Shown in pieces: positions 1-64,000 of a DNA stretch of 64,000 nt. The position numbers and the translations under genes were made by a program. The stretch is from Polyangiales bacterium. Lineage in GTDB: Bacteria; Myxococcota_A; Polyangia; Polyangiales; Ga0077539. The notes beneath the pieces are model-generated. The model made no database searches and was not told the DNA's origin. It saw nothing but the letters and a program-made list of their open reading frames with translations. The stretch's first letter is position 1. Every line of letters starts with the position of its first letter. The stretch is from assembly GCA_044229975.1 (NCBI GenBank), contig JBGARZ010000015.1:128001-192000 (forward strand). Direction: 5' to 3'.

Positions 1-17
1 ATCGTACGTAGTTCCCC

Positions 18-428
18 TCAGCGGTCGCAGAGACCCGACGTGACCAGCGACTCGGGCGGCGCTCCATCGGCGCCCATCCGACACGCGGGCGCGGCGATGT
101 CCCGGGCCTCGTCCCGATCGCCACGCGCGGCCAGCATCGTGGCCAGCGACGATCGCACCCTCAGCTCCCAGCGGCGGTCGTTGGCGCTCGCGGTGGGGCC
201 CGTGATGACCCCGAGCGCCATCCGCAGGTGACGCTCGGTGTTGGCGCGGTCGCCCGCCTGGCTCTCCCGCGCGGCCTGCTGGAAGAGCCCTTGCGCCGAC
301 AGCGGACCGCCCCCGCCTTCGCCGCCGGGCAGCGGCGAGCGGGTCATCGCGTACACGACCCCGATCATCAGCGGCGTCCCGATGAGGATCGCCCAGATCG
401 TTCGGTGACCGCGGTGCCTCAGCTCCAT
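18..428 (-). CDS. Hypothetical membrane-anchored protein with TPR-like helices
   Basis: 136-aa ORF with an N-terminal hydrophobic segment (WAILIGTPLMIGVVYAM), a Gly/Pro linker and a helical Ala-rich region. Confidence 0.6.
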   Translation of the reverse strand: MELRHRGHRTIWAILIGTPLMIGVVYAMTRSPLPGGEGGGGPLSAQGLFQQAARESQAGDRANTERHLRMALGVITGPTASANDRRWELRVRSSLATMLAARGDRDEARDIAAPACRMGADGAPPESLVTSGLCDR

Positions 429-465
429 CGCGCCACGATACGGGGTGCGCCCGCGGACGCAACCG

Positions 466-1689
466 TCACGCGCGCGGCACCGGCTGGCGGATGGGGGTCA
501 TCGCCCCGACGACCATCAAGGCCACGAGCGCCGCGCCCAGCGACGGGAGCACCGCCCGCACGCCGTAGCGCTCCGCGAGCCGCGCCGTGAACTCTGCGCC
601 CGCTGCCGCGGGCACCGTGAGCATCGCCCAGAACGACGCCGTCACCCGCCCAAGGAGTCGGTCGGGGGTGATCTCCTGGCGCACGGTCATGGTGTTGATG
701 CCGCGCACCGTTTCACCGAAGGCGACCGCCATCGCGAGACCCGCCACGAGCGCGAGGCTGCCCGCTGCGCCGAAGCCCATGAGCCCGGCGCCCATCACCA
801 CGCCCGCGCCCAGCCAGCACGCGCCGAATCCCCAGCGTTCGCGCATCTTCGGCGTGGCCCACGCGCCCAGCACCGCGCCGAGCGCGGCCAGCGCGAACAC
901 CCGCCCCACCGCGCGGTCGTCGCCGTGGAGCGAGCGCTTCACGTGGAAGATGAGGAGGTTTTCCCGCCCCGCCATCAAGAACGCGCTCAGCCCCAGCAGC
1001 ACCGTCACGGCCCGCAGCGTGGGCACTCCCCACACGAAGCGGACGCCCTCGACGAAGCCGCCGACGAGGCTCGTGCGCTCGCGCTCTCCCCCGGTGGAGA
1101 AGCGCGCCCGGACGAAGGCGAGCGACGCGGCCGACACGAGAAAGGACGCGCAGTCGATGGCGATGGCGGTGGTGGGTCCGAAGCGCTGGCACACCTCGCC
1201 CGCGAGCATCGGCCCGACGAAGAACATCACGGCGTAGGAGCCGTGCAGGCGCCCGTTGGCCGCGATGAGCTGCGAGCGCGGGACGAGGTTGGCGACGGCG
1301 GTGATGGTCGCGACCTGGAAGGTGTTGCCGAGCAGCGCGCCGACGGAGCCCGCGACCACGAGCAGCGTGTAGCTGGGGCCGTGGAGCCACCACACGATGG
1401 GAACCGCGGAGTAGACGGCCCAGCGGCCGAGGTCGCAGGCGATCATGAGGCGACGGCGGTCGACGCGGTCGACGAGGGCGCCCGAGGCGAGGCCCGCGAC
1501 GACGTGGGCGACGGACACGAGCGCCGTGAGCCGACCCATGTGGTGGAGCGATCCGGTGGACTGCAACACCAGCAGCGGCAGGGCGATGGAGGCGAAGGCG
1601 TCGCCGAGCCCGGAGAGGGTCTGGCCGAGCCAGTAGATGTTGAAGTCGCGGTCGCGCCAGAGGGAGGGCGGCGCGGCGGTGGAGGTCAT
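466..1689 (-). CDS. MFS transporter (macrolide-efflux/DHA3-like)
   Basis: About 12 hydrophobic segments, N-terminal WLGQTLSGLGD, MFS motif A GALVDRVDRRR, C-terminal RQEITPDRLLGRV. Confidence 0.9.
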   Translation of the reverse strand: MTSTAAPPSLWRDRDFNIYWLGQTLSGLGDAFASIALPLLVLQSTGSLHHMGRLTALVSVAHVVAGLASGALVDRVDRRRLMIACDLGRWAVYSAVPIVWWLHGPSYTLLVVAGSVGALLGNTFQVATITAVANLVPRSQLIAANGRLHGSYAVMFFVGPMLAGEVCQRFGPTTAIAIDCASFLVSAASLAFVRARFSTGGERERTSLVGGFVEGVRFVWGVPTLRAVTVLLGLSAFLMAGRENLLIFHVKRSLHGDDRAVGRVFALAALGAVLGAWATPKMRERWGFGACWLGAGVVMGAGLMGFGAAGSLALVAGLAMAVAFGETVRGINTMTVRQEITPDRLLGRVTASFWAMLTVPAAAGAEFTARLAERYGVRAVLPSLGAALVALMVVGAMTPIRQPVPRA

Positions 1690-1741
1690 GACGGGGGCGG
1701 AGTGATGTCACTCCGAGGGGGCGGACGCCAGCGGTCGCGCG

Positions 1742-2614
1742 TCACGGGGCGTCGAAGCACACCTCGAAGCGGCTGACGATGAGCGCGCCCGACGGCGGAC
1801 CCGGGGTGATGCGCAGGAGGAGCGATCCGTTGCCGGGGTCGAAGGCGGCGGTCGCGTCGGCGCGGTACCAGCGATAGGGGGCGCTGTTGGCGACGAGGCC
1901 CGACGGCGCGGCGCCGGTTCCGGCGAAGGTCTGCCACGCGAACGATCCGCTGGCGCCGGTGTTGAAGCTGCGGCCGTAGAGGGCGAGCGTGACGCCCGCG
2001 ATGCGGCTGAGTCCGACGGTGCTGAGCTCGACGTCGATGAAGGCGGTGGTGGCGAGTTCGAGGCCGCCTTCGCCAAGGAAGGGGTCGCTGAAGACGGGCG
2101 TGTACCCGATGGAGCGGCTGTTGGCGGTCACACGCCAGCGCGACCGGTCGGGCAGGGTGTTGGCCTCGTAGGACACCGAGGCGCGGGAGCCGGAGGTCGA
2201 GCCGGTCCAGCGGAAGCGGGCGACGTGGGTGCCGACCGCGCCGGAGACGCAGCCGCCCGTCGCGGGCACGTCGACCGCCGGGCGCACGTCGACCGCTGGA
2301 GGCACATCGACCATGGGAGGCGCGTCGACGACTGGAGGCAGATCGATCGCAACGGGGACATCGCGAACGTCGGAAGAGGTGACATCGCGAACGTCGGCAG
2401 CAATGGCGACGTCGCGTGCGTCGGGAGTCGCAACGCCTGCGTCGAGGCGGGCGTCGGAGGCCGGGACATCGAATGAAGGTGCGTCGTCCATGGCGACGTC
2501 GTCGAGGCCCGCGTCGAGCTCACACGGGGTGTCGTCGCAGGGGTCGCCGGGGATCTGTTCGCTGCACGAGGCGAGGAGCAGCGCGAGGGCGATCGCGCGG
2601 AGGCCGACGCTCAA
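1742..2614 (-). CDS. Hypothetical lipoprotein with DV/P-rich linker and C-terminal beta-rich domain
   Basis: TTG start overlaps the upstream stop (TTGA at 2611-2614), lipobox LLASC, DVPPAVDV repeats; the ORF-track extension to 3583 is a shadow over the BASS gene. Confidence 0.7.
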   Translation of the reverse strand: MSVGLRAIALALLLASCSEQIPGDPCDDTPCELDAGLDDVAMDDAPSFDVPASDARLDAGVATPDARDVAIAADVRDVTSSDVRDVPVAIDLPPVVDAPPMVDVPPAVDVRPAVDVPATGGCVSGAVGTHVARFRWTGSTSGSRASVSYEANTLPDRSRWRVTANSRSIGYTPVFSDPFLGEGGLELATTAFIDVELSTVGLSRIAGVTLALYGRSFNTGASGSFAWQTFAGTGAAPSGLVANSAPYRWYRADATAAFDPGNGSLLLRITPGPPSGALIVSRFEVCFDAP

Positions 2615-3495
2615 GGGGTCGCACTCTCCGGAGCGGCGGCGCGGCGGCTCACCAGCGCACCGAACGCAGCCGCCGTGAAGAACATGATGAGCGAGTAGAT
2701 GGCCGGCGGAATCGCCATGGTGGAGTTGTTGAGCAGCGTCGGGCCGCTGGCGATGGCGATGGCGAGGGTTCCGTTGTGGATGCCGATCTCCATGCCGATG
2801 GCGATGGCCTGGCGCTCGGGCAGGCGGGCGACGCGCGGGACGAAGTAGCCCACCGCGAGGCTCGCCAGGTTGAAGGCCAGCGCCGCCACGCCCACCTGAC
2901 GGAAGTAGTCCCCGATGTGGGCGCGCTCCTTCAGGACGGTTCCTGCGATGACCAGCAGCAGGACGAGCGCCGACACCGCGCGCACGGGCTTGTCGAGGCG
3001 CGTGGCGAGGCCCGGGCTGATCGCCCGGATGGTCATGCCGATGGCGACCGGCGTGAGCACGATGGCGAACACCTGCATCACCTTGGAGAACTGGAGCGGG
3101 ATGACCTGCCCGTGGCCCATGAAGGCTTCGAGCGACAGGTTGACGATGAGCGGCAGCGTCAGGAGCGACAGGATGCTGTTGACCGCCGTGAGCGTGATGT
3201 TGAGCGCGACGTCGCCCCGCGCGAGGTGGCTGTACAGGTTGGCCGTGGCGCCGCCCGGTGAGGCCGACAGGAGCATGAGCCCCACCGCGAGCTCGGGCGG
3301 CAGTCCGAACACCTTGGCGATGCCGAAGCAGACCAACGGTAACAGGAGCATCTGGCAGGCGAGCCCGACGAAGACCGCGCGGGGGTAGACCACCACGCGA
3401 CGGAAGTCCGCCGGGGTGAGGCCCAGGCCGAGGCCGAGCATGACGATGCCCAGCGCGACGGGCAGCAGGGTGGTGGTCAGGGGCGATGATCCCAT
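2611..3495 (-). CDS. Bile acid:sodium symporter (BASS) family protein
   Basis: Motifs MLGLGLGLT, SPGGATAN, GDVALN and EIGIHN; multi-TM protein. Confidence 0.92.
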   Translation of the reverse strand: MGSSPLTTTLLPVALGIVMLGLGLGLTPADFRRVVVYPRAVFVGLACQMLLLPLVCFGIAKVFGLPPELAVGLMLLSASPGGATANLYSHLARGDVALNITLTAVNSILSLLTLPLIVNLSLEAFMGHGQVIPLQFSKVMQVFAIVLTPVAIGMTIRAISPGLATRLDKPVRAVSALVLLLVIAGTVLKERAHIGDYFRQVGVAALAFNLASLAVGYFVPRVARLPERQAIAIGMEIGIHNGTLAIAIASGPTLLNNSTMAIPPAIYSLIMFFTAAAFGALVSRRAAAPESATP

Positions 3496-3525
3496 GGCGG
3501 GTACAGATCCTCCGCCGCGGACGCT

Positions 3526-3670
3526 GTCGCAGGAGTTCTGACGGGTTGAAGAAGCCGCAAGGGCGCAAGGGTCGCAAGGACAAGATGAGATGAGGGTGAG
3601 TCGCCTGAGTCGTCCTCCCTTGCGACCCTTGCGCCCTTGCTTCTTCCTTCCCCGTCAGAACTCCTGCGAC
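3526..3670. repeat. Long intergenic inverted repeat (REP/MITE-like hairpin)
   Basis: Perfect 20-bp outer arms at 3526-3545/3651-3670 and perfect 23-bp inner arms at 3557-3579/3618-3640 built from GCAAGGG(T)C units. Confidence 0.85.
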
Positions 3671-3701
3671 GAGGCTTCAGCCCACAGGGGACTTGAAGGG
3701 T

Positions 3702-4850
3702 TCAGGCGGCGACGTCGGGAGCCGCCTCCTGGCGGGCCTTCGCCAACGGTCGGTAGACCCGACCCAGCTTCTCTCTCGCGCGCTCGGTCGTGAACATCCA
3801 GCGGATGCGTGCGCCCGCCGCGTTGCGCCCTCGCTCCCAGGCTGCGATCTCCCGGATCAAGCTCTCGCGGTCGGCGATGCGGCGGTCCAAGCACTGTCGC
3901 TTGAGCACGCCGATCTCGATCTCCACCATGTTCAACCAGCTCGCGTGCTTGGGCACGTAGTGGATCTCCAACTTGCGCAGCAGACGACGAGCCTCCGCGG
4001 GTTCGAAGGTGTCGTAGAGCGCGGCCGCGCTGTGCGTCGAGAGGTTGTCCATCACCACGCGAATGCGCTCCGCGTCGGGGTAGTGCTCATCCACCAGCGA
4101 CCTCATCTGGTGAGCGAACTGGCGCGAGGCGCGCTGCTCGGTCACGTCGACGTGACGCCACCCGCGGTGGACGTCGAGCACTACGAACAGGTTCGCCGTG
4201 CCATGGCGCTGGTACTCGTAGTCGACGCGGGCGGGCGCGCCGGGCGCCACGGGTTGCGGCTCGCGAACCTCGCCGATCAACTGCGTGGGGCTCTCGTCGA
4301 AGCAGAGCACCGGGCGCTTGGGGTCGGCCGGCTCTGCGTACAGATCGAGCACGTCCTCCATCCGCGCGACGTACTCGCTGTTGAGGGTGGGGACGCACCA
4401 CATCTTCTGCTGCCACGGCTTGAGCTCGTTGTCCGCGAGCCGCCGTCGCACGGTCTCGTCGCTCACGCGCTCGTGATCCGTCAGCGCGACCATCCGATCA
4501 GCCAGCAGGTCCAGGGTCCACCGCGCGCGTCCCTCCGGCGGTGCGCTGCACGCCGTGGCGATGAGGAGCGCCTCCTCCTTGCCCGAGAGCTTGCGAGTGC
4601 CGCCCGGCCGTGGGGCGTCGTGCAGGGCGGCCTCCAAGCCCTCTTCGACGAAGCACCGCTTGGTGCGGTAGATCGTGGCGGGGCTGGTTCCGACCGCCTT
4701 GGCGATCTGCGCCTCGTCCTGCGCGGCGGCCGCCGCGAGCAGGATCTGGGCGCGTTTGACCTCGCGAACCTTGGTGCGTCCGCGCGCCACGAGGGCTTCC
4801 AGGCGGGCGCGCTCGGGCTCGCTCAGGGTGACGCGATACCGTACGTTCAT
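3702..4850 (-). CDS. IS630 family transposase
   Basis: N-terminal HTH (RWTLDLLA); DDE motifs CFDES, VMDNLSTH and PKHASWLNMVEIE; start MNVRYRV preceded by GGAGG. Confidence 0.95.
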   Translation of the reverse strand: MNVRYRVTLSEPERARLEALVARGRTKVREVKRAQILLAAAAAQDEAQIAKAVGTSPATIYRTKRCFVEEGLEAALHDAPRPGGTRKLSGKEEALLIATACSAPPEGRARWTLDLLADRMVALTDHERVSDETVRRRLADNELKPWQQKMWCVPTLNSEYVARMEDVLDLYAEPADPKRPVLCFDESPTQLIGEVREPQPVAPGAPARVDYEYQRHGTANLFVVLDVHRGWRHVDVTEQRASRQFAHQMRSLVDEHYPDAERIRVVMDNLSTHSAAALYDTFEPAEARRLLRKLEIHYVPKHASWLNMVEIEIGVLKRQCLDRRIADRESLIREIAAWERGRNAAGARIRWMFTTERAREKLGRVYRPLAKARQEAAPDVAA

Positions 4851-4860
4851 CGGGCGAATC

Positions 4861-4879
4861 CTCCGTGCTGGGCACGGAG
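4861..4879. promoter_or_regulatory. Hairpin/palindrome overlapping the transposase RBS
   Basis: CTCCGTGC-TGG-GCACGGAG; on the minus strand the GGAG of the transposase Shine-Dalgarno lies in the stem. Confidence 0.55.
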
Positions 4880-4892
4880 CTCTCGCCGGAGG

Positions 4893-5162
4893 ATGATGTC
4901 GAGCGCGAACGACAACGCGGCCCGCTGGACCCCGAAGCAGGGGCAGTACCTGGCGTTCATCTACGCGTACACGACGATCCACCGACAGGCGCCCGCCGAG
5001 CGCGACATGGAGCGGTTCTTCCGCACCTCGCCGCCGACGATTCACACCATGATCAAGACGCTGGAGCGCGAGGGCTTCATCCGCCGACAGCCGGGTGTCG
5101 CGCGCTCGATCCAACTGCTCGTCGAGGCCGACTCGCTGCCTCTCCTCGTGCAGCCAGCGTGA
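4893..5162 (+). CDS. Small winged-HTH protein (LexA-N/MarR-like), IS passenger
   Basis: WTPKQGQYLAFI...P...SPPTIHTMIKTLEREGFIRRQPGVARSI resembles the LexA DNA-binding domain; GGAGG RBS. Confidence 0.85.
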   Translation: MMSSANDNAARWTPKQGQYLAFIYAYTTIHRQAPAERDMERFFRTSPPTIHTMIKTLEREGFIRRQPGVARSIQLLVEADSLPLLVQPA

Positions 5163-5199
5163 GGTTCACTGAACCCTTCAAATCCCCTGTGGCGAGGTA

Positions 5200-6522
5200 C
5201 TAGTCCTTCCAGCGATACCAGCCGAAGTCGATGCGCTCGATCGTCCCTGCCTTGAGGAGCTGCTTGACCTTCGCATCGGTGTAGCCGAGCGCACGGAGGT
5301 CGGTCGTCATCAGCTCCTGCCCCGGCGTCGGTGTCGCGCTCGACGCCGTCGGCGCCTCCTTCACGGACGCGACCGCCTTCGTCTTCGTCGGCTTCGTCGG
5401 CTTCGTCGGCTTCGTCGGCTTCGCGACCTCCGTCGTCTCCACCACCGGTGCCGCGGCCTTCGCCACGCTCTCCGGCCACAGCACCGCCACGTCGATGAAC
5501 TCCGCCGCCGTCCCCATCACGGGCGCCTCGTCGGCTGCTCCCTCCGTCGGCGCGACGAAGCTCTCCAGCGGCCCGGTCGCCGCCCACGATTGTGTCGCGA
5601 AGGTCAGCGCTCCCCGCAGCGCCGGCGACAGCGTCGTCTCGCCCGCCGCCCGTCGCAGCGACACCCGCCGCGTCGGCCGCCCGTATCCGCCGCCGTACCC
5701 ATACCCGCGACGGTATCCGCTGTCGTAGTCGTCGTAGTCGTAGCGGCGACGCGTTCGTTGCATCAGCCACTGGCCCAGCATCGGCTTCTCCATCTGCGGG
5801 CTCAGCACGAAGCGCGGCGGGTCCATGTCGGGTGCGGCGAGCAGCACCTGCGAGGCCTCCAGCGCCAGCTCCGGAAACATCGCGCAGAGCCGGTGCAGCG
5901 CCTCGACGCGCATCGGCGCGTGCTCGCACGCCGTGGGCACGGCCGCGCCACGCCGACCGTAGCCCGAGGCGAGCACGCTCATCATCTCGGCGCGGCTCAT
6001 GTGGCCGTTGAGCATCTGCTGGATGAAATCGAGTGGGTTGCTGCTCATCGCGAGCGCGCGCCCCGTCCCGCCGCCGCATGCCGGGCAGGTCGCCGCCTGC
6101 TCCAGGGTTCGCACCATCGACGCCCGGAGCAGCGCGAGCGCCTCCACCGCGGGACCGTCGACGAGCGCGCCCTCGTTGGCGCCCCAGAGCAGCCCCGGTC
6201 GCGACAGCAGCCGGTGCTCCATCAAGAGCGCGTACAGCCCCGCCGCGAGCGTCGAGTCCTTGTCCCCGAAGTTCGCTCCATGGGCCAACCAGAACTCCAT
6301 CGGAAAGCTGACGCTCAGCTCCTTCGGCGTCTTCGTCGTCGCGGCCGCGGCGCCGCTCAGCCGCAGCGTCAACCACTCCCACCGCCCCGTCGCGAGGTTG
6401 CGCATCAGCGTCGCCTCGCCGAAGGACAAACCCGTCACCGAGTACCGCGTCTCGGGTGCCCGCCGCGAGATGCCCGCCACGGCGTCGAGCTGTGCGCGTA
6501 TCGGGTCGCTCGGGGCCGTCAC
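5200..6522 (-). CDS. Hypothetical protein with CxxC...CxH motif, coupled to the SNF2 helicase
   Basis: GTGA overlap with the helicase stop; CPAC and CEH motifs, (KPT)n linker, small C-terminal domain; its TAG stop uses the IS TA. Confidence 0.75.
   Translation of the reverse strand: MTAPSDPIRAQLDAVAGISRRAPETRYSVTGLSFGEATLMRNLATGRWEWLTLRLSGAAAATTKTPKELSVSFPMEFWLAHGANFGDKDSTLAAGLYALLMEHRLLSRPGLLWGANEGALVDGPAVEALALLRASMVRTLEQAATCPACGGGTGRALAMSSNPLDFIQQMLNGHMSRAEMMSVLASGYGRRGAAVPTACEHAPMRVEALHRLCAMFPELALEASQVLLAAPDMDPPRFVLSPQMEKPMLGQWLMQRTRRRYDYDDYDSGYRRGYGYGGGYGRPTRRVSLRRAAGETTLSPALRGALTFATQSWAATGPLESFVAPTEGAADEAPVMGTAAEFIDVAVLWPESVAKAAAPVVETTEVAKPTKPTKPTKPTKTKAVASVKEAPTASSATPTPGQELMTTDLRALGYTDAKVKQLLKAGTIERIDFGWYRWKD
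5383..5423. repeat. 9-bp tandem repeat (CTTCGTCGG x4.5) encoding a KPT linker
   Basis: Read directly from the sequence. Confidence 0.9.
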
Positions 6523-9500
6523 GACGCCTCCTCCTTGGCGCGCCCGTCGAGCGAGAGGAAGGCCCGCAGCGCGCTGTCGTTCATCTCGGTGATCCACGAC
6601 TCGTCGGCGCCCGCGAGCACCTTGTTGGCGAGGGCGCGCTTGGTCTCCAGCAGCTCGGCGACGCGCTCCTCCAGGGTGCCCATCGTGACGAGGCGGTACA
6701 CGTTGACGTGCTTGGTCTGCCCGATGCGGTGCGCGCGGTCGGTGGCCTGGTCTTCGACGGCGGGGTTCCACCAGCGGTCGTAGTGGATGACGGCGGAGGC
6801 CGCCGTGAGGTTGAGCCCCGTGCCTCCCGCCTTGAGCGACACGATGAACACCGGCGGCCCTTCGGGGTCCTGGAAGGCTTCCACCATGGCCTCGCGCTGC
6901 GGCGCGGTGAGACCACCGTGGTAGAAGTCGGCCTCCACCTGGAGGCGCGTGGAGAGGGCGCGCTGGAGGATGCGGCCCATCTCGTTGAACTGCGTGAAGA
7001 TCACCGCGCGCTGTCCTCCGCCGAGGAGTTCTTCGAGGACCTCCATGGTGCGATCGAGCTTGCCCGAGCGGCCGAAGAGCACGTCGGGCTTGTCCTTCTC
7101 GAAGCTCTCGGGGTGGTTGCAGATCTGCTTGAAGCGGGTGAGCGCCGCGAGGATGTGCGCGCGGCGATGGATGCCCGCCTTGTCGGTGATGCCCTCGAAG
7201 GTGGCCTCGGTCATCGCTTGATAGAGCGCGGTCTGCTCGCGCGTGAGCTCGCAGTCGAGGTCCTGCACCTGGAGCGGCGGGAGGTCGAGCGCGATGGCCG
7301 GGTCGCGCTTGGTGCGCCGCAGGAGAAACGGACCTACGCGGCGTGAGAGCCGTTCGAGGGCCTCGGCCTCGCCGTTGCGCGAGGGCGTCTCGAAGGTGCG
7401 TGCGAAGCGGGTGGCGCCGCCCAGCAACCCAGGCACCACCACGTCGAAGATCGACCACAGGTCGCGCAGGTGGTTTTCCACGGGCGTCCCGGTGAGCCCG
7501 AACTTGGACTCGGCGTCGAGGCCGCGGAGCGCGCGCGTCTGGAGGGCGTTGGGGTTCTTGAGGTTCTGCGCCTCGTCGATGACGACGGCGCCCCAGCGCA
7601 CCGGCGTGAGCATCGCCTCGTCGCGCCGCGCGATGGCGAAGCTGGTGACCACCACGTCAGCGCTCGCCGCGGCCTTCGCAAACGCCTCGGCGTCGCGCTG
7701 CCGACCGAGCCCCTGGTGCACGTGAACCTTCAGCGACGGCGTGAACTTCTTCGCCTCCTTCGCCCAGTTGATGACCACGGCCGTCGGGCACACCACGAGG
7801 TCGGGGCCGCGCGGGGCGGGCGCTCCCTTCATGCGCCGCGTGGCGAGGAGCGCGAGCACCTGCACCGTCTTGCCGAGGCCCATGTCGTCGGCGAGGCAGC
7901 CGCCGAAGCCCTGCGTCGCGAGGAAGGCGAGCCACGACAGCCCGCGCTCCTGGTACGGACGGAGCGATCCCTTGAAGGAGCCCGGCGCCTTGAGCTGCGG
8001 AACGCCTGCGCCGTCTCGCAACCCTGCGAGGAAGCTCTCCCAGCGCTGCGAGAAGATCGACTCGGCCTGCGCGGCGCGCTCGACGGCCCACTCGTCGTCG
8101 AGGGCCACGGCCCCGGCGTAGTTGACGCCCTTGTCGGCGCCCATCTTCCGCAAGACCTTCTCGCGGGCGTGGAGGAGGTCGAGCGCGGACACGAGGTCGG
8201 CGCGCGGGAGCACGTGGCCCTGCACGCGGAGGAAGCCGTCGGTGGTGGTCTTGAGGAGCTGCTCGGCCTCGGTGCTGGAGAGCACGTCGTCGCCGAGCGC
8301 GAGCTCCAGGTGCGGCACGAAGCGGGCGCTGTGGAGGCCGATGCGAGCAGGGTCGTTGGGGTCGCCCGCGAGCTCCCAGCGGACGCGCACGCGGGCGGCC
8401 GAGGCGCTGCCCGGCGACGCGCTGAAGGCGGTGAGCTGGTAGTTGCGGCGGCGCGGTCGGGGGAGGCGCACCTCGGAGAGCCACGGGTCGTACTCGTGGG
8501 GCGGGAGGTGCACGGGAGGCTGCGCGAGGAGGGTCTGCGCCTGCTTCTCGGTGAGGCGCGCCTGACCCGTGAGGAGCTCGGGCAAGGCGAGCAGTCGCGA
8601 GCCCGCGCCGAGGACGGAGGCCCAGTCGCGCTCGGCGACGGAGGCGGGGTGCAGGAAGAGGGTGTCGTCGTGCTCGACCAGCGGGTCGTGGAGCGAGCCG
8701 CGGTCGGTGAGGGTGGCGAGCGGGAGGAAGGCGCGGCTCTCGTGGAGGACGCCGAGGTCGAGCGCCCACGAATCGCCCGCCGCGTCGGGTTGGTCGAGGG
8801 GATGGATGCGGGCGTGGAGGTGGTCCTTCGGCGGCGCGGCGACGGGGGCGAGGGCGGGGTGCTGCGGGTAGAGGCAGCTCCCGAGGTCGCGGTGCAGCGC
8901 GACGGCATCGCCGCGAGAGACGGCTTCGACGAGGGCGCGCACGGCCGCGGGGTCGGTGGGGACGCTCTGCGCGTGGGCCGTCGTGGCGGCGAGCGCTTCG
9001 AGCACGAACACCATGAAGCGCGTGGGGCGCGGGTCGATGGTCCACGACTCGATGGTTCCGCTCGTGGGGTCGATGGCGGGGAGGAAGCGCGACGCCACGA
9101 GGCCGCGGTGCAGGCGGCTCACGTCGGCGATGGAGAGCGGTGGAACCCACCCGAGCGCGACGGTCGGCTGCGCGGGCGCGGTGCCGCGACGGACGGGGAC
9201 TTCGACGGGAGCGAGCGTGGGGAGCAGCGGCCCTTCGTGGACGCGGCGGTGGAGCTCGTCGAGCAGGGCGATGACGGCGGGGGCGTGCGGCGAGAGGAAG
9301 CCGGCGCCGTAGCGGGCGGTCCAGTCGACGAGGAGCTGTCGCAGCGGGCCGAGGGTGAGGGCGGGCGGGATGACCCAGGCGTCGACGACGAACTCGCTGG
9401 TCTCGAGGGTGCGCGAAGCGGCGCGAAACCGATCGAGCTTCCAGCCCTGGACGAGGCCAGGCAGCGGCACCGGGAGGTTGTTGCCGAAGCGCGGAAGCGT

Positions 9501-9713
9501 GACGATGAGCTGCGCGGGCTCGGCGGTGGGAGGCAGGGCCGCGGGGCGCTCCTTGCGGGTGAGCGCGGCTGGGTGACGGAAGGGAATCTCGTAGACCGAG
9601 CGGCGGGCGGCGCTGAAGATGAGCGGGTCGCCCTCGGCCTCGAACCACACGACGAAGCGGAGCGAGGGCCCGTGCTGGACGAGGTGAACGTGCAGACCGA
9701 GGGGGAGAGACAC
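6519..9713 (-). CDS. SNF2-family DEAD/DEAH helicase
   Basis: LRPYQ, LADDMGLGKT, DEAQ, LTGTPVEN, SLKAGGTGLNL, WWNPAVEDQATDRAHRIGQ; GTG at 9713 preferred, ORF open to 9818. Confidence 0.95.
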   Translation of the reverse strand: MSLPLGLHVHLVQHGPSLRFVVWFEAEGDPLIFSAARRSVYEIPFRHPAALTRKERPAALPPTAEPAQLIVTLPRFGNNLPVPLPGLVQGWKLDRFRAASRTLETSEFVVDAWVIPPALTLGPLRQLLVDWTARYGAGFLSPHAPAVIALLDELHRRVHEGPLLPTLAPVEVPVRRGTAPAQPTVALGWVPPLSIADVSRLHRGLVASRFLPAIDPTSGTIESWTIDPRPTRFMVFVLEALAATTAHAQSVPTDPAAVRALVEAVSRGDAVALHRDLGSCLYPQHPALAPVAAPPKDHLHARIHPLDQPDAAGDSWALDLGVLHESRAFLPLATLTDRGSLHDPLVEHDDTLFLHPASVAERDWASVLGAGSRLLALPELLTGQARLTEKQAQTLLAQPPVHLPPHEYDPWLSEVRLPRPRRRNYQLTAFSASPGSASAARVRVRWELAGDPNDPARIGLHSARFVPHLELALGDDVLSSTEAEQLLKTTTDGFLRVQGHVLPRADLVSALDLLHAREKVLRKMGADKGVNYAGAVALDDEWAVERAAQAESIFSQRWESFLAGLRDGAGVPQLKAPGSFKGSLRPYQERGLSWLAFLATQGFGGCLADDMGLGKTVQVLALLATRRMKGAPAPRGPDLVVCPTAVVINWAKEAKKFTPSLKVHVHQGLGRQRDAEAFAKAAASADVVVTSFAIARRDEAMLTPVRWGAVVIDEAQNLKNPNALQTRALRGLDAESKFGLTGTPVENHLRDLWSIFDVVVPGLLGGATRFARTFETPSRNGEAEALERLSRRVGPFLLRRTKRDPAIALDLPPLQVQDLDCELTREQTALYQAMTEATFEGITDKAGIHRRAHILAALTRFKQICNHPESFEKDKPDVLFGRSGKLDRTMEVLEELLGGGQRAVIFTQFNEMGRILQRALSTRLQVEADFYHGGLTAPQREAMVEAFQDPEGPPVFIVSLKAGGTGLNLTAASAVIHYDRWWNPAVEDQATDRAHRIGQTKHVNVYRLVTMGTLEERVAELLETKRALANKVLAGADESWITEMNDSALRAFLSLDGRAKEEAS

Positions 9714-9954
9714 GGCGGCCGCGGAAGGTAGAACGAATCGTCGCGGCGCCGGTAACGTGAGTTCAGACGAATCGTTGTCCGCGGGATCCCGGGCCGGGCG
9801 TGCCAGCCGCTGACCCACTCGTGCTTCTGGTCGGCTTCCCGCTCGATGGTCAGGTAGGTCTCGTCATCGATTCAGGTCTGCTCCTCCGCGTCAGCCATGA
9901 GCCGCACCTCGCCATCGGGCGCGGCGCGAAACCAGCGTCCCGACGCCCCTCTCC

Positions 9955-11487
9955 TCACTCCCGCGCGAGGCGCTCCCTGGAGCGGAAGGTGTACTGCTGC
10001 GACGCGCGCCAGACCGCCTGCGACACCGCCGGAACGATCTTCATGAACATCACGAGATCCGCATCGGAGAAGCCCTCCGCGGACGGCACGAGGCGCAGCG
10101 CGCCGACGTTGTCCCGCGGCCCGCTCGTTTCGCCCGGCGCGATGGACTCGCGCGCCCCGACGTTCCCCTTGGGCACGCTCAGTCGCAGCCACAACGTCGC
10201 GGGCGGCTCTCGCCCCTGATCGGCCGCGCGCGGCTCGCCCGCCACGCGGCAGTAGTCGCCCGTGAGCTCGCTGGGAAAGGGCTTCGTCTTGCGGGTGCTG
10301 CCGAGGGCGTGGAGCACGAGGCCCTTGCCGCGCCACACCTCCACCTCGCAGCCGGGCCAGCCGTGCTCGAAGATGCCCACGACGGCCCACAAGACCTCGG
10401 CCTCTTCCAGCGTGTCGGCGAGCGCCTCCTGACCGAGCGCGATGGCCTCCTCGCGGTCGCCGGTGCTCGGGAAGAGGAGGTAGTCGACGACCTGGGCGAG
10501 GGTCGTTCGCCCGAAGTACGCGACGCCCAGCGAGAGCGCGAAGGTGGCGAGAAACGCGACGAAGCGGGCGTGTCCCTCGACGCGCCACTCGCTCACGGCG
10601 AAGCGCTGGAGTGCGAGCGTCGCGCCGCCCACCGCCACGATGAAGAACACCACGCGGAAGAAGCGCGGCAGGTGGTCCTTCAGGTTGCCGAGGCCGTCCT
10701 TGATGACGGCCACCGTGATGGCGAGCACGGCGCAGCCCTGCAACACCGGCTGCACGAGCATCGCGAAGACGTCGGCCCCTTCGCCGGCGTGGAGCGCGTT
10801 GTTGATCGCGAAGGCCACGACGCTCGCCCCGATGCCGACCACGACCCACTTCGTCTGGAGGCGGGCTTCGTGACCGGACGTCACGTGCCGTCGGCCCAGC
10901 GCTGCGAGACCGCCGGAGAGCAGCGCGATGTGGATCCACGCGCGGAGCCGGGGGATGCCGTGGAGGCCGTTCCAGTGGTGGAGCCAGCGCCAGGGAGCGC
11001 CCGGCGGATGGAGCACCAGCCACACCACCGCGACCCAGAACACCCAGTACGCGACGCGGGACTGACTCTTGAACTCGCCGCTCGGCAGCGTGAGCGTCGC
11101 GAGCGCGAGGGTCGACGCCGCGATGTTGAGGTTGACGTCGAAGAGCCAGCGGAAGTGATCGGGCGCGTGATCGACCGGCAGCAGCACCCCGATGCCGTAG
11201 GCGAGGAAGCCCCCAGCCAGCACGAGGTGAAAGGGCTGCTTTCGGCCGCGGTACACCAGCAGCCCGACGCAGAAGACGAACACCACCGCCTTGATGGCGA
11301 GGCCGATCAGCAGGACGGTCTGCGCGATCGCCTCCGACGCGTAGAAGCCGTTGCGGACGAGGGTCAGCGCGAGCGCGCTGGAGCCCAGGTGGTGGAAGTA
11401 GGAGACGAAGCGGTCCCACACCGCGATCGGTCCGGCGACGGCGAGGCAGGCGCAGACGACGAACCACACCCGGGCGGCGTTGATCAT
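9955..11487 (-). CDS. Multi-TM membrane protein with C-terminal GAF-like region
   Basis: About 9-10 hydrophobic segments followed by a soluble domain; ATGA overlap with the patatin gene. Confidence 0.7.
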   Translation of the reverse strand: MINAARVWFVVCACLAVAGPIAVWDRFVSYFHHLGSSALALTLVRNGFYASEAIAQTVLLIGLAIKAVVFVFCVGLLVYRGRKQPFHLVLAGGFLAYGIGVLLPVDHAPDHFRWLFDVNLNIAASTLALATLTLPSGEFKSQSRVAYWVFWVAVVWLVLHPPGAPWRWLHHWNGLHGIPRLRAWIHIALLSGGLAALGRRHVTSGHEARLQTKWVVVGIGASVVAFAINNALHAGEGADVFAMLVQPVLQGCAVLAITVAVIKDGLGNLKDHLPRFFRVVFFIVAVGGATLALQRFAVSEWRVEGHARFVAFLATFALSLGVAYFGRTTLAQVVDYLLFPSTGDREEAIALGQEALADTLEEAEVLWAVVGIFEHGWPGCEVEVWRGKGLVLHALGSTRKTKPFPSELTGDYCRVAGEPRAADQGREPPATLWLRLSVPKGNVGARESIAPGETSGPRDNVGALRLVPSAEGFSDADLVMFMKIVPAVSQAVWRASQQYTFRSRERLARE

Positions 11488-13802
11488 CGGGCGCCCTTCG
11501 GTGGAGGCGTTCGTGGCCTCGTGAGCGTCGATCGCCAGTCACCCATCTTCTTCTTCGCCAGCCCGGGGACGGGCTGCAGCAGGCTCACCAGGGGCACGAG
11601 GAGGGCGACGAATACGGCGAGGGTGATGGCGTTGGGGTGGTCGACCAGCCGCGCGACGGCGAGCGCCGGGATGAGCACCAGGAAGCCTCGCCCGAAGGCC
11701 CTGCGCAGACGAACCCGTCGCTCGCGCGCCTCCTTCGGACCGCGCAGCGGCGTGAGCGGCGTGAGCGCCCTGAGCTTCTCCTCGTTGATGCCGAGGAGCG
11801 CGCGGGTCTCCGTCGACAGACCCGTCTTCGGGTCGCGGTCGCGGAGCCGGTCGAGCGTGCTGTTGTACCCGAGGGCGACGAGCTCCTCCTGCGCTTCGAA
11901 CTCGGTCATCCCGAACCCGCTCACGTCGGGTCGGATGCTGACGTCGGCGCCCTGGTGGAGGCGCACCGAGTCCGCGAGCACCATCGTGCTGGTCACCACC
12001 GTGAGCAGGCTCGGCACGGTGATGGGTTCGAGCAGCGGGTGCACGTGCGAGAGGATCACCGCCATGTTGACCGGGAGGTCGAGCACCTTCTTGCCGATGA
12101 GCTCGCTGTGCGCGGCGCCGACGTCCACGGCGATGACCAGGCCCGCCATGCGGTCGCGCATCGGGCCGATGGGCACGTTGTCGACCACGCCGCCGTCGAC
12201 GAGGATCTTGCCGTTCATCACGACCGGCGGGAGCACGCCGGGGAGGGCGGTGGTCGCGCAGAGGGCACGCCACAGGCGACCCCGCTCGTGGATCATCCGT
12301 CCGCCGCCCACCCCGATGTTGCACGACACGCAGAAGAACGGGATCCAGAGGTCTTCGATCCACCGCTTGCCGCTGAGGTACTTCGCGGGCTTCTCGACCG
12401 CCTCCTTCTGCATGAGCGAGTGGAAGGGGAGCGAAAACGCCGCGAAGGGCGCGAGGTCGACGAAGGCGTGGCGCACGACCTCCTTGGCGACGTCGAAGTC
12501 CCACCACGGGGTCGGCTCGGTTGATGGCTCGACGCCGCCGCGGGCCTTGCGAACCTTCGCGATGGCGGGAGCGAAGTTCTCGTCGGCGTTGGCGCCCTCG
12601 TTCTCGTAGGTGGTGAGCGCGGCGATGCCTCCGCCGGCGCTGGTTCCGCCGACGGCGTCGATGTGGACGTCGCAGTCCCGCAGCGCCTTCACCACCCCGA
12701 GGTGCGCCTGACCGCGCGCCCCGCCGCCGCCGAGCACGAGCCCCACCGCCGTCCCGGTCAGGTGCCGCGCGAGGCGTTCGTAGTGCGGGTGCTGGTCGAT
12801 GCGGATGTGGTGCACCCGCTTGATGCCGTAGCGCCGGTTGAGCCACTCGGGGGTGCCCTCCGGGTCCTTCTTCTCGTCGCGCGGATGCAGCAGCACGAGG
12901 CGGTAGTCGTTGTGCTCCGCCATCGAGTCGAGGAGCACCTTCTCCATCGGCGTGGTGACCGTCGTGGCGTTGGCGTGCGCGACGATGAGCACCGACTCCG
13001 ACTGCCGGATGCACCGCTGCGTCCACACCTCGTAGGCCGGGTCGGCCACGAACACGATGATGTCGTGACGGCTCGCGAGCGCTTCGACCTTGGAGAGAAT
13101 CTGGCGGTCGGCGTCGTCCCACTCCCCGATGGCGTTGTCGGCGGAGCCCTTCCCGATCTTCTCCTCGAAGTCGTCGCGGTCGAGCCGCAGCACCCTCCGG
13201 CGCCCCTGCGTCGACTTCTGGAGCGCGCTCATCAGGTCGACGACGAAGCGGTCACGAATCGGCTCGAAGCCCGCGCCGGGGAGCACCGCGATGTGCCGGG
13301 TGCGAGCCGCCGCGGCCGGGGCCCTCAGCACCGCGCTGGACTCGCCGCCGAGAACCTCCGCGAGGCGCTGCCACAGCGTGGCGTCGCAGCGGGCCATCTC
13401 GACGAAGACCTCGCGCGGGAGCAGCGCCACCTCGGAGTCTTGAAGGGCGAGCGCGGTGAAGCGTCGCGCCGACTGGTCGAGGAGCACCCCGGCGCCGATC
13501 ACGTCGCCGACCCGCGCCTCCTGCACGAAGCTCACCTTGGCGTCCGAGCTGTGGGTGACGCGCAGCCGCCCGTGCAGCACGAGGTAGGCGCCCTGCGGTG
13601 CCTCGTCGGACCCGATGAGCGTGTCGCCGCCGGGGACGCACAGCCACTCCAGCACCCGGTCGTGCTCGCCGTCCTGGTCGCGGTAGCGATCGTTGGTGAA
13701 CGTACGAAGCACGCCCGGGTCGACGCTCTTGAAGAGCCCGCACCGCAGCAGGAGCCCGTAGGCGTCGTCGGTCGTCGGGAGCGTCGTGGGCTTGTGCGGC
13801 AT
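11484..13802 (-). CDS. Cyclic-nucleotide-binding patatin-like phospholipase (NTE family)
   Basis: N-terminal cNMP-binding fold (YLVLHGRLRV, GDVIG); patatin motifs GGGGARG, GTSAG and DGG; two C-terminal TM helices. Confidence 0.9.
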   Translation of the reverse strand: MPHKPTTLPTTDDAYGLLLRCGLFKSVDPGVLRTFTNDRYRDQDGEHDRVLEWLCVPGGDTLIGSDEAPQGAYLVLHGRLRVTHSSDAKVSFVQEARVGDVIGAGVLLDQSARRFTALALQDSEVALLPREVFVEMARCDATLWQRLAEVLGGESSAVLRAPAAAARTRHIAVLPGAGFEPIRDRFVVDLMSALQKSTQGRRRVLRLDRDDFEEKIGKGSADNAIGEWDDADRQILSKVEALASRHDIIVFVADPAYEVWTQRCIRQSESVLIVAHANATTVTTPMEKVLLDSMAEHNDYRLVLLHPRDEKKDPEGTPEWLNRRYGIKRVHHIRIDQHPHYERLARHLTGTAVGLVLGGGGARGQAHLGVVKALRDCDVHIDAVGGTSAGGGIAALTTYENEGANADENFAPAIAKVRKARGGVEPSTEPTPWWDFDVAKEVVRHAFVDLAPFAAFSLPFHSLMQKEAVEKPAKYLSGKRWIEDLWIPFFCVSCNIGVGGGRMIHERGRLWRALCATTALPGVLPPVVMNGKILVDGGVVDNVPIGPMRDRMAGLVIAVDVGAAHSELIGKKVLDLPVNMAVILSHVHPLLEPITVPSLLTVVTSTMVLADSVRLHQGADVSIRPDVSGFGMTEFEAQEELVALGYNSTLDRLRDRDPKTGLSTETRALLGINEEKLRALTPLTPLRGPKEARERRVRLRRAFGRGFLVLIPALAVARLVDHPNAITLAVFVALLVPLVSLLQPVPGLAKKKMGDWRSTLTRPRTPPPKGAR

Positions 13803-13892
13803 GCGACAGGGCGATGGCCCACCGCATCGTCGCCCAGGGCGTCGACGATCGCCAAGAATGTCTCTCGCCCGGTGGTCGCGCGGGTCGCGGGG

Positions 13893-14672
13893 TCAGGTCG
13901 CGGAGGAGCCCTCGGTGACGGTGTACTCGGACTGGCTGGTGACCAGGAGCTGGAGGTGCCCGCGCAGCCACCAGGCCGCGACGCTGAGCACGACGGCCGG
14001 GACGACGTAGGTGGTGTAGCCCGCCAGCGGGGCGACCAGCGCGGCGAAGGCGCAGCCCAGCACGAAGAAGGCGATCTTCGCCCCGCGGAGCACGGCGGAC
14101 TCGCGCGCCGTCTCGCGCACGGCCTCCGGGGCGTTGGAGAGGTAGGCGCTCAACGCGACGGAGAAGTCCGTGAGGGGCCCGGTCATGTGCGTGGTGCGAA
14201 CGATCATCCCCGTGGTGGTCGCGACCGAGGCGTTTTGCAGGCCCATGGCGAACGCGAGGATGCCCAGCAGGACGAAGTCCCCGGTGGTCTCGACGGTCTG
14301 CCCGAAGGGGCCGAAGGCGTCGTAGGCGCCGAGCACCGACACGAGCACGAGGCAGCCCGCCACCATGAAGAGTGGGGCGGTGGGCCAGGGTTCGAGGTTC
14401 TTCACCCGTCGCCCGTCGATGAGCCGAAACGAGAGCATCGCGCCCACGATGAACGCGAGCGCCACGAGGACGTAGTCGAGCAGGAGCGTGATGCGGGCGT
14501 AGTCCGCGCCGATGAGGGTGAGCGTGCCGGTGACGTGGGTGACGTAGCGCCGACACGCCGCGAGGGTCGTCGCGTTGACCATGCCGGCCGAGAAGGTCGC
14601 CGCGAGCCACACGCGGAGCATCCGGCGGTCGTGCACGGACGAGGCTTCGAGAATCGGGGAGAGTTTCGCCAT
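13893..14672 (-). CDS. YoaK/DUF1275 family membrane protein
   Basis: AGMVNA, THVTGT, AMGLQNA and RTTHMTG motifs. Confidence 0.88.
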   Translation of the reverse strand: MAKLSPILEASSVHDRRMLRVWLAATFSAGMVNATTLAACRRYVTHVTGTLTLIGADYARITLLLDYVLVALAFIVGAMLSFRLIDGRRVKNLEPWPTAPLFMVAGCLVLVSVLGAYDAFGPFGQTVETTGDFVLLGILAFAMGLQNASVATTTGMIVRTTHMTGPLTDFSVALSAYLSNAPEAVRETARESAVLRGAKIAFFVLGCAFAALVAPLAGYTTYVVPAVVLSVAAWWLRGHLQLLVTSQSEYTVTEGSSAT

Positions 14673-14843
14673 GCGGTGGGGCTCCGATCGCGCGGAGCGT
14701 CCGGCGTTGGGGCCGACGGTCGAGCGTGACAACGGGGTCCCTCGTGAGATGAAGCACGCGGGCGTTGGTGTCGACGCGGCATACGATCGGTCTTCCGATC
14801 GGCCATTCGATCGGTCGATCGACCGCCCGCGGCGCCGACCGAC

Positions 14844-15283
14844 CTACCGCAGCTCGATCGCCACCGCCGTGTAGCCCGCGCGCACGATCGCATCGGGCGC
14901 CGGCGCGCTGGTGTTGTCGTACGGCGTGACGGCCCATCGCCCGGTCGAGTAGTCGCGGTGGTAGTGCACCACCTGCCACCCGGGGTTCAGGTCGACGAAG
15001 GCCGATCGCCCGTAGTCGTCGTTGGGCGTCTCCGCTCCGCGCCACGCGACCCCGATGGGTGATTGCGTCAGCGTGGTGTCACCTCGGCGTCGATGATCGG
15101 CGCGCTGCCGTCCTCGATGGTCGCGACGTCCGGGGCAACGCCCGCGTCGTTGGCGGTCGCGCTGTCGTGGCTCGACACCACGTCGGGCGTCGGTGAGGGC
15201 TATGAGGTGATGGTGACGCCGCACCCGGAGACGAGCGCGGCGAGCAGCGACAGGCGGACGGTGGAGGTGCTCACGGCGGTCAC
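14844..15283 (-). pseudogene. Disrupted lipoprotein gene (nonsense codon plus frameshift/deletion)
   Basis: GTG start coupled to the upstream stop, lipobox LVSGC, TAG at 15200-15202, in-frame linker continues (PSPTPDVV...DAGVAPDV), then a frame change near 15070-15085 into a GC3-rich C-terminal frame. Confidence 0.65.
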
Positions 15284-17094
15284 TCGTAGGTGGTCACCGA
15301 GGGCGCGCGGATGGCGAACTGAAACGCGTCGTGCGACTGCTCGACGAGCGCGGGCCGGCTGGTGACGATGCGCACGTAGGAGTCGGGCGTCGCGTCGGTG
15401 ACGAGGCGCAGGCGCTGGCCGCGGTTGATGGTCGCCGTCGTGGCGGGCGTGGTCGCGCCCATGGCGAAGGTCTGCACCATCGTTCCGTCGGTGAAGGCGA
15501 TGGCGTCGATGTCGGAGCGCCGGCTCAGGTAGCCGGTGGCGGTGGCGACGTTGGTGCGGAAGGTCCACTCGGTGTCGTAGGTGACGCCGCGGATGGAGGG
15601 GACGAAGTCGGCGTCGAGCAGGCTGCCGTCGCTCGGGTTGCCGGGGTCGGCCTCGACCCAGGCGATGGCGGGCGTGGTGCTCGTCGCGGTGATGAGCGTG
15701 TTGGCCGGAAACTCGAACGACGTGGTGGCGACGGCGCCCGCGATGGTGCGCGGCGTGGTGACGGCGCCGATGGTGAAGCTCACGCTCGCGGCGCCTTCGA
15801 GGGACTGCACCATGAGGCGACGAACGCCCGATGCACCCGCGGGTTCGGCGTAGCGGAAGGTGGTGCCGCGGAGGTTGCCGTCGTCCGAGGGGACGTAGGC
15901 GAAGTGGTTGTACGTCTCGACGAGCACCTGGCCGAAGGCGGTGACGGGCGCGCCTGTCGACACGATGCGGTACACGCCCGAGGTGGGCGTCGCGACCGTG
16001 TGGAAGGAGCTGGCCGTCGCGGTGGTCCAGGTGTCGAGCGGGACGGGCGCGCCGTCGTCGGGCACCCGCTGCACCACGACGGAGGTCGGCGCCGTCGCGC
16101 CCGCGAAGACCACCACGCCGTTGGCCGACCAGGTGTAGAGCTCGGTCGCGCGGTACGAGCCATCGAGCGCAGCGGCCGCGGTGATCTTGTCGCCGGTGCC
16201 GCCGTCGTGGACCCACGCCACGAAGGGCGCATCGCCGTCGAGGCGCAGCAGACCGGCGCCCGGGATGGCTCCGCTGCGAACGCCGCTCGCCGGGAAGGCC
16301 ATGGCGGTGAGCGAGGTGGCAGGGCCGGTTCCGGTGTCGAGGGAGAGGCGCAGCGCGTTGGCGGTGGGCGAGTACACGTGAACGGTGCCTGCGCCGGGCG
16401 CGAACACGAAGGAGCCGTGTCGCGGGGTGCGGCACATGCCGGCCTGGCAGACCTGGCCCGTGGCGCAGGCGGCTCCGCACGATCCGCAGTGGGTGGTGGA
16501 GGTGAGGGTGTTGGTCTCGCAGCCGTTGGCCGCCATGCCGTCGCAGTTGCCGTAGCCGGTGCTGCAGATGTTGAAGGTGCAGACCCCGGAGATGCACGAC
16601 GGCATGCCGTTGGGGAACAGCGGGCAGACGGTTCCGCACGAGCCGCAGTTTAGGGTGTCGTTGGGGACACAGGCGCCGCCGCAAAGCAGCGAGCCCGACG
16701 GGCAGGTCGGAACATCGACCACGTCGACGACATCGACCACGTCGACGACATCGACCACGTCCACCGCGGGCGGGACATCGACCACATCGATGGCGGGCGG
16801 TACGTCGACGACATCGATCGTCGGCGGGACATCGACGGCGGGCGGAACATCAACGACGTCGATCGCGGGTTGCACGTCGACGGCGGGCTGCACGTCGACG
16901 GCGGGTTGCACGTCGATCGCGGGTTGCACGTCGATCGCGGGCTGCACGTCGGGGGTGACAGGTCGGTCGACGCCGATGTCGACGGTGCCCGTGTCCGCGG
17001 TGAAACCGGAGTCGACGTCGGCGACGACCGGGTCATTGCTGCACGCGATCACGACGGTCGCGCAGACCATCGAAAGCGGAAGGATGGACTTCAT
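15280..17094 (-). CDS. Secreted lipoprotein with DVQPA repeats, Cys-rich repeats and beta-sandwich domain
   Basis: Start MKSILP, lipobox VVIAC, (DVQPA[IV])n/(DVV)n linker, CGSCG...C repeats and NCDG..ANGCE typical of myxobacterial surface proteins. Confidence 0.8.
   Translation of the reverse strand: MKSILPLSMVCATVVIACSNDPVVADVDSGFTADTGTVDIGVDRPVTPDVQPAIDVQPAIDVQPAVDVQPAVDVQPAIDVVDVPPAVDVPPTIDVVDVPPAIDVVDVPPAVDVVDVVDVVDVVDVVDVPTCPSGSLLCGGACVPNDTLNCGSCGTVCPLFPNGMPSCISGVCTFNICSTGYGNCDGMAANGCETNTLTSTTHCGSCGAACATGQVCQAGMCRTPRHGSFVFAPGAGTVHVYSPTANALRLSLDTGTGPATSLTAMAFPASGVRSGAIPGAGLLRLDGDAPFVAWVHDGGTGDKITAAAALDGSYRATELYTWSANGVVVFAGATAPTSVVVQRVPDDGAPVPLDTWTTATASSFHTVATPTSGVYRIVSTGAPVTAFGQVLVETYNHFAYVPSDDGNLRGTTFRYAEPAGASGVRRLMVQSLEGAASVSFTIGAVTTPRTIAGAVATTSFEFPANTLITATSTTPAIAWVEADPGNPSDGSLLDADFVPSIRGVTYDTEWTFRTNVATATGYLSRRSDIDAIAFTDGTMVQTFAMGATTPATTATINRGQRLRLVTDATPDSYVRIVTSRPALVEQSHDAFQFAIRAPSVTTYE
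16705..16955. repeat. Degenerate 9/18-bp coding tandem repeats (DVV, DVQPAI/V)
   Basis: Repeated TGCACGTCGAT/CGCGGG and ACATCGACCACGTCG units; boundaries approximate. Confidence 0.8.
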
Positions 17095-17099
17095 TGTCT

Positions 17100-17804
17100 T
17101 CACTCTCTGGGGGTCCGATCTGCGGTCCGGGTTGTCGCGAGGGCTGTCTTGACGGCGTTGATGTCCGCGCTCTCCAGCACGTGCTTCGAGGCGCCATGCT
17201 TCGCGACCTCGATCATCGCGCGACCGAGCTGCTCGGTGCTCGTGACGAAGGCGGGCAGGTGCTTGAGCAGCGGATAGAACACCCCGACCACCGCATAGAT
17301 GGCGCTGTACAGCGGCGTCTTCGACTTGATGCCATGCAGCGGCTGGATGAACCCCGGGCGGAACATGTACGCGCCCTTGAAGGGCATCGCGAGCAGGTCG
17401 TTTTCGGTCTTGCCCTTCACGCGGGCCCACATCACGGAGCCCTTGGCCGTCCCGTCGGTGCTCGCCCCCGACACATAGTTGAACGTGATCCCGGGGTTGA
17501 CCTTGAGCAGCGTGCGGGCCGCCGCGAGCGTGTAGTCGTAGGTGATCTTCGTGTAGTCGGCCTCGTTCATGCCGACCGAGGAGATGCCGAGGCAGAAGAG
17601 GCACGCGTCGTAGCCCGTGAGCTGGGACTCGACCGCGGAGTAGTCGGTGAAGTCCTTGTGCAGGAGCTCGGTGAGCTTCGCATGGGTCTGGCCGAGGGGC
17701 GTTCGTACGACGCAGAGCACGCGCTCGACCTCCGGGTCGGCGAGGCACTCGCGGAGCACGCCCTGACCGATCATGCCGGTCGCGCCGAAGAGGATGACTT
17801 TCAT
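17100..17804 (-). CDS. NAD(P)-binding epimerase/SDR (TIP30-like)
   Basis: MKVILFGATGMIG Rossmann motif, CLFCLG, WARVKGKTEN. Confidence 0.88.
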   Translation of the reverse strand: MKVILFGATGMIGQGVLRECLADPEVERVLCVVRTPLGQTHAKLTELLHKDFTDYSAVESQLTGYDACLFCLGISSVGMNEADYTKITYDYTLAAARTLLKVNPGITFNYVSGASTDGTAKGSVMWARVKGKTENDLLAMPFKGAYMFRPGFIQPLHGIKSKTPLYSAIYAVVGVFYPLLKHLPAFVTSTEQLGRAMIEVAKHGASKHVLESADINAVKTALATTRTADRTPRE

Positions 17805-17892
17805 GGGATGTGGTTCGATACCCTTCTCGACCATCGTCGACGCTCAACCTCACCGACGAGGCTCCGCACCCCCGAAGGAACCACTCCTCACC

Positions 17893-18546
17893 ATGGCAGA
17901 CAACGACTCCCGCAAGGGCATGGCCTACTTCGACAGTGACATCCTCGCGTGGGTGGACGGTCTGCACCACGCCCACGACAGCGCGCTCGCCTACGCCTTC
18001 GGCGCCCCCGAGCGCGAGGGAATGCCCGCCATCCAGGTGGGCCGCGGAGAGGGCGTCCTGTTGGGAATGTTGCTGCGCCTCGCGCGAGCGAAGGAGGTGG
18101 TCGAGGTCGGCACGCTCGCGGCGTACTCGACGATCCATCTCGCGCGGGCGGTGGGCCCGACCGGTCACGTCTGGAGCGTGGAGTACGACGCGAAGCACGC
18201 GGGCGTCGCGCGCGACGTGCTGACGCAGGCGGGTCTCGCGTCGCGGGTGACGGTGAAGGAGGGCGCCGGGGTCGACGTGCTGCCGACGCTGGAGTCGGAG
18301 GGGCCCTTCGACGCGGTGTTCATCGACGCCGACAAGGTGAACTACGACAAGTACGGCGAGTGGGCGCTGAAGAACCTCCGCCCCGGGGCTCTGCTCATCG
18401 GCGACAACGTGTTCTTGTTCGGTCGGCTGCTGGGTGACGGGGCCGACGCGGTGGCGATGCGCCGCTTCCACGAGCACGCGCGGGCGCACTTCGACACGGT
18501 GTGCGTCCCGACACCCGACGGCCTCCTCGTCGGCGTGAAGCGGTAG
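17893..18546 (+). CDS. SAM-dependent O-methyltransferase (COMT/CCoAOMT-like)
   Basis: VVEVGTLAAYS, FDAVFIDADK, IGDN. Confidence 0.92.
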   Translation: MADNDSRKGMAYFDSDILAWVDGLHHAHDSALAYAFGAPEREGMPAIQVGRGEGVLLGMLLRLARAKEVVEVGTLAAYSTIHLARAVGPTGHVWSVEYDAKHAGVARDVLTQAGLASRVTVKEGAGVDVLPTLESEGPFDAVFIDADKVNYDKYGEWALKNLRPGALLIGDNVFLFGRLLGDGADAVAMRRFHEHARAHFDTVCVPTPDGLLVGVKR

Positions 18547-18637
18547 TCGTCGCGCCGGGGTGAACGGAGCGCGACGGACGCGGAGCCTGCACCGTGAACC
18601 CTGGCGCGACGATGAACGACCTCGTGGCAGATCGGCA

Positions 18638-20317
18638 TCACCCCTCGGCGGCGCGCGCGTCGGCCAGCAGTCGCTCGATCTCCCGCAGCGTCTCGACGTC
18701 GTCGCCGACCATCGCCTTCATCGACTGGATGCGCCGGCACACCACCGCGGCGATGCGCTCCTCCACGGTGTCGTCGGCGTAGGCCCAGTACACCTGCGCA
18801 AACCGCCCGTCGCGGTGGCAGCGCCCCTCGATCTGCGCCATCTGGATCGCCGACCACCGCAGGTCGTGGATCACCTCCGACCGCGGCACGTCGTTGTGCT
18901 CCCCCTGGTGCAGCGAGATGCCCTCCTCCATGGTGAACAGCACCACCCGCGCCTCGCCCCGCTGGAAGCGCAGCCGCTCGGCCTCGCGCTCCGCGGCAGG
19001 CGTCGCGCCGTGCAGCGCCGCGCAGGTCACCTTCTCCGCCGCGAGCCCCTCGCGAATCGCCTCCAGCGTCTCCATGAACGCCACCGAGATCGCCACCTGG
19101 TGGCCGTTTTCCAGCAGCTCCAGCGCGAGGTCGATGGTGCCCTGCACCCGGATGAGCGAGCCCTTCTGTCGCAGCCGAAGCATCGCCGCGAGGGCGCCGC
19201 GCGGGTCGCGTCCGCTCGGTGCGAGCTCCATCGCGCGACGAAACTCCGTCCACGCCTGGGCGTAGCGCTCGCGCGCCGACGCATCGAGCCCGATGGGCGT
19301 CAGGATGCGGTTGATCTCCGGCCACCCCGCGATGTCCTCCGGTCGTCGTCGCATCCCGCCCGGGACGCGCCCGTCGAAGAGCAGCGCCCGCACCTTCTCG
19401 CAGTCGGCGCGATCGCCCCGCCAGTCCCAGCGGCCGAAGGTTCCGCGGGTCACGCCGAGGCCCTGCTCGGCGCACCAGCCCTCGAAGTCCTTGAGGTCGG
19501 TCGCGCGGGCCCCCGTGAGGTTGGCCAGCAGCGGCGCGAGGTAGGAGAGCTCAAGCGGGTTCTGCCCGGCCGTCGCCGAGAGCCAGAGCGAGAAGCCCGC
19601 GCTCGCGTTGAGCTTGGCCGCGAACTTCGAGCGGGCCGCCGTGGGGTTCTTGCAGCGGTGGCTCTCGTCCCAGATGACCACGTCGAAGGCGACGGCGCTC
19701 CCGGCGCGGGCGAGCCCCTTCTTCGAGCGCACCTTGCGACGCGCCTCGGGCGTCACCTCGAAGAGCTTGGAGAGGCGCTCGTAGTTCATCACCACCACCG
19801 AGCGCCCGGCGTCGCCGAGGGCCTCGATGGTGCGTCGCCAGTGGGCGATCACCGCGAGCGGACACACCACCAGCACCGACTCCGCGGCGGGCATCGCGCG
19901 CACCGCCTCCCACGCGCTGATGGTCTTGCCGAGCCCCACGTCGTCGGCGAGCAGAAACCCCGGTCGACCGCTCTTCACCGCGAGCCCGATGGCCTTCACC
20001 GCGGCGCGCTGGTGATCGCGCGGCGTGACGTCCCCGGAGGGCTTCGAGGCGACCGGGTCGGGGTCGTCGTTGAGGGTGCGCTCGACGTGGCGCTCCCACG
20101 AGTACGGGGCCGCGCGGAAGGGACGCAGCGCCACCGGGAGCGAGTCGCCGCGGTAGACGAACACACCATGATCGGCGTCCCAGCGGGCGCCCCCGGCGGT
20201 GGCCTGCGCGCGCATCGCAAACGGAACATCGAGCGCGTGCGCACGCCCGGTGGGCGCGGCGGCGCGGGCGGTGGGCTTCGGGGCGGAGACGGTCTTGCGC
20301 GGGAGCATCGATGCCAT
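18638..20317 (-). CDS. Compact SNF2-like helicase with N-terminal DUF5710-like domain
   Basis: LDVPF...GARWD N-terminus; LADDVGLGKT, DESH, SAT, QIEGRCHR. Confidence 0.85.
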   Translation of the reverse strand: MASMLPRKTVSAPKPTARAAAPTGRAHALDVPFAMRAQATAGGARWDADHGVFVYRGDSLPVALRPFRAAPYSWERHVERTLNDDPDPVASKPSGDVTPRDHQRAAVKAIGLAVKSGRPGFLLADDVGLGKTISAWEAVRAMPAAESVLVVCPLAVIAHWRRTIEALGDAGRSVVVMNYERLSKLFEVTPEARRKVRSKKGLARAGSAVAFDVVIWDESHRCKNPTAARSKFAAKLNASAGFSLWLSATAGQNPLELSYLAPLLANLTGARATDLKDFEGWCAEQGLGVTRGTFGRWDWRGDRADCEKVRALLFDGRVPGGMRRRPEDIAGWPEINRILTPIGLDASARERYAQAWTEFRRAMELAPSGRDPRGALAAMLRLRQKGSLIRVQGTIDLALELLENGHQVAISVAFMETLEAIREGLAAEKVTCAALHGATPAAEREAERLRFQRGEARVVLFTMEEGISLHQGEHNDVPRSEVIHDLRWSAIQMAQIEGRCHRDGRFAQVYWAYADDTVEERIAAVVCRRIQSMKAMVGDDVETLREIERLLADARAAEG

Positions 20318-20419
20318 CGCCCGCGGGGATAGCAGCGGGGCGACGACGGAGGCCAGAAGTGGTCTCAGAGCCGACGGCCTCTTCCAGGTGCGTTCGCGCC
20401 CGTCCCGTGAGAGGAGGAT

Positions 20420-21049
20420 TCAGCCCGGGCGGGCCATGGCCTCGTTGATGACCGTGAAGAAGCGCATGCGCTCGCGCGACGGGAGCGCACCGGCGTGACG
20501 GAAGAGCACGCGGCCCTCGCGGTTGAGCACCATCACGTAGCTGGTCGCCGGGCGGAAGCGGTACGCGCCCGACATGGAGTTGTTCCAGTCGATGAGGATC
20601 TCCATGCCCTGCTGGCGCGCGATGTCGACGACGGCGTCGCGGGCGAAGCCCGAGGCGGGCCAGAAGTCGTACGAGCTCAGGTTGGCCACCGGCACCACCG
20701 CCACGTCGCGGGTGAGGTCCTGCGCGCGAGCGTGCTCGGCGAGCTCGCGCTTGAGGGTGTCGTTCTGCTGGTTGGAGTCGCGGTCTTCGTAGATGAGAAT
20801 CACCACCCGGCCGCGGTAGTCGCGCAGCCGCCGGGTCTGGCCGCCCGTCCCTTCGAGCGCGAACTCAGGCGCCAGCGGGAGCACCGGGGCCACGCCCGCC
20901 GCGGGCGCTGTGCCAGCCGCAGCCGGAGCGGGCGCAACAACCGGCGCGGGCACCGCGGCGTCCGTCGTGGGCGCTGGGTCCGCCTGCACGCTGAGGGTCA
21001 GGAGGCTGAGGGCGCAGGCCCCGAAGATGGTCGCGTGGGTTCTGGTCAT
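20420..21049 (-). CDS. Exported thioredoxin-fold protein (YtfJ/redoxin-like, no CxxC)
   Basis: Signal peptide, APEFALE...LRDYRGRVVIL, VLNREGRVLFRHAG. Confidence 0.7.
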   Translation of the reverse strand: MTRTHATIFGACALSLLTLSVQADPAPTTDAAVPAPVVAPAPAAAGTAPAAGVAPVLPLAPEFALEGTGGQTRRLRDYRGRVVILIYEDRDSNQQNDTLKRELAEHARAQDLTRDVAVVPVANLSSYDFWPASGFARDAVVDIARQQGMEILIDWNNSMSGAYRFRPATSYVMVLNREGRVLFRHAGALPSRERMRFFTVINEAMARPG

Positions 21050-21097
21050 CGCTACGCTCACTACGGATGAGATGACTGACGCCCGAGCTGGGTTGCG

Positions 21098-22015
21098 TCA
21101 ATCTCTTCCGAGGGCGCGTTCGATGGTGGCGCGGTGGTCGGCGAGCGAGCCGATGAGGGCGATTCCCCGCCGTGCGCGAATGTGCTCCGCGAGGGGAGCG
21201 ACCCCGGCGCCGCCAACGATCCACGGCCGACCCGCGCAGGCGGCCGCGTAGGCGTCGATCATCGCGACGCCGCGGGCGAGGTCGTGCAGCACGGTCAACG
21301 ACAGGGCGACGCCGTCGGGGCTGAGGCGCTGCGTGGCGTCGGCCACGGCTTGCGGCGGCGTGCGCGCGCCGAGGTCGACGGTGCGAATGCCCCACCCCGC
21401 CAGGCGGATCGCCACGCCGTAGAGCCCGATGACGTGCTCCTCGTCTTCGACGCAGGCGAGCACCACGCGCCACCGGGGCTCGCTCGGTTGGACGAGACGC
21501 ACCAGCGCCCGCGCCGCGTCTTCGATGATCCCGGAGGTGAGGTGCTCCTGCGCGACGGAGATTCGCCCTTCGTGCCAGAGGTCGCCGACGCGGTGCAGGG
21601 CGGGGGCGAACACCTTGTCGAAGACCTCCTGGGCGTTGCCGAGATACGCCGCGCGGGCGACCTCGCGCGCGATGGCCTCGGGGTCGAAGTCACGCACCGC
21701 GTCGACGATGCGATCGACGCCCACCGCGAAGGCCTCGGGCAGATCGGTCTCGGCGATGGGCGCCACGGTGACGGGTCGGTCGCGGTCGAGGCGCACGAGG
21801 CGAGCGGCCTCGGCGATGGCCATGCCGCTGGTGCAGAGGTCGCGCAGGCGCTTGAGCTCCGTGACGTCGGAGTCGGTGTAGAGCCGGTACGCGGCCGCGG
21901 TGCGCGCGGGCGTGGGGACGCCGTAGCGGCGCTCCCAGGCGCGCAGGGTGGCCGCCGGAATACCGGTCAAATCCGCGACCACGTTGATTCGGTAGCGACC
22001 GAGCGCGTCCTTCAT
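21098..22015 (-). CDS. carH: MerR-family B12-dependent photoreceptor/repressor (CarH-type)
   Basis: MerR HTH (TLRAWERRYG), W-x9-EH motif (WHEGRISVAQEH) and B12 motif EEHVIG; divergent from crtI. Confidence 0.85.
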   Translation of the reverse strand: MKDALGRYRINVVADLTGIPAATLRAWERRYGVPTPARTAAAYRLYTDSDVTELKRLRDLCTSGMAIAEAARLVRLDRDRPVTVAPIAETDLPEAFAVGVDRIVDAVRDFDPEAIAREVARAAYLGNAQEVFDKVFAPALHRVGDLWHEGRISVAQEHLTSGIIEDAARALVRLVQPSEPRWRVVLACVEDEEHVIGLYGVAIRLAGWGIRTVDLGARTPPQAVADATQRLSPDGVALSLTVLHDLARGVAMIDAYAAACAGRPWIVGGAGVAPLAEHIRARRGIALIGSLADHRATIERALGRD

Positions 22016-22074
22016 GCATCCATTCCCACGGCTAGCGCGCAAGACGCGACACCGCTGCGGGACCACCGTCAGCG

Positions 22075-22103
22075 ATGATAGAGAGCCCACCAGAACGGGT
22101 CAA
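22075..22103 (-). promoter_or_regulatory. Sigma70-type promoter for carH
   Basis: Minus strand TTGACC (22098-22103), 17-bp spacer, TATCAT (22075-22080). Confidence 0.6.
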
Positions 22104-22106
22104 CGC

Positions 22107-23624
22107 ATGGACAAGACTCCGCACGACGTCGCGAAAGACAACAGACCCCACGCCGTGGTCATCGGCAGCGGCTTCGGTGGCCTCGCCGCAGCGGTTCGGC
22201 TCGGGGCGCGCGGGTATCGGGTGACGGTGCTCGAGCGCGCCGACGCGCCGGGCGGCCGGGCGTACGTACACCGCCAGGACGGGTTCACCTTCGACGCGGG
22301 GCCGACGGTGGTGACGGCGCCCTTTCTCTTCGAGGAGCTGTGGTCGCTGTGCGGGCGGAAGATGTCCGATGACATCGACATGCGGCCGGTGACGCCGTTC
22401 TACCGCATCCGCTTCGACGATGGATCGGTGTTCGACTACACGGGCGACGCAGCGGCGATGCGCGCGGAGGTGGCGAAGATCTCGCCGGCGGATGTCGACG
22501 GCTACGAGCGCTTTGTCCGCATGAGCGAGGACATCTTCCGGGTGGGCTTCGAGCGCCTCGCGCACGTCCCGTTTCCCGACGTGGCGTCGATGCTGAAGAT
22601 CGTCCCCGAGATGATGAAGCTCGAGAGCTACCGCACGGTGTACGGGCTGGTGTCGAAGTTCTTGAAGCACGACAAGCTGCGGCAGGTGATGAGCTTCCAC
22701 CCGCTGCTGGTGGGGGGAAATCCCTTCAGCACCACGTCCATCTACACGCTCATCGCCTTCCTCGAACGCAAGTGGGGCGTGCACTTCCCCATCGGCGGCA
22801 CGGGCGCCCTGGTGAAGGGCCTCGTCGACCTCATCGAGAACTCCGTGGGCGGCACGGTGCGCTGCAACGCCGAGGTGAAGCGCATCACCCTCGACGGCCG
22901 CCGCGCCACCGGCGTCGAGCTCGCCAACGGCGAGATCATCCCGGCGTCGGTGGTGGTCTCCAACGCCGACTCGGCGTGGACGTACCGCCACCTCGTCGCG
23001 CCCGAAGCCCGGAAGACCTGGACCAACGAGCGCATCGAGAAGGCCCGCTACTCCATGTCGCTCTTCGTCTGGTACTTCGGCACCGATCGGAAGTACGACG
23101 ACGTGGCGCACCACACGATCCTGCTGGGCCCGCGCTACGAGGGGCTGCTGCACGACATCTTCGAGCGGAAGGTTCTCTCCGACGACTTCTCGCTCTACCT
23201 GCACCGCCCGACGGCGACCGATCCGTCGATGGCGCCCGACGGATGTGATGCGTTCTATGTGCTGTCGCCGGTGCCGCACCTCGACGCCGGGGTCGACTGG
23301 TCGGTGCGCGCGGAGTCGTACCGCCGCTCGGTCGAGCGCTACCTGTCGCGCACGGTGATGCCCGACCTCGCGAAGCATGTGGTCAGCTCGCGGATGCTCA
23401 CCCCGCAGCAGTTTCAGGACGACCTCCTGTCCTTCAAGGGCGCCGCCTTTGCGATGGAGCCCGTGCTCCTCCAGAGCGCGTGGTTCCGCCCGCACAACGA
23501 GAGCGAAGACATCGCCAACCTCTACCTCGTCGGCGCCGGAACCCACCCTGGCGCCGGCCTCCCCGGCGTCCTCTCCTCGGCCCGCGTGCTCGACTCCATC
23601 GTCCCTGATGCCCGCGCCCGCTGA
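22107..23624 (+). CDS. crtI: Phytoene desaturase
   Basis: VIGSGFGGLA, FTFDAGPT, LYLHRP, LVGAGTHPGAGLPGV. Confidence 0.95.
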   Translation: MDKTPHDVAKDNRPHAVVIGSGFGGLAAAVRLGARGYRVTVLERADAPGGRAYVHRQDGFTFDAGPTVVTAPFLFEELWSLCGRKMSDDIDMRPVTPFYRIRFDDGSVFDYTGDAAAMRAEVAKISPADVDGYERFVRMSEDIFRVGFERLAHVPFPDVASMLKIVPEMMKLESYRTVYGLVSKFLKHDKLRQVMSFHPLLVGGNPFSTTSIYTLIAFLERKWGVHFPIGGTGALVKGLVDLIENSVGGTVRCNAEVKRITLDGRRATGVELANGEIIPASVVVSNADSAWTYRHLVAPEARKTWTNERIEKARYSMSLFVWYFGTDRKYDDVAHHTILLGPRYEGLLHDIFERKVLSDDFSLYLHRPTATDPSMAPDGCDAFYVLSPVPHLDAGVDWSVRAESYRRSVERYLSRTVMPDLAKHVVSSRMLTPQQFQDDLLSFKGAAFAMEPVLLQSAWFRPHNESEDIANLYLVGAGTHPGAGLPGVLSSARVLDSIVPDARAR

Positions 23625-24543
23625 CACCTACGACGACGACGCCCGGCGCTGCCGGGAGATCCTTCGTGAGGGCTCCAAGAGCTTCCACGCCGCGTCGCTC
23701 TTCCTGCCGTCGCGGGTGCGCGGCCCGGCGTCGGTGCTGTACGCGTTCTGTCGGGTGGCCGACGACGCGGTCGACCTCGTCGCTCCCTCCGCAGCGCCCG
23801 CGGCCATCGAGGGTCTGCGCCGCCGGCTCGACGGCATCTTCGGCGGTGCGCCCGCGGACGACCCCATCGACCGCGCGCTCTCGGTGGTGGTCGATCGCTT
23901 CTCGATGCCGCGCACTCCGCTCGACGCGCTGCTGGAGGGCTTCGTCTGGGACGTCGAGGGCCGGCGCTACGCCGACATGACGGCGCTGCACGGCTACTGC
24001 GCGCGGGTGGCCGCGGCGGTGGGCGTGATGATGACGGTGCTCATGGGGCGACGCGCGCCGGGCGTGCTGGCGCGGGCGTGTGACCTCGGCGTCGCGATGC
24101 AGCTCACCAACATCTGCCGCGACGTGGGCGAAGACGCGCGCAACGGCCGGGTGTACCTCCCGCTCGACTGGCTCTTCGAGGAAGGCCTCGACGCCGACGG
24201 CCTGGTCTCGCGCCCGCGATACACACCCGCGCTCGGTCGCGTGGTCGAGCGCGTGCTCGCGGAGGCCGATCGGTTGTATGCGCGCTCCGATCGGGGCGTG
24301 CCGATGCTGCCGCGGGACTGCCGGGCGGCGATTCGCGCGGCGAGGCTGTTGTACTCGTCCATCGGGACGGAGGTGCGGCGTCGCGGCGGTGACTCGGTGA
24401 GCGCGCGTGCGGTGGTACCGGGGCGGAGGAAGGCGCGGCTGCTGGCGCGGTCGTTTGCGGCGCCGCTGTCGGCGAGCGCGGTGCCCGCGGTGGACGAGGC
24501 TCCGGCGCTGCCCGCGGTGCGCTTTCTGCTGGAGGGGTGGTGA
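23608..24543 (+). CDS. crtB: Phytoene synthase
   Basis: GSKSF, YAFCRVADD, YCARVA, LGVAMQLTNICRDVGED..GRVYLP. Confidence 0.95.
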   Translation: MPAPADTYDDDARRCREILREGSKSFHAASLFLPSRVRGPASVLYAFCRVADDAVDLVAPSAAPAAIEGLRRRLDGIFGGAPADDPIDRALSVVVDRFSMPRTPLDALLEGFVWDVEGRRYADMTALHGYCARVAAAVGVMMTVLMGRRAPGVLARACDLGVAMQLTNICRDVGEDARNGRVYLPLDWLFEEGLDADGLVSRPRYTPALGRVVERVLAEADRLYARSDRGVPMLPRDCRAAIRAARLLYSSIGTEVRRRGGDSVSARAVVPGRRKARLLARSFAAPLSASAVPAVDEAPALPAVRFLLEGW

Positions 24544-24565
24544 CTACGGCAACGCCTACGCCGTC

Positions 24566-24674
24566 GGTCACCGTCCTTACCCGAAGGGACGCGACCGCCC
24601 ACGCCGACGGTCGGCGTTCCGAGGCGGGTCGAGGCGACGTCGCGGTCGCGTCCCTTCGGGTAGGGACGGCGACC
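24566..24674. repeat. Intergenic inverted repeat (GTAG-type REP-like) inside the crt operon
   Basis: 33-bp arms at 24566-24598/24642-24674 with 2 mismatches. Confidence 0.8.
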
Positions 24675-24697
24675 GCGGGCCTGGGAGGATGCCGCGC

Positions 24698-26110
24698 ATG
24701 ACCCCCGACGAAGCCCGCGCCCGCGTCCGCGACGCCGCTGGTCCCGAGCTCCTCGACCGCCTCGCGCACCTCGACGCCACGCGCTCGCACCCGCCCCGCG
24801 ACGACGCTCCACCGCGCTCGCCCGGCGCCCGCGTCGACTGCGACGTCGCGCTCGTCGGCGGCGGGCTCTCGCTCCTCTACGCCCCGGTGCTCGCGGCGAT
24901 GGGCGTTCGCGTTCACGTCTTCGACCGCGCCCGCGCCGGCGCCACCCACCGCGAGTGGAACGCCTCCGACCGCGAGCTCGCCGCCCTCGTCCGGATGGGC
25001 GTCGTCACCGCCGACGAGCTCGCCGCCCTCATCGTCGCCCGCTATCGCCACGGCTTCTGCCGCTGGTACGGCGGCGGAACCTATCCCGTCACCGGCGTCC
25101 TCGACCGATCGGTCAACGCGTCGGGCCTTCTCGTGCTGACCCGGGCGCGGGCCGAGGCGATGGGCGTGGTCTTCCACGACGGTTGGCGTCTCACCGGACA
25201 TGCGAGCGGTGCGTCGTCCGTCGCGATGCGCTTCGTCGACGCGGCGGGCGCGGCCTCCGAGGTGGTCGCGCGCGTGATGATCGACGCCCGCGGCGCGGCC
25301 TCTCCCTCCGCGACGGCCGACCTCATCTGCCCGACCGTGGGCGGCGTTCTCACGGGTCTCGCCGAGGGCAGCGCGCCCGACGAGATCGACCCCGCGGTGG
25401 GCGAGGTGCTCGTCACCACCGAGGGCGTCGAGGAGGGTCGCCAGCACATCTGGGAGGGCTTTCCCGGACGACCCGGTGAGACCACCGTGTATCTCTTCTA
25501 TTACGACAAGCGCGAGCGCGTGGGCGACGGCTCGTTGCTGTCGCTCTACGGTCGCTTCTTCGAGCGCCTCTCCCGCTACAAGCGCGGCGACGCCGTCCTC
25601 CAGCGCGCGACCTTCGGGTACATCCCCGGCTGGTCTCGACTGACTCCCGCACCGCGTTCGCCGTCGCCGCGCATCGCGCTCGTCGGTGATGCGGCGGCCC
25701 GGCACTCGCCGCTCACCTACTGCGGCTTCGGCGCGACGCTGCGCTCGGTGCAGTCGGCGAGCGAGCGGGTGGTGGCCGCGCTGGAGAACCCCACGGCGTC
25801 GCTCGACCCGATCGTCCACGACACGGCGCTGCACCAGGGGACGGGCGCGCTGGCCCACATGATCGCGTCGCCGCCCGATGATCCGATGAAGCTCAACGGG
25901 CTCCTCGACGCCGCCTTCGGAACGCTCCACGCCATGGGCAACGAAGCCTACGGTCGGCTGTTGCGAGACGAGATGTCCGGCGTGGACTTCGCGCGCTTCC
26001 TCCAGCGAACCTCGATGAGAAACCCGTCGGTGTACCCGTGGGTGTTTCGCGTGCTCGGTGCCGCGGGCGTCGGTCGCTGGGGCGCCGGGGTGCTGCGGGG
26101 GTTGCGATGA
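24698..26110 (+). CDS. CruA/CruP-like FAD-dependent lycopene cyclase
   Basis: VGGG FAD motif, REWNAS.RELAAL, CPTVG, QHIWEGFP, GDAA...SPLTYCGFG; located in the crt operon. Confidence 0.75.
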   Translation: MTPDEARARVRDAAGPELLDRLAHLDATRSHPPRDDAPPRSPGARVDCDVALVGGGLSLLYAPVLAAMGVRVHVFDRARAGATHREWNASDRELAALVRMGVVTADELAALIVARYRHGFCRWYGGGTYPVTGVLDRSVNASGLLVLTRARAEAMGVVFHDGWRLTGHASGASSVAMRFVDAAGAASEVVARVMIDARGAASPSATADLICPTVGGVLTGLAEGSAPDEIDPAVGEVLVTTEGVEEGRQHIWEGFPGRPGETTVYLFYYDKRERVGDGSLLSLYGRFFERLSRYKRGDAVLQRATFGYIPGWSRLTPAPRSPSPRIALVGDAAARHSPLTYCGFGATLRSVQSASERVVAALENPTASLDPIVHDTALHQGTGALAHMIASPPDDPMKLNGLLDAAFGTLHAMGNEAYGRLLRDEMSGVDFARFLQRTSMRNPSVYPWVFRVLGAAGVGRWGAGVLRGLR

Positions 26111-26865
26111 TCCCGACGCGCAAGCACCGGCTCTTCCGCTGGTGGTTCTCGGGGCACGCGCGCTCGCGCTTGCAGCAGTCGTTTTCGGCCGTGCGCGCCG
26201 AGGGCATGGACCACCTGCGCGCAGCGCTCGCGGCGGGCCCGGTGCTCATCGTGAGCAACCACACCTCGTGGTGGGACCCGATGGTGGTGCTCTACCTGAC
26301 CGAGCACGTTCTGCGGTGTGACGGGCACGCGATGATGGACGCGGCGAACCTCCGTCGGCTGCCCTTCTTCGCGATGGTGGGCGCCTTCGGGGTCGACCTG
26401 GAGAACCCCTCCGATGGGGCGAGCGCCATCCGCTACGCGGCTCGTCTGCTCAACGCGCCGGGCCGCATGGTGTGGGTGTTTCCGCAGGGGAGGGAGCGCC
26501 CGGTGACCGAGCGTCCGCTGGGCTTTCGCCCGGGGAGCGCGGAGGTGGCGCGGGTGGCCAAATGCGTGACGGTCCCCATCGGACTTCGTTACGAACACCG
26601 CGGCAACGAGCGCCCCGAACTCTTGATGTCCATTGGAGAAGCGATTCCATGGACGAAGGACGTCGCCGCGGGGCGGGCGACGCACGAGGCGGCGGTGACG
26701 TCGCGGCTGGAGCGCCTGGAGGCGGCGCTGGGCGAGGGGAGCGCTGCGGGTTTCGAGGTGCTGGAGAGCACGGCTGTGAGTGCGGTGGCGCGCGTGGCGG
26801 AGGCGGTCCTGGTGTGGCTGACGCGACCGTGGGCGCTGGGTCCTGCGCGCGACCCGAAGCGCTGA
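26107..26865 (+). CDS. PlsC-type acyltransferase (candidate carotenoid-glycoside acyltransferase)
   Basis: NHTSWWD and FPQG motifs; ATGA overlap with the cyclase gene. Confidence 0.85.
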   Translation: MIPTRKHRLFRWWFSGHARSRLQQSFSAVRAEGMDHLRAALAAGPVLIVSNHTSWWDPMVVLYLTEHVLRCDGHAMMDAANLRRLPFFAMVGAFGVDLENPSDGASAIRYAARLLNAPGRMVWVFPQGRERPVTERPLGFRPGSAEVARVAKCVTVPIGLRYEHRGNERPELLMSIGEAIPWTKDVAAGRATHEAAVTSRLERLEAALGEGSAAGFEVLESTAVSAVARVAEAVLVWLTRPWALGPARDPKR

Positions 26866-26902
26866 TTGGCCCGACCGGGGTCGCGGTGTAGGGTGCCGCC
26901 GC

Positions 26903-27898
26903 ATGAAGGCCGTCGCCGCAGTGTTGGCCGTGTTTGCGCTGGTGGGCTGCGGCGGTGAGGGGGCAGGGGATTGCGCTGACGGTGGGACGTGCGGTGACGC
27001 TGCGACGTCGGGCGCGAGCGACGCGGCGGGCGATGCGGGCACGCCAGGGCCGACGTGGATCCCGTACATCGACGGCGCCTTCGAGCGGGTCTTCCGCCCG
27101 GCCGGCACGCGCTACCTCAACGACCACACGCTGCTGCGCGACGCGAGCGGCCGCTGGCACGTCTACGGAATCACCCACGAGTCGACGGGCAATCCCCACG
27201 CGGAGTTCAACCTGTTGCACGCGACGGCGCCGGACCTGCGCGGCCCGTGGCGCGACGAGACCGACGTGTTGAGCTCGCAGATGAAGGGAGCGCTCTGGGC
27301 GCCCTTCGCCTTCGAGGCGGGCAGCGGTCGTTGGGTCATGTACTACTACGCGACGGGCATTGCGCAGCGGGTGCAGCGCGCGGAGACCACCGACCCGGCG
27401 CTCACCCGGTGGACGCGGTCGCCGTCGCTCTCGGCGCCGGGCGGTCGTGACCCCTTCGTGATGCGCGCCAACGGGCTCTGGCACCTCTTCACCGTGGGCA
27501 TCAGCGCGCGGATGCATGGGACCATCATGGTCTCGACGAGCCCCGATCTCGAACGCTGGACCGACCCGGCGACGGTGCTCGAAGACCCCGAGCTGCACCT
27601 CGGCTGGGGCAACCTGGAGAGCCCGACGGTGGTGACGCGCGACGACGGGTTCTACCTGTTTCTCACGCGCACGACGGCGGCACCGATGGACTACGGGCGC
27701 ACCATGGTCTTCCACTCGCGCGACCCGCTGCGCTTTCAGTGGACGCCGGTCACGGAGCTCATCACGCACGCGGCGGAGGTCTTCGAGCACGAAGGCCAGA
27801 GCTACATCACCGCCGCGGGTTGGACCTCCATGGTGGGCGAGAACGGCCGCGGGCTGTCCATCGCGCGCCTCGGCTGGGTGCGTCGCCCCGCGGATTGA
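26903..27898 (+). CDS. Five-bladed beta-propeller glycoside hydrolase lipoprotein (GH32/GH43-like)
   Basis: Lipobox LVGC; NDH, WAP, RDP and ESP motifs. Confidence 0.75.
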   Translation: MKAVAAVLAVFALVGCGGEGAGDCADGGTCGDAATSGASDAAGDAGTPGPTWIPYIDGAFERVFRPAGTRYLNDHTLLRDASGRWHVYGITHESTGNPHAEFNLLHATAPDLRGPWRDETDVLSSQMKGALWAPFAFEAGSGRWVMYYYATGIAQRVQRAETTDPALTRWTRSPSLSAPGGRDPFVMRANGLWHLFTVGISARMHGTIMVSTSPDLERWTDPATVLEDPELHLGWGNLESPTVVTRDDGFYLFLTRTTAAPMDYGRTMVFHSRDPLRFQWTPVTELITHAAEVFEHEGQSYITAAGWTSMVGENGRGLSIARLGWVRRPAD

Positions 27899-27936
27899 CG
27901 CTGGCGACCGACCGGGCGCTACCCTCCGCTCCCGCC

Positions 27937-30090
27937 ATGAGTCTCGCCCTCTGGACCCCGCTCTTCTCCGCCCTCATCGCGCTGGCGATGACCCTCAAGG
28001 TGCTGCTGCGCTCGCGCAAGCGGCGGCCCCACTGGCTCTTCGTGATGTTCGCGACCAACGTCGCCGTCTGGTACCTCGCGACCTTCCTCGAAGCCCGCAA
28101 CGGCGGCGGCCTCCTCTCGCGCTTCGCCGGCCTCATGGCCGTGCTCCTCCCGCAGACCGGCGTGCGCTTCCTCCGCGGCTTCTCCTCCGACGGGCCCGAC
28201 GAGCCCACGTCCCTCGACCGCTGGGCCACCGGCCTCCTCGTCCCGATGCTCGCCCTCGTCGCGTCGCCCTGGTTCACCCAGAAGCTCACCGGCGCCGTCA
28301 TCCGCGCGGTCATCCTCGCCTACGTCGTCGGCCTCCTCATCGCCGCGGTCTCCGCCCTCTCCACCCGCGGCCGCACCATCGCCTCCCAGCAAGAACGCCG
28401 TCGCGCCCGCTACCTCGTCGGCGTCGGCGTGCTGGCCACGCTCGTCACCACCGCCGACCTCGTCCCCTTCATGGTCAACCGGGTGGTCACTGCCAACCTC
28501 CCGCCCATCGGGTCGATCCTCGTGCTCGCGGTGCTCTACATGTTCTCCGAGGTCATCGAGCGCCGCCGCGTCATCGACCTCTACGAGCTCGCCGGGCGCT
28601 TCGTCGTCCTCACCGCGCTCGCCCTCGTGCTCGCGGGCATCTACTACCGCCTCGTCGACTGGCAGGTGCTCGCCGACGTCGAGCACCGCCACGAGGGGCC
28701 GTACTTCCTCAACGCCATCGTCGCGTCGCTGGTGATCCTCATCCTCTTCGACCCGCTGCGCGACAAGATGGAGGCCCAGATCGCGCGCTTCTTCTTCGGC
28801 GAACGCCGCGACTTCGAGACCTCCATCAACGAGCTCCGCCGCCGCCTCGCCCACGCCCTCGAACCCGCCGAGATGGGCCGCGTGCTCATGGACGGCCTCG
28901 ACCACTCCCGCCGCGTGACCTCCGCCGCGCTCTACGTCGTCGACGCCGAGCGCAAGGGGCTCGACCTCATGGCGCACTTCGGCGGGACGCCCGACACCCG
29001 CGTCGACCTCGCGTCGCTGCGCGCCCTCGTCGACCACGCCCGCACCCACGGCATCGCCGTCAAGGAGCACCTCGAACGCGACGCTGACGATCGCCGCGAG
29101 CTCGGCGAGACCCGCGACGGCGAGGCCATCGCCGAGACCGCCCACGCCGTCGAGTCACTGGGCGCCTCGGTGGTGCTCCCGCTGGAGGGCGACGGCGGTG
29201 ACCTCCTCGGGCTGCTCACGGTGCGCGACGACCGCGTGCGCGACGCCTACGCCGTCGACGAGTTTCCCATCCTGAAGGGCCTCGCGGCGCAGGTCGCCAT
29301 CGTGGTGGAAAACACCCGGCTCTACGCTCGCATCAAGGAGCGCGACCGCCTCGCCGCCCTCGGCGAGATGGCCGCTGGATTGGCGCACGAGATCCGTAAT
29401 CCGTTGGGGGCGATCAAGGGCGCGGCGCAGTACATGGAGTCGACCGCGGTCGCCGGGAGCGAGCAGAAGGAGTTCATCGGCATCATCGTCGACGAGGTGG
29501 GGCGGCTCGATCGGGTGGTGAGCTCGTTTCTCGACTACGCGCGGCCGTACCGGGGCAATCCGTCGCTGCTCGACGTCGTCAACGTCATCGAGCGAACGCT
29601 GCAACTGGTGAGAAATGACCTGCCCCCGGAGGTGGTGTTGTCGCATGAGTCCAACGAGGTGCTGCCCGCCGTGCGCATGGACCCGGAGCATCTCCGCCAG
29701 GTGCTGCTCAACCTCATCCGCAACGCGATGGAGGCGATGAAGTCCAAAGGGACCATCGAGATTCGCACGCGACCGCGCGGCGCCTTCGTGGAGGTGCTGG
29801 TGAAGGACAGCGGGCCGGGCGTCGACCCGACGGTGCGGGCCAACCTCTTCATCCCCTTTTCCACCACGAAGACCCAGGGGACGGGCCTCGGCCTCGCCAT
29901 CTCCCAACGCCTCATCGAGTCGGCGGGCGGTCGCATCGAGCTCCGCGCGTCGGACTCGCGCGGGACCACCTTCGTGATCGTGTTGCCGGTCGCGGGCCCG
30001 GCGTCGCCGAGCATTCCGCCGCCGCCGCCAGCCACAAAGAGTTCGAGGCCGGTCACCGCTCTGGATGACCGACCTCGAAGCAATACTTAG
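27937..30090 (+). CDS. Membrane sensor histidine kinase (multi-TM, GAF, HisKA, HATPase)
   Basis: LAHEIRNPL, NLIRNA, DSGPG, GTGLGL. Confidence 0.93.
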   Translation: MSLALWTPLFSALIALAMTLKVLLRSRKRRPHWLFVMFATNVAVWYLATFLEARNGGGLLSRFAGLMAVLLPQTGVRFLRGFSSDGPDEPTSLDRWATGLLVPMLALVASPWFTQKLTGAVIRAVILAYVVGLLIAAVSALSTRGRTIASQQERRRARYLVGVGVLATLVTTADLVPFMVNRVVTANLPPIGSILVLAVLYMFSEVIERRRVIDLYELAGRFVVLTALALVLAGIYYRLVDWQVLADVEHRHEGPYFLNAIVASLVILILFDPLRDKMEAQIARFFFGERRDFETSINELRRRLAHALEPAEMGRVLMDGLDHSRRVTSAALYVVDAERKGLDLMAHFGGTPDTRVDLASLRALVDHARTHGIAVKEHLERDADDRRELGETRDGEAIAETAHAVESLGASVVLPLEGDGGDLLGLLTVRDDRVRDAYAVDEFPILKGLAAQVAIVVENTRLYARIKERDRLAALGEMAAGLAHEIRNPLGAIKGAAQYMESTAVAGSEQKEFIGIIVDEVGRLDRVVSSFLDYARPYRGNPSLLDVVNVIERTLQLVRNDLPPEVVLSHESNEVLPAVRMDPEHLRQVLLNLIRNAMEAMKSKGTIEIRTRPRGAFVEVLVKDSGPGVDPTVRANLFIPFSTTKTQGTGLGLAISQRLIESAGGRIELRASDSRGTTFVIVLPVAGPASPSIPPPPPATKSSRPVTALDDRPRSNT

Positions 30091-30219
30091 CAGCGGTCAC
30101 CGTTGGCGTTTGGGGGGAGAACGCCGGCGCCGCCGCTCGATCCCATACATCGCAGGGTCCGTGCCAGGGGCCACATCGCGGCAATCATCGACGTCTCGCG
30201 CGGGCGTCGTCTCTCGTCG

Positions 30220-30233
30220 TTGCAACGTTGCAA
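30220..30233. promoter_or_regulatory. Perfect 14-bp palindrome, LacI-family operator-like
   Basis: TTGCAACGTTGCAA, about 73 bp upstream of rsgA. Confidence 0.4.
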
Positions 30234-30306
30234 ACCGGGCCTTTCGTTCGTGCCCCGTCGTTGCCTCGGCTGAGTCCATCGTGCGAGCGTCGCCGCTGCC
30301 CGCGAC

Positions 30307-31323
30307 ATGAACTCCTCTCCTCCCATCGATCCGCTCGTCGCCTACGGGTGGACGCCCGATCTCGCCACCGTCGACGACGGCCTCCAGCCCGCACGCGTGG
30401 CTGCCGCCCATGGCATCGCGGTGCAGCTCTGGACCCGCGAGGGCGTTCGCAACGGCCCGCTCCCGCACGCTCTGTCCGAGCCGCCCGCCGTCGGCGACTG
30501 GGTGCTCGCGCGCCCCACCGACACCGACTGGCCCGTGGTGCGATTGCTCCCTCGTCGAACGCAGTTCGTCCGTCACGCGTCGGGCCTGGAGACGCGCCCG
30601 CAGGTCATCGCCGCCAACGTCGACCTCGTCCTCGTGGCGACGGGTCTCGACGGCGACTTCAGCCTCCGTCGCCTGGAGCGCTACCTCCTCGCGCTCGCCA
30701 CCAGCGGGGCGACGGCGGCCATCGTGCTGACCAAGGCCGACCAGTGCCCCGACGCCGAGTCGTATCGGGTGAAGGCCGCGGCGCTCGCGACGACGGCGGT
30801 GGTGAGCGCGCACACGGGCGAGGGCATGGCCGCGCTGCGGGCGATGGTCGCGCCGGGCGTGACGGCGGCGCTGGTGGGGTCGTCGGGCGTCGGCAAGAGC
30901 ACGCTGGTCAACGCGCTGATGGGCGACGAGCGGATGACCACCGGCGCGGTGCGCGCCTTCGACAAGAAGGGCCGCCACACGACGACGCACCGGGAGATGT
31001 TCGTGGTCCCCGGTGGCGGCGTGGTCATCGACACGCCCGGGATGCGCGGCCTCGAACCGTGGGCCGACGAAGGAACGCTCGCTGCCCTCGATGCGATGTT
31101 CGCGGAGGTGAGCGCGGCGGCCGACGGGTGCCGGTTCACCGACTGCGACCACGAGTCGACGCCGGACTGCGCGGTGCGCGCGGGAGCGACGAGCGGAGCG
31201 CTCTCGCCCGAGCGGGTGCGCTCGTGGACGACGCTGCGCGCCGAGCTCGCGAAGCAGGAGCTGATGCGGGCCGAACGCGCGGAGATCGACGCGCGCAAGG
31301 CGAAGAAGGGGAGACGGGGATGA
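30307..31323 (+). CDS. rsgA: Ribosome small subunit-dependent GTPase A
   Basis: Circularly permuted GTPase: TKAD, GSSGVGKSTLVN, GRHTTT, DTPG, C-terminal CRFTDC.H...PDC. Confidence 0.93.
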   Translation: MNSSPPIDPLVAYGWTPDLATVDDGLQPARVAAAHGIAVQLWTREGVRNGPLPHALSEPPAVGDWVLARPTDTDWPVVRLLPRRTQFVRHASGLETRPQVIAANVDLVLVATGLDGDFSLRRLERYLLALATSGATAAIVLTKADQCPDAESYRVKAAALATTAVVSAHTGEGMAALRAMVAPGVTAALVGSSGVGKSTLVNALMGDERMTTGAVRAFDKKGRHTTTHREMFVVPGGGVVIDTPGMRGLEPWADEGTLAALDAMFAEVSAAADGCRFTDCDHESTPDCAVRAGATSGALSPERVRSWTTLRAELAKQELMRAERAEIDARKAKKGRRG

Positions 31324-32156
31324 GATCACACGCGTACCTGCTGCTGGCGCTGGTTGGTTGCTCGCGGGTCGTGGAGCCCGCGCGCCCCGTCGGGCCGTTG
31401 GCCCATCGCGCACCCGGGGAGGTGCTCCTCGATGAGACCGCGCACGGGGAGGCGCTCGTCGCGGAGGTGGCACCCGCGCCCGAAGGCTCCGACGGTGACC
31501 GGGTGCTGCGACCGACGTGGCTGGCGCGCGACGGGCGTCACCCGTGGCGCGGTGGCGACGTGCTGGAGGCGCGGGTGATTCCAGGGACGACGGCGGTGCT
31601 GACGATCACCACCGAGCACGTGCTGACCCGCCGCGCGACGCCCGATGGTGCGGCCGTGGAGCTCGACCGCGACGTGTACGGGCCGCTCTCGATGGACGCC
31701 CACGGGACGGCGCTCGCGTACACACGGGGCGATCCGCCGGCGCTGTCGCTGGTGCGCTACGACCTGCGCGCGGGGCGGGCGGCGGTGATGGCGGAGGCGT
31801 TGGTTCCGGCGTGGAGCCCGGCGCTCTCGGCGGACGGGAGCGAGGTGGTGGTGGTGGCGAGCCCCGAGGGGACGCCGTCGCTCTATCGGGTGCGCGAGGG
31901 CGAGGCGCCGCGGCCGTGGGTCTTGCCGCCAGGGAGTCCGCTGCCGACGGGGCCGGGCGCGCCGGTGGTGTTCGGCGACGCGCTGGTCTTCGAGGACGAG
32001 GCGGGGCTCCACGCGCTGGGCCTGGATGGCGTCGCGCGGCGCTCGTTGCCGGGCGTCCACGGGCCGGTGTTGTCGCGGGACGGCGTGACGCTCTTCGCAC
32101 AGCGAGGAGCAACGCTGCTGCGTCTCGGCGTACGTGACCTGGAGGTGGCGCGATGA
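31320..32156 (+). CDS. Hypothetical lipoprotein, TolB/PD40-like repeats
   Basis: Lipobox LVGC, WSPALSADG; ATGA overlaps at both ends. Confidence 0.7.
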   Translation: MRSHAYLLLALVGCSRVVEPARPVGPLAHRAPGEVLLDETAHGEALVAEVAPAPEGSDGDRVLRPTWLARDGRHPWRGGDVLEARVIPGTTAVLTITTEHVLTRRATPDGAAVELDRDVYGPLSMDAHGTALAYTRGDPPALSLVRYDLRAGRAAVMAEALVPAWSPALSADGSEVVVVASPEGTPSLYRVREGEAPRPWVLPPGSPLPTGPGAPVVFGDALVFEDEAGLHALGLDGVARRSLPGVHGPVLSRDGVTLFAQRGATLLRLGVRDLEVAR

Positions 32157-33364
32157 GGAGCGCGTGGGTGCTGGGCGCTTGCCTCGTCGCGCTGTCGGCG
32201 ACGGCGTCAGCGCAGGTGAGGCATCGGCGACCGCTCTCGTCGGCCCCGGCGGTGCGCTACGGCTACGACAACAACGGCAGCGCGAGCGGCTGCCGCGACT
32301 ACAACTGCGGGGCGCGCTGTTACAACGGACACACCGGGACGGACTTCCCGGTCGCGTTGGGGACGACGGTGCTGGCGAGCGCGGACGGCGTGGTGTCGGC
32401 GACCAACAACGGCTGCGCCAACTACGGCGGGCTCGGCAACACCTGCGGCGGGCGCTGCGGCAACTACGTTCAGCTCGATCACTCGGACGGGACGCGCACC
32501 ATCTTCTGCCACATGCAGCTCAACTCGCTGATGGTGTCGCGAGGGCAGCGCGTGCGGTGCGGTCAGGCCATTGGTCGCTCGGCGAGCTCGGGCAACTCCA
32601 CGGGGCCGCACCTGCACTTCGGTTGGCGCCGCAGCGGCGTCTCGACGGACTCGTACCGTGGGCGCTGCACCGGATCACCCGGCGCGTGGACCGACCAGGG
32701 TTCGTACGGCGGCAGCCCCGGTGCGACGTGCCAGTGCGTGGCGAGCGCGGAGACGTGCAACAACCGCGACGACGACTGCGACGGCCGCGTCGACGACGGG
32801 CTGAGCCGCAGTTGCTACACCGGCCCGGCGGGGACGGCGGGCCGCGGCATCTGCCGCAACGGGACGCAGACCTGCGGGGCTGGGCGGTGGGCGGCGTGCG
32901 CGGGGCAGGTGGTTCCGCGGGCGGAGACGTGCAACCGGATGGACGATGACTGCGATGGCCGCATCGACGACGGCGTGTGCCCGGTGGACGCCGGAACGCG
33001 CCCCGACGTGAGGCCCGCGGTGGACGTGGTCAGCGACGTGGCGAGTGACGTCCGGCGGGATGTCGCCAATGACACGCCCATCGATGTTGGCAGTGATATC
33101 GGCAATGACGTCGGTAGCGACGACGAAGACGTCGGCGCGGCGGACGACGACGCCGGGGTGAGCGACGACGACGTCATCGAGTTCGACGACGTGGGACCGG
33201 AAGACCCGGACGCGGACGTCTCGCCGGACATCCCCGTCGACCCGGAGGAGTCGGGCTGCGGCTGTGGTGTGGTCGGGCGCGACGCGGGCGGTGGACGATG
33301 GGCGTGGCTGAGCGGCGTGGTGTTGTGGGCGGTGTCGCGTCGGCGACGCAGGTCGGTGGCGTGA
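32153..33364 (+). CDS. M23 metallopeptidase with Cys/Asp repeats and MYXO-CTERM-like tail
   Basis: HTGTD, GNYV, STGPHLH; ETCN..DDDCDG repeats; GCGC-TM-RRRRR C-terminus. Confidence 0.88.
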   Translation: MRSAWVLGACLVALSATASAQVRHRRPLSSAPAVRYGYDNNGSASGCRDYNCGARCYNGHTGTDFPVALGTTVLASADGVVSATNNGCANYGGLGNTCGGRCGNYVQLDHSDGTRTIFCHMQLNSLMVSRGQRVRCGQAIGRSASSGNSTGPHLHFGWRRSGVSTDSYRGRCTGSPGAWTDQGSYGGSPGATCQCVASAETCNNRDDDCDGRVDDGLSRSCYTGPAGTAGRGICRNGTQTCGAGRWAACAGQVVPRAETCNRMDDDCDGRIDDGVCPVDAGTRPDVRPAVDVVSDVASDVRRDVANDTPIDVGSDIGNDVGSDDEDVGAADDDAGVSDDDVIEFDDVGPEDPDADVSPDIPVDPEESGCGCGVVGRDAGGGRWAWLSGVVLWAVSRRRRRSVA

Positions 33365-33387
33365 GCCGTGCAAACCATCGGTCCTCC

Positions 33388-34587
33388 ATGAAAAGACCAA
33401 CCCTCCGTACCTTCGCTGCGCTCTCTTCCCTCCTCTCGCTGGCGCCCGCCGTGGCCAACGCGCAGACACCTCCGGCGCCGACGGAAGCAGCCCCGCCGCC
33501 GCCTCCCGCGCCGACGTTGCAGTGCCCGGCGTGCGAGCCCGATGCGGCCGATCAGCGGGCCATCGACGAGGCCGGCGAGCTCATCGCGGCGGGGCGTGCC
33601 GCGGAGGCACAGCGGGTGTTGCAGGCGCGACTCGCCGGACAGAGCCCGTGGGGGCGCTCGTACTCGTCGCTCGCGGTGCTCGATCGACTGGCCACGCGGC
33701 TCGCCACTCGCCCGCCCGCCGCGGCGCCTGCACCCGCCACCGACGAGGGGCAGCAGGCGCGTGGGAGCGTCGAGGCCGTCTCGCTCTACACCTCGGCCAT
33801 CCTCCTCGGCATCGGAACCGGCGTCTGGGCCGACGTGATGTTCGAGATCGAAGACATCCGCGGCGCCGTGGTCATGCCGCTCCTCTTCGGCGGCGCGGCC
33901 GCGGGCGCGATGTACCTGGCCGAGCGCGGGGGAGGTCCCATCCGTCGCGGTCGCGGCACGGCCATGAGCAACGGCTTCCTGCTCGGCGTCACGGGCGGTA
34001 CCCTCCTCGGCGTCTACGGCGGCAACGAGCTGCGCTGGGAGGGCCGGGGCGTGGCGTCGAGCATCTGGGGCGGCGCGGTGCTGGGCGCGGGCCTCGGCTA
34101 CGGACTCGGCGCGCTCGCGGAGGTGCGCCCGGCGTCGGCCTCCTTCGTGGGTTCGGGCGGTCTGTGGGGCGCGTTGTTCGGGCTCACCGTGGCGGGCGTG
34201 GTCAACGCTGACGGCGATGACGTCCCCATCGCGGGCCTGGTCGGCGAGGTCGTCGGCGCGGGCACCGCGGCCGCCCTCGCGGGCGTGCTCCGTCCGTCCG
34301 AAGCGCAGGTCCGTTGGATGGACCTCGGCATCTTCTCGGGCGGCCTCGTGGGCCTCGGCCTGTCGGTGTTGCTCTTCGCCGACTCCTCGGAGCGCTCCCT
34401 CACGGCCCCGGCGCTCGTGCTCGAAGCAGGGATGATCGGCGGCGGCATTCTCGGGTACGTCCTGGGTCGTCCGTCGACCCCGGAGGCGAGGCGCTCGGCG
34501 TCGCTCAGTCGCTTCGCCACGACGCCCTCCATCGCCCCGGTGCCGGGTGGCGCGCAGGTGATGCTGTCGCTCCCCAACCTGCTCTGA
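33388..34587 (+). CDS. Hypothetical Gly-rich membrane protein
   Basis: Signal peptide, Pro linker, TPR-like helix and many Gly-rich hydrophobic segments. Confidence 0.7.
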   Translation: MKRPTLRTFAALSSLLSLAPAVANAQTPPAPTEAAPPPPPAPTLQCPACEPDAADQRAIDEAGELIAAGRAAEAQRVLQARLAGQSPWGRSYSSLAVLDRLATRLATRPPAAAPAPATDEGQQARGSVEAVSLYTSAILLGIGTGVWADVMFEIEDIRGAVVMPLLFGGAAAGAMYLAERGGGPIRRGRGTAMSNGFLLGVTGGTLLGVYGGNELRWEGRGVASSIWGGAVLGAGLGYGLGALAEVRPASASFVGSGGLWGALFGLTVAGVVNADGDDVPIAGLVGEVVGAGTAAALAGVLRPSEAQVRWMDLGIFSGGLVGLGLSVLLFADSSERSLTAPALVLEAGMIGGGILGYVLGRPSTPEARRSASLSRFATTPSIAPVPGGAQVMLSLPNLL

Positions 34588-34656
34588 TTCATCGAGGATT
34601 CTAGCGGAAATCGCCTCTACGCCCGCGCGCGATGATCTGGTAGCGTGCGCGCCGCC

Positions 34657-35781
34657 ATGAGCGTGACGCTGGCCTCCGCGGACGACCCGATGTTCGGCCT
34701 CCTGCGCGTCCTCACCGACGACGGCGACCTGTCCGGCGACCCCGGCGTCGACGACGCCACGCTGCTGCGGATGTACCGCGAGCTGCGTCGCCTCCGCACG
34801 CTCGACGAGAAGATGCTCATCGTGCAGCGGCAGGGGCGCATCGGGTTCTACGGCGAGGTGAAGGGGCAGGAGGCGACGCCGGTCGCGACGGGCTTCGCGC
34901 TGCGCGCCGACGACTGGGTCTTTCCAGGGCTGCGCGAGGGCGCGGTGATGCTGGTGCGCGGCTTTCCGCTCGCGACGTACATCGCGCAGTGCTGGGGCAA
35001 CGGGCTCGATGTGCAGAAGGGCCGGCAGATGCCGTCGCACTTCTCCGGCCGCGCCGTGAACCAGGTGTCGTGGAGTAGCTGCATCGGGCCGCAGATTCCG
35101 CAGGCCGTGGGCGCCGCGTGGGCGATGAAGCGCGAGGGCAAGGGCTCGGTGGCGGTGGCGTTTTTCGGGGACGGCGCGACGTCGCAGCCCGACTTCCACA
35201 ACGCCGTGAACATGGCCGGTGTGTGGAAGGCCCCCGTGGTCTTCATCTGCCAGAACAACCACTGGGCGATCTCCATCCCGTCGAGCCAGCAGTCGGCCGC
35301 GCCGACCTTCGCGAGCAAGGCCATCGCGTACGGGCTGCCGGGCGTTCGGGTGGACGGCAACGACGTGCTCGCGGTGCATCGCGCGGTGAGCGACGCCGCA
35401 GCGCGCGCGAGGCGAGGCGAGGGGCCGACGCTCATCGAGAGCGTGACGTACCGGATGGGCGCGCACTCATCGAGCGATGACCCTTCGCGGTACCGCGATC
35501 AGGCCGAGGTCGAAGCGTGGGCGAAGAAGGACCCCGTGGATCGCTTCAAGCGATTCCTGGTGGCGTACGGGCTGCACGACGACGCGCGCGAAGAGGCGCT
35601 GCAGGCGGAGATCGACGCGGAGATTCGCGCGGCGATCACCGAGGCCGAGGCGGCGCCGGCGGTGGAGCGCGGGACGCTCTTCGAGGACGTCTACGCCGAC
35701 CGGCCGTGGCACCTGAAGGAGCAGACCGAGGCGATGGAGCGCAGCCCGGTGGCGCCCGCCCACGGAGCGAGCGGGCACTAG
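34657..35781 (+). CDS. 2-oxoacid (pyruvate/branched-chain) dehydrogenase E1 alpha subunit
   Basis: QRQGRIGFY, TPP motif GDGATS...NN, YRMGAHSSSDD. Confidence 0.92.
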   Translation: MSVTLASADDPMFGLLRVLTDDGDLSGDPGVDDATLLRMYRELRRLRTLDEKMLIVQRQGRIGFYGEVKGQEATPVATGFALRADDWVFPGLREGAVMLVRGFPLATYIAQCWGNGLDVQKGRQMPSHFSGRAVNQVSWSSCIGPQIPQAVGAAWAMKREGKGSVAVAFFGDGATSQPDFHNAVNMAGVWKAPVVFICQNNHWAISIPSSQQSAAPTFASKAIAYGLPGVRVDGNDVLAVHRAVSDAAARARRGEGPTLIESVTYRMGAHSSSDDPSRYRDQAEVEAWAKKDPVDRFKRFLVAYGLHDDAREEALQAEIDAEIRAAITEAEAAPAVERGTLFEDVYADRPWHLKEQTEAMERSPVAPAHGASGH

Positions 35782-35842
35782 GAAGTATTGACGCGAGGCC
35801 CATAGACCTCGACCGATTGACGGAGTGAGACAGAGGACATCA

Positions 35843-37273
35843 ATGAGCACTGCAAAGACCTACGACGCGATCGTGATTGGCGGGGGACCGGGCGGGTACG
35901 TGGCGGCGATTCGCTGCGCGCAGCTCAAGCTGAAGACCCTGGTCATCGAGAAGGAGTCCTGGGGCGGGGTGTGCCTCAACTGGGGATGCATCCCGTCGAA
36001 GGCGCTCATCGCCGCGGCGAACTTCGTCGAGCGCTCCAAGCACGCCGACACCATGGGCATCACCGTGTCGGGCGTCGCCGTCGACGCGGGCAAGATGCAG
36101 GACTGGAAGAACGGCATCGTCAAGAAGCTCACCTCCGGCGTGCAGAGCCTCGTGCGCGGCAACGGCGGCGAGCTGCTGAAGGGCACGGCGCGCTTCGTCG
36201 ACGCGAAGACCCTGGAGGTCGAGACGGCCGACGGGGTTCAGACCGTGACGGCGACGAAGGGGATCATCATCGCGACGGGTTCGCGGCCGGTGGAGATCCC
36301 GACGTTCAAGTACGACGGCAAGCAGATCATCTCGGCGAAGGAGGGCGTGAGCCTCAACCCGCTGCCGAAGCGTCTGGTGATCATCGGCGGCGGCATCATC
36401 GGGATGGAGCTCGGCGGCGTGTACTCGAAGCTCGGCGTCGACACGACGGTGCTGGAGTTCATGCCGAAGGTGCTGGCCACGATGGACGACGACCTCGTCA
36501 ACGTGGTGACCAAGGCGATGGGCAAGTCGGGCTGCAAGTTCATCACGAACGCCAAGGCCCAGGGGTACGAGAAGAACGCCGATGGTTCGCTCAAGGTGAG
36601 CATCGACGTGGGCGGCGCGGCGCAGACCATCGACGCCGACGTGGTGATGGTGGCCGTGGGCATGCGCCCCAACCACGAGGGCAACGGCTTCGAGAAGATC
36701 GGGCTCACGCAGGACAAGCGCGGCCACGTGGTGATCGGCGACAAGTGCGAGACCAACGTGCCGGGCGTGTACGCGATTGGTGACATCACGGGCGGGCCGT
36801 ACCTGGCGCACCGCGCGAGCCGGCAGGGCGAGGTGGCCGCGGAGGTCATCGCGGGGATGAAGAGCGCGTGCGACTGGCGGGCGATTCCGGCGGCGACGTT
36901 TACGCACCCGGAGATCGCGTCGGTGGGCCTGTTCGAGCACGAGGCGAAGGCCAAGGGTCTTGAGTACAAGGTCGGGAAGTTCCCGTTCTCGGCGAGCGGT
37001 CGCGCGATGGCGGTGATGGAGACCGACGGCTTCGTGAAGGTCATCGCGGAGAAGACCGGACCGCACCACAGCGACTACAAGGTCATCGGCGTGCACATCG
37101 TCGGGCCCGAGGCGGCCGACCTCATCAGCGAGGGCGCGCTCGCCATGGAGATGGACGCGTTCGTGGAGGACATCGGGCTGACGATCCATCCCCACCCGAC
37201 GCTGGGCGAGAGCGTGATGGAGGCCGCGAAGGCCGCCATCGGCGAAGCCGTCCACATGCTCAATCGGGGCTAA
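35843..37273 (+). CDS. lpdA: Dihydrolipoyl dehydrogenase
   Basis: GGGPGG, GGVCLNWGCIPSK, HPHPTLGE. Confidence 0.96.
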   Translation: MSTAKTYDAIVIGGGPGGYVAAIRCAQLKLKTLVIEKESWGGVCLNWGCIPSKALIAAANFVERSKHADTMGITVSGVAVDAGKMQDWKNGIVKKLTSGVQSLVRGNGGELLKGTARFVDAKTLEVETADGVQTVTATKGIIIATGSRPVEIPTFKYDGKQIISAKEGVSLNPLPKRLVIIGGGIIGMELGGVYSKLGVDTTVLEFMPKVLATMDDDLVNVVTKAMGKSGCKFITNAKAQGYEKNADGSLKVSIDVGGAAQTIDADVVMVAVGMRPNHEGNGFEKIGLTQDKRGHVVIGDKCETNVPGVYAIGDITGGPYLAHRASRQGEVAAEVIAGMKSACDWRAIPAATFTHPEIASVGLFEHEAKAKGLEYKVGKFPFSASGRAMAVMETDGFVKVIAEKTGPHHSDYKVIGVHIVGPEAADLISEGALAMEMDAFVEDIGLTIHPHPTLGESVMEAAKAAIGEAVHMLNRG

Positions 37274-37276
37274 GGC

Positions 37277-38371
37277 TCACACCTCCACCCGCTCCTCGAA
37301 GACCCACCGTAGATCCCCCGGCACCCGCTCCTTCGTCCCCTCGGGGACGTCGGGGCGCACGTCCGATAGCGTCTGCCACAACAGGATCGTCTTCTTCGCG
37401 TACGCCGGGTCGCGCGCCACCGCCCGCAGGCCCACCAGCGCCTTCGCGGAGTAGGTCACCTCGCCCGTCTTCCCGGTGAGGCGCTCGTACCATTGCATCG
37501 CTTCAACGGACTCCCTTGTCGGGTATCCGTAGCCCGGCCCCAGCGCACCGCCGTACAACCGATATCGCCCGCGGCGCTTCCCTAGTGAGTGCCCGAACTC
37601 CGGTGCGCGCGCGGCGATCCAGCGGAAGGTGCGCTCGCGCACGAAGCCGACGGTGAGCGCGTTGCACACCGCGGCCAGCGTGATGCGAACGCCCACGATC
37701 TCGGTGTCCCAGCCGAGCCACGCCGTGGCGAGGCAGAGGGCGGCGAGCGTTCCCGATGAGCCGGTGGGTAGAACGATGACGTCGGGCCGCGGCATCTCTC
37801 CGCGCTCGACCTGTGCGGCGAGCTCCAGCACCGCATCGACGTAGCCGAGGTTGGCCCGCGGGGTCGCCGCACCCGGGCCGATGACGTAGGCGCCCGGCTT
37901 TCGTTGGAGCGCGCGGTACCGCCACGCGCTGCGGAGGTATCCGCCGCCATGGACGAGCGTGGCGCCGGCGTCGACGCTGGTGAGGATCGCCTCGCGGGTG
38001 AAGCGGGTGACGGGTTGGTCGAAGAGCACCGCGTGGACGGGGATGCCGAGCGCCTGACCGAAGCGCGCGGTGGCCATCACCTGGGTGGAGGCGAGGCCGC
38101 CAAGGGTGACGATGCACGTCGCGTCGCGGGCCTTCGCGTCGGCAAGAACGAACTCATACCGGCGAACCTTGTTGCCGCCATAGACGGGAGAGATGCGGTC
38201 ATCGCGCTTCATCCAGACGTCGTCGCGGCCGAGGTAGTCGGCGAGGGCGGTGCAGCGTTCGACGGCGGTGGGCGCCTCGGCGAGCGCGACGAAGGGCAGC
38301 GACGTGGCGAGCGAGGGGAGGGCGTCAAAGAGCGGCGGGCGGAGTCGGGGCGAGGCAGGGACGGTCGCCAT
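37277..38371 (-). CDS. PLP-dependent D-cysteine desulfhydrase/ACC deaminase family enzyme
   Basis: KRDD...YGGNKVR, PTGSSGT. Confidence 0.85.
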   Translation of the reverse strand: MATVPASPRLRPPLFDALPSLATSLPFVALAEAPTAVERCTALADYLGRDDVWMKRDDRISPVYGGNKVRRYEFVLADAKARDATCIVTLGGLASTQVMATARFGQALGIPVHAVLFDQPVTRFTREAILTSVDAGATLVHGGGYLRSAWRYRALQRKPGAYVIGPGAATPRANLGYVDAVLELAAQVERGEMPRPDVIVLPTGSSGTLAALCLATAWLGWDTEIVGVRITLAAVCNALTVGFVRERTFRWIAARAPEFGHSLGKRRGRYRLYGGALGPGYGYPTRESVEAMQWYERLTGKTGEVTYSAKALVGLRAVARDPAYAKKTILLWQTLSDVRPDVPEGTKERVPGDLRWVFEERVEV

Positions 38372-38433
38372 GCGACCGACGGTACTCTACGGGGGTGGGC
38401 AACCAAAGGCGCGGCGCGGTAGCTTCGCTGGGC

Positions 38434-38658
38434 ATGAGGAAGCCGTCTGTCGCCAACAGCCTGCGTGAGGAACTCGTCGCTCGTGACGTGGTGCGCTCGC
38501 CGGAGGAGTGCGTGGCGGACGCCTGGGCACTTGGCCAGGAGGCGATCGTGGCGTACGCGGCGGCGCACGGGGTGGGCAGACGCCGGGCGCGGGCGTTCAT
38601 CGAGGCGATGCGCGCGGCGGGGCGCAAGCCGTCGAGGGCGGCAGGGTCGCGACGATGA
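38434..38658 (+). CDS. Small hypothetical protein, putative antitoxin
   Basis: 74-aa helical ORF with ATGA overlap into the nucleotidyltransferase gene. Confidence 0.55.
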   Translation: MRKPSVANSLREELVARDVVRSPEECVADAWALGQEAIVAYAAAHGVGRRRARAFIEAMRAAGRKPSRAAGSRR

Positions 38659-39227
38659 CGAGGAGCGCGCTCGCCACGGCAGTGACCACGGCGCGAGCGA
38701 TCAGGGTCGATGTGGTGGTCATTGGTGCCACCGCTCTCGCGACTCATGGACTGGTTCGCTCGACCGCCGACCTCGACTTGTTGGCCAACGACGAGATGAT
38801 CATCACGGGCCGCGCATGGGAGGAGGCCCGCAAGGGGCCCATCGGCATCGACGTCCGCGCGGGCGACGCGATGGACCCGCTCCGCGGGGTTGTGCGCATC
38901 GGTCCGTCCGCACGCATGCCAGTCGACATCGTCGTGATCACGGCACCATGGGCACGCCGCATCGTCGCGAGGGCAGTCAGCGTCGACGGGTTGAGACGCG
39001 TGTTTGGAGGGATCGAACTGCCGGTGGCGCGCCTGTCCGACATCGCGTTGCTCAAGCTCTACGCGGCTGCGACCGACGACGTCGAGGACGCCGAACTCTT
39101 CCTCCGACACCCGTCGGCGAGCACGGTCATCGCAGAAGTCTCCGAGGAGATCGAACGTCTGCCGCGCGACTGTCGCGAGCGCTGGGCGCGCCTGGAGCCT
39201 CGCTGGAGGGCGCGCCTGGCGGGTTAG
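38655..39227 (+). CDS. Pol-beta-fold nucleotidyltransferase (AbiEii/DUF6036-like), putative toxin
   Basis: VVIGATALATHG..RSTADLDLL, plus LLKL...DVED. Confidence 0.75.
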   Translation: MTRSALATAVTTARAIRVDVVVIGATALATHGLVRSTADLDLLANDEMIITGRAWEEARKGPIGIDVRAGDAMDPLRGVVRIGPSARMPVDIVVITAPWARRIVARAVSVDGLRRVFGGIELPVARLSDIALLKLYAAATDDVEDAELFLRHPSASTVIAEVSEEIERLPRDCRERWARLEPRWRARLAG

Positions 39228-39276
39228 CAGTGGTGGTGTCGTTGACGCTCGCGCGGGGGCGGTGTTTCTTCCGACG

Positions 39277-41418
39277 ATGCGCTTGCTGGGGGTCTGGTGC
39301 TTCGTGGGAGTCCTGGGGCTGGTGCGACCGGCTTGGGGTTTCAACTACCCCGAGCACCGCGAGATCACGGCGTCGTCCATCAGGACACTGCTCGCTGAAG
39401 AAGATTGTGAGGGGCCGCGACCCGACCATCGCCTGTACGACATGCTCACCAGCCTCAGCGAAGTACTTCGCGACGGCCGAGAGGGGGCACTCCCGCTCTG
39501 TCGCGCCGAAAACTTCGCCGCGCCGCTCCAGGACGCGCCGCAGTGCTTCGATGCCGCCGACCTGCCCGCGCTCTCGGCCGACCACTCGTCGTCCCCGGCC
39601 GCGCTCATGCGCCGTTGGACCCGCTTTTCCGAGGAGACCTCCAGCGAGGTGGGCAACCTCTTCGTGGCGCTCCCGCGGCTCGACCGCGCCGATCGGTCCC
39701 CGTCGTATTGCAACGATGTCGAAGAGGTCTCCAATCCCGCCCTGCTCATCGAGGCGACGCGGGCCGCGCGCGTGGGGGCGCGCTACGCCGGGCCGGGCTC
39801 CATCGACGATCGCCTGGAGGTCGCTGACGCTGCGTACCTCTGCCTTGCGGAGTTCAGCCGCCCCCACTTCCGCCTCCCCGAGGTGCTGCCCATCGACGCC
39901 GCCCTCAGCGCTTCGGAAAACGCCGCGTCGGCCTACGCTCGGTACCACCTCGGCGCGCTCATCGTGGCCCAGTACGCCAACGAGGAAGCGTTCTCGAACC
40001 TCGATCGCACGCAGGTCGAGGGGCTCGCGCTCATGCTGGAGATGTATGCGCTCCACTTCCTGGAAGACAGCTTTGCGGCGGGGCACATCGTCACGCCGCG
40101 GCTGCACGTCGGCGACGCCGCCGCGCGCGCTTCGCACGACCGGACCAACCGAGAGGGCCTCTGGGTGCGGCTGCCCGACGCGCTCTGCCAGGAAGCGGAC
40201 AACGACCACTCGGGAGACGCGGTTCCCGCCGGGTTGCGCGATCGACACGATCGCGATGACCCATGGTCGCTCCTCTGGGCATGCGACCGCGAGCACACGC
40301 CACTGGCTAGCGATCCGCTGGACCGCGGTCGGGGAATCGTGCTCATCCACGGCGATCACGCCTTCATGGGGACGCGCCGTTCGCAACCCGACCAGGTGTC
40401 GTTCAACCTGGCACGCCTCGCGGTGACGGCGTCGTTGCGGGATGTGCGGGCGGTGCTTCGCGGCACGGCCGACCTCCCCAAGGTGACGCGCCGCTGGTCG
40501 GGAGGGGACCAGCTCCCCGCGCTCCACGGGCTCCGAGGTACCGACCTCTTGTCGACCTGGGACAACCATCTGTCGCACGATGTCCCCGGGTGGTCTTCGG
40601 CGCGCCTGCTACACGAGGCGGTGCGGGAGACTCGCATCGACGATGAGGTTGACGAGACCGTGCGACCGCTGCGGGCGCTGCTCATGCTCCCGACCCAGGC
40701 CGAGCTTCGCCCCGAGGAGCAGGCGCTGAGCGGCCTGACGCTGCGCGCTCGCTCAGGCGTCCACGCCCTCTATCGGCCGACGGGCACGCAGGCCGACAGT
40801 TGGAACCTCCTCCCTGAACTCGGGTTCGGCTTCTCGTTGGTGACGCCGCCACCGACGGGGTCGATGTATTTCCAGTTCGGCCTCGACTTCACCCTGACGC
40901 TGCCCACGCGCCTCAGCGACGCGAGCGGGAGCGTCGTACCGGGCTTCCCCTTTCCCACGGTGATTCCGTACTTCGGTGTCCATTGGCGGCGGACGCACAT
41001 CACGGTGGGGTGGCGCTTCTTCGACCCGCTGCTGGTCTTCGACGGGGAGGGTGACCCCGTGCTCCACCCGCTCGGCATGGGCGCAGAGGTCTCCGTGGGC
41101 GTACGCGCCGCGACGTGGAACTTCAGCGCTCTCGATGTGGACTTCGGGTTCCGCGTGACGGGCGACCTGCTCACGGGTGACACACACCTGGGCCCCGGGC
41201 TGGTGTTGCGGTTCAGCACCATCGCGTCGCGCGTCGGCGTCACGTCAGGCCGGGTTCCCTCGACGGGCGGGGAGCGTGACGAAGAAGACGACGAGGAGGT
41301 GGGCCTGCCCGAGCGCTTCAACGACACGACCCAAGGCGCGAGCGCACCAGCGCCCGTGCGAGCGCCGGTGCCCGTGCCAGCGCCGGTGCCATCGCGACGA
41401 CTGCCTTCGAGTGATTGA
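39277..41418 (+). CDS. Secreted Zn-dependent phospholipase C/P1-nuclease-like protein with beta-rich C-terminus
   Basis: Signal peptide then FNYPEH, ADH, YH, HFLEDSFAAGH and HDRTN..GL; amphipathic beta strands after about residue 480. Confidence 0.6.
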   Translation: MRLLGVWCFVGVLGLVRPAWGFNYPEHREITASSIRTLLAEEDCEGPRPDHRLYDMLTSLSEVLRDGREGALPLCRAENFAAPLQDAPQCFDAADLPALSADHSSSPAALMRRWTRFSEETSSEVGNLFVALPRLDRADRSPSYCNDVEEVSNPALLIEATRAARVGARYAGPGSIDDRLEVADAAYLCLAEFSRPHFRLPEVLPIDAALSASENAASAYARYHLGALIVAQYANEEAFSNLDRTQVEGLALMLEMYALHFLEDSFAAGHIVTPRLHVGDAAARASHDRTNREGLWVRLPDALCQEADNDHSGDAVPAGLRDRHDRDDPWSLLWACDREHTPLASDPLDRGRGIVLIHGDHAFMGTRRSQPDQVSFNLARLAVTASLRDVRAVLRGTADLPKVTRRWSGGDQLPALHGLRGTDLLSTWDNHLSHDVPGWSSARLLHEAVRETRIDDEVDETVRPLRALLMLPTQAELRPEEQALSGLTLRARSGVHALYRPTGTQADSWNLLPELGFGFSLVTPPPTGSMYFQFGLDFTLTLPTRLSDASGSVVPGFPFPTVIPYFGVHWRRTHITVGWRFFDPLLVFDGEGDPVLHPLGMGAEVSVGVRAATWNFSALDVDFGFRVTGDLLTGDTHLGPGLVLRFSTIASRVGVTSGRVPSTGGERDEEDDEEVGLPERFNDTTQGASAPAPVRAPVPVPAPVPSRRLPSSD

Positions 41419-41473
41419 ACAGCGCTCGGGCCGGTGGGCAACCCCGGCCCGCTCGTACTACAACGCCGCGCCT

Positions 41474-42583
41474 ATGGACGATTCGGACGACGGGGCGCGG
41501 GCGAAGCTGCCGGGGGTTGTTCCGCTGAAGAACCTCACGCGAGGCCACGTGTCGGTCGCGAAGGTGCTGCGCGGCTGGTACGTCGCGGCGCGCGCCGACG
41601 AGCTCACCGACAAGCCCCTCGCGGTGACCATCTGGGACATCCCGATGGTGCTCTTCCGCGGCGCGAGCGGGAAGCCCACGGCCCTGCTCGACCGCTGCCC
41701 CCACCGCAACGTTCCGCTCTCGCTGGGCCGCGTCGTCGACGCGCAGTTGGAGTGCGGCTATCACGGCTGGCGCTTCGGCGCGGACGGCGGTTGTCGCTTC
41801 GTCCCGTCGCGGGTGGGCGACGATGCGACGGACGGGCGGGCGCGGAAGGTCCCGTGGTTTCCGACGCGCGAGCTCGACGGCTTCATCTGGGTGTACCCGA
41901 CCCCCGAGGCGGCGCCCGACGAGGAGCCGTACCGCTTCGCGTACGTCGGCGCGAAGGGATACGACCACTCGTATTCGATGGTCACCGCGGAGAGCACCCT
42001 GCACGCCGCGATGGAGAACGCGCTCGACGTCCCGCACACGGCCTTCCTGCATAAGGGGCTGTTTCGGAGCGAGAGCCGCGGGGTGACCATCACCGCCGTC
42101 GTGCGCCGCGGGAAGGACCGCGTGGAGGCCGAGTACCTCGGAGAGACGCGACCGCCAGGATTGGTCGCGCGGCTGCTATCACCGTCGGGCGGTGAGGTGT
42201 CGCACTTCGATCGCTTCATCCTGCCGGGCATCGCCGAGGTCGAGTACCGGTTGGGCAATGAGAACCACCTGATGGTGGCCACCGCGATGACGCCGGTGTC
42301 GGACTTCGAGACGCGGTTGCATGCGGTGGTGAGCTTTCGGCTGAGGGTTCCGCACGCGGTGGTGAAGCGGGCGCTCAAGCCGCTGGCGATGCAGATCTTC
42401 AAGCAGGACTCGGTGATGCTGAAGGCGCAGACCGACGTGGTGCGGCGCTTCGGCGGTGAGCAGTTTGCGTCGACGGAGATCGACGTATTGGGTCGTCACA
42501 TCTGGCGACTTTTGAAGGCGGCCGAGCGCGGCGAAGTGCTGAAGGACGAGACGACGGAGGAGCGGGTCGAGCTGGTGGTGTAG
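41474..42583 (+). CDS. Rieske non-heme iron oxygenase alpha subunit (VanA-like)
   Basis: CPHR...CGYHGW, ENALDVPHTAFLH, QD. Confidence 0.92.
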   Translation: MDDSDDGARAKLPGVVPLKNLTRGHVSVAKVLRGWYVAARADELTDKPLAVTIWDIPMVLFRGASGKPTALLDRCPHRNVPLSLGRVVDAQLECGYHGWRFGADGGCRFVPSRVGDDATDGRARKVPWFPTRELDGFIWVYPTPEAAPDEEPYRFAYVGAKGYDHSYSMVTAESTLHAAMENALDVPHTAFLHKGLFRSESRGVTITAVVRRGKDRVEAEYLGETRPPGLVARLLSPSGGEVSHFDRFILPGIAEVEYRLGNENHLMVATAMTPVSDFETRLHAVVSFRLRVPHAVVKRALKPLAMQIFKQDSVMLKAQTDVVRRFGGEQFASTEIDVLGRHIWRLLKAAERGEVLKDETTEERVELVV

Positions 42584-42598
42584 GTCGGACCACCCGCC

Positions 42599-43081
42599 AT
42601 GCGCATCACGGACACACTCGCGCTCGCCTCGCTCTGCGCCGCGTGCGCGTCGACCGCTGCGCCCGTCGCGGTCGGTCCGTCGTCCGTCGCGCCTGCCCCG
42701 CCTGTGCCGCCATCGCGCTCAGCGGCGCCCGCACCACCGCCTCCGCCGACGCGCGATCACACCCTGGAGGTCGACGAGCTCCCACCCGCCTTCGCGCAGC
42801 TCTCTCCGCGCGATCGCGAGCGCTGGCACGCCTGCCACATCTTCTTCCTCGTCGACCGCCGCACCGGCGCGCCCACCGAGCGCTACGCCCCGACGCCGGG
42901 GAGCGTCTACCGCCCGCCCACGGAGCAGCACCTCGGCTTCAGCGTCACGGCCGCGCAATATGTCGCGGTCGCGGAGCCCGATCGCCGCGGCTTTCTCATC
43001 GGACACGGTTGCCCGGAGAGCCTCGTCGACCTCGCCGACGGGACGCATCTCGACATCGTCGAGTCCGCTCCGCAGCCGTAG
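42599..43081 (+). CDS. Hypothetical lipoprotein
   Basis: Lipobox CAAC and Pro-rich linker. Confidence 0.6.
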   Translation: MRITDTLALASLCAACASTAAPVAVGPSSVAPAPPVPPSRSAAPAPPPPPTRDHTLEVDELPPAFAQLSPRDRERWHACHIFFLVDRRTGAPTERYAPTPGSVYRPPTEQHLGFSVTAAQYVAVAEPDRRGFLIGHGCPESLVDLADGTHLDIVESAPQP

Positions 43082-43089
43082 CGCAGTGC

Positions 43090-43242
43090 CGTCGCGCCCG
43101 TCTGCCGCGGGTTGAAAACCCACGGCAGCCAAGGGAAAGCCCGCGTGGCGGGCTGCCCATGTGCGAGGGCATTGACCAACCCGCTGTGCGGGTTTTCCCT
43201 TGGCTGCCGTGGGTTTTCAACCCGCGGCAGACGGGCGCGACG
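43090..43242. repeat. Long inverted repeat (REP dimer) between convergent genes; probable bidirectional terminator
   Basis: 55-bp arms at 43090-43144/43188-43242 with 1 mismatch; each arm is itself palindromic (GGGTTGAAAACCC). Confidence 0.9.
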
Positions 43243-43268
43243 ACTTCAATGCGAGTGGCCTCAAGCCC

Positions 43269-44381
<1,113 letters not shown>

Positions 44382-44547
44382 GGTGACCCCGGGCGTTAGC
44401 AGAGGGTGACGCGGGGAGGGAAGATTCTCGCGGCCTGGTAGGGGCGTAGGTGACGACCGATCAGCTCCTGACGCATGATGGCCCCGCCTCATGGTGGACC
44501 CCCCTCCTCGTCGACGATCGCTGCTCGGCTCGCCGAGCACGCCCACC

Positions 44548-45168
44548 ATGCTCGCGCTCAATGGCCTCGGCATCACCGTCGCCGCAGCGCTCGCCCTCCA
44601 CCGCGGCGGCGTCTCGCTTCCGCGCGCGGCCCTCTTCGCCCTCCTGGGCGCCAACCTCTGGACGCTCGTCGAGTACGTCGTGCATCGCGCGCTGCTCCAC
44701 GGCGCCATGGCCCGCTCCCACGCGCGCCATCATCGCGAGCCGGCCAACGTCCGCTTCCTCCACGGTCCGCTCTCCGCGTGGGCCGTCACCTACGCCGTGT
44801 CCCTCGTCGGCCTCACCCTTTCGTTTGGCCTCGCTCGCGGGCTCTGGGCCTTCGTCGGGCTCAACGCCGCCTACGTGGTCTTCGAGCTCACCCACGCCGC
44901 CGTCCACGCCGACTTCAAGGCCCGTTGGTTTCGCCCCGCGCGGGTCTTCCACGCCTCCCACCACTACGGTCGCGTCACGCGCGCCTATGGCTTCTGCACG
45001 CCGTTCTGGGACTGGGTCTTCGGCACCCTCGGGCCCGCCCATCGCTTCCCGCGGCTCGCCCTCTGGCTCGTCCCGCTGCCCATCCCGATGGTGCACTTCG
45101 TCCTCGCCGCGGCCCTCGCCCCGATGCCCGATGCCGACGTCGTCGCCGACCCCGAAACCTCGGCCTGA
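44548..45168 (+). CDS. Fatty acid hydroxylase/sterol desaturase family protein
   Basis: His boxes HRALLH, HARHH, HAAVH, HASHH and WDWVFGT; alternative start at 44491. Confidence 0.85.
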   Translation: MLALNGLGITVAAALALHRGGVSLPRAALFALLGANLWTLVEYVVHRALLHGAMARSHARHHREPANVRFLHGPLSAWAVTYAVSLVGLTLSFGLARGLWAFVGLNAAYVVFELTHAAVHADFKARWFRPARVFHASHHYGRVTRAYGFCTPFWDWVFGTLGPAHRFPRLALWLVPLPIPMVHFVLAAALAPMPDADVVADPETSA

Positions 45169-45263
45169 CCCGGCCCACGCCTTGCTCAAACGCCTCGCAG
45201 TACCCTTCGCCACCGCGGACTTGAGCCACGTTGGCACAATCCGGTTAGGCTCTCGCGACCGCC

Positions 45264-46562
45264 ATGACAGACCTCGGCCCACGCCCGCGCTCGCTCCCCA
45301 TCGCCCCGACCGCGGCGCCCGCCCGGCGCAACCTCCCGCTGGCCAACGAGACCCGCGCCATCGATCAGCGCTGGCGGCCCATCTACGCCGTCTGGGAGAT
45401 CACGCTGCGGTGTGACCTCTCGTGCCGCCACTGCGGCTCGCGCGCGGGTCGTACGCGACCCGACGAGCTCACCACCGAGGAGTGTCTCGACCTCGTGAAG
45501 CAGATGGCCGAGCTCGGCACCAAGGAGGTCACCCTCATCGGCGGCGAGGCGTACCTCCGCGACGACTGGACCGACATCGCCCGTGCCGTTCGCGCCCACG
45601 GCATGGACTGCACGATGACCACCGGCGGCCGCGGCCTCACCTACGAGCGCGTCGTCGCCGCGAAGGAAGCGGGCATCCGCAGCGTGAGCGTCAGCGTCGA
45701 CGGGCTCGAAGAGACCCACGACGCGCTGCGCGGCGTGAAGGGGAGCTTCCGCTCGGCCTTCGAGGCGATGGGTCACCTGAAGCGGGCGGGCATTCCGTTC
45801 TCGGCCAACTCGCAGTTCGGCCGCAAGAGCATCAAGGAGATGCCGGCGGTGTTCGATCGTCTCGTCGAGGCGGGCATCCACTCGTGGCAGACGCAGATCA
45901 CCGTCGCCATGGGGCGCGCCGTCGACGAGCCCGAGCTGTTGCTGGAGCCCTACCAGATGCTCGAAGTGCTCGCGATGCTGGCGCGGCTCAAGCCCGTCGC
46001 CGACGCCAACCGCGTGCGCATCTGGCCGGGCAACAACATCGGGTACTTCGGCCCCTACGAGACGCTCCTTCGCGGAACGCTCCCGCGCGGCCACATGGCC
46101 TCCTGCGGCGCCGGGCGTTCGACGCTCGGCATCGAGGCCGATGGGTCCATCAAGGGGTGCCCGTCGCTGCCGACGCTGGAGTACACGGGCGGCAACATCC
46201 GCGACACGTCACTGAAGGACATCTGGGAGCGATCGGCCCCGCTGCGCTTCACGCGCGACCGCACCGTCGAAGACCTCTGGGGTCACTGCCGTGACTGCTA
46301 CTACAACGACACCTGCCGCGCGGGCTGCTCGTGGACCACGCACGTTCTCCTGGGCAGACCGGGCAACAACCCGTTCTGCCATCACCGCGCGCTGGAGCTG
46401 CTGCGCAAGGGCCGTCGTGAGCGGGTGGTTCGCGTGCAGGCCGCGCCGGGTGAGCCCTTCGATCACGGGCTCTTCGACATCGTCGAAGAGGACTGGCCCG
46501 CCGACGAACTCGAGAGAGCCCAACGACTCGCGGAGACCGGCGAAGGCTGGCTCACGGACTGA
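45264..46562 (+). CDS. Radical SAM/SPASM peptide maturase 1 (PlpX/splicease-like)
   Basis: WEITLRCDLSCRHCGSRAG, IGGEAYLR, PGNNIGYFGP, SPASM cysteines CGAG..GCPSL..CxxC..C...C..NNPFC. Confidence 0.9.
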   Translation: MTDLGPRPRSLPIAPTAAPARRNLPLANETRAIDQRWRPIYAVWEITLRCDLSCRHCGSRAGRTRPDELTTEECLDLVKQMAELGTKEVTLIGGEAYLRDDWTDIARAVRAHGMDCTMTTGGRGLTYERVVAAKEAGIRSVSVSVDGLEETHDALRGVKGSFRSAFEAMGHLKRAGIPFSANSQFGRKSIKEMPAVFDRLVEAGIHSWQTQITVAMGRAVDEPELLLEPYQMLEVLAMLARLKPVADANRVRIWPGNNIGYFGPYETLLRGTLPRGHMASCGAGRSTLGIEADGSIKGCPSLPTLEYTGGNIRDTSLKDIWERSAPLRFTRDRTVEDLWGHCRDCYYNDTCRAGCSWTTHVLLGRPGNNPFCHHRALELLRKGRRERVVRVQAAPGEPFDHGLFDIVEEDWPADELERAQRLAETGEGWLTD

Positions 46563-46580
46563 AAGAGGAGACCCACGTCG

Positions 46581-47141
46581 ATGTATCAACCGCTCGCCCC
46601 CTGTCCCGGATGCGCCCGCCACGTGAGGGTCGCCGACCGGAGCTGTCCCTTCTGCGGGACCTCCTTCGCGTCGGCCCTGATCCCGCAGCCCGGCGTCGAC
46701 GCGCGCCGTCGGCTCTCGCGCGCGGCGCTCGTGACCTTCGCCGCCACGCTGGGCGCGGCGGGCTGCGGTGCCACCGTGACCAACACCGACGCGGGCGGCA
46801 CCCTCGACGTCGGTGCGGCGGTCGATCGACCCGTCGCGGTCGACAACGGCGCGCGCGACGCGGGCACACCCGACACTGGCTTCGTGACCCGCGACTCGGG
46901 CGCGCCGGACGACCACGGCGGCCCCGTGGCGGCGTACGGCGGGCCCTTTCCGACCGACGCAGGACCGCCCGACGACGAGGGCAACAGCAGCGCGGACTAC
47001 GGCTCGCCGCCGCCGCGCGACGCGGGCAACGGACCCGACGACGACGGCGGCAGCGCGGCGGAGTACGGCGCGCCGCCCGGTGACAGCGGCTTCTTCCCGC
47101 TGTACGGCTCGCCCCCGCGACCCGACGACGCAGGACTTTGA
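46581..47141 (+). CDS. Putative rSAM substrate 1: Zn-ribbon, lipoprotein signal, 4 XYG motifs
   Basis: C8/C11/C22/C25, RLSR-hydrophobic-GC62, YG at Y119/Y140/Y162/Y175; GAGGAG RBS. Confidence 0.8.
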   Translation: MYQPLAPCPGCARHVRVADRSCPFCGTSFASALIPQPGVDARRRLSRAALVTFAATLGAAGCGATVTNTDAGGTLDVGAAVDRPVAVDNGARDAGTPDTGFVTRDSGAPDDHGGPVAAYGGPFPTDAGPPDDEGNSSADYGSPPPRDAGNGPDDDGGSAAEYGAPPGDSGFFPLYGSPPRPDDAGL

Positions 47142-47201
47142 CAGGGCGGGTGCGCCCGTACTTTCTTCCCACACCCACTAACGCTTGAAAGGAGACTCTT
47201 C

Positions 47202-47735
47202 ATGGCAGCTTCACTGGTTCCTTGTCCCTCGTGCGCGCGGCACGTTCGTTCGACGGAGGGCGCTTGTCCCTTCTGTCGCACGGCGCTGTCGTCCAACCTC
47301 GCCGCCCGCGCGGTGCCCGGCACCACCCAGCGCCTGAGCCGCGCCGCCGCGTTCACCTTCGCGGCCTCCCTCGCCGCCACCGGTTGCGCGAGCGACCCGG
47401 TTCCGAGCGACGCCGCGACCACCACCGACGTCGGAACCGACTCCGGCACCGTCACCGACCGCGGCAACCCCACCGACACGCAGACCCCGGCCGACGTGCA
47501 GACCCCGGCCGATGTGCAGACGGTCACCGACAGCGGCCCGCAGGACAGCGGCGGCGGGATGGCCCTCTACGGCGGCCCTCCGGTGGACAGCGGAACGCAG
47601 ACCGACGGCGGCACCGATCCCGAGGACGGCGGCGGCGTGGCTCCGCTCTACGGCCTGCCCCCGCCCGACGCGGGTCAGGACGGCAGCATCGGTGTTCGCT
47701 ACGGTTCTCCGCCCCGGCCCGACGCCGGGGTCTGA
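47202..47735 (+). CDS. Putative rSAM substrate 2: Zn-ribbon, lipoprotein signal, 3 XYG motifs
   Basis: C8/C11/C22/C25, RLSR-hydrophobic-GC62, YG at Y123/Y150/Y167; AAAGGAG RBS. Confidence 0.8.
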   Translation: MAASLVPCPSCARHVRSTEGACPFCRTALSSNLAARAVPGTTQRLSRAAAFTFAASLAATGCASDPVPSDAATTTDVGTDSGTVTDRGNPTDTQTPADVQTPADVQTVTDSGPQDSGGGMALYGGPPVDSGTQTDGGTDPEDGGGVAPLYGLPPPDAGQDGSIGVRYGSPPRPDAGV

Positions 47736-47737
47736 TC

Positions 47738-49051
47738 GTGCCCGAGCTCCCGCCCCGCCCCCGTTCTCTCCCCATCGCCCCGAAGGCCGAACCCGCGCGC
47801 CGCCGCCTGCCCCTCGCGGGCGAGGTGCGCGAGGTCGACCGCGTGTTTCGCCCCATCATCGCGGTGTGGGAGCTGACGTTGCAGTGCGACCTCGCGTGTC
47901 GTCACTGCGGGTCGCGGGCGGGGCGCAGCCGACCCGATGAGCTCACCACCGACGAGGCGCTCGACCTCGTTCATCAGCTCGCGGCGATCGGCTGCAAGGA
48001 GGTGACGGTCATCGGCGGCGAGGCGTACCTGCGCGAGGACTGGGTGCGCATCGGGCAGGAGGTTCGCGCGTGCGGCATGGAGCTCACCATGACCACCGGC
48101 GGCCGCGGAATGACCCCCGAGCGGGCGCGCGAGGCGAAGCTGGCGGGCGTCGAGAGTGCGTCGGTGTCCGTCGACGCGCTGGAGCCGATGCACGACTCGC
48201 TGCGCGGAGTGCAAGGAAGCTGGCGCGCGGCGATGGCGGCCATCGGCAACCTGAAGGCGGCGGGCATCCCGGTGTCGTGCAACACGCAGATCGCGCGGCC
48301 TGCGCTGCGTGACATCGAGCCGTTGCTGGAGCACCTCGTCGCGGCGGGGATGCACTCCTGGCAGGTGTCGATGACCGTTCCGATGGGCAGAGCGGCCGAC
48401 GAGCCCGGATTGATCCTGGAGCCGTACCAGGTGCTGGAGGTGATGCCGCTCATCGCCCGCGCGGCGCGTCGGTTGAAGCGCGACAAGATCCGGCTGTGGC
48501 CGGGCAATGACATCGGGTACTTCGGCCCGTACGAGACCGAGCTGCGGGGTCGGATGCCGCGCGGGCACATGGCGGCGTGCGGGGCGGGGCGGCTGTCGCT
48601 GGGCATCGAGGCCGACGGGTCGATCAAGGGGTGCCCGTCGCTGCCGACGAAGGACTATGTGGGCGGCAACGTCCGCGACGAGAAGCTGTTGGACATCTGG
48701 GAGCGCGCCGGGGCGCTGCGCTTCACCCGCGACCGCACGCGCGATGACCTCTGGGGCTACTGCGCGGACTGCTACTACGGCGACGATTGCCTGGGCGGGT
48801 GTTCGTGGACGGCGCACGTGGTGTTCGGTCGAACGGGGAACAACCCCTTCTGTCACCACCGGGCGCTGGAGCTGTTGCGGGAAGGAAAGCGCGAGCGGCT
48901 GGTGCTGGAGACCCCGGCGGAGGGCAAGCCGTTCGACCATGGGATCTTCTCGCTGGTGACCGAGGCGTGGCCGGAGGACGAGCTCGCCCGCGCGCAGGAG
49001 GTGGCCGCGACGGGCGAGGGGTGGCTGCTCTCGACGGAGCGGGCGGGTTAG
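47738..49051 (+). CDS. Radical SAM/SPASM peptide maturase 2 (paralog)
   Basis: GTG start 2 bp after the substrate 2 stop; WELTLQCDLACRHCGSRAG; full SPASM Cys set; colinear with maturase 1. Confidence 0.9.
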   Translation: MPELPPRPRSLPIAPKAEPARRRLPLAGEVREVDRVFRPIIAVWELTLQCDLACRHCGSRAGRSRPDELTTDEALDLVHQLAAIGCKEVTVIGGEAYLREDWVRIGQEVRACGMELTMTTGGRGMTPERAREAKLAGVESASVSVDALEPMHDSLRGVQGSWRAAMAAIGNLKAAGIPVSCNTQIARPALRDIEPLLEHLVAAGMHSWQVSMTVPMGRAADEPGLILEPYQVLEVMPLIARAARRLKRDKIRLWPGNDIGYFGPYETELRGRMPRGHMAACGAGRLSLGIEADGSIKGCPSLPTKDYVGGNVRDEKLLDIWERAGALRFTRDRTRDDLWGYCADCYYGDDCLGGCSWTAHVVFGRTGNNPFCHHRALELLREGKRERLVLETPAEGKPFDHGIFSLVTEAWPEDELARAQEVAATGEGWLLSTERAG

Positions 49052-50397
49052 CGGCAGGATTGGCGGGGGCCGCAGCCGGACTCGGTGCCGGGCGCGGTCT
49101 GGGCGCAGCCGGCGAGGTCTTCGAAGGAGTTGTTGCTCGACATGAAGTCGGGCGACGCGGCGCCGCGCCAGCCGCGGAAGATGCCGTGGCCGAGGCCGTG
49201 CGCGATGCGGGTGTTCTGCACGAAGGCCGTTGCGGGAGGCTGCGAGAAGATGATGGTCGAGTCGTGGCTCGCGACGTCGCTGCACGTCAGCAGCACGCAC
49301 CCGCAGTCGCCGCCCGCGTACTCGATGTTCGCGTGTTCGAGGCGGTTGTCGGCCGAGGGAATGCCGCCGTACCAGAGGCCCGACCAGTCGCCCGCGTGCT
49401 GCGTCGGCGCGGCGCTCGTCATGGTGATGGGGCGGGCCGCGGTGCCCACCGCGCGGAGCACACCCGAGGCCGCGAAGTCGCCGGTGTAGTGCTCGATCTC
49501 GAAGCGCGTTCCGGGGTGGAAGCGCATCGTCACGCCGGGCTCGATGGTGAGCGTGGTGCGCCGCGTGGCCTCACGACCGCCCATGCCGATGACGAAGCGG
49601 TCGACCGCCGAGTTGCCGATGCGATACGGGACGCCCCGGTCGCGCAGGGTGGCGTCCGCCTGGAGTCCGCCGCGACCGTCACCGCCCTCGGGGTCGACGA
49701 GGATCTCGTTGGTGCGGTTGCCCGTGTACGTGCCGACCGGAACCGCGTCGATGGCGTGCTCGCCGATCACCATCGGAAAGGGGATCGCCTCGCTCCCGGT
49801 GCGGGTGATCACGAGGTCGGTGGAGCCGGGGGCGAAGGTTCCGGCGCGCTCGACGACGAGGCCGGGGCCGAAGGAGTCCTCGATGGTGACGTGGTCGAGG
49901 AGCGCGACCGGCTTGGCGGGCAGCATCAGGTCGCCGCGCAGCACGAGCGAGGCGTTGTTGTGGAAGCGGTCGCCGCCGCCGTCGGCGAAGTTCACATAGC
50001 GCAGCACCGCGCGGCCGGTGCCCTCGACGGTGACCTGACCCCAGCGGGCGCCCGCGAGGCCCTCGAAGGTGATGGGGCGCTCGGCGGTTCCTTCGGCGAC
50101 GAGGCGGGTGTTGGGGCGCATCACCGTGAGCGAGGCGTCGGCGCGAAACACCACCTGCGCGCAAGGCTCGATGGTGAGCGTGGTGCCCGCCGCGAGGCGC
50201 GTGTCGCCCTGCACCACGTGGGGGCTGGTGGCCGCGGTCCAGGTCTCGCTCTGCTCGATGCTGAGCGGGTGCGTGGTGGGCGTGGTGTTGGTGATGACGG
50301 GACACCCCTGGGCCGACGGCGTCCCTTCGGGCGTGGGGCCGCAGGCGGCGGCGAGCGAGGCGAGGGCGACGGTCGAGAAGATGGCGGCGGTGCGCAT
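49048..50397 (-). CDS. Lipoprotein with right-handed beta-helix-like repeats
   Basis: Lipobox LAAAC; duplicated TLTIEP...GTA..PIT...W module; IEYAGG. Confidence 0.75.
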   Translation of the reverse strand: MRTAAIFSTVALASLAAACGPTPEGTPSAQGCPVITNTTPTTHPLSIEQSETWTAATSPHVVQGDTRLAAGTTLTIEPCAQVVFRADASLTVMRPNTRLVAEGTAERPITFEGLAGARWGQVTVEGTGRAVLRYVNFADGGGDRFHNNASLVLRGDLMLPAKPVALLDHVTIEDSFGPGLVVERAGTFAPGSTDLVITRTGSEAIPFPMVIGEHAIDAVPVGTYTGNRTNEILVDPEGGDGRGGLQADATLRDRGVPYRIGNSAVDRFVIGMGGREATRRTTLTIEPGVTMRFHPGTRFEIEHYTGDFAASGVLRAVGTAARPITMTSAAPTQHAGDWSGLWYGGIPSADNRLEHANIEYAGGDCGCVLLTCSDVASHDSTIIFSQPPATAFVQNTRIAHGLGHGIFRGWRGAASPDFMSSNNSFEDLAGCAQTAPGTESGCGPRQSCR

Positions 50398-50661
50398 GGT
50401 GGAGGCTCTTTCTGGCGCCCCGCGACGATGGTCGGCGGTGCGCTCCGTTGTGGTGTGCATCGACCCTTGAGCACCCCGCGTGCCGTGCGGAATCTGCTGA
50501 TAAATATGGGGATTTCGATGCTTCGCGCTTGAGCGGCGGCGACGTGCACGACGGGCCGACGAAGCGCGGATTGAGCAGACGTGGCGCAACCTCTCCCGCT
50601 CGGCGTGCGTTCGCCGTTGGAAGCGTCGGAGAGCTGTGGTCGGATCGCCGTCCCCCCCCTA

Positions 50662-53600
50662 ATGGTGCTTCCACCCGGCGCCCGCGTCGCAGGACGCTTC
50701 GAGATCGAGGACCTCGCCGGCGTCGGTGGCATGGGCAAGGTGTATCGGGCGCGCGACCTGCACACCGGCGAGCGCGTGGCGCTCAAGCTGCTGCGACACG
50801 ACACACAACATCGCGAGAGGTTCTTGCGCGAGGCGCGGCTGCTGGCCGCGATGCAGCACCCGAGCATCGTCCGGTACGTCGACAGCGGCGAGGTCGAGGA
50901 CGGCGCGCCGTTTCTCGCCATGGAGTGGCTGGAGGGCGAGACCCTCGACGCCCGCTTCGAGCGGGGAGGGCTCAGCCTCGCCGAGAGCATCGCGCTCATT
51001 CGAAGCATCGCCGAGGCCCTCGGCGCCGCCCACGCGCGCGGCGTCGTTCACCGCGACGTGAAGCCCGGCAACGTCTTCCTGGTGGGGCAGCGGGCCGACC
51101 GCGCGCGGCTGCTGGACTTTGGCATCGCCCGCGAGCTCGACGGGCTCGCTTCGCTCACCGGCACCGGCGCCGTGCTCGGGTCGCTCGGGTACATGTCCCC
51201 CGAGCAGATCCGCGGCGAGCGCGTCCACGACACCCGCTCCGACGTGTTCTCTCTCGGTCTGCTGCTCTACCGCTGCGTCGCGGGTCAGCCTGCGTACTCC
51301 GCCGACCATCCGCTGGCCCTGCTCGCGAAGGTGGTCTTCCACGAGCCGACGCCGCTCCTCACGCGCCGCCCCGACGTGTCGCCCGCCCTCGATGACCTCG
51401 TGCGACGGATGCTCTCGCGCCGCAAGGAAGAGCGGCCCGCCGACGGCAACGAGGTCGCCCGCGCGCTCGGCGAGCTCGACGTGGGCGCGGTCGAGGCGCC
51501 GTCGGTACGACCGTCCGTGCTCACCGCCCGCGAGCGACGACTGGTGGCCGTGGTGCTCGTGCGCCTCGCGGCCGGAGCGCGCGACCGCGACGCCACGTTG
51601 CCGCTGTTCGGCGGCGTCGCCCGCCCGGCGCTCATCGGGGGGTTGCGCCTCGACAGCGCGGAGTACGCCTGGCTGGCCGACGAGACGCTCGTCGTGGTGC
51701 TCACCGCCGCGGGCGCCGCGACGGACCTCGCCACGCGGGCCGCACGGGCCGCCCGCTCGCTGCGCGCCGAGCACCCGGGCGCCGCGCTCGTGGTCGCCAT
51801 GGGCGGCGCCGAGGTGGGCGACGCGCTCCCGTCGGGCGAAGTCCTCGAACGCGCCGCCGCCATGCTCGCCGCCTCTCCGCTGCTGGCGCCGCCGGGCGAG
51901 GCCATCGCGCTCGATCCGCTCACGGCCGACCTCCTGCGCGCCCGCTACGACGTGCGCGCGACGCCGCGCGGCGCCGTGCTCGCGGGCGAGGCGCCGCCCG
52001 AGTCCGTGGCCGGGGCGGTGCTGCCCTTCGTCGGGCGCGACCGCGAGCTCGCGCAGCTCGTGGCGCTGTACGAAGCGAGCGCGGCCGAGCCCATCGCGCA
52101 GGTCGTGCTGGTGACGGCGCCCGCGGGCGTGGGCAAGACGCGCCTCGCCGCCGAGATGCTCGCGCGGCTGCGATCGGTCGATCAGCCGCCGGAGGTGTGG
52201 TCGGCGTACGGTGATCCGTTGAGCGGCGCGTCGCCGCTGGCGCTGGTGGCGGCGTGCGTGCGGCGGGTCGCGGGCATCCTCGACGGCGAGGCGCTCGCCA
52301 CGCGGCAGGAGAAGCTGCGCGCCGCGGTGGAGCAGCGGGTTCCGGCGCATGCGCGCGAGCGGGTGACGGACTTCCTCGGCGAGCTGGTGCGCGCGCCCTT
52401 CTCCGACGAGGGGCGGCCGACGCTCCAGCAGGCGAGGCAGCACGGCCCGCTGCTCTCCGATGAGATTCGCCGCGCCTTCGAAGAGCTCGTCGAGGGGACG
52501 TGCGCGCGCGGTCCGCTGGTCATCGTGGCGGAGGACGTGCACTGGGCCGACGCCCCCTCGCTCGCGTACCTCGACGGGGTGCTGCGTCGCCTCGCGCACG
52601 CCCCCTTCTTCCTCGTGGCGCTGGCGCGGCCGGAGGTGCACGACCTCGCCCCGCAGCTCTGGGCCGAGCGTCACGTGCTGGAGCTGCGGCTCCGCGGGCT
52701 GCGCGCCAACGCCTCCGCGGTGCTGGTGCGCTCCGCCCTCGGAACCGACGCGCGCGACAGCGTGGTGGGGCGCCTGGTGGAGCAGGCCGAGGGCAACGCG
52801 TTCTATCTGGAGGAGATGGCGCGGGCGGTGGCCGAGGGCCTGACGGCGGCTCCGCCCGACACGGTGATCGCGACGGTGCAGGTGCGGCTGGGCGCGCTGC
52901 CGTCGCCCGCGCGGGCGGTGCTGCGGGCGGCGAGCGTGTTCGGCGAGGTGTTCTGGCAGGGGAGCGTCGAGGCGCTGCTCGGAGGTGAGGCGGGCGACGT
53001 CCCGACGTGGCTCGCGCACCTCGTCGCGCGCGAGGTGCTGGTGGCGCGCGACGCGGCGCGCTTCCCGGGAGAGCGGGAGTACGCCTTCCGTCACGCGCTG
53101 CTGCGCGAGGGCGCCGACGCGCTGCTCACCGACGACGACCGCGCGATGGGTCACCGGCTCGCGGCGGCGTGGCTGGAGTCCGCGGGCGAGTCCGACGCGG
53201 CGGTGCTCGCGGGTCACTACGCGCTCGGACGCGAGCCCGCGACGGCGGCGCGGTGGTGGCTCGCGGCGGCGGAACAGGCGTTTGAGCGCGACGACCTCGA
53301 CGCGGCCCTCGACCTGGCCCACCGCGCGGCCTCGCTCGACCCGGCGTCGCTGCGACGGGTGGAGTCGGCGGTCGCGGCCCGCCGCGCGGAGCTCGCGTCC
53401 GGGGCGGCGCCCATGCCCACGGTGGTGCCCGCGTCGGGCTACCGCTTCGCCATCGTCCCCGACACGCAGATCTTCGTGGAGGTGTGCGCGGGCTGCTGGA
53501 GCCGGGAGTTCACCGAGCGCTACGTGGCGGACTTCAAGGCCGCGCTCGCGCCGCTGCTGGGTCGGCCGTGGGCGAAGCTGTGCGACCTCGACGCGTGGCT

Positions 53601-53814
53601 GCCGACGGCGCCCGACGCCGCGGAGACCATCATCGACTTCCTGAAGTGGTCCATCGCCGAGCGCATGGTCGCGGTGGCGTACGTCATCGGCAACCCCGAC
53701 GCGCGCTTGCAGGCGCGGCGCATCATCGAAGCGTCGCTCGTCGGTGTGCGATGCGGGTTCTTCGTGAGCGAGGCAGAGGGGATCGAGTGGCTGCGCCGCG
53801 GGGGCCTGGGCTGA
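50662..53814 (+). CDS. Ser/Thr kinase - degenerate cyclase - AAA ATPase - TPR - STAS/SEC14-like fusion
   Basis: GVGGMGKV, HRDVKPGN, DFG, YMSPE; FVGRDREL, APAGVGKT, EDVHWAD, GNAFYLEE, FRHALL. Confidence 0.9.
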   Translation: MVLPPGARVAGRFEIEDLAGVGGMGKVYRARDLHTGERVALKLLRHDTQHRERFLREARLLAAMQHPSIVRYVDSGEVEDGAPFLAMEWLEGETLDARFERGGLSLAESIALIRSIAEALGAAHARGVVHRDVKPGNVFLVGQRADRARLLDFGIARELDGLASLTGTGAVLGSLGYMSPEQIRGERVHDTRSDVFSLGLLLYRCVAGQPAYSADHPLALLAKVVFHEPTPLLTRRPDVSPALDDLVRRMLSRRKEERPADGNEVARALGELDVGAVEAPSVRPSVLTARERRLVAVVLVRLAAGARDRDATLPLFGGVARPALIGGLRLDSAEYAWLADETLVVVLTAAGAATDLATRAARAARSLRAEHPGAALVVAMGGAEVGDALPSGEVLERAAAMLAASPLLAPPGEAIALDPLTADLLRARYDVRATPRGAVLAGEAPPESVAGAVLPFVGRDRELAQLVALYEASAAEPIAQVVLVTAPAGVGKTRLAAEMLARLRSVDQPPEVWSAYGDPLSGASPLALVAACVRRVAGILDGEALATRQEKLRAAVEQRVPAHARERVTDFLGELVRAPFSDEGRPTLQQARQHGPLLSDEIRRAFEELVEGTCARGPLVIVAEDVHWADAPSLAYLDGVLRRLAHAPFFLVALARPEVHDLAPQLWAERHVLELRLRGLRANASAVLVRSALGTDARDSVVGRLVEQAEGNAFYLEEMARAVAEGLTAAPPDTVIATVQVRLGALPSPARAVLRAASVFGEVFWQGSVEALLGGEAGDVPTWLAHLVAREVLVARDAARFPGEREYAFRHALLREGADALLTDDDRAMGHRLAAAWLESAGESDAAVLAGHYALGREPATAARWWLAAAEQAFERDDLDAALDLAHRAASLDPASLRRVESAVAARRAELASGAAPMPTVVPASGYRFAIVPDTQIFVEVCAGCWSREFTERYVADFKAALAPLLGRPWAKLCDLDAWLPTAPDAAETIIDFLKWSIAERMVAVAYVIGNPDARLQARRIIEASLVGVRCGFFVSEAEGIEWLRRGGLG

Positions 53815-53821
53815 GAGGGAT

Positions 53822-54745
53822 CTACGGGGCGAAGCTCTCGCTCAGCGCCGCGAGCAGCGCCGTGACCGCGGAGTTGAGCGGGGTCGCGATGCCGTGCCGC
53901 GCTCCCGCCCGCACCACCGCGCCGTTGCGGGCGTCGTACTCCAGCGGGCGTCGGGCGACGGCGTCGCGCACCAGCGAAGGACGCGCGTCGGGCCGACCGG
54001 ACGCGATGGAGGCGACGACGAGCTCCGCGAGCCCTTCGTCGAGCCGGGCGCCCTCCGCGCGTCCGACCCGCACCGCTTCGGCGACGAGCCCGCGCGCGAG
54101 CTCGGCCACGTCGGGACGGCGCACGACGCCCATGGGCGAGCCCGTCAGCGCGCCCACGGCGGCCGTCACGTTGAGGCAGAGCTTCGACCACGCCGCCGTC
54201 GTGAAGTCGGCGGCGCACTCCACCGTCGCGTCGGCGCCCTCGAAGAGCGCGCAAAACGCCCGCCCCTGCGCGTCGTCAGGCACGACGAGCGACAGCGGGC
54301 CTCCGCGCCGCGCCCGTCCTGGCGCGAGGCGTTCGGCGGGGCACTGCACCACCACGGGCACCACCTCCGCGTCGCCGACGTAGGGTCTCACGCGCGACTC
54401 GTGCTCGACGCCGTTCTGCGCGACCGCGACGCGTACGCCCCGCCCGACCAGCGCGCGCAGCCAGGGCGCCGCTCCCTCCGTCTGGTGGGCCTTCGTCGCG
54501 AGCAGCACCCATTCCACGTCGCCGGCGTCGTCGGGGGTGGTCACCACCCGCGGTCGCCCGGCGAAGACGCCCGACGCGCTCTCGACGACGAGCTCATCGA
54601 AGGGCGCGCGGGCGCAGAGCGTGACCCGGGTCTGGCCGGTCTCCATGAGCGCGCCGGCGATGGACAGTCCGATCGCACCGGGTCCGACGACGGCGACGCG
54701 CGGAGGCGAGGTGGGCGGTTCGGTGGCTTGCATCGTGGGCTTCAT
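53822..54745 (-). CDS. panE: 2-dehydropantoate 2-reductase (ketopantoate reductase)
   Basis: VVGPGAIG, ATKA, QNG, WSKLCLN, SLVRD...LE...NG. Confidence 0.85.
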   Translation of the reverse strand: MKPTMQATEPPTSPPRVAVVGPGAIGLSIAGALMETGQTRVTLCARAPFDELVVESASGVFAGRPRVVTTPDDAGDVEWVLLATKAHQTEGAAPWLRALVGRGVRVAVAQNGVEHESRVRPYVGDAEVVPVVVQCPAERLAPGRARRGGPLSLVVPDDAQGRAFCALFEGADATVECAADFTTAAWSKLCLNVTAAVGALTGSPMGVVRRPDVAELARGLVAEAVRVGRAEGARLDEGLAELVVASIASGRPDARPSLVRDAVARRPLEYDARNGAVVRAGARHGIATPLNSAVTALLAALSESFAP

Positions 54746-54829
54746 CGGCCGTGCTTCTTCCCGCGCTGCTCGCCCCATTCGTCGTCCGGGCAGACGCGCA
54801 GGTCGCGATGTATACCGTCGCCGACCCCG

Positions 54830-55537
54830 ATGCCCGAACCGCAACCCTCCCTCAAATGCCCGAAGTGCGCCGCCACCCACGAGCCCGGCGCCCTCGTCTG
54901 CGGCTACTGCGGCGCGGTGCTCGCGAGCACCGAGAGCCTCGGCGGCGGTGCGCGCTCCCTCGACGCGCGCTTCGACGAGCTCGCCGCCAACGCTGCCGCG
55001 CTCCTCGCCGCGCAGCAGCTCCCGCCCGTCACGCTCAAGACCGTCCACGTCGCCTTCGCCGCGATGGGCGCCAACGTCGCCCGGATGCGCGCCGTGCTCG
55101 AAGCGAGCGCCCGCGCCATCCCGCGCCCCGCGTCGCCGCAGGAGTGTCTCGTCTGGCTGCGCCGCGCGCCCGCGCTCGTGTGGGTGTCGTACGAGGCGCT
55201 CGCGCACACCCGCAACTTCGCCGTCGCGTATCTCTACGAGGTGCTCGCCGAGCTCTACCGCGAGCGCGCCACCTGGGAGCAGCGCGACAAGGGACTCCGC
55301 GCCGCCTTCACGCAGTCCGAGTCCGTGGTGCGGGCCGCGGCGCCCACCGTCGTTCTCGGCGCCCGTCGCTTCGCGCGCAGCAACCCGCTGCTGACGCTCA
55401 TCGTGGTGCTGCTCGCCGTCGCGACGCTGTGGTCCTTCGCGGCGCCGTCGCCGTCGCGCAGTCACCGCTCGCGACGCACCCGCCACCACGCAGCGCTCAC
55501 GTGGCCAGCAGCGCCTCGTAGTCATCGAGCATCCTGA
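54830..55537 (+). CDS. Zinc-ribbon domain membrane protein
   Basis: CPKC...CGYC N-terminus and C-terminal TM helix; 3' end overlaps the GT gene. Confidence 0.6.
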   Translation: MPEPQPSLKCPKCAATHEPGALVCGYCGAVLASTESLGGGARSLDARFDELAANAAALLAAQQLPPVTLKTVHVAFAAMGANVARMRAVLEASARAIPRPASPQECLVWLRRAPALVWVSYEALAHTRNFAVAYLYEVLAELYRERATWEQRDKGLRAAFTQSESVVRAAAPTVVLGARRFARSNPLLTLIVVLLAVATLWSFAAPSPSRSHRSRRTRHHAALTWPAAPRSHRAS

Positions 55538-58187
55538 CGAGCGAAAACCGCTCCTCCGCGCGCTGCCTCGACGCGCGCCCGAAGGCCCGTCGTCGCGCCC
55601 CGTCGCTCGCCAGCTCGATCAACGCATCGCCCAGGGCCCGCGCATCACCGCGCTGCGTGACGAGCCCGTTGAGCCCGTGCTCGACCTGCTCGCGCGCCCC
55701 GCCCGCGTCGGTCACCACCAGCGGGAGCCCCATGGCCATCGCTTCGAGCGACGCGTTGGGGCAACCCTCGGGCTCCGACACCATCGCGAACACGTCGAGC
55801 CCATCGAGAAACGCGCCCACGTCCGAACGCTCGCCCACCCACTCCACGCGCAGCCCCGCGGACCGCGCCCGCAGCGCCTCGGCGTACGCGTCGCTCCCCG
55901 TCTCCACGCCACCCGCGATGCGCAGCACGTGCGGCGGCAATCGCGGCGCCGCATACGCGAGCGCGTCGACGAGCTCCTCCAGCTTCTTCTGTGGCGAGAT
56001 GCGCGCCGTCGTCCCGATGACCAGCAGCCCGCCACCCGAGCCGCGCGCGGTGGCCTCCGGCAGCACGACCCCATTGGGAATCACCCGCACCGGCGCGCCG
56101 AGCTGCCCGGCCCGCGGCGCCTCGGCGGCGTACTTCACCACCAAGGCCGCGAGGTGACGGCCGTAGTCGAGCGGCGAGCACACCGGCAGATCAGCGCCCG
56201 CACGCCGCCCCGCGAAGTACCGCTCCAGCGACGCATAGAACATCTCCCCAGGGCTCACATCCACCACGCGCACCCCGACGAGCGCGTCGGCGAGGCGGAG
56301 CTTGTGTTCGGCGAGGGTGTTCCAGAAGAGCACGGCGGCGGGTGGTTGCTCGTCCATGGCGGCGAGCAGTTGCTCCACCGCGGCCGCCGGGGACATCGCG
56401 TGCGGCGGCGGTATCGCCAACACCGGAATGCCTGCCTCCACCAGCGCGCGTCGACCCGCCGTCGGCCGCTCGGGCTCCTCCTGCAAGGTCGCGGCGCGCA
56501 CCGTCACGCCTCGCGCCGCCAGACCCGTGAGCAGTCGCCGCGCGGACGACTGCGCCCCGCCCATGGAGAAGTTGTTGGTGACCAGCCACACGGTGCGCGC
56601 GTCACCCGTCGGTCGCAGCGCGTGGCGGTACAGGCGCGCGTGGCGATGGGCCATCGCGGACGTGTCGTAGCGCGAGCGCAGCGCGTCGTCGGTCGCACGC
56701 GGACGAGCCGCGGCCATCACCGCCGCGGCGAAGACCTCCGGCGTCGCGTCTTCGGCCACGAGGCGGACCGATGCGCTCACGTCGGCGATCTCCCGCGCGC
56801 CGCCCACGTCGGTGGTGACCACGGGGAGCCCCGCCGCGAGGGCTTCGAGCTGCGCGAGGCTCAAGCCCTCGTAGGCGCTCGTCGAGACGAAGACGTCGGC
56901 CGCTGCGAGGTACGTCGGAACGTCCGTCGTCGAGTCGACGCGGTGCACCCGCGACGCGACGCCGGCTTCGTCGATGGCGCGGGAGAGCGCTTCTTCCGCG
57001 ACCCGGGCCGGCGCGCTGCGGCCGTGGCGGTCGCCGACGATGACGAGGTGGGCGGGTCGGTCGCTCACGGCGTCGAGCGCGGTGAGCACCGCGGGCAGTC
57101 GGTCGAGGCGCTTCTGCGGGCGCGGGTTGGCGACGGCGACGAGCACCAGCGCGCCATCGAGTCTGAGCGCGCGGCGGGTCTCGGCGACGGGCGCGAGCGA
57201 CGCGCGGCGGGTGGTGTCGTCGAAGGCGATGCCGTTCCAGGCGGTGCGGATGCGAGCGCGGGGGAGGTCGGCGGCGACGAGGTCGGCCTCGACGGCGAGC
57301 GAGCAGGCGACCAGCAGGCGGGCGTCGTCGGCCGCGAGCGCATCGAGCGCGGTGGGCCATCCGGGGCGCGCGTTGTGAACCGTCACCAAGGGTGCCATCC
57401 CGAGCGCCGCGAGGGCGCGCACGGTGGGCGTCGCGATGAGGTGGGCGTGGATGAGGTCGGCGCCGAAGGCGGTGGCTTCGATCACGAGGGCGCGGGCGAC
57501 GGCCTCGGGGTGGTGGCGCGCGGCCGACAGGTCGACGACGCCGGGCGGAAGCGCGAAGGGCGTGCGCGCCGGGCGGTCGACGGTGCACAGGCGCATCGCG
57601 AACCCGCGGCGGGTGAGGGCGACGTGCAGGTCGAGGGCGATGCGTTCGGCGCCGCCCTGCTGGAGGCTGGTGATGGCCTGCACCACGCGCACGTCCGCGT
57701 CGAAGGAGGCATCGAGCAGCGGGACGCGCACCTTGCGCACCGCGCGCAACGAGCCGAGGGCGGAGCCGAGCGGGCGACCGTCACCGAGCGCGTCACCGAG
57801 CGCGCGCGCGGCGGCCGCATCGAGCCACGCGCTCACGATGGGGAGCGAATCCCAGGCGGCTGCGGAGAGGGCGGAGAGGTCGCCGCCGGTCGAGGCGATC
57901 GCGGTGCGCCACGGGTCGCTCGCGACGCCGGGGGAGGTCAGGGAGGCGCCGAGCGCGCAGACGGGACGTCCGGTCTGGCTCGCGGGGAGGGTGAGCGCGG
58001 TGCGGGTGAATCCGAAGGCGCCCGCGCGCACGAGGTAGACGGGCGAGACCGCGGTGCGGAGCGCGGCGGCGAGCGACGCAGGGCCATGGACGACGGCGTC
58101 GGCCGCGAGGGCGCGGAGGGTGCGCGGCGCGAGGTGGGCCCCGCCGCGATCGGCGAAGACCAGGACGTCGGGGCGTCGGGTCGACAT
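55497..58187 (-). CDS. Double GT-B (GT4-like) glycosyltransferase
   Basis: Two modules: GGAERIA...EGLSLAQLEA and GGAQSSA...EGCPNASLEA. Confidence 0.88.
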   Translation of the reverse strand: MSTRRPDVLVFADRGGAHLAPRTLRALAADAVVHGPASLAAALRTAVSPVYLVRAGAFGFTRTALTLPASQTGRPVCALGASLTSPGVASDPWRTAIASTGGDLSALSAAAWDSLPIVSAWLDAAAARALGDALGDGRPLGSALGSLRAVRKVRVPLLDASFDADVRVVQAITSLQQGGAERIALDLHVALTRRGFAMRLCTVDRPARTPFALPPGVVDLSAARHHPEAVARALVIEATAFGADLIHAHLIATPTVRALAALGMAPLVTVHNARPGWPTALDALAADDARLLVACSLAVEADLVAADLPRARIRTAWNGIAFDDTTRRASLAPVAETRRALRLDGALVLVAVANPRPQKRLDRLPAVLTALDAVSDRPAHLVIVGDRHGRSAPARVAEEALSRAIDEAGVASRVHRVDSTTDVPTYLAAADVFVSTSAYEGLSLAQLEALAAGLPVVTTDVGGAREIADVSASVRLVAEDATPEVFAAAVMAAARPRATDDALRSRYDTSAMAHRHARLYRHALRPTGDARTVWLVTNNFSMGGAQSSARRLLTGLAARGVTVRAATLQEEPERPTAGRRALVEAGIPVLAIPPPHAMSPAAAVEQLLAAMDEQPPAAVLFWNTLAEHKLRLADALVGVRVVDVSPGEMFYASLERYFAGRRAGADLPVCSPLDYGRHLAALVVKYAAEAPRAGQLGAPVRVIPNGVVLPEATARGSGGGLLVIGTTARISPQKKLEELVDALAYAAPRLPPHVLRIAGGVETGSDAYAEALRARSAGLRVEWVGERSDVGAFLDGLDVFAMVSEPEGCPNASLEAMAMGLPLVVTDAGGAREQVEHGLNGLVTQRGDARALGDALIELASDGARRRAFGRASRQRAEERFSLVRMLDDYEALLAT

Positions 58188-58206
58188 CGGGCGACGTGGG
58201 GATCGC

Positions 58207-59664
58207 TCAGTACGCGGGCGGGTCGTACCCGGACCACGCAGGCACCGACGGGACTTCGTGGTGCGTGGTGTGGTGATCGTGCGCGGAGTGCGCGGAGTGT
58301 TGGTGGTGATGCGAGGGTTGGAAATCGTGTTGCTGGTGCGACGCGTGGTGGTCGTGCTGGTGGTGGACGTGAACCACCGGACGCGGCGGGATCACGCCGA
58401 CGACGGTGAGCGTGGTGGGCGTCGCGCCGGTGTAGACGAAGTGCCCCACGGCGCTGTGTTCGTAGGCGATCTGGTCGTCGTGCAAGCGGTTGCGGGCGCG
58501 GTAGGAGTAGCGGATCAGCGAGCCATTGAAGGACGCCGGCGCATGGATGCGAAACCCGTCCGACTGCGGGACGAGCTTCACGTCACGGGCAGACTTCCGG
58601 TTGCGGATGGACCACACCACCATGCCGAGCCCGGCGAGGAGCACCACGACGTAGCCGAGGCCGACGCCCGTGTTGTCATCCACGTTGGACGGCGCGACCG
58701 AGGGCGGCGGTGGCTCCTGATAGACGGGCGGCTGTGGCTGCGGTGGCGGTGGTGCCTGAACGACCGGCGCGGGTGGAGCCTCCGCGTCGACGACCACGCG
58801 CAGGCCCATGTCGGCGTTGCGGCTCCCGGGCGTGCTGCGTGATCGCGCGGCGCAGCGCCCGCTGTCGAGCGAGCGCAACCACGATCCACCGCGCAGCACC
58901 CGGCGCGCGGGCTCACCCGGCGGCGATCCTGCCGTCGTTTGCTGCGGGTCGGTCACGCTGCCGGCGGGGTAGGGGGCGTACCAGTCGGCGGTCCACTGCT
59001 GGACGTGGCCCACCATGTCTTGCAAGCCCAGCGGGTTGGCCGCCCGGCCTCGCGGGTCGCGGGTTCCGTTGCCGCTCCCGTCGCGAAACCACCCCGCCGC
59101 GCGGCCTGCGTTGTCGCCCTCGCCGTTGTAGTAGGCGGTGGTGGTCCCGGCGCGGCAGGCGAGCTCCCACTCGGCCTCCGTGGGCAATCGCACCCGGCGT
59201 CCGGTCTGCGTCGAGGCCCACGCCGTGAAGCGCGTCGCGTCGCCGAAGGTGAGCAGCACGGCCGGGTGCTCGTCGGTCTGTGGGAAGCCCGGCGTTCGCC
59301 AATGGAAGTCGGGGCGCTGAACGAGGGCACGCCCGTCGAAGCCGTAGCCTCCCGAGCGCCCGGTCTCGGACTCGGTGCGGTACCCGGTGGCGTCGACGAA
59401 GCGCGCGAACTGCCCGCGCAGCACGGGCACCTCGGCCATGTAGAAGTCGCGGGTGATGGTGACGTCATGCGGGGTCTCGTCGGCGCCTCGGCCCCGCTCA
59501 TTGGCGGGGGAGCCCTGGCGGAAGGTCGCCGCGTGGACGAGAACGAGCGTGAGGTGGTGCCCGCCGCCGAGGTCGAGTTCGAGTCGCTCGGGCCAGGCCG
59601 CGGCCGCGCGACTGGCGAGCAGGAGAGCGACGGTCGCGAGGGCGGTGCGTGCGGGGCGCGTCAT
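58207..59664 (-). CDS. FGE-sulfatase (SUMF1/EgtB/PvdO)-domain membrane protein with His-rich tail
   Basis: RLPTEAEWE, DMVGHVQQW, RGGSW, GLRVV; signal peptide, Pro linker, TM and His-rich C-terminus. Confidence 0.85.
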   Translation of the reverse strand: MTRPARTALATVALLLASRAAAAWPERLELDLGGGHHLTLVLVHAATFRQGSPANERGRGADETPHDVTITRDFYMAEVPVLRGQFARFVDATGYRTESETGRSGGYGFDGRALVQRPDFHWRTPGFPQTDEHPAVLLTFGDATRFTAWASTQTGRRVRLPTEAEWELACRAGTTTAYYNGEGDNAGRAAGWFRDGSGNGTRDPRGRAANPLGLQDMVGHVQQWTADWYAPYPAGSVTDPQQTTAGSPPGEPARRVLRGGSWLRSLDSGRCAARSRSTPGSRNADMGLRVVVDAEAPPAPVVQAPPPPQPQPPVYQEPPPPSVAPSNVDDNTGVGLGYVVVLLAGLGMVVWSIRNRKSARDVKLVPQSDGFRIHAPASFNGSLIRYSYRARNRLHDDQIAYEHSAVGHFVYTGATPTTLTVVGVIPPRPVVHVHHQHDHHASHQQHDFQPSHHHQHSAHSAHDHHTTHHEVPSVPAWSGYDPPAY

Positions 59665-59716
59665 CGGGTTGCGACGGTACCGCAGTGCTGCCGCGGTCGT
59701 GTACCTCGCGACCCGG

Positions 59717-60616
59717 TCAGCGCGCCCGGCGGAGAAAGCTCACGACCTCGGCGTTCATCACGCGGTGAAACGCGGGGCGGTCGAAGCCCGGCGGGTCTTG
59801 CGACGGTGCAAACGACGGGTCGCACATCGCCGCGGGAAACGGGCTGAGAAACGCGTAGTGCCCGCCGCCCTCGACGACGCGGTGCTCGACCCGCCGCGGG
59901 TCGCGAACGCCTCGCAGCACGACCTCTGAGTTGAGCCCCAGCGCGAGCTCATCGTCCCCTCCCGTGAAGAGCAGCACCGGCACGTCGACGTCGCTCAGCG
60001 CGTCGTCCTCCGCGCAGAACCACACCAGCGCCGGCGCGAGGAGCACCAGCGCCCGCACCCGCGCATCGGCCACGACATCGACCCGGCGGGCGACTTCATC
60101 CGCCGACTCGTGCGGCATCGACGTCGGGCGACCGCCCGCGACGGCGAGCGCGGTGTACCCGCCCATGGAGTGCCCGATGAGCGCGACGCCGTCCGTGGAG
60201 AGGTGAGGGCCCACTGCGGCATCTGCGAAGGCAGCATCGAGGCACAGGCGAACGTGGCGCGGTCGGTTGGCGAGGTTGGCCGCCGTCCCGGCGAGGCGAT
60301 CGTCGCGGCGGTTGTTGCCGGGGTGCTCGATGAGCGCAACCACGAAGCCCGAGCGGGCGAGGTGCGCCGCGAGGTCGCGGTAGACCCACGGGGAGCCACC
60401 CGTGCCGTGCGAGATGACCACGAGCGGGAGGCGGTCTCCCGCGACGGGCGCGTCGGTGGCTACGTCGAGCGGGTACGGTCCGAAGCGCCGCGTCTGGGCG
60501 GGGGACAGCGTCGGATAGAGAAACCACAGCGGCACATTGGTGCCCTGGACGTCATCGGTCGCGTTCGCGTTGCGGCAACCGACGTTCAGTTCGTGGTGGG
60601 CGTCGTCGTGAGTCAC
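59717..60616 (-). CDS. Alpha/beta hydrolase (dienelactone hydrolase-like)
   Basis: SHGTGG, GHSMGG nucleophile elbow, GHYAFL. Confidence 0.85.
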   Translation of the reverse strand: MTHDDAHHELNVGCRNANATDDVQGTNVPLWFLYPTLSPAQTRRFGPYPLDVATDAPVAGDRLPLVVISHGTGGSPWVYRDLAAHLARSGFVVALIEHPGNNRRDDRLAGTAANLANRPRHVRLCLDAAFADAAVGPHLSTDGVALIGHSMGGYTALAVAGGRPTSMPHESADEVARRVDVVADARVRALVLLAPALVWFCAEDDALSDVDVPVLLFTGGDDELALGLNSEVVLRGVRDPRRVEHRVVEGGGHYAFLSPFPAAMCDPSFAPSQDPPGFDRPAFHRVMNAEVVSFLRRAR

Positions 60617-60689
60617 GACGCGACGATGCCATGGGTCGAGGCGGGCGTGACCGCTGCGCGCCGCGCCAACGCTGCGGCGTGGGCCACGG

Positions 60690-62879
60690 CTACTCCCGCG
60701 CCGCCACGGTGTGCAGCCCCGCGCGAACGCCTTCGTACACCGCGCGCATCCGCGCCAGGTCGGCCGGGTGCGTCGCGGCCAGGTTGGTGCGCTCGCCCGG
60801 GTCTTCGGTGAGGTGGTACAGCTCGAAGCGACCGACGCCGCGCTCCAGCAGCTTCCACCCGCCGTCGATGACCCCGCGGCGCAGGCTGTTGTACGGGCCC
60901 TCGGGCAGCTCCAGGTAGATCGGCCGCGCGGGCGCCTCTTCCCCGCGCAGGTCCCCGGAGAGGCTCTCTCCCGACATCGCATCGGGCGTGCCCTCTGCTG
61001 GTCGCGGCAGCCCCAACAGACTCAACAGCGTCGGCGCGAGGTCGATCTGGCTGCGCGGCGTCGTCACTCTCCGCGGCGCCACCCCCGGCGCGTAGATGAT
61101 CCACGGGACGCGCACCAGCTCCTCCCACAGCTCCACCCCGTGCCACGACATGCCGTGCTCGGCGAAGGCCTCTCCGTGGTCGGCCGTCACCACCACGGCG
61201 GTGCGCCGCGCGACGTCGCCCGGCAACGCCTCCAACGCGTCGAGCACCCGCCCCACCTGCACGTCCGTGAACATCACCTCGCGGAAGTACTTCGCCCGCT
61301 CGCCGCGCCCGAAGAGCGGCAGCTCGGGGTGGTCGACGTACTGCTTGTGCGGGTCGAAGAAGTGCGCCCACACCATGAAGCGACCCGGCGTGCGCGCCGC
61401 CTCCTGCAACTGCGCGATGGCGCGATCGGCCACGCGGTTGTCGGCCGCGCGGGTCTCCTGCTCGCCCGACGGCTGCGCGCTCATGTCCCAGGTGTCGATG
61501 CCCTGCGTGAGACCGAAGCGCGGCTCGAAGTAGAAGTGCGAGGCGGCGCCCGCCGTGCGAAACCCGGCCTCCCGCAAACGCTCGGCGAGGAAGACGTTGC
61601 TCGCGAGGTAGCGGGTGAAGTGCTGCGCGTCGCGCGGACACTCCGTGGGGTAGCGCCCCGTGAGCATCGGACCGATCGCCCGCCCCGTGTACGAGCTGAT
61701 GGCGTAGGCGTGATCGAAGACCACCGAGCGCGCCGCGAGCGCGTCGAGCCGCGGGGAGATGGGGTTGGGGTTGCCCGCGTAGTGGAGGTCCCAGCGCAGC
61801 GTGTCCACAGTGATGAACACCAGGTTGTCGATGCGCGGCAGCGCCGGGGCCGTCGCCGACGGAGCGCTCTCCACGGGGCGCACCCGACGGGGAGGCGCCA
61901 CGGCGTCGCGACCCGAACAGTCCTCGTCGACGCCGTTGCCGGGGAGGTCGGTGGCGCCGGGGTTGATGGTCGCGTCGCGGTCGTTGCAGTCGCCGCCGCC
62001 GAAGCGGCGCGCGAAGCCGTCGTGGTCGCCGTCGGTTCGCTTGCGGAGGAGACGAAGCACCGCGCGAGGGAGGGTCGGTCGCGCGTCGATGTCCACTGCG
62101 ACAGGGCTCGCGCCGAAGCGCGTGGCATCGAAGGCGAGCGCTCCACCTGCGAGCACCGTCACCGCGGCGAAGGCGGGGAGCGCGCGACGGCGGAGTGCGA
62201 CGGCGAGCACCAGGGCGAGAGCGCCGATGCCCAGGAGCTGGAGCACGGGGGTCAGGTCGAGCTCGGGCTTCTTCAAGACGCCGAAGCCCGAGAGGAGGAG
62301 GGCGGCGCGGGTGAAGGTTCCGTCGGGGTTGCCCCAGTAGACGCCGTGGGCGGCGGTCGCGACGGCCAGCGCGAATCCGATGGCGGCAGTGCCCGCGAGC
62401 AGCGTCGTGACGGGATGTCGCGCGGGCAGCCGGGGCGCGACGAGGCGGATGATTGCCGCAAGGGTCGCAAGGGTCGCAAGGGTCAGAAACAAGAGGGCGA
62501 AGGACTGCGCGAAGGAGGCGAGACCGACGTGGTGATAGGCGGTGAGGAAGTGCCGTCCCGCGAGGGAGACGAGGCCCATCCAGAGCACAGCGGCTGTTGG
62601 TGCGACGAGGAGCGAAGCGCCGACGGTTGCGGCGCGTGGATCGGCCCACGCGCGCAGTCGCTCCAGGCGCGCGGGTGTCGCGAGGAGCGCGAAGGGGACG
62701 AGTGCCGCGCCGACCACCGCACCTGGGACGACGAGCAGCCCGGCGAGGCGGAGCGCGAGGTCGAGGTGCTGGCCCGACGGGGCGCGCGCCGCGGAGAGGG
62801 TGCCGACGAGGAGACCGGCGAGCGGTCCAGCGGCGAGGGGGAGGAGGGCGCGCTCGATGGCGCGGGACGGTCGGCTCAC
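60690..62879 (-). CDS. Membrane-bound sulfatase/alkaline-phosphatase-superfamily hydrolase or transferase
   Basis: Multi-TM N-terminus, DCND...PGA...GNGVDEDC motif, ITVDTLR, HFFDPH, TADHGE. Confidence 0.85.
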   Translation of the reverse strand: MSRPSRAIERALLPLAAGPLAGLLVGTLSAARAPSGQHLDLALRLAGLLVVPGAVVGAALVPFALLATPARLERLRAWADPRAATVGASLLVAPTAAVLWMGLVSLAGRHFLTAYHHVGLASFAQSFALLFLTLATLATLAAIIRLVAPRLPARHPVTTLLAGTAAIGFALAVATAAHGVYWGNPDGTFTRAALLLSGFGVLKKPELDLTPVLQLLGIGALALVLAVALRRRALPAFAAVTVLAGGALAFDATRFGASPVAVDIDARPTLPRAVLRLLRKRTDGDHDGFARRFGGGDCNDRDATINPGATDLPGNGVDEDCSGRDAVAPPRRVRPVESAPSATAPALPRIDNLVFITVDTLRWDLHYAGNPNPISPRLDALAARSVVFDHAYAISSYTGRAIGPMLTGRYPTECPRDAQHFTRYLASNVFLAERLREAGFRTAGAASHFYFEPRFGLTQGIDTWDMSAQPSGEQETRAADNRVADRAIAQLQEAARTPGRFMVWAHFFDPHKQYVDHPELPLFGRGERAKYFREVMFTDVQVGRVLDALEALPGDVARRTAVVVTADHGEAFAEHGMSWHGVELWEELVRVPWIIYAPGVAPRRVTTPRSQIDLAPTLLSLLGLPRPAEGTPDAMSGESLSGDLRGEEAPARPIYLELPEGPYNSLRRGVIDGGWKLLERGVGRFELYHLTEDPGERTNLAATHPADLARMRAVYEGVRAGLHTVAARE

Positions 62880-62895
62880 GGGATGGCGGGTGTGT

Positions 62896-63675
62896 TCAGG
62901 TGCCCTTGAACGCGGGCGGTCGCTTCTGGAAGAACGCCGTGATGCCTTCGATGCAGTCGTCCGAGCGAAGGCACTCGGTCTGCGCGGCGCCCTCGTCGCG
63001 GAAGGCCGCGTCGAAGGTCTTGGAGAGGCCGCTCCGCACGAGGCGCTTGATGTGCGCGATGGCGATGGGCGGGCCGTTGACCAGCTTGTCGGCGACGGCG
63101 GTGACGGCGGCGTCGAGCTCCTCGGGGGCGACCACCTTCGCGACGAGGCCGAAGTGCAGCGCGGCCGCGGCGTCGAGCTTCTCGCCGAGCAGCGTCAGCT
63201 CCAGGGCCTTGGAGAGGCCGACGAGGTGGGGGAGCATCCAGGTTCCGCCGCCGTCGGGGATGAGGCCGATGCGAACGAAGCCCTCCTGGAAGTACGCGCG
63301 CGACGAGGCCACGCGCAGGTCGCATGCGAGCGCGAGGTCGCAGCCGAAGCCGTAGGCCACGCCGTCCACCGCCGCGATGGTGGGGAGCGGCGACGAGACG
63401 ATGGCGCGCACGAGGTCTTGAAAGTGTCCGAGGTGCGACTCGACCTCGTTGCGCAGGTCGGGCCCCGCCGCGACCGCGTAGCGCAGGTCGGCCCCCGAGC
63501 AGAAAGCCCCGCTGCGCCCGACGATGATGATGGCGCGCGCCTTCGCCTCGACGGCGCCGTCGACGCCGGCCTTGAGGGCGGCGAGCACGTCGGGGTCGAG
63601 GGCGTTGCGGCAGTCGGGGCGGTCGAGGGTGATCCAGCGGGCGCCGGCGCGGTCGTCAACGGATACGGCGGCCAT
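62896..63675 (-). CDS. Enoyl-CoA hydratase/isomerase family protein
   Basis: FCSGADL, AAVDGVAYGFG, GLIPDGGG, FFQKRPP. Confidence 0.92.
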   Translation of the reverse strand: MAAVSVDDRAGARWITLDRPDCRNALDPDVLAALKAGVDGAVEAKARAIIIVGRSGAFCSGADLRYAVAAGPDLRNEVESHLGHFQDLVRAIVSSPLPTIAAVDGVAYGFGCDLALACDLRVASSRAYFQEGFVRIGLIPDGGGTWMLPHLVGLSKALELTLLGEKLDAAAALHFGLVAKVVAPEELDAAVTAVADKLVNGPPIAIAHIKRLVRSGLSKTFDAAFRDEGAAQTECLRSDDCIEGITAFFQKRPPAFKGT

Positions 63676-63677
63676 GA

Positions 63678-64000
63678 TCAGAGGTCTCCTTTGGGTTTGG
63701 GGTCGTCGGGCGTCCCGTCCGCGAAGGTCGAGCGCGAGAGGGGGTTGATGTCGGGCATGACCACGCGAGGCACCCTCGGTGGCGGCGGAACCGGGTCCTC
63801 CGCGAGGTCGAGCTGCGCGATCTCGACGGTGTGCATCGGGCCGTCGGTCGCGGGCATGGCCGTGTAGAAGCGGGTGGAGCGGTAGTAGTCGACGGCCTCG
63901 CCGACGAGCACGCGCAGCACCGACGCGACGGGGATGGCTGCTAGCAGGCCGACGAAGCCCATGAGCTTGCCGCCCGCGAGCAGCGCGAGGATGACCCACA
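63678..64000 (-). CDS. AI-2E family transporter, C-terminal part (runs off the window)
   Basis: WVILALLAGGKLMGFVGLLAAIPVASVL motif. Confidence 0.75.
   Translation of the reverse strand, partial: WVILALLAGGKLMGFVGLLAAIPVASVLRVLVGEAVDYYRSTRFYTAMPATDGPMHTVEIAQLDLAEDPVPPPPRVPRVVMPDINPLSRSTFADGTPDDPKPKGDL

Follow-up and report, generated by a model that had tools for sequence, protein, structure and literature searches.

We propose that a four-cysteine ribbon at the N terminus of two neighbouring precursor-like proteins, A1 and A2, is a tag recognized by two radical SAM enzymes, X1 and X2, encoded on either side of them. In this main reading, to which the sequence evidence leads us to assign a probability of about 0.6, the ribbon would dock tagged proteins on X1 and X2, probably activating them in the manner of PlpY, and tyramine would be excised at Tyr-Gly-x-Pro sites before the proteins are exported by Sec and, mostly, lipidated. 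The window, i.e. the whole 64 000-nucleotide stretch of DNA that was analysed, comes from a source assembly (G000) of 10.0 Mb with 71% GC and 93% completeness.

The locus is a plus-strand run of four genes, X1-A1-A2-X2, in which two PlpX-like radical SAM/SPASM genes flank the precursors. X1 (45264..46562, + strand; 432 aa) is a radical SAM/SPASM protein of the PlpX/splicease clade with matches to TIGR04103, TIGR03913 and PF04055 plus PF13186, and it lacks a zinc ribbon of its own; X2 (47738..49051, + strand; 437 aa), a second splicease-clade radical SAM/SPASM paralogue, is 66% identical to X1 and also matches TIGR04103 and TIGR03913. The scores of X1 are 511.6 bits for TIGR04103 (cut-off 725) and 494.5 bits for TIGR03913 (model positions 14–390 of 477; cut-off 591.75), those of X2 are 474.3 and 424.6 bits, again below both cut-offs, and the next-best NCBIfam family reaches at most 173 bits. 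Alignment of X1 and X2 to TIGR03913 is limited to model positions 14–392, i.e. the C-terminal ribbon region of the model is left uncovered. In a quick tree with long outgroups and an unreliable root, X1 and X2 clustered with the Nostoc type I enzyme. No further close homologue of X1 or X2 was found in the rest of G000, and the majority of the related loci with an X1 homologue are titled Myxococcota or Polyangiales.

Besides X and A, no neighbour recurs in more than 8 of the 79 related loci. The 449-residue lipoprotein-like protein that converges on X2 (window positions 49051-50397, − strand) has no Pfam or NCBIfam match, and no homologue of it was found in those 79 loci. As the sequence-only reading had stated, no PqqD/PlpY-like gene, protease or ABC exporter accompanies the precursors: ten locus proteins were scanned without a match to the PqqD, protease or ABC families, and the run X1-A1-A2-X2 leaves no space for a Y gene. 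The Nostoc Y candidate has no Pfam match at all, so Y-like genes could escape Pfam scans. The absence of PlpY from the locus is expected, because spliceases outside cyanobacteria generally lack Y (PMC11414181). An orphan RRE encoded elsewhere in G000 was considered and rejected: of the three PqqD matches, one belongs to a pqqC-D-E-like run, one adjoins a different radical SAM gene and one is the partner of a DUF692-like gene (the labels of these neighbours being our own reading of their sequences), and since all three adjoin other enzymes a borrowed RRE is not indicated. Read-through of the X1 stop codon into A1, which is in frame here, was likewise rejected, because the frame is shared at only 14 of 61 related junctions. 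Enzyme stop and precursor start overlap by 4 bases in 17 of the 61 junctions (L017-L095), a tight coupling that could ease enzyme–ribbon fusions. A terminator-like hairpin at 47144-47159 was no better than chance. The one soil RNA library searched held contigs from relatives, at up to 95% identity, one of them running from X1 into the A1 ribbon; they show neither transcription nor co-transcription.

The putative substrate A1 (46581..47141, + strand; 186 aa) consists of a ribbon, a signal-like helix, Cys62 and an acidic tail rich in proline and glycine, and A2 (47202..47735, + strand; 177 aa), also a putative substrate, has the same type of leader. The zinc-ribbon motif, Cys8–Cys25, lies in A1 at 46602..46655 (+ strand; CxxCxRH-x7-CPFC, accompanied by strands in the AF2 model) and in A2 at 47223..47276 (+ strand; identified as a sequence motif). 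The internal signal-like segment, Arg44–Cys62, comprises in A1 (46710..46766, + strand) a basic patch, an Ala-rich hydrophobic helix and a lipobox-like A-A-G-C, and ends in A2 (47331..47387, + strand) with a lipobox-like A-T-G-C. The two N termini had been described as colinear without gaps over 62 residues, and this is borne out: 32 of the 62 residues are identical in the ungapped alignment, against at most 17 in 100 000 shuffles, and among 200 000 gene pairs drawn at random from G000 just 2 had 32 identities or more. Each protein has exactly five cysteines, at positions 8, 11, 22, 25 and 62. The accompanying statement that the tails diverge needs qualifying: they are also related (local alignment score 160, whereas shuffles reached at most 105; 0/2000) and have in common Tyr-Gly-x-Pro repeats and a terminal YGSPPRPD. 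There are four YG-x-P sites in A1 (Y119, Y140, Y162 and Y175) and three in A2 (Y123, Y150 and Y167). The span singled out in that reading, 46581..47387, does cover ribbon and signal, but it stops at Cys62 of A2 and omits YG sites and both enzymes.

The AF2 model of A1 residues 1–62 (mean pLDDT 80.2, pTM 0.46) consists of a two-strand ribbon (strands 5–7 and 14–16, pLDDT 85–89), a linker of lower order and a helix spanning 47–60; nothing PqqD-like was found in the A1/A2 leader, either as a match to PF05402 or in this model with its two strands and one helix. Nor was there a match to Nif11 or DUF1843 (PF08898) in A1 or A2. From the motif we infer that the ribbon binds zinc. Its four cysteines are invariant in the family, its Pfam matches are all sub-threshold, a PDB sequence search returned weak RING matches only, and a search of the ESM Atlas led to unnamed Myxococcota clusters (<0.9).

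Throughout the genome, the leader marks proteins that contain YG. Scanning all six frames and searching with a profile identified 15 ribbon-led proteins in G000, 13 of them outside the X1–X2 locus, and YG-x-P is present in all 15, compared with 306 of the 8071 genes in the rough gene calls made for this analysis. The longer motif YG-x-PP occurs 34 times in G000, in 25 called genes of which 10 are ribbon-family members (three called from a later start); because about 18 occurrences are expected from composition, it is not enriched outside the ribbon family. In a family set of 268 sequences, made up of 253 database matches and the 15 G000 copies, 247 have YG-x-P and 257 any YG, and a tail Tyr is followed by Gly in 670 of 719 cases, as against 5062 of 54 122 (9%) genome-wide. 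A further 40 leader matches were taken from other genomes, chosen away from the listed enzyme matches (one, L181, turned out to be enzyme-adjacent); 37 of these regions yielded 38 ribbon proteins, with YG-x-[PAV] in 34 and any YG in 36, and with a single generic ribbon protein. Database matches to the leader form 3920 clusters at 50% identity and E ≤0.001, generic ribbons being partly included. Three of the G000 members, at C2:191503-192156 (−), C24:61256-61951 (+) and C36:113685-114329 (−), continue after the ribbon with one YG-x-PP and then a more hydrophobic, probably folded domain without a Pfam match, and those on C2 and C24 have type I-like signal ends; together they suggest that ordinary secreted proteins may be among the substrates.

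Among the 79 loci with an X1 homologue, 69 have a match to the leader profile, 67 as a separate adjacent gene and 2 inside the enzyme ORF, and several of the remaining 10 lie on short or cut contigs. When 300 genomes of the phylum were classified, with the enzyme counted at E ≤1e-100, 55 had both leader and enzyme, 9 the leader only, 21 the enzyme only and 215 neither; no P value is given for this table because related genomes are not independent. Twenty ‘enzyme only’ loci comprised 15 with divergent ribbon-led precursors, 2 with two-Cys leaders, 1 cut by a contig end and 2 with no nearby precursor, and in view of the two-Cys leaders and the loci with no precursor nearby the full ribbon is therefore not universal. 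The precursors with the short two-Cys head (L146 and L147, in G007 and G081) keep the lipobox, the YG sites and Asp-rich tails, and their enzymes form one branch. Four of the nine ‘leader only’ genomes were inspected: three had generic ribbons without YG-x-P, and one had precursor arrays beside frameshifted enzyme genes. At L195 (G050:C128:72800-79800) and L194, ten ribbon-led YG precursors stand in an array, half of them without the lipobox Cys, adjoining enzyme genes whose frameshifts reflect assembly error or decay. Covariation between enzyme and leader (101 pairs, Neff 64) gave scattered residue pairs that were uninterpretable.

The ribbon is also found on enzymes. In a Pyrinomonadaceae locus (L051) it forms the C-terminal end of an enzyme that scores 664.6 bits against TIGR03913, above the cut-off of 591.75, and covers model positions 2–475 of 477; the tail by itself matches positions 426–475, and the neighbouring gene encodes a DUF1843 peptide that has a YG site and no ribbon. 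A 639-residue protein without a Pfam match (L051:5505-7424) follows directly after this enzyme. The ribbon is present in 33 of 33 matches to the L051 tail, matches which had themselves been selected on the ribbon; plasmid-encoded enzymes of Azospirillum and Aureibacter, found independently, again have a C-terminal ribbon and adjacent DUF1843 genes. In the quick tree, the nine enzymes with a C-terminal fusion cluster together (SH-aLRT 99); given its long outgroups and unreliable root, we claim no order of events from it. A Tropicibacter homologue carries the ribbon at the N terminus of the enzyme instead (L129:2228-3850, on a Tropicibacter oceani plasmid); the genes that accompany it in its run encode a further radical SAM protein, a phosphotransferase and two peptidases, and the annotation shows no small precursor in the vicinity. 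In the Nostoc type I enzyme the ribbon is missing, and a small gene lies downstream instead. Neither the ribbon nor the enzyme tail showed sequence similarity to the Nostoc Y protein, and the ribbon is therefore no PqqD/PlpY homologue.

Profile–profile comparison of leader and enzyme tail by hhalign gave a probability of 97.3 (E 2.4e-11) over 28 columns, the homology being confined to the ribbon, with the helix that follows lying outside it. Indeed, a profile built from enzyme tails only, when run against the 114 124 ORFs of G000, retrieved exactly the 15 leaders and no others at E 0.1. In an AF2 model of the L051 fusion, the ribbon (pLDDT about 75–78) and helix (86–90) follow a disordered linker and make no contacts, and a fold search with this model found ordinary radical SAM/SPASM structures only. 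In most of the systems without a Y gene that we examined, the ribbon thus sits on either enzyme or substrate. Its fusion to TIGR03913 enzymes whose DUF1843 precursors are ribbon-less implies that the ribbon tracks the splicease and not export.

Translation seems to begin ahead of the ribbon: a start codon lies within 12 codons upstream of it in all 116 genes considered, with a Shine–Dalgarno (SD)-like motif in 86 (11% at random internal positions). An internal start that would bypass the ribbon was rejected, since internal starts with an SD occur in only 5 of the 116. The signal is therefore not at the N terminus of the protein, the Cys being at position 62. Conservation of this residue was examined in the family, where 260 of 268 sequences have a Cys 15–55 residues past the ribbon (with a spacing of 37 in 140), a figure inflated by the ranking of the database set with queries that contained Cys62. 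The residue at −1 is G, A or S in 253 of the 260, and a charged residue within the 13 positions before the Cys is found in only 13; the −3 to +3 profile resembles that of 579 G000 reference lipoproteins, defined by rule for this analysis, and a strict lipobox is present in 135 of 260 family sequences compared with 210 of the 579. Export by Tat was considered and rejected, as the twin-arginine motif RR-x-hydrophobic-hydrophobic occurs in 1 of 252 sequences (any RR in 78). G000 encodes five Lgt-like loci (C38:1023385, C38:977983, C11:41265-42140, C31:41741 and C17:111868) and one LspA; no C39 peptidase was found in it.

Some members lack the cysteine, namely 3 of the 15 G000 copies, which have A-x-A-type ends instead, and 5 of the 10 genes of the L195 array; lipidation would therefore be usual and not obligatory, and the predicted lipid would be the way in which most members are delivered, lying outside the tag itself. 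Several members (4 of the 260 family sequences, and more in other sets) have an X-Y-G site in which the lipobox Cys takes the position of X. This Cys-Tyr-Gly subfamily includes G000 C32:725903-726184 (−) and C36:34482-34751 (+) as well as L131, L132, L134-L136, L155, L156, L163, L182, L189 and L194, and in it one residue would be both lipid acceptor and X of the putative splice site.

Our working model thus begins with translation upstream of the ribbon, for which the start-codon evidence speaks. The ribbon would then engage X in the cytoplasm, as domain fusion and co-occurrence suggest, and X would turn X-Y-G into an alpha-keto-beta-amide, as expected from its homology to PlpX; that X1 and X2 carry out splicing chemistry we regard as very probable. 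The Ala-rich helix would insert at Sec, Lgt would add diacylglycerol to Cys62, and LspA would remove residues 1–61, ribbon included, steps for which DAG-RiPPs offer a precedent. The predicted product would be a lipid-anchored, disordered peptide of the envelope with three or four keto-amides, and the products of all 15 tagged genes would be modified by a single enzyme locus, acting in trans. Judged singly, it is likely from the sequences that the ribbon is a docking or activating module, that Cys62 is lipidated, and that X1 and X2 act in trans on distant genes. As for the role of the product, the analogy with tested spliceotides suggests that it traps proteases at the cell surface, a guess that we consider more probably wrong than right.

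Other explanations share parts of this evidence. The ribbon could be a splicease tag and the helix an uncleaved anchor or an enzyme-binding leader, with Cys62 unlipidated and the proteins remaining in the inner membrane. The signal does lie some 45 residues from the N terminus, behind a module that is folded in the AF2 model, and we found no precedent in the literature examined for lipoprotein signal cleavage that follows a folded extension of 45 residues; conservation at the helix positions R-L-S-R-A-A-x-F-x-F greatly exceeds that of ordinary signals, in the manner of a binding surface, and the helix is slightly less hydrophobic than in the reference set (1.19 versus 1.41). Moreover, the protein at L188 combines a ribbon and YG with a hydrophobic helix that lacks a lipobox, and a leader helix is used by known binary spliceases (PMC11414181). 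We hold this explanation to be improbable even so, as the Cys with its G/A/S at −1 and −3 to +3 profile fits reference lipoproteins of the same genome, and Cys-less members tend to A-x-A cleavage-type motifs, as processed signals would. A double role of the helix, in binding and then in export, is moreover compatible with our working model. Modification by an iron–sulfur enzyme has to come before export, and a ribbon that mainly delays export, or masks the signal until modification is done, would suit that order. The enzyme would then read YGxP cores without the ribbon, as PlpXY and, in part, RhaX do with leaderless cores; RhaX modified one leaderless substrate to about 50%, so the tag may be dispensable (PMC11414181). 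The two-Cys remnant, confined to two loci, is a further point for delayed export. However, the ribbon is also present on the cytoplasmic TIGR03913 C termini and the N terminus of the Tropicibacter enzyme, where no export signal was seen, and it marks YGxP proteins, not exported proteins generally. We therefore judge export delay as the ribbon's main role to be distinctly improbable.

It is also conceivable that X1 and X2 perform some other chemistry on the tyrosine of YG-x-P, such as cross-linking or hydroxylation, or that the ribbon carries metal or Fe-S for them or acts as their redox helper. Four-Cys ribbons can bind Fe, and the family matches of the ribbon motif are confined, weakly, to rubredoxin-like and RING families; X1 and X2, for their part, score below the TIGR04103 and TIGR03913 cut-offs. 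Against this, PlpX and TIGR03913 are the best families by a wide margin (about 500 bits versus at most 173), X1 and X2 group with the Nostoc type I enzyme, and the conserved substrate motif is exactly X-Y-G, which makes such alternatives highly improbable. The notion that the ribbon is a generic myxobacterial zinc-ribbon-plus-membrane-helix head, unrelated to the enzymes, draws on the weak scores that generic ribbon proteins obtain with the profile (all three of those among the ‘leader only’ matches checked) and on weak matches of the ribbon to TcaA and UPF0547. It is largely refuted, and its residual probability is very small, given YGxP in 15 of 15 proteins, a separate adjacent precursor at 67 of 79 enzyme loci, the reciprocal profile match and the enzyme fusions.

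Docking and splicing followed by export remains our preferred reading. The proposal that the ribbon acts as an enzyme-docking leader has thus gained indirect support, from the enzyme fusions, the genome-wide marking of YGxP proteins and the co-occurrence with enzymes, and is likely to be right. Delayed export, put forward with it, fares worse and is disfavoured as a main role, because the ribbon is present also on cytoplasmic enzymes that have no signal sequence. Coupling to the lipoprotein pathway is plausible and has a precedent: lipidation of Cys62 accords with the conserved lipobox and the presence of Lgt and LspA, but it cannot be obligatory in a family with Cys-less members. The novelty that had been claimed for replacement of the RRE and for RiPP–lipoprotein coupling is reduced by published accounts of Y-less spliceases (PMC11414181) and DAG-RiPPs (PMC13056109). 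No description of a ribbon-led or lipoprotein spliceotide precursor, or of a TIGR03913 ribbon, was found in titles and the beginnings of abstracts, and Scott et al. 2022, who typed 939 predicted systems (figure taken from PMC10533398), may cover the clade.

If the main reading is true, a four-Cys ribbon would add a third mode of splicease–substrate engagement to the PqqD-type RRE and the Y-like helix, and it would account for the unannotated C-terminal ribbon of TIGR03913 enzymes and for their leaderless DUF1843 peptides. DAG-RiPPs would be extended from MNIO enzymes to radical SAM chemistry, and membrane-anchored products would predict where to seek native spliceotides, which were called elusive in 2022 (PMC9811515). 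A portable tag of about 25 residues, for which nature offers a large library of cores, would also be of use in introducing beta-amino acids into proteins. More tentatively, and with less than even confidence, the sequences could be read as a genome-wide modification regulon of Myxococcota addressed by a portable ribbon, in which one splicease locus rewrites at least 15 envelope proteins, lipid anchors bear keto-amide warheads, the Cys of Cys-Tyr-Gly becomes a keto-beta residue, and the ribbon is a non-RRE activator that has moved among enzyme C terminus, enzyme N terminus and substrate N terminus. This regulon, equally tentatively, might take in substrates whose domains appear folded and whose signals are of type I, and ribbon shuffling might be the natural counterpart of engineered enzyme–leader fusions.

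The closest known systems are the type I PlpXY/PlpA and PcpXY/PcpA of Pleurocapsa (TIGR04103; PMC11414181, PMC11002830), whose enzymes belong to the same clade as X1 and X2, whose substrates have multiple X-Y-G sites and whose enzymes need a small partner element. They have a Nif11 or NHLP leader and a separate Y, whereas the A1/A2 locus has neither and no C39 exporter was found; here the partner element would be the four-Cys ribbon on the substrate, and the substrates bear signals and are scattered over the genome. The binary, Y-less type II systems RhaXA, RcsXA and RasXA (PMC11414181, PMC11626197) are likewise two-component, with a leader that replaces Y and is movable to the enzyme C terminus; that leader consists of a helix resembling Y (types II, III and V have been aligned), in contrast to the zinc ribbon and lipoprotein-like signal found here. 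Since PlpY or the leader of RhaA activates the splicease and still works when fused to the enzyme C terminus (PMC11414181), the ribbon would, by analogy, be its functional parallel. TIGR03913, the GDL-motif peptide-associated maturase, is with DUF1843 (PF08898) a sister enzyme family that has the same ribbon, carried there by the enzyme C terminus and here by the substrates, the TIGR03913-associated peptides being short and free of ribbon and signal. In the DAG-RiPPs DybA and NedA (PMC13056109), maturation is published as cytoplasmic modification followed by Lgt, LspA and Lnt in place of a dedicated protease or exporter, as is proposed here, but with MNIO enzymes and an N-terminal signal where we have radical SAM enzymes and an internal one; the words ‘radical’, ‘splice’ and ‘zinc’ are absent from the main text of that paper. 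Type II pamtides (PMC10787088), finally, also derive from a RiPP precursor with a zinc ribbon, yet in these the ribbon is of DnaJ type, forms the modified core, is acted on by a methyltransferase and is not accompanied by a signal, whereas in A1 and A2 the ribbon would serve as the leader.
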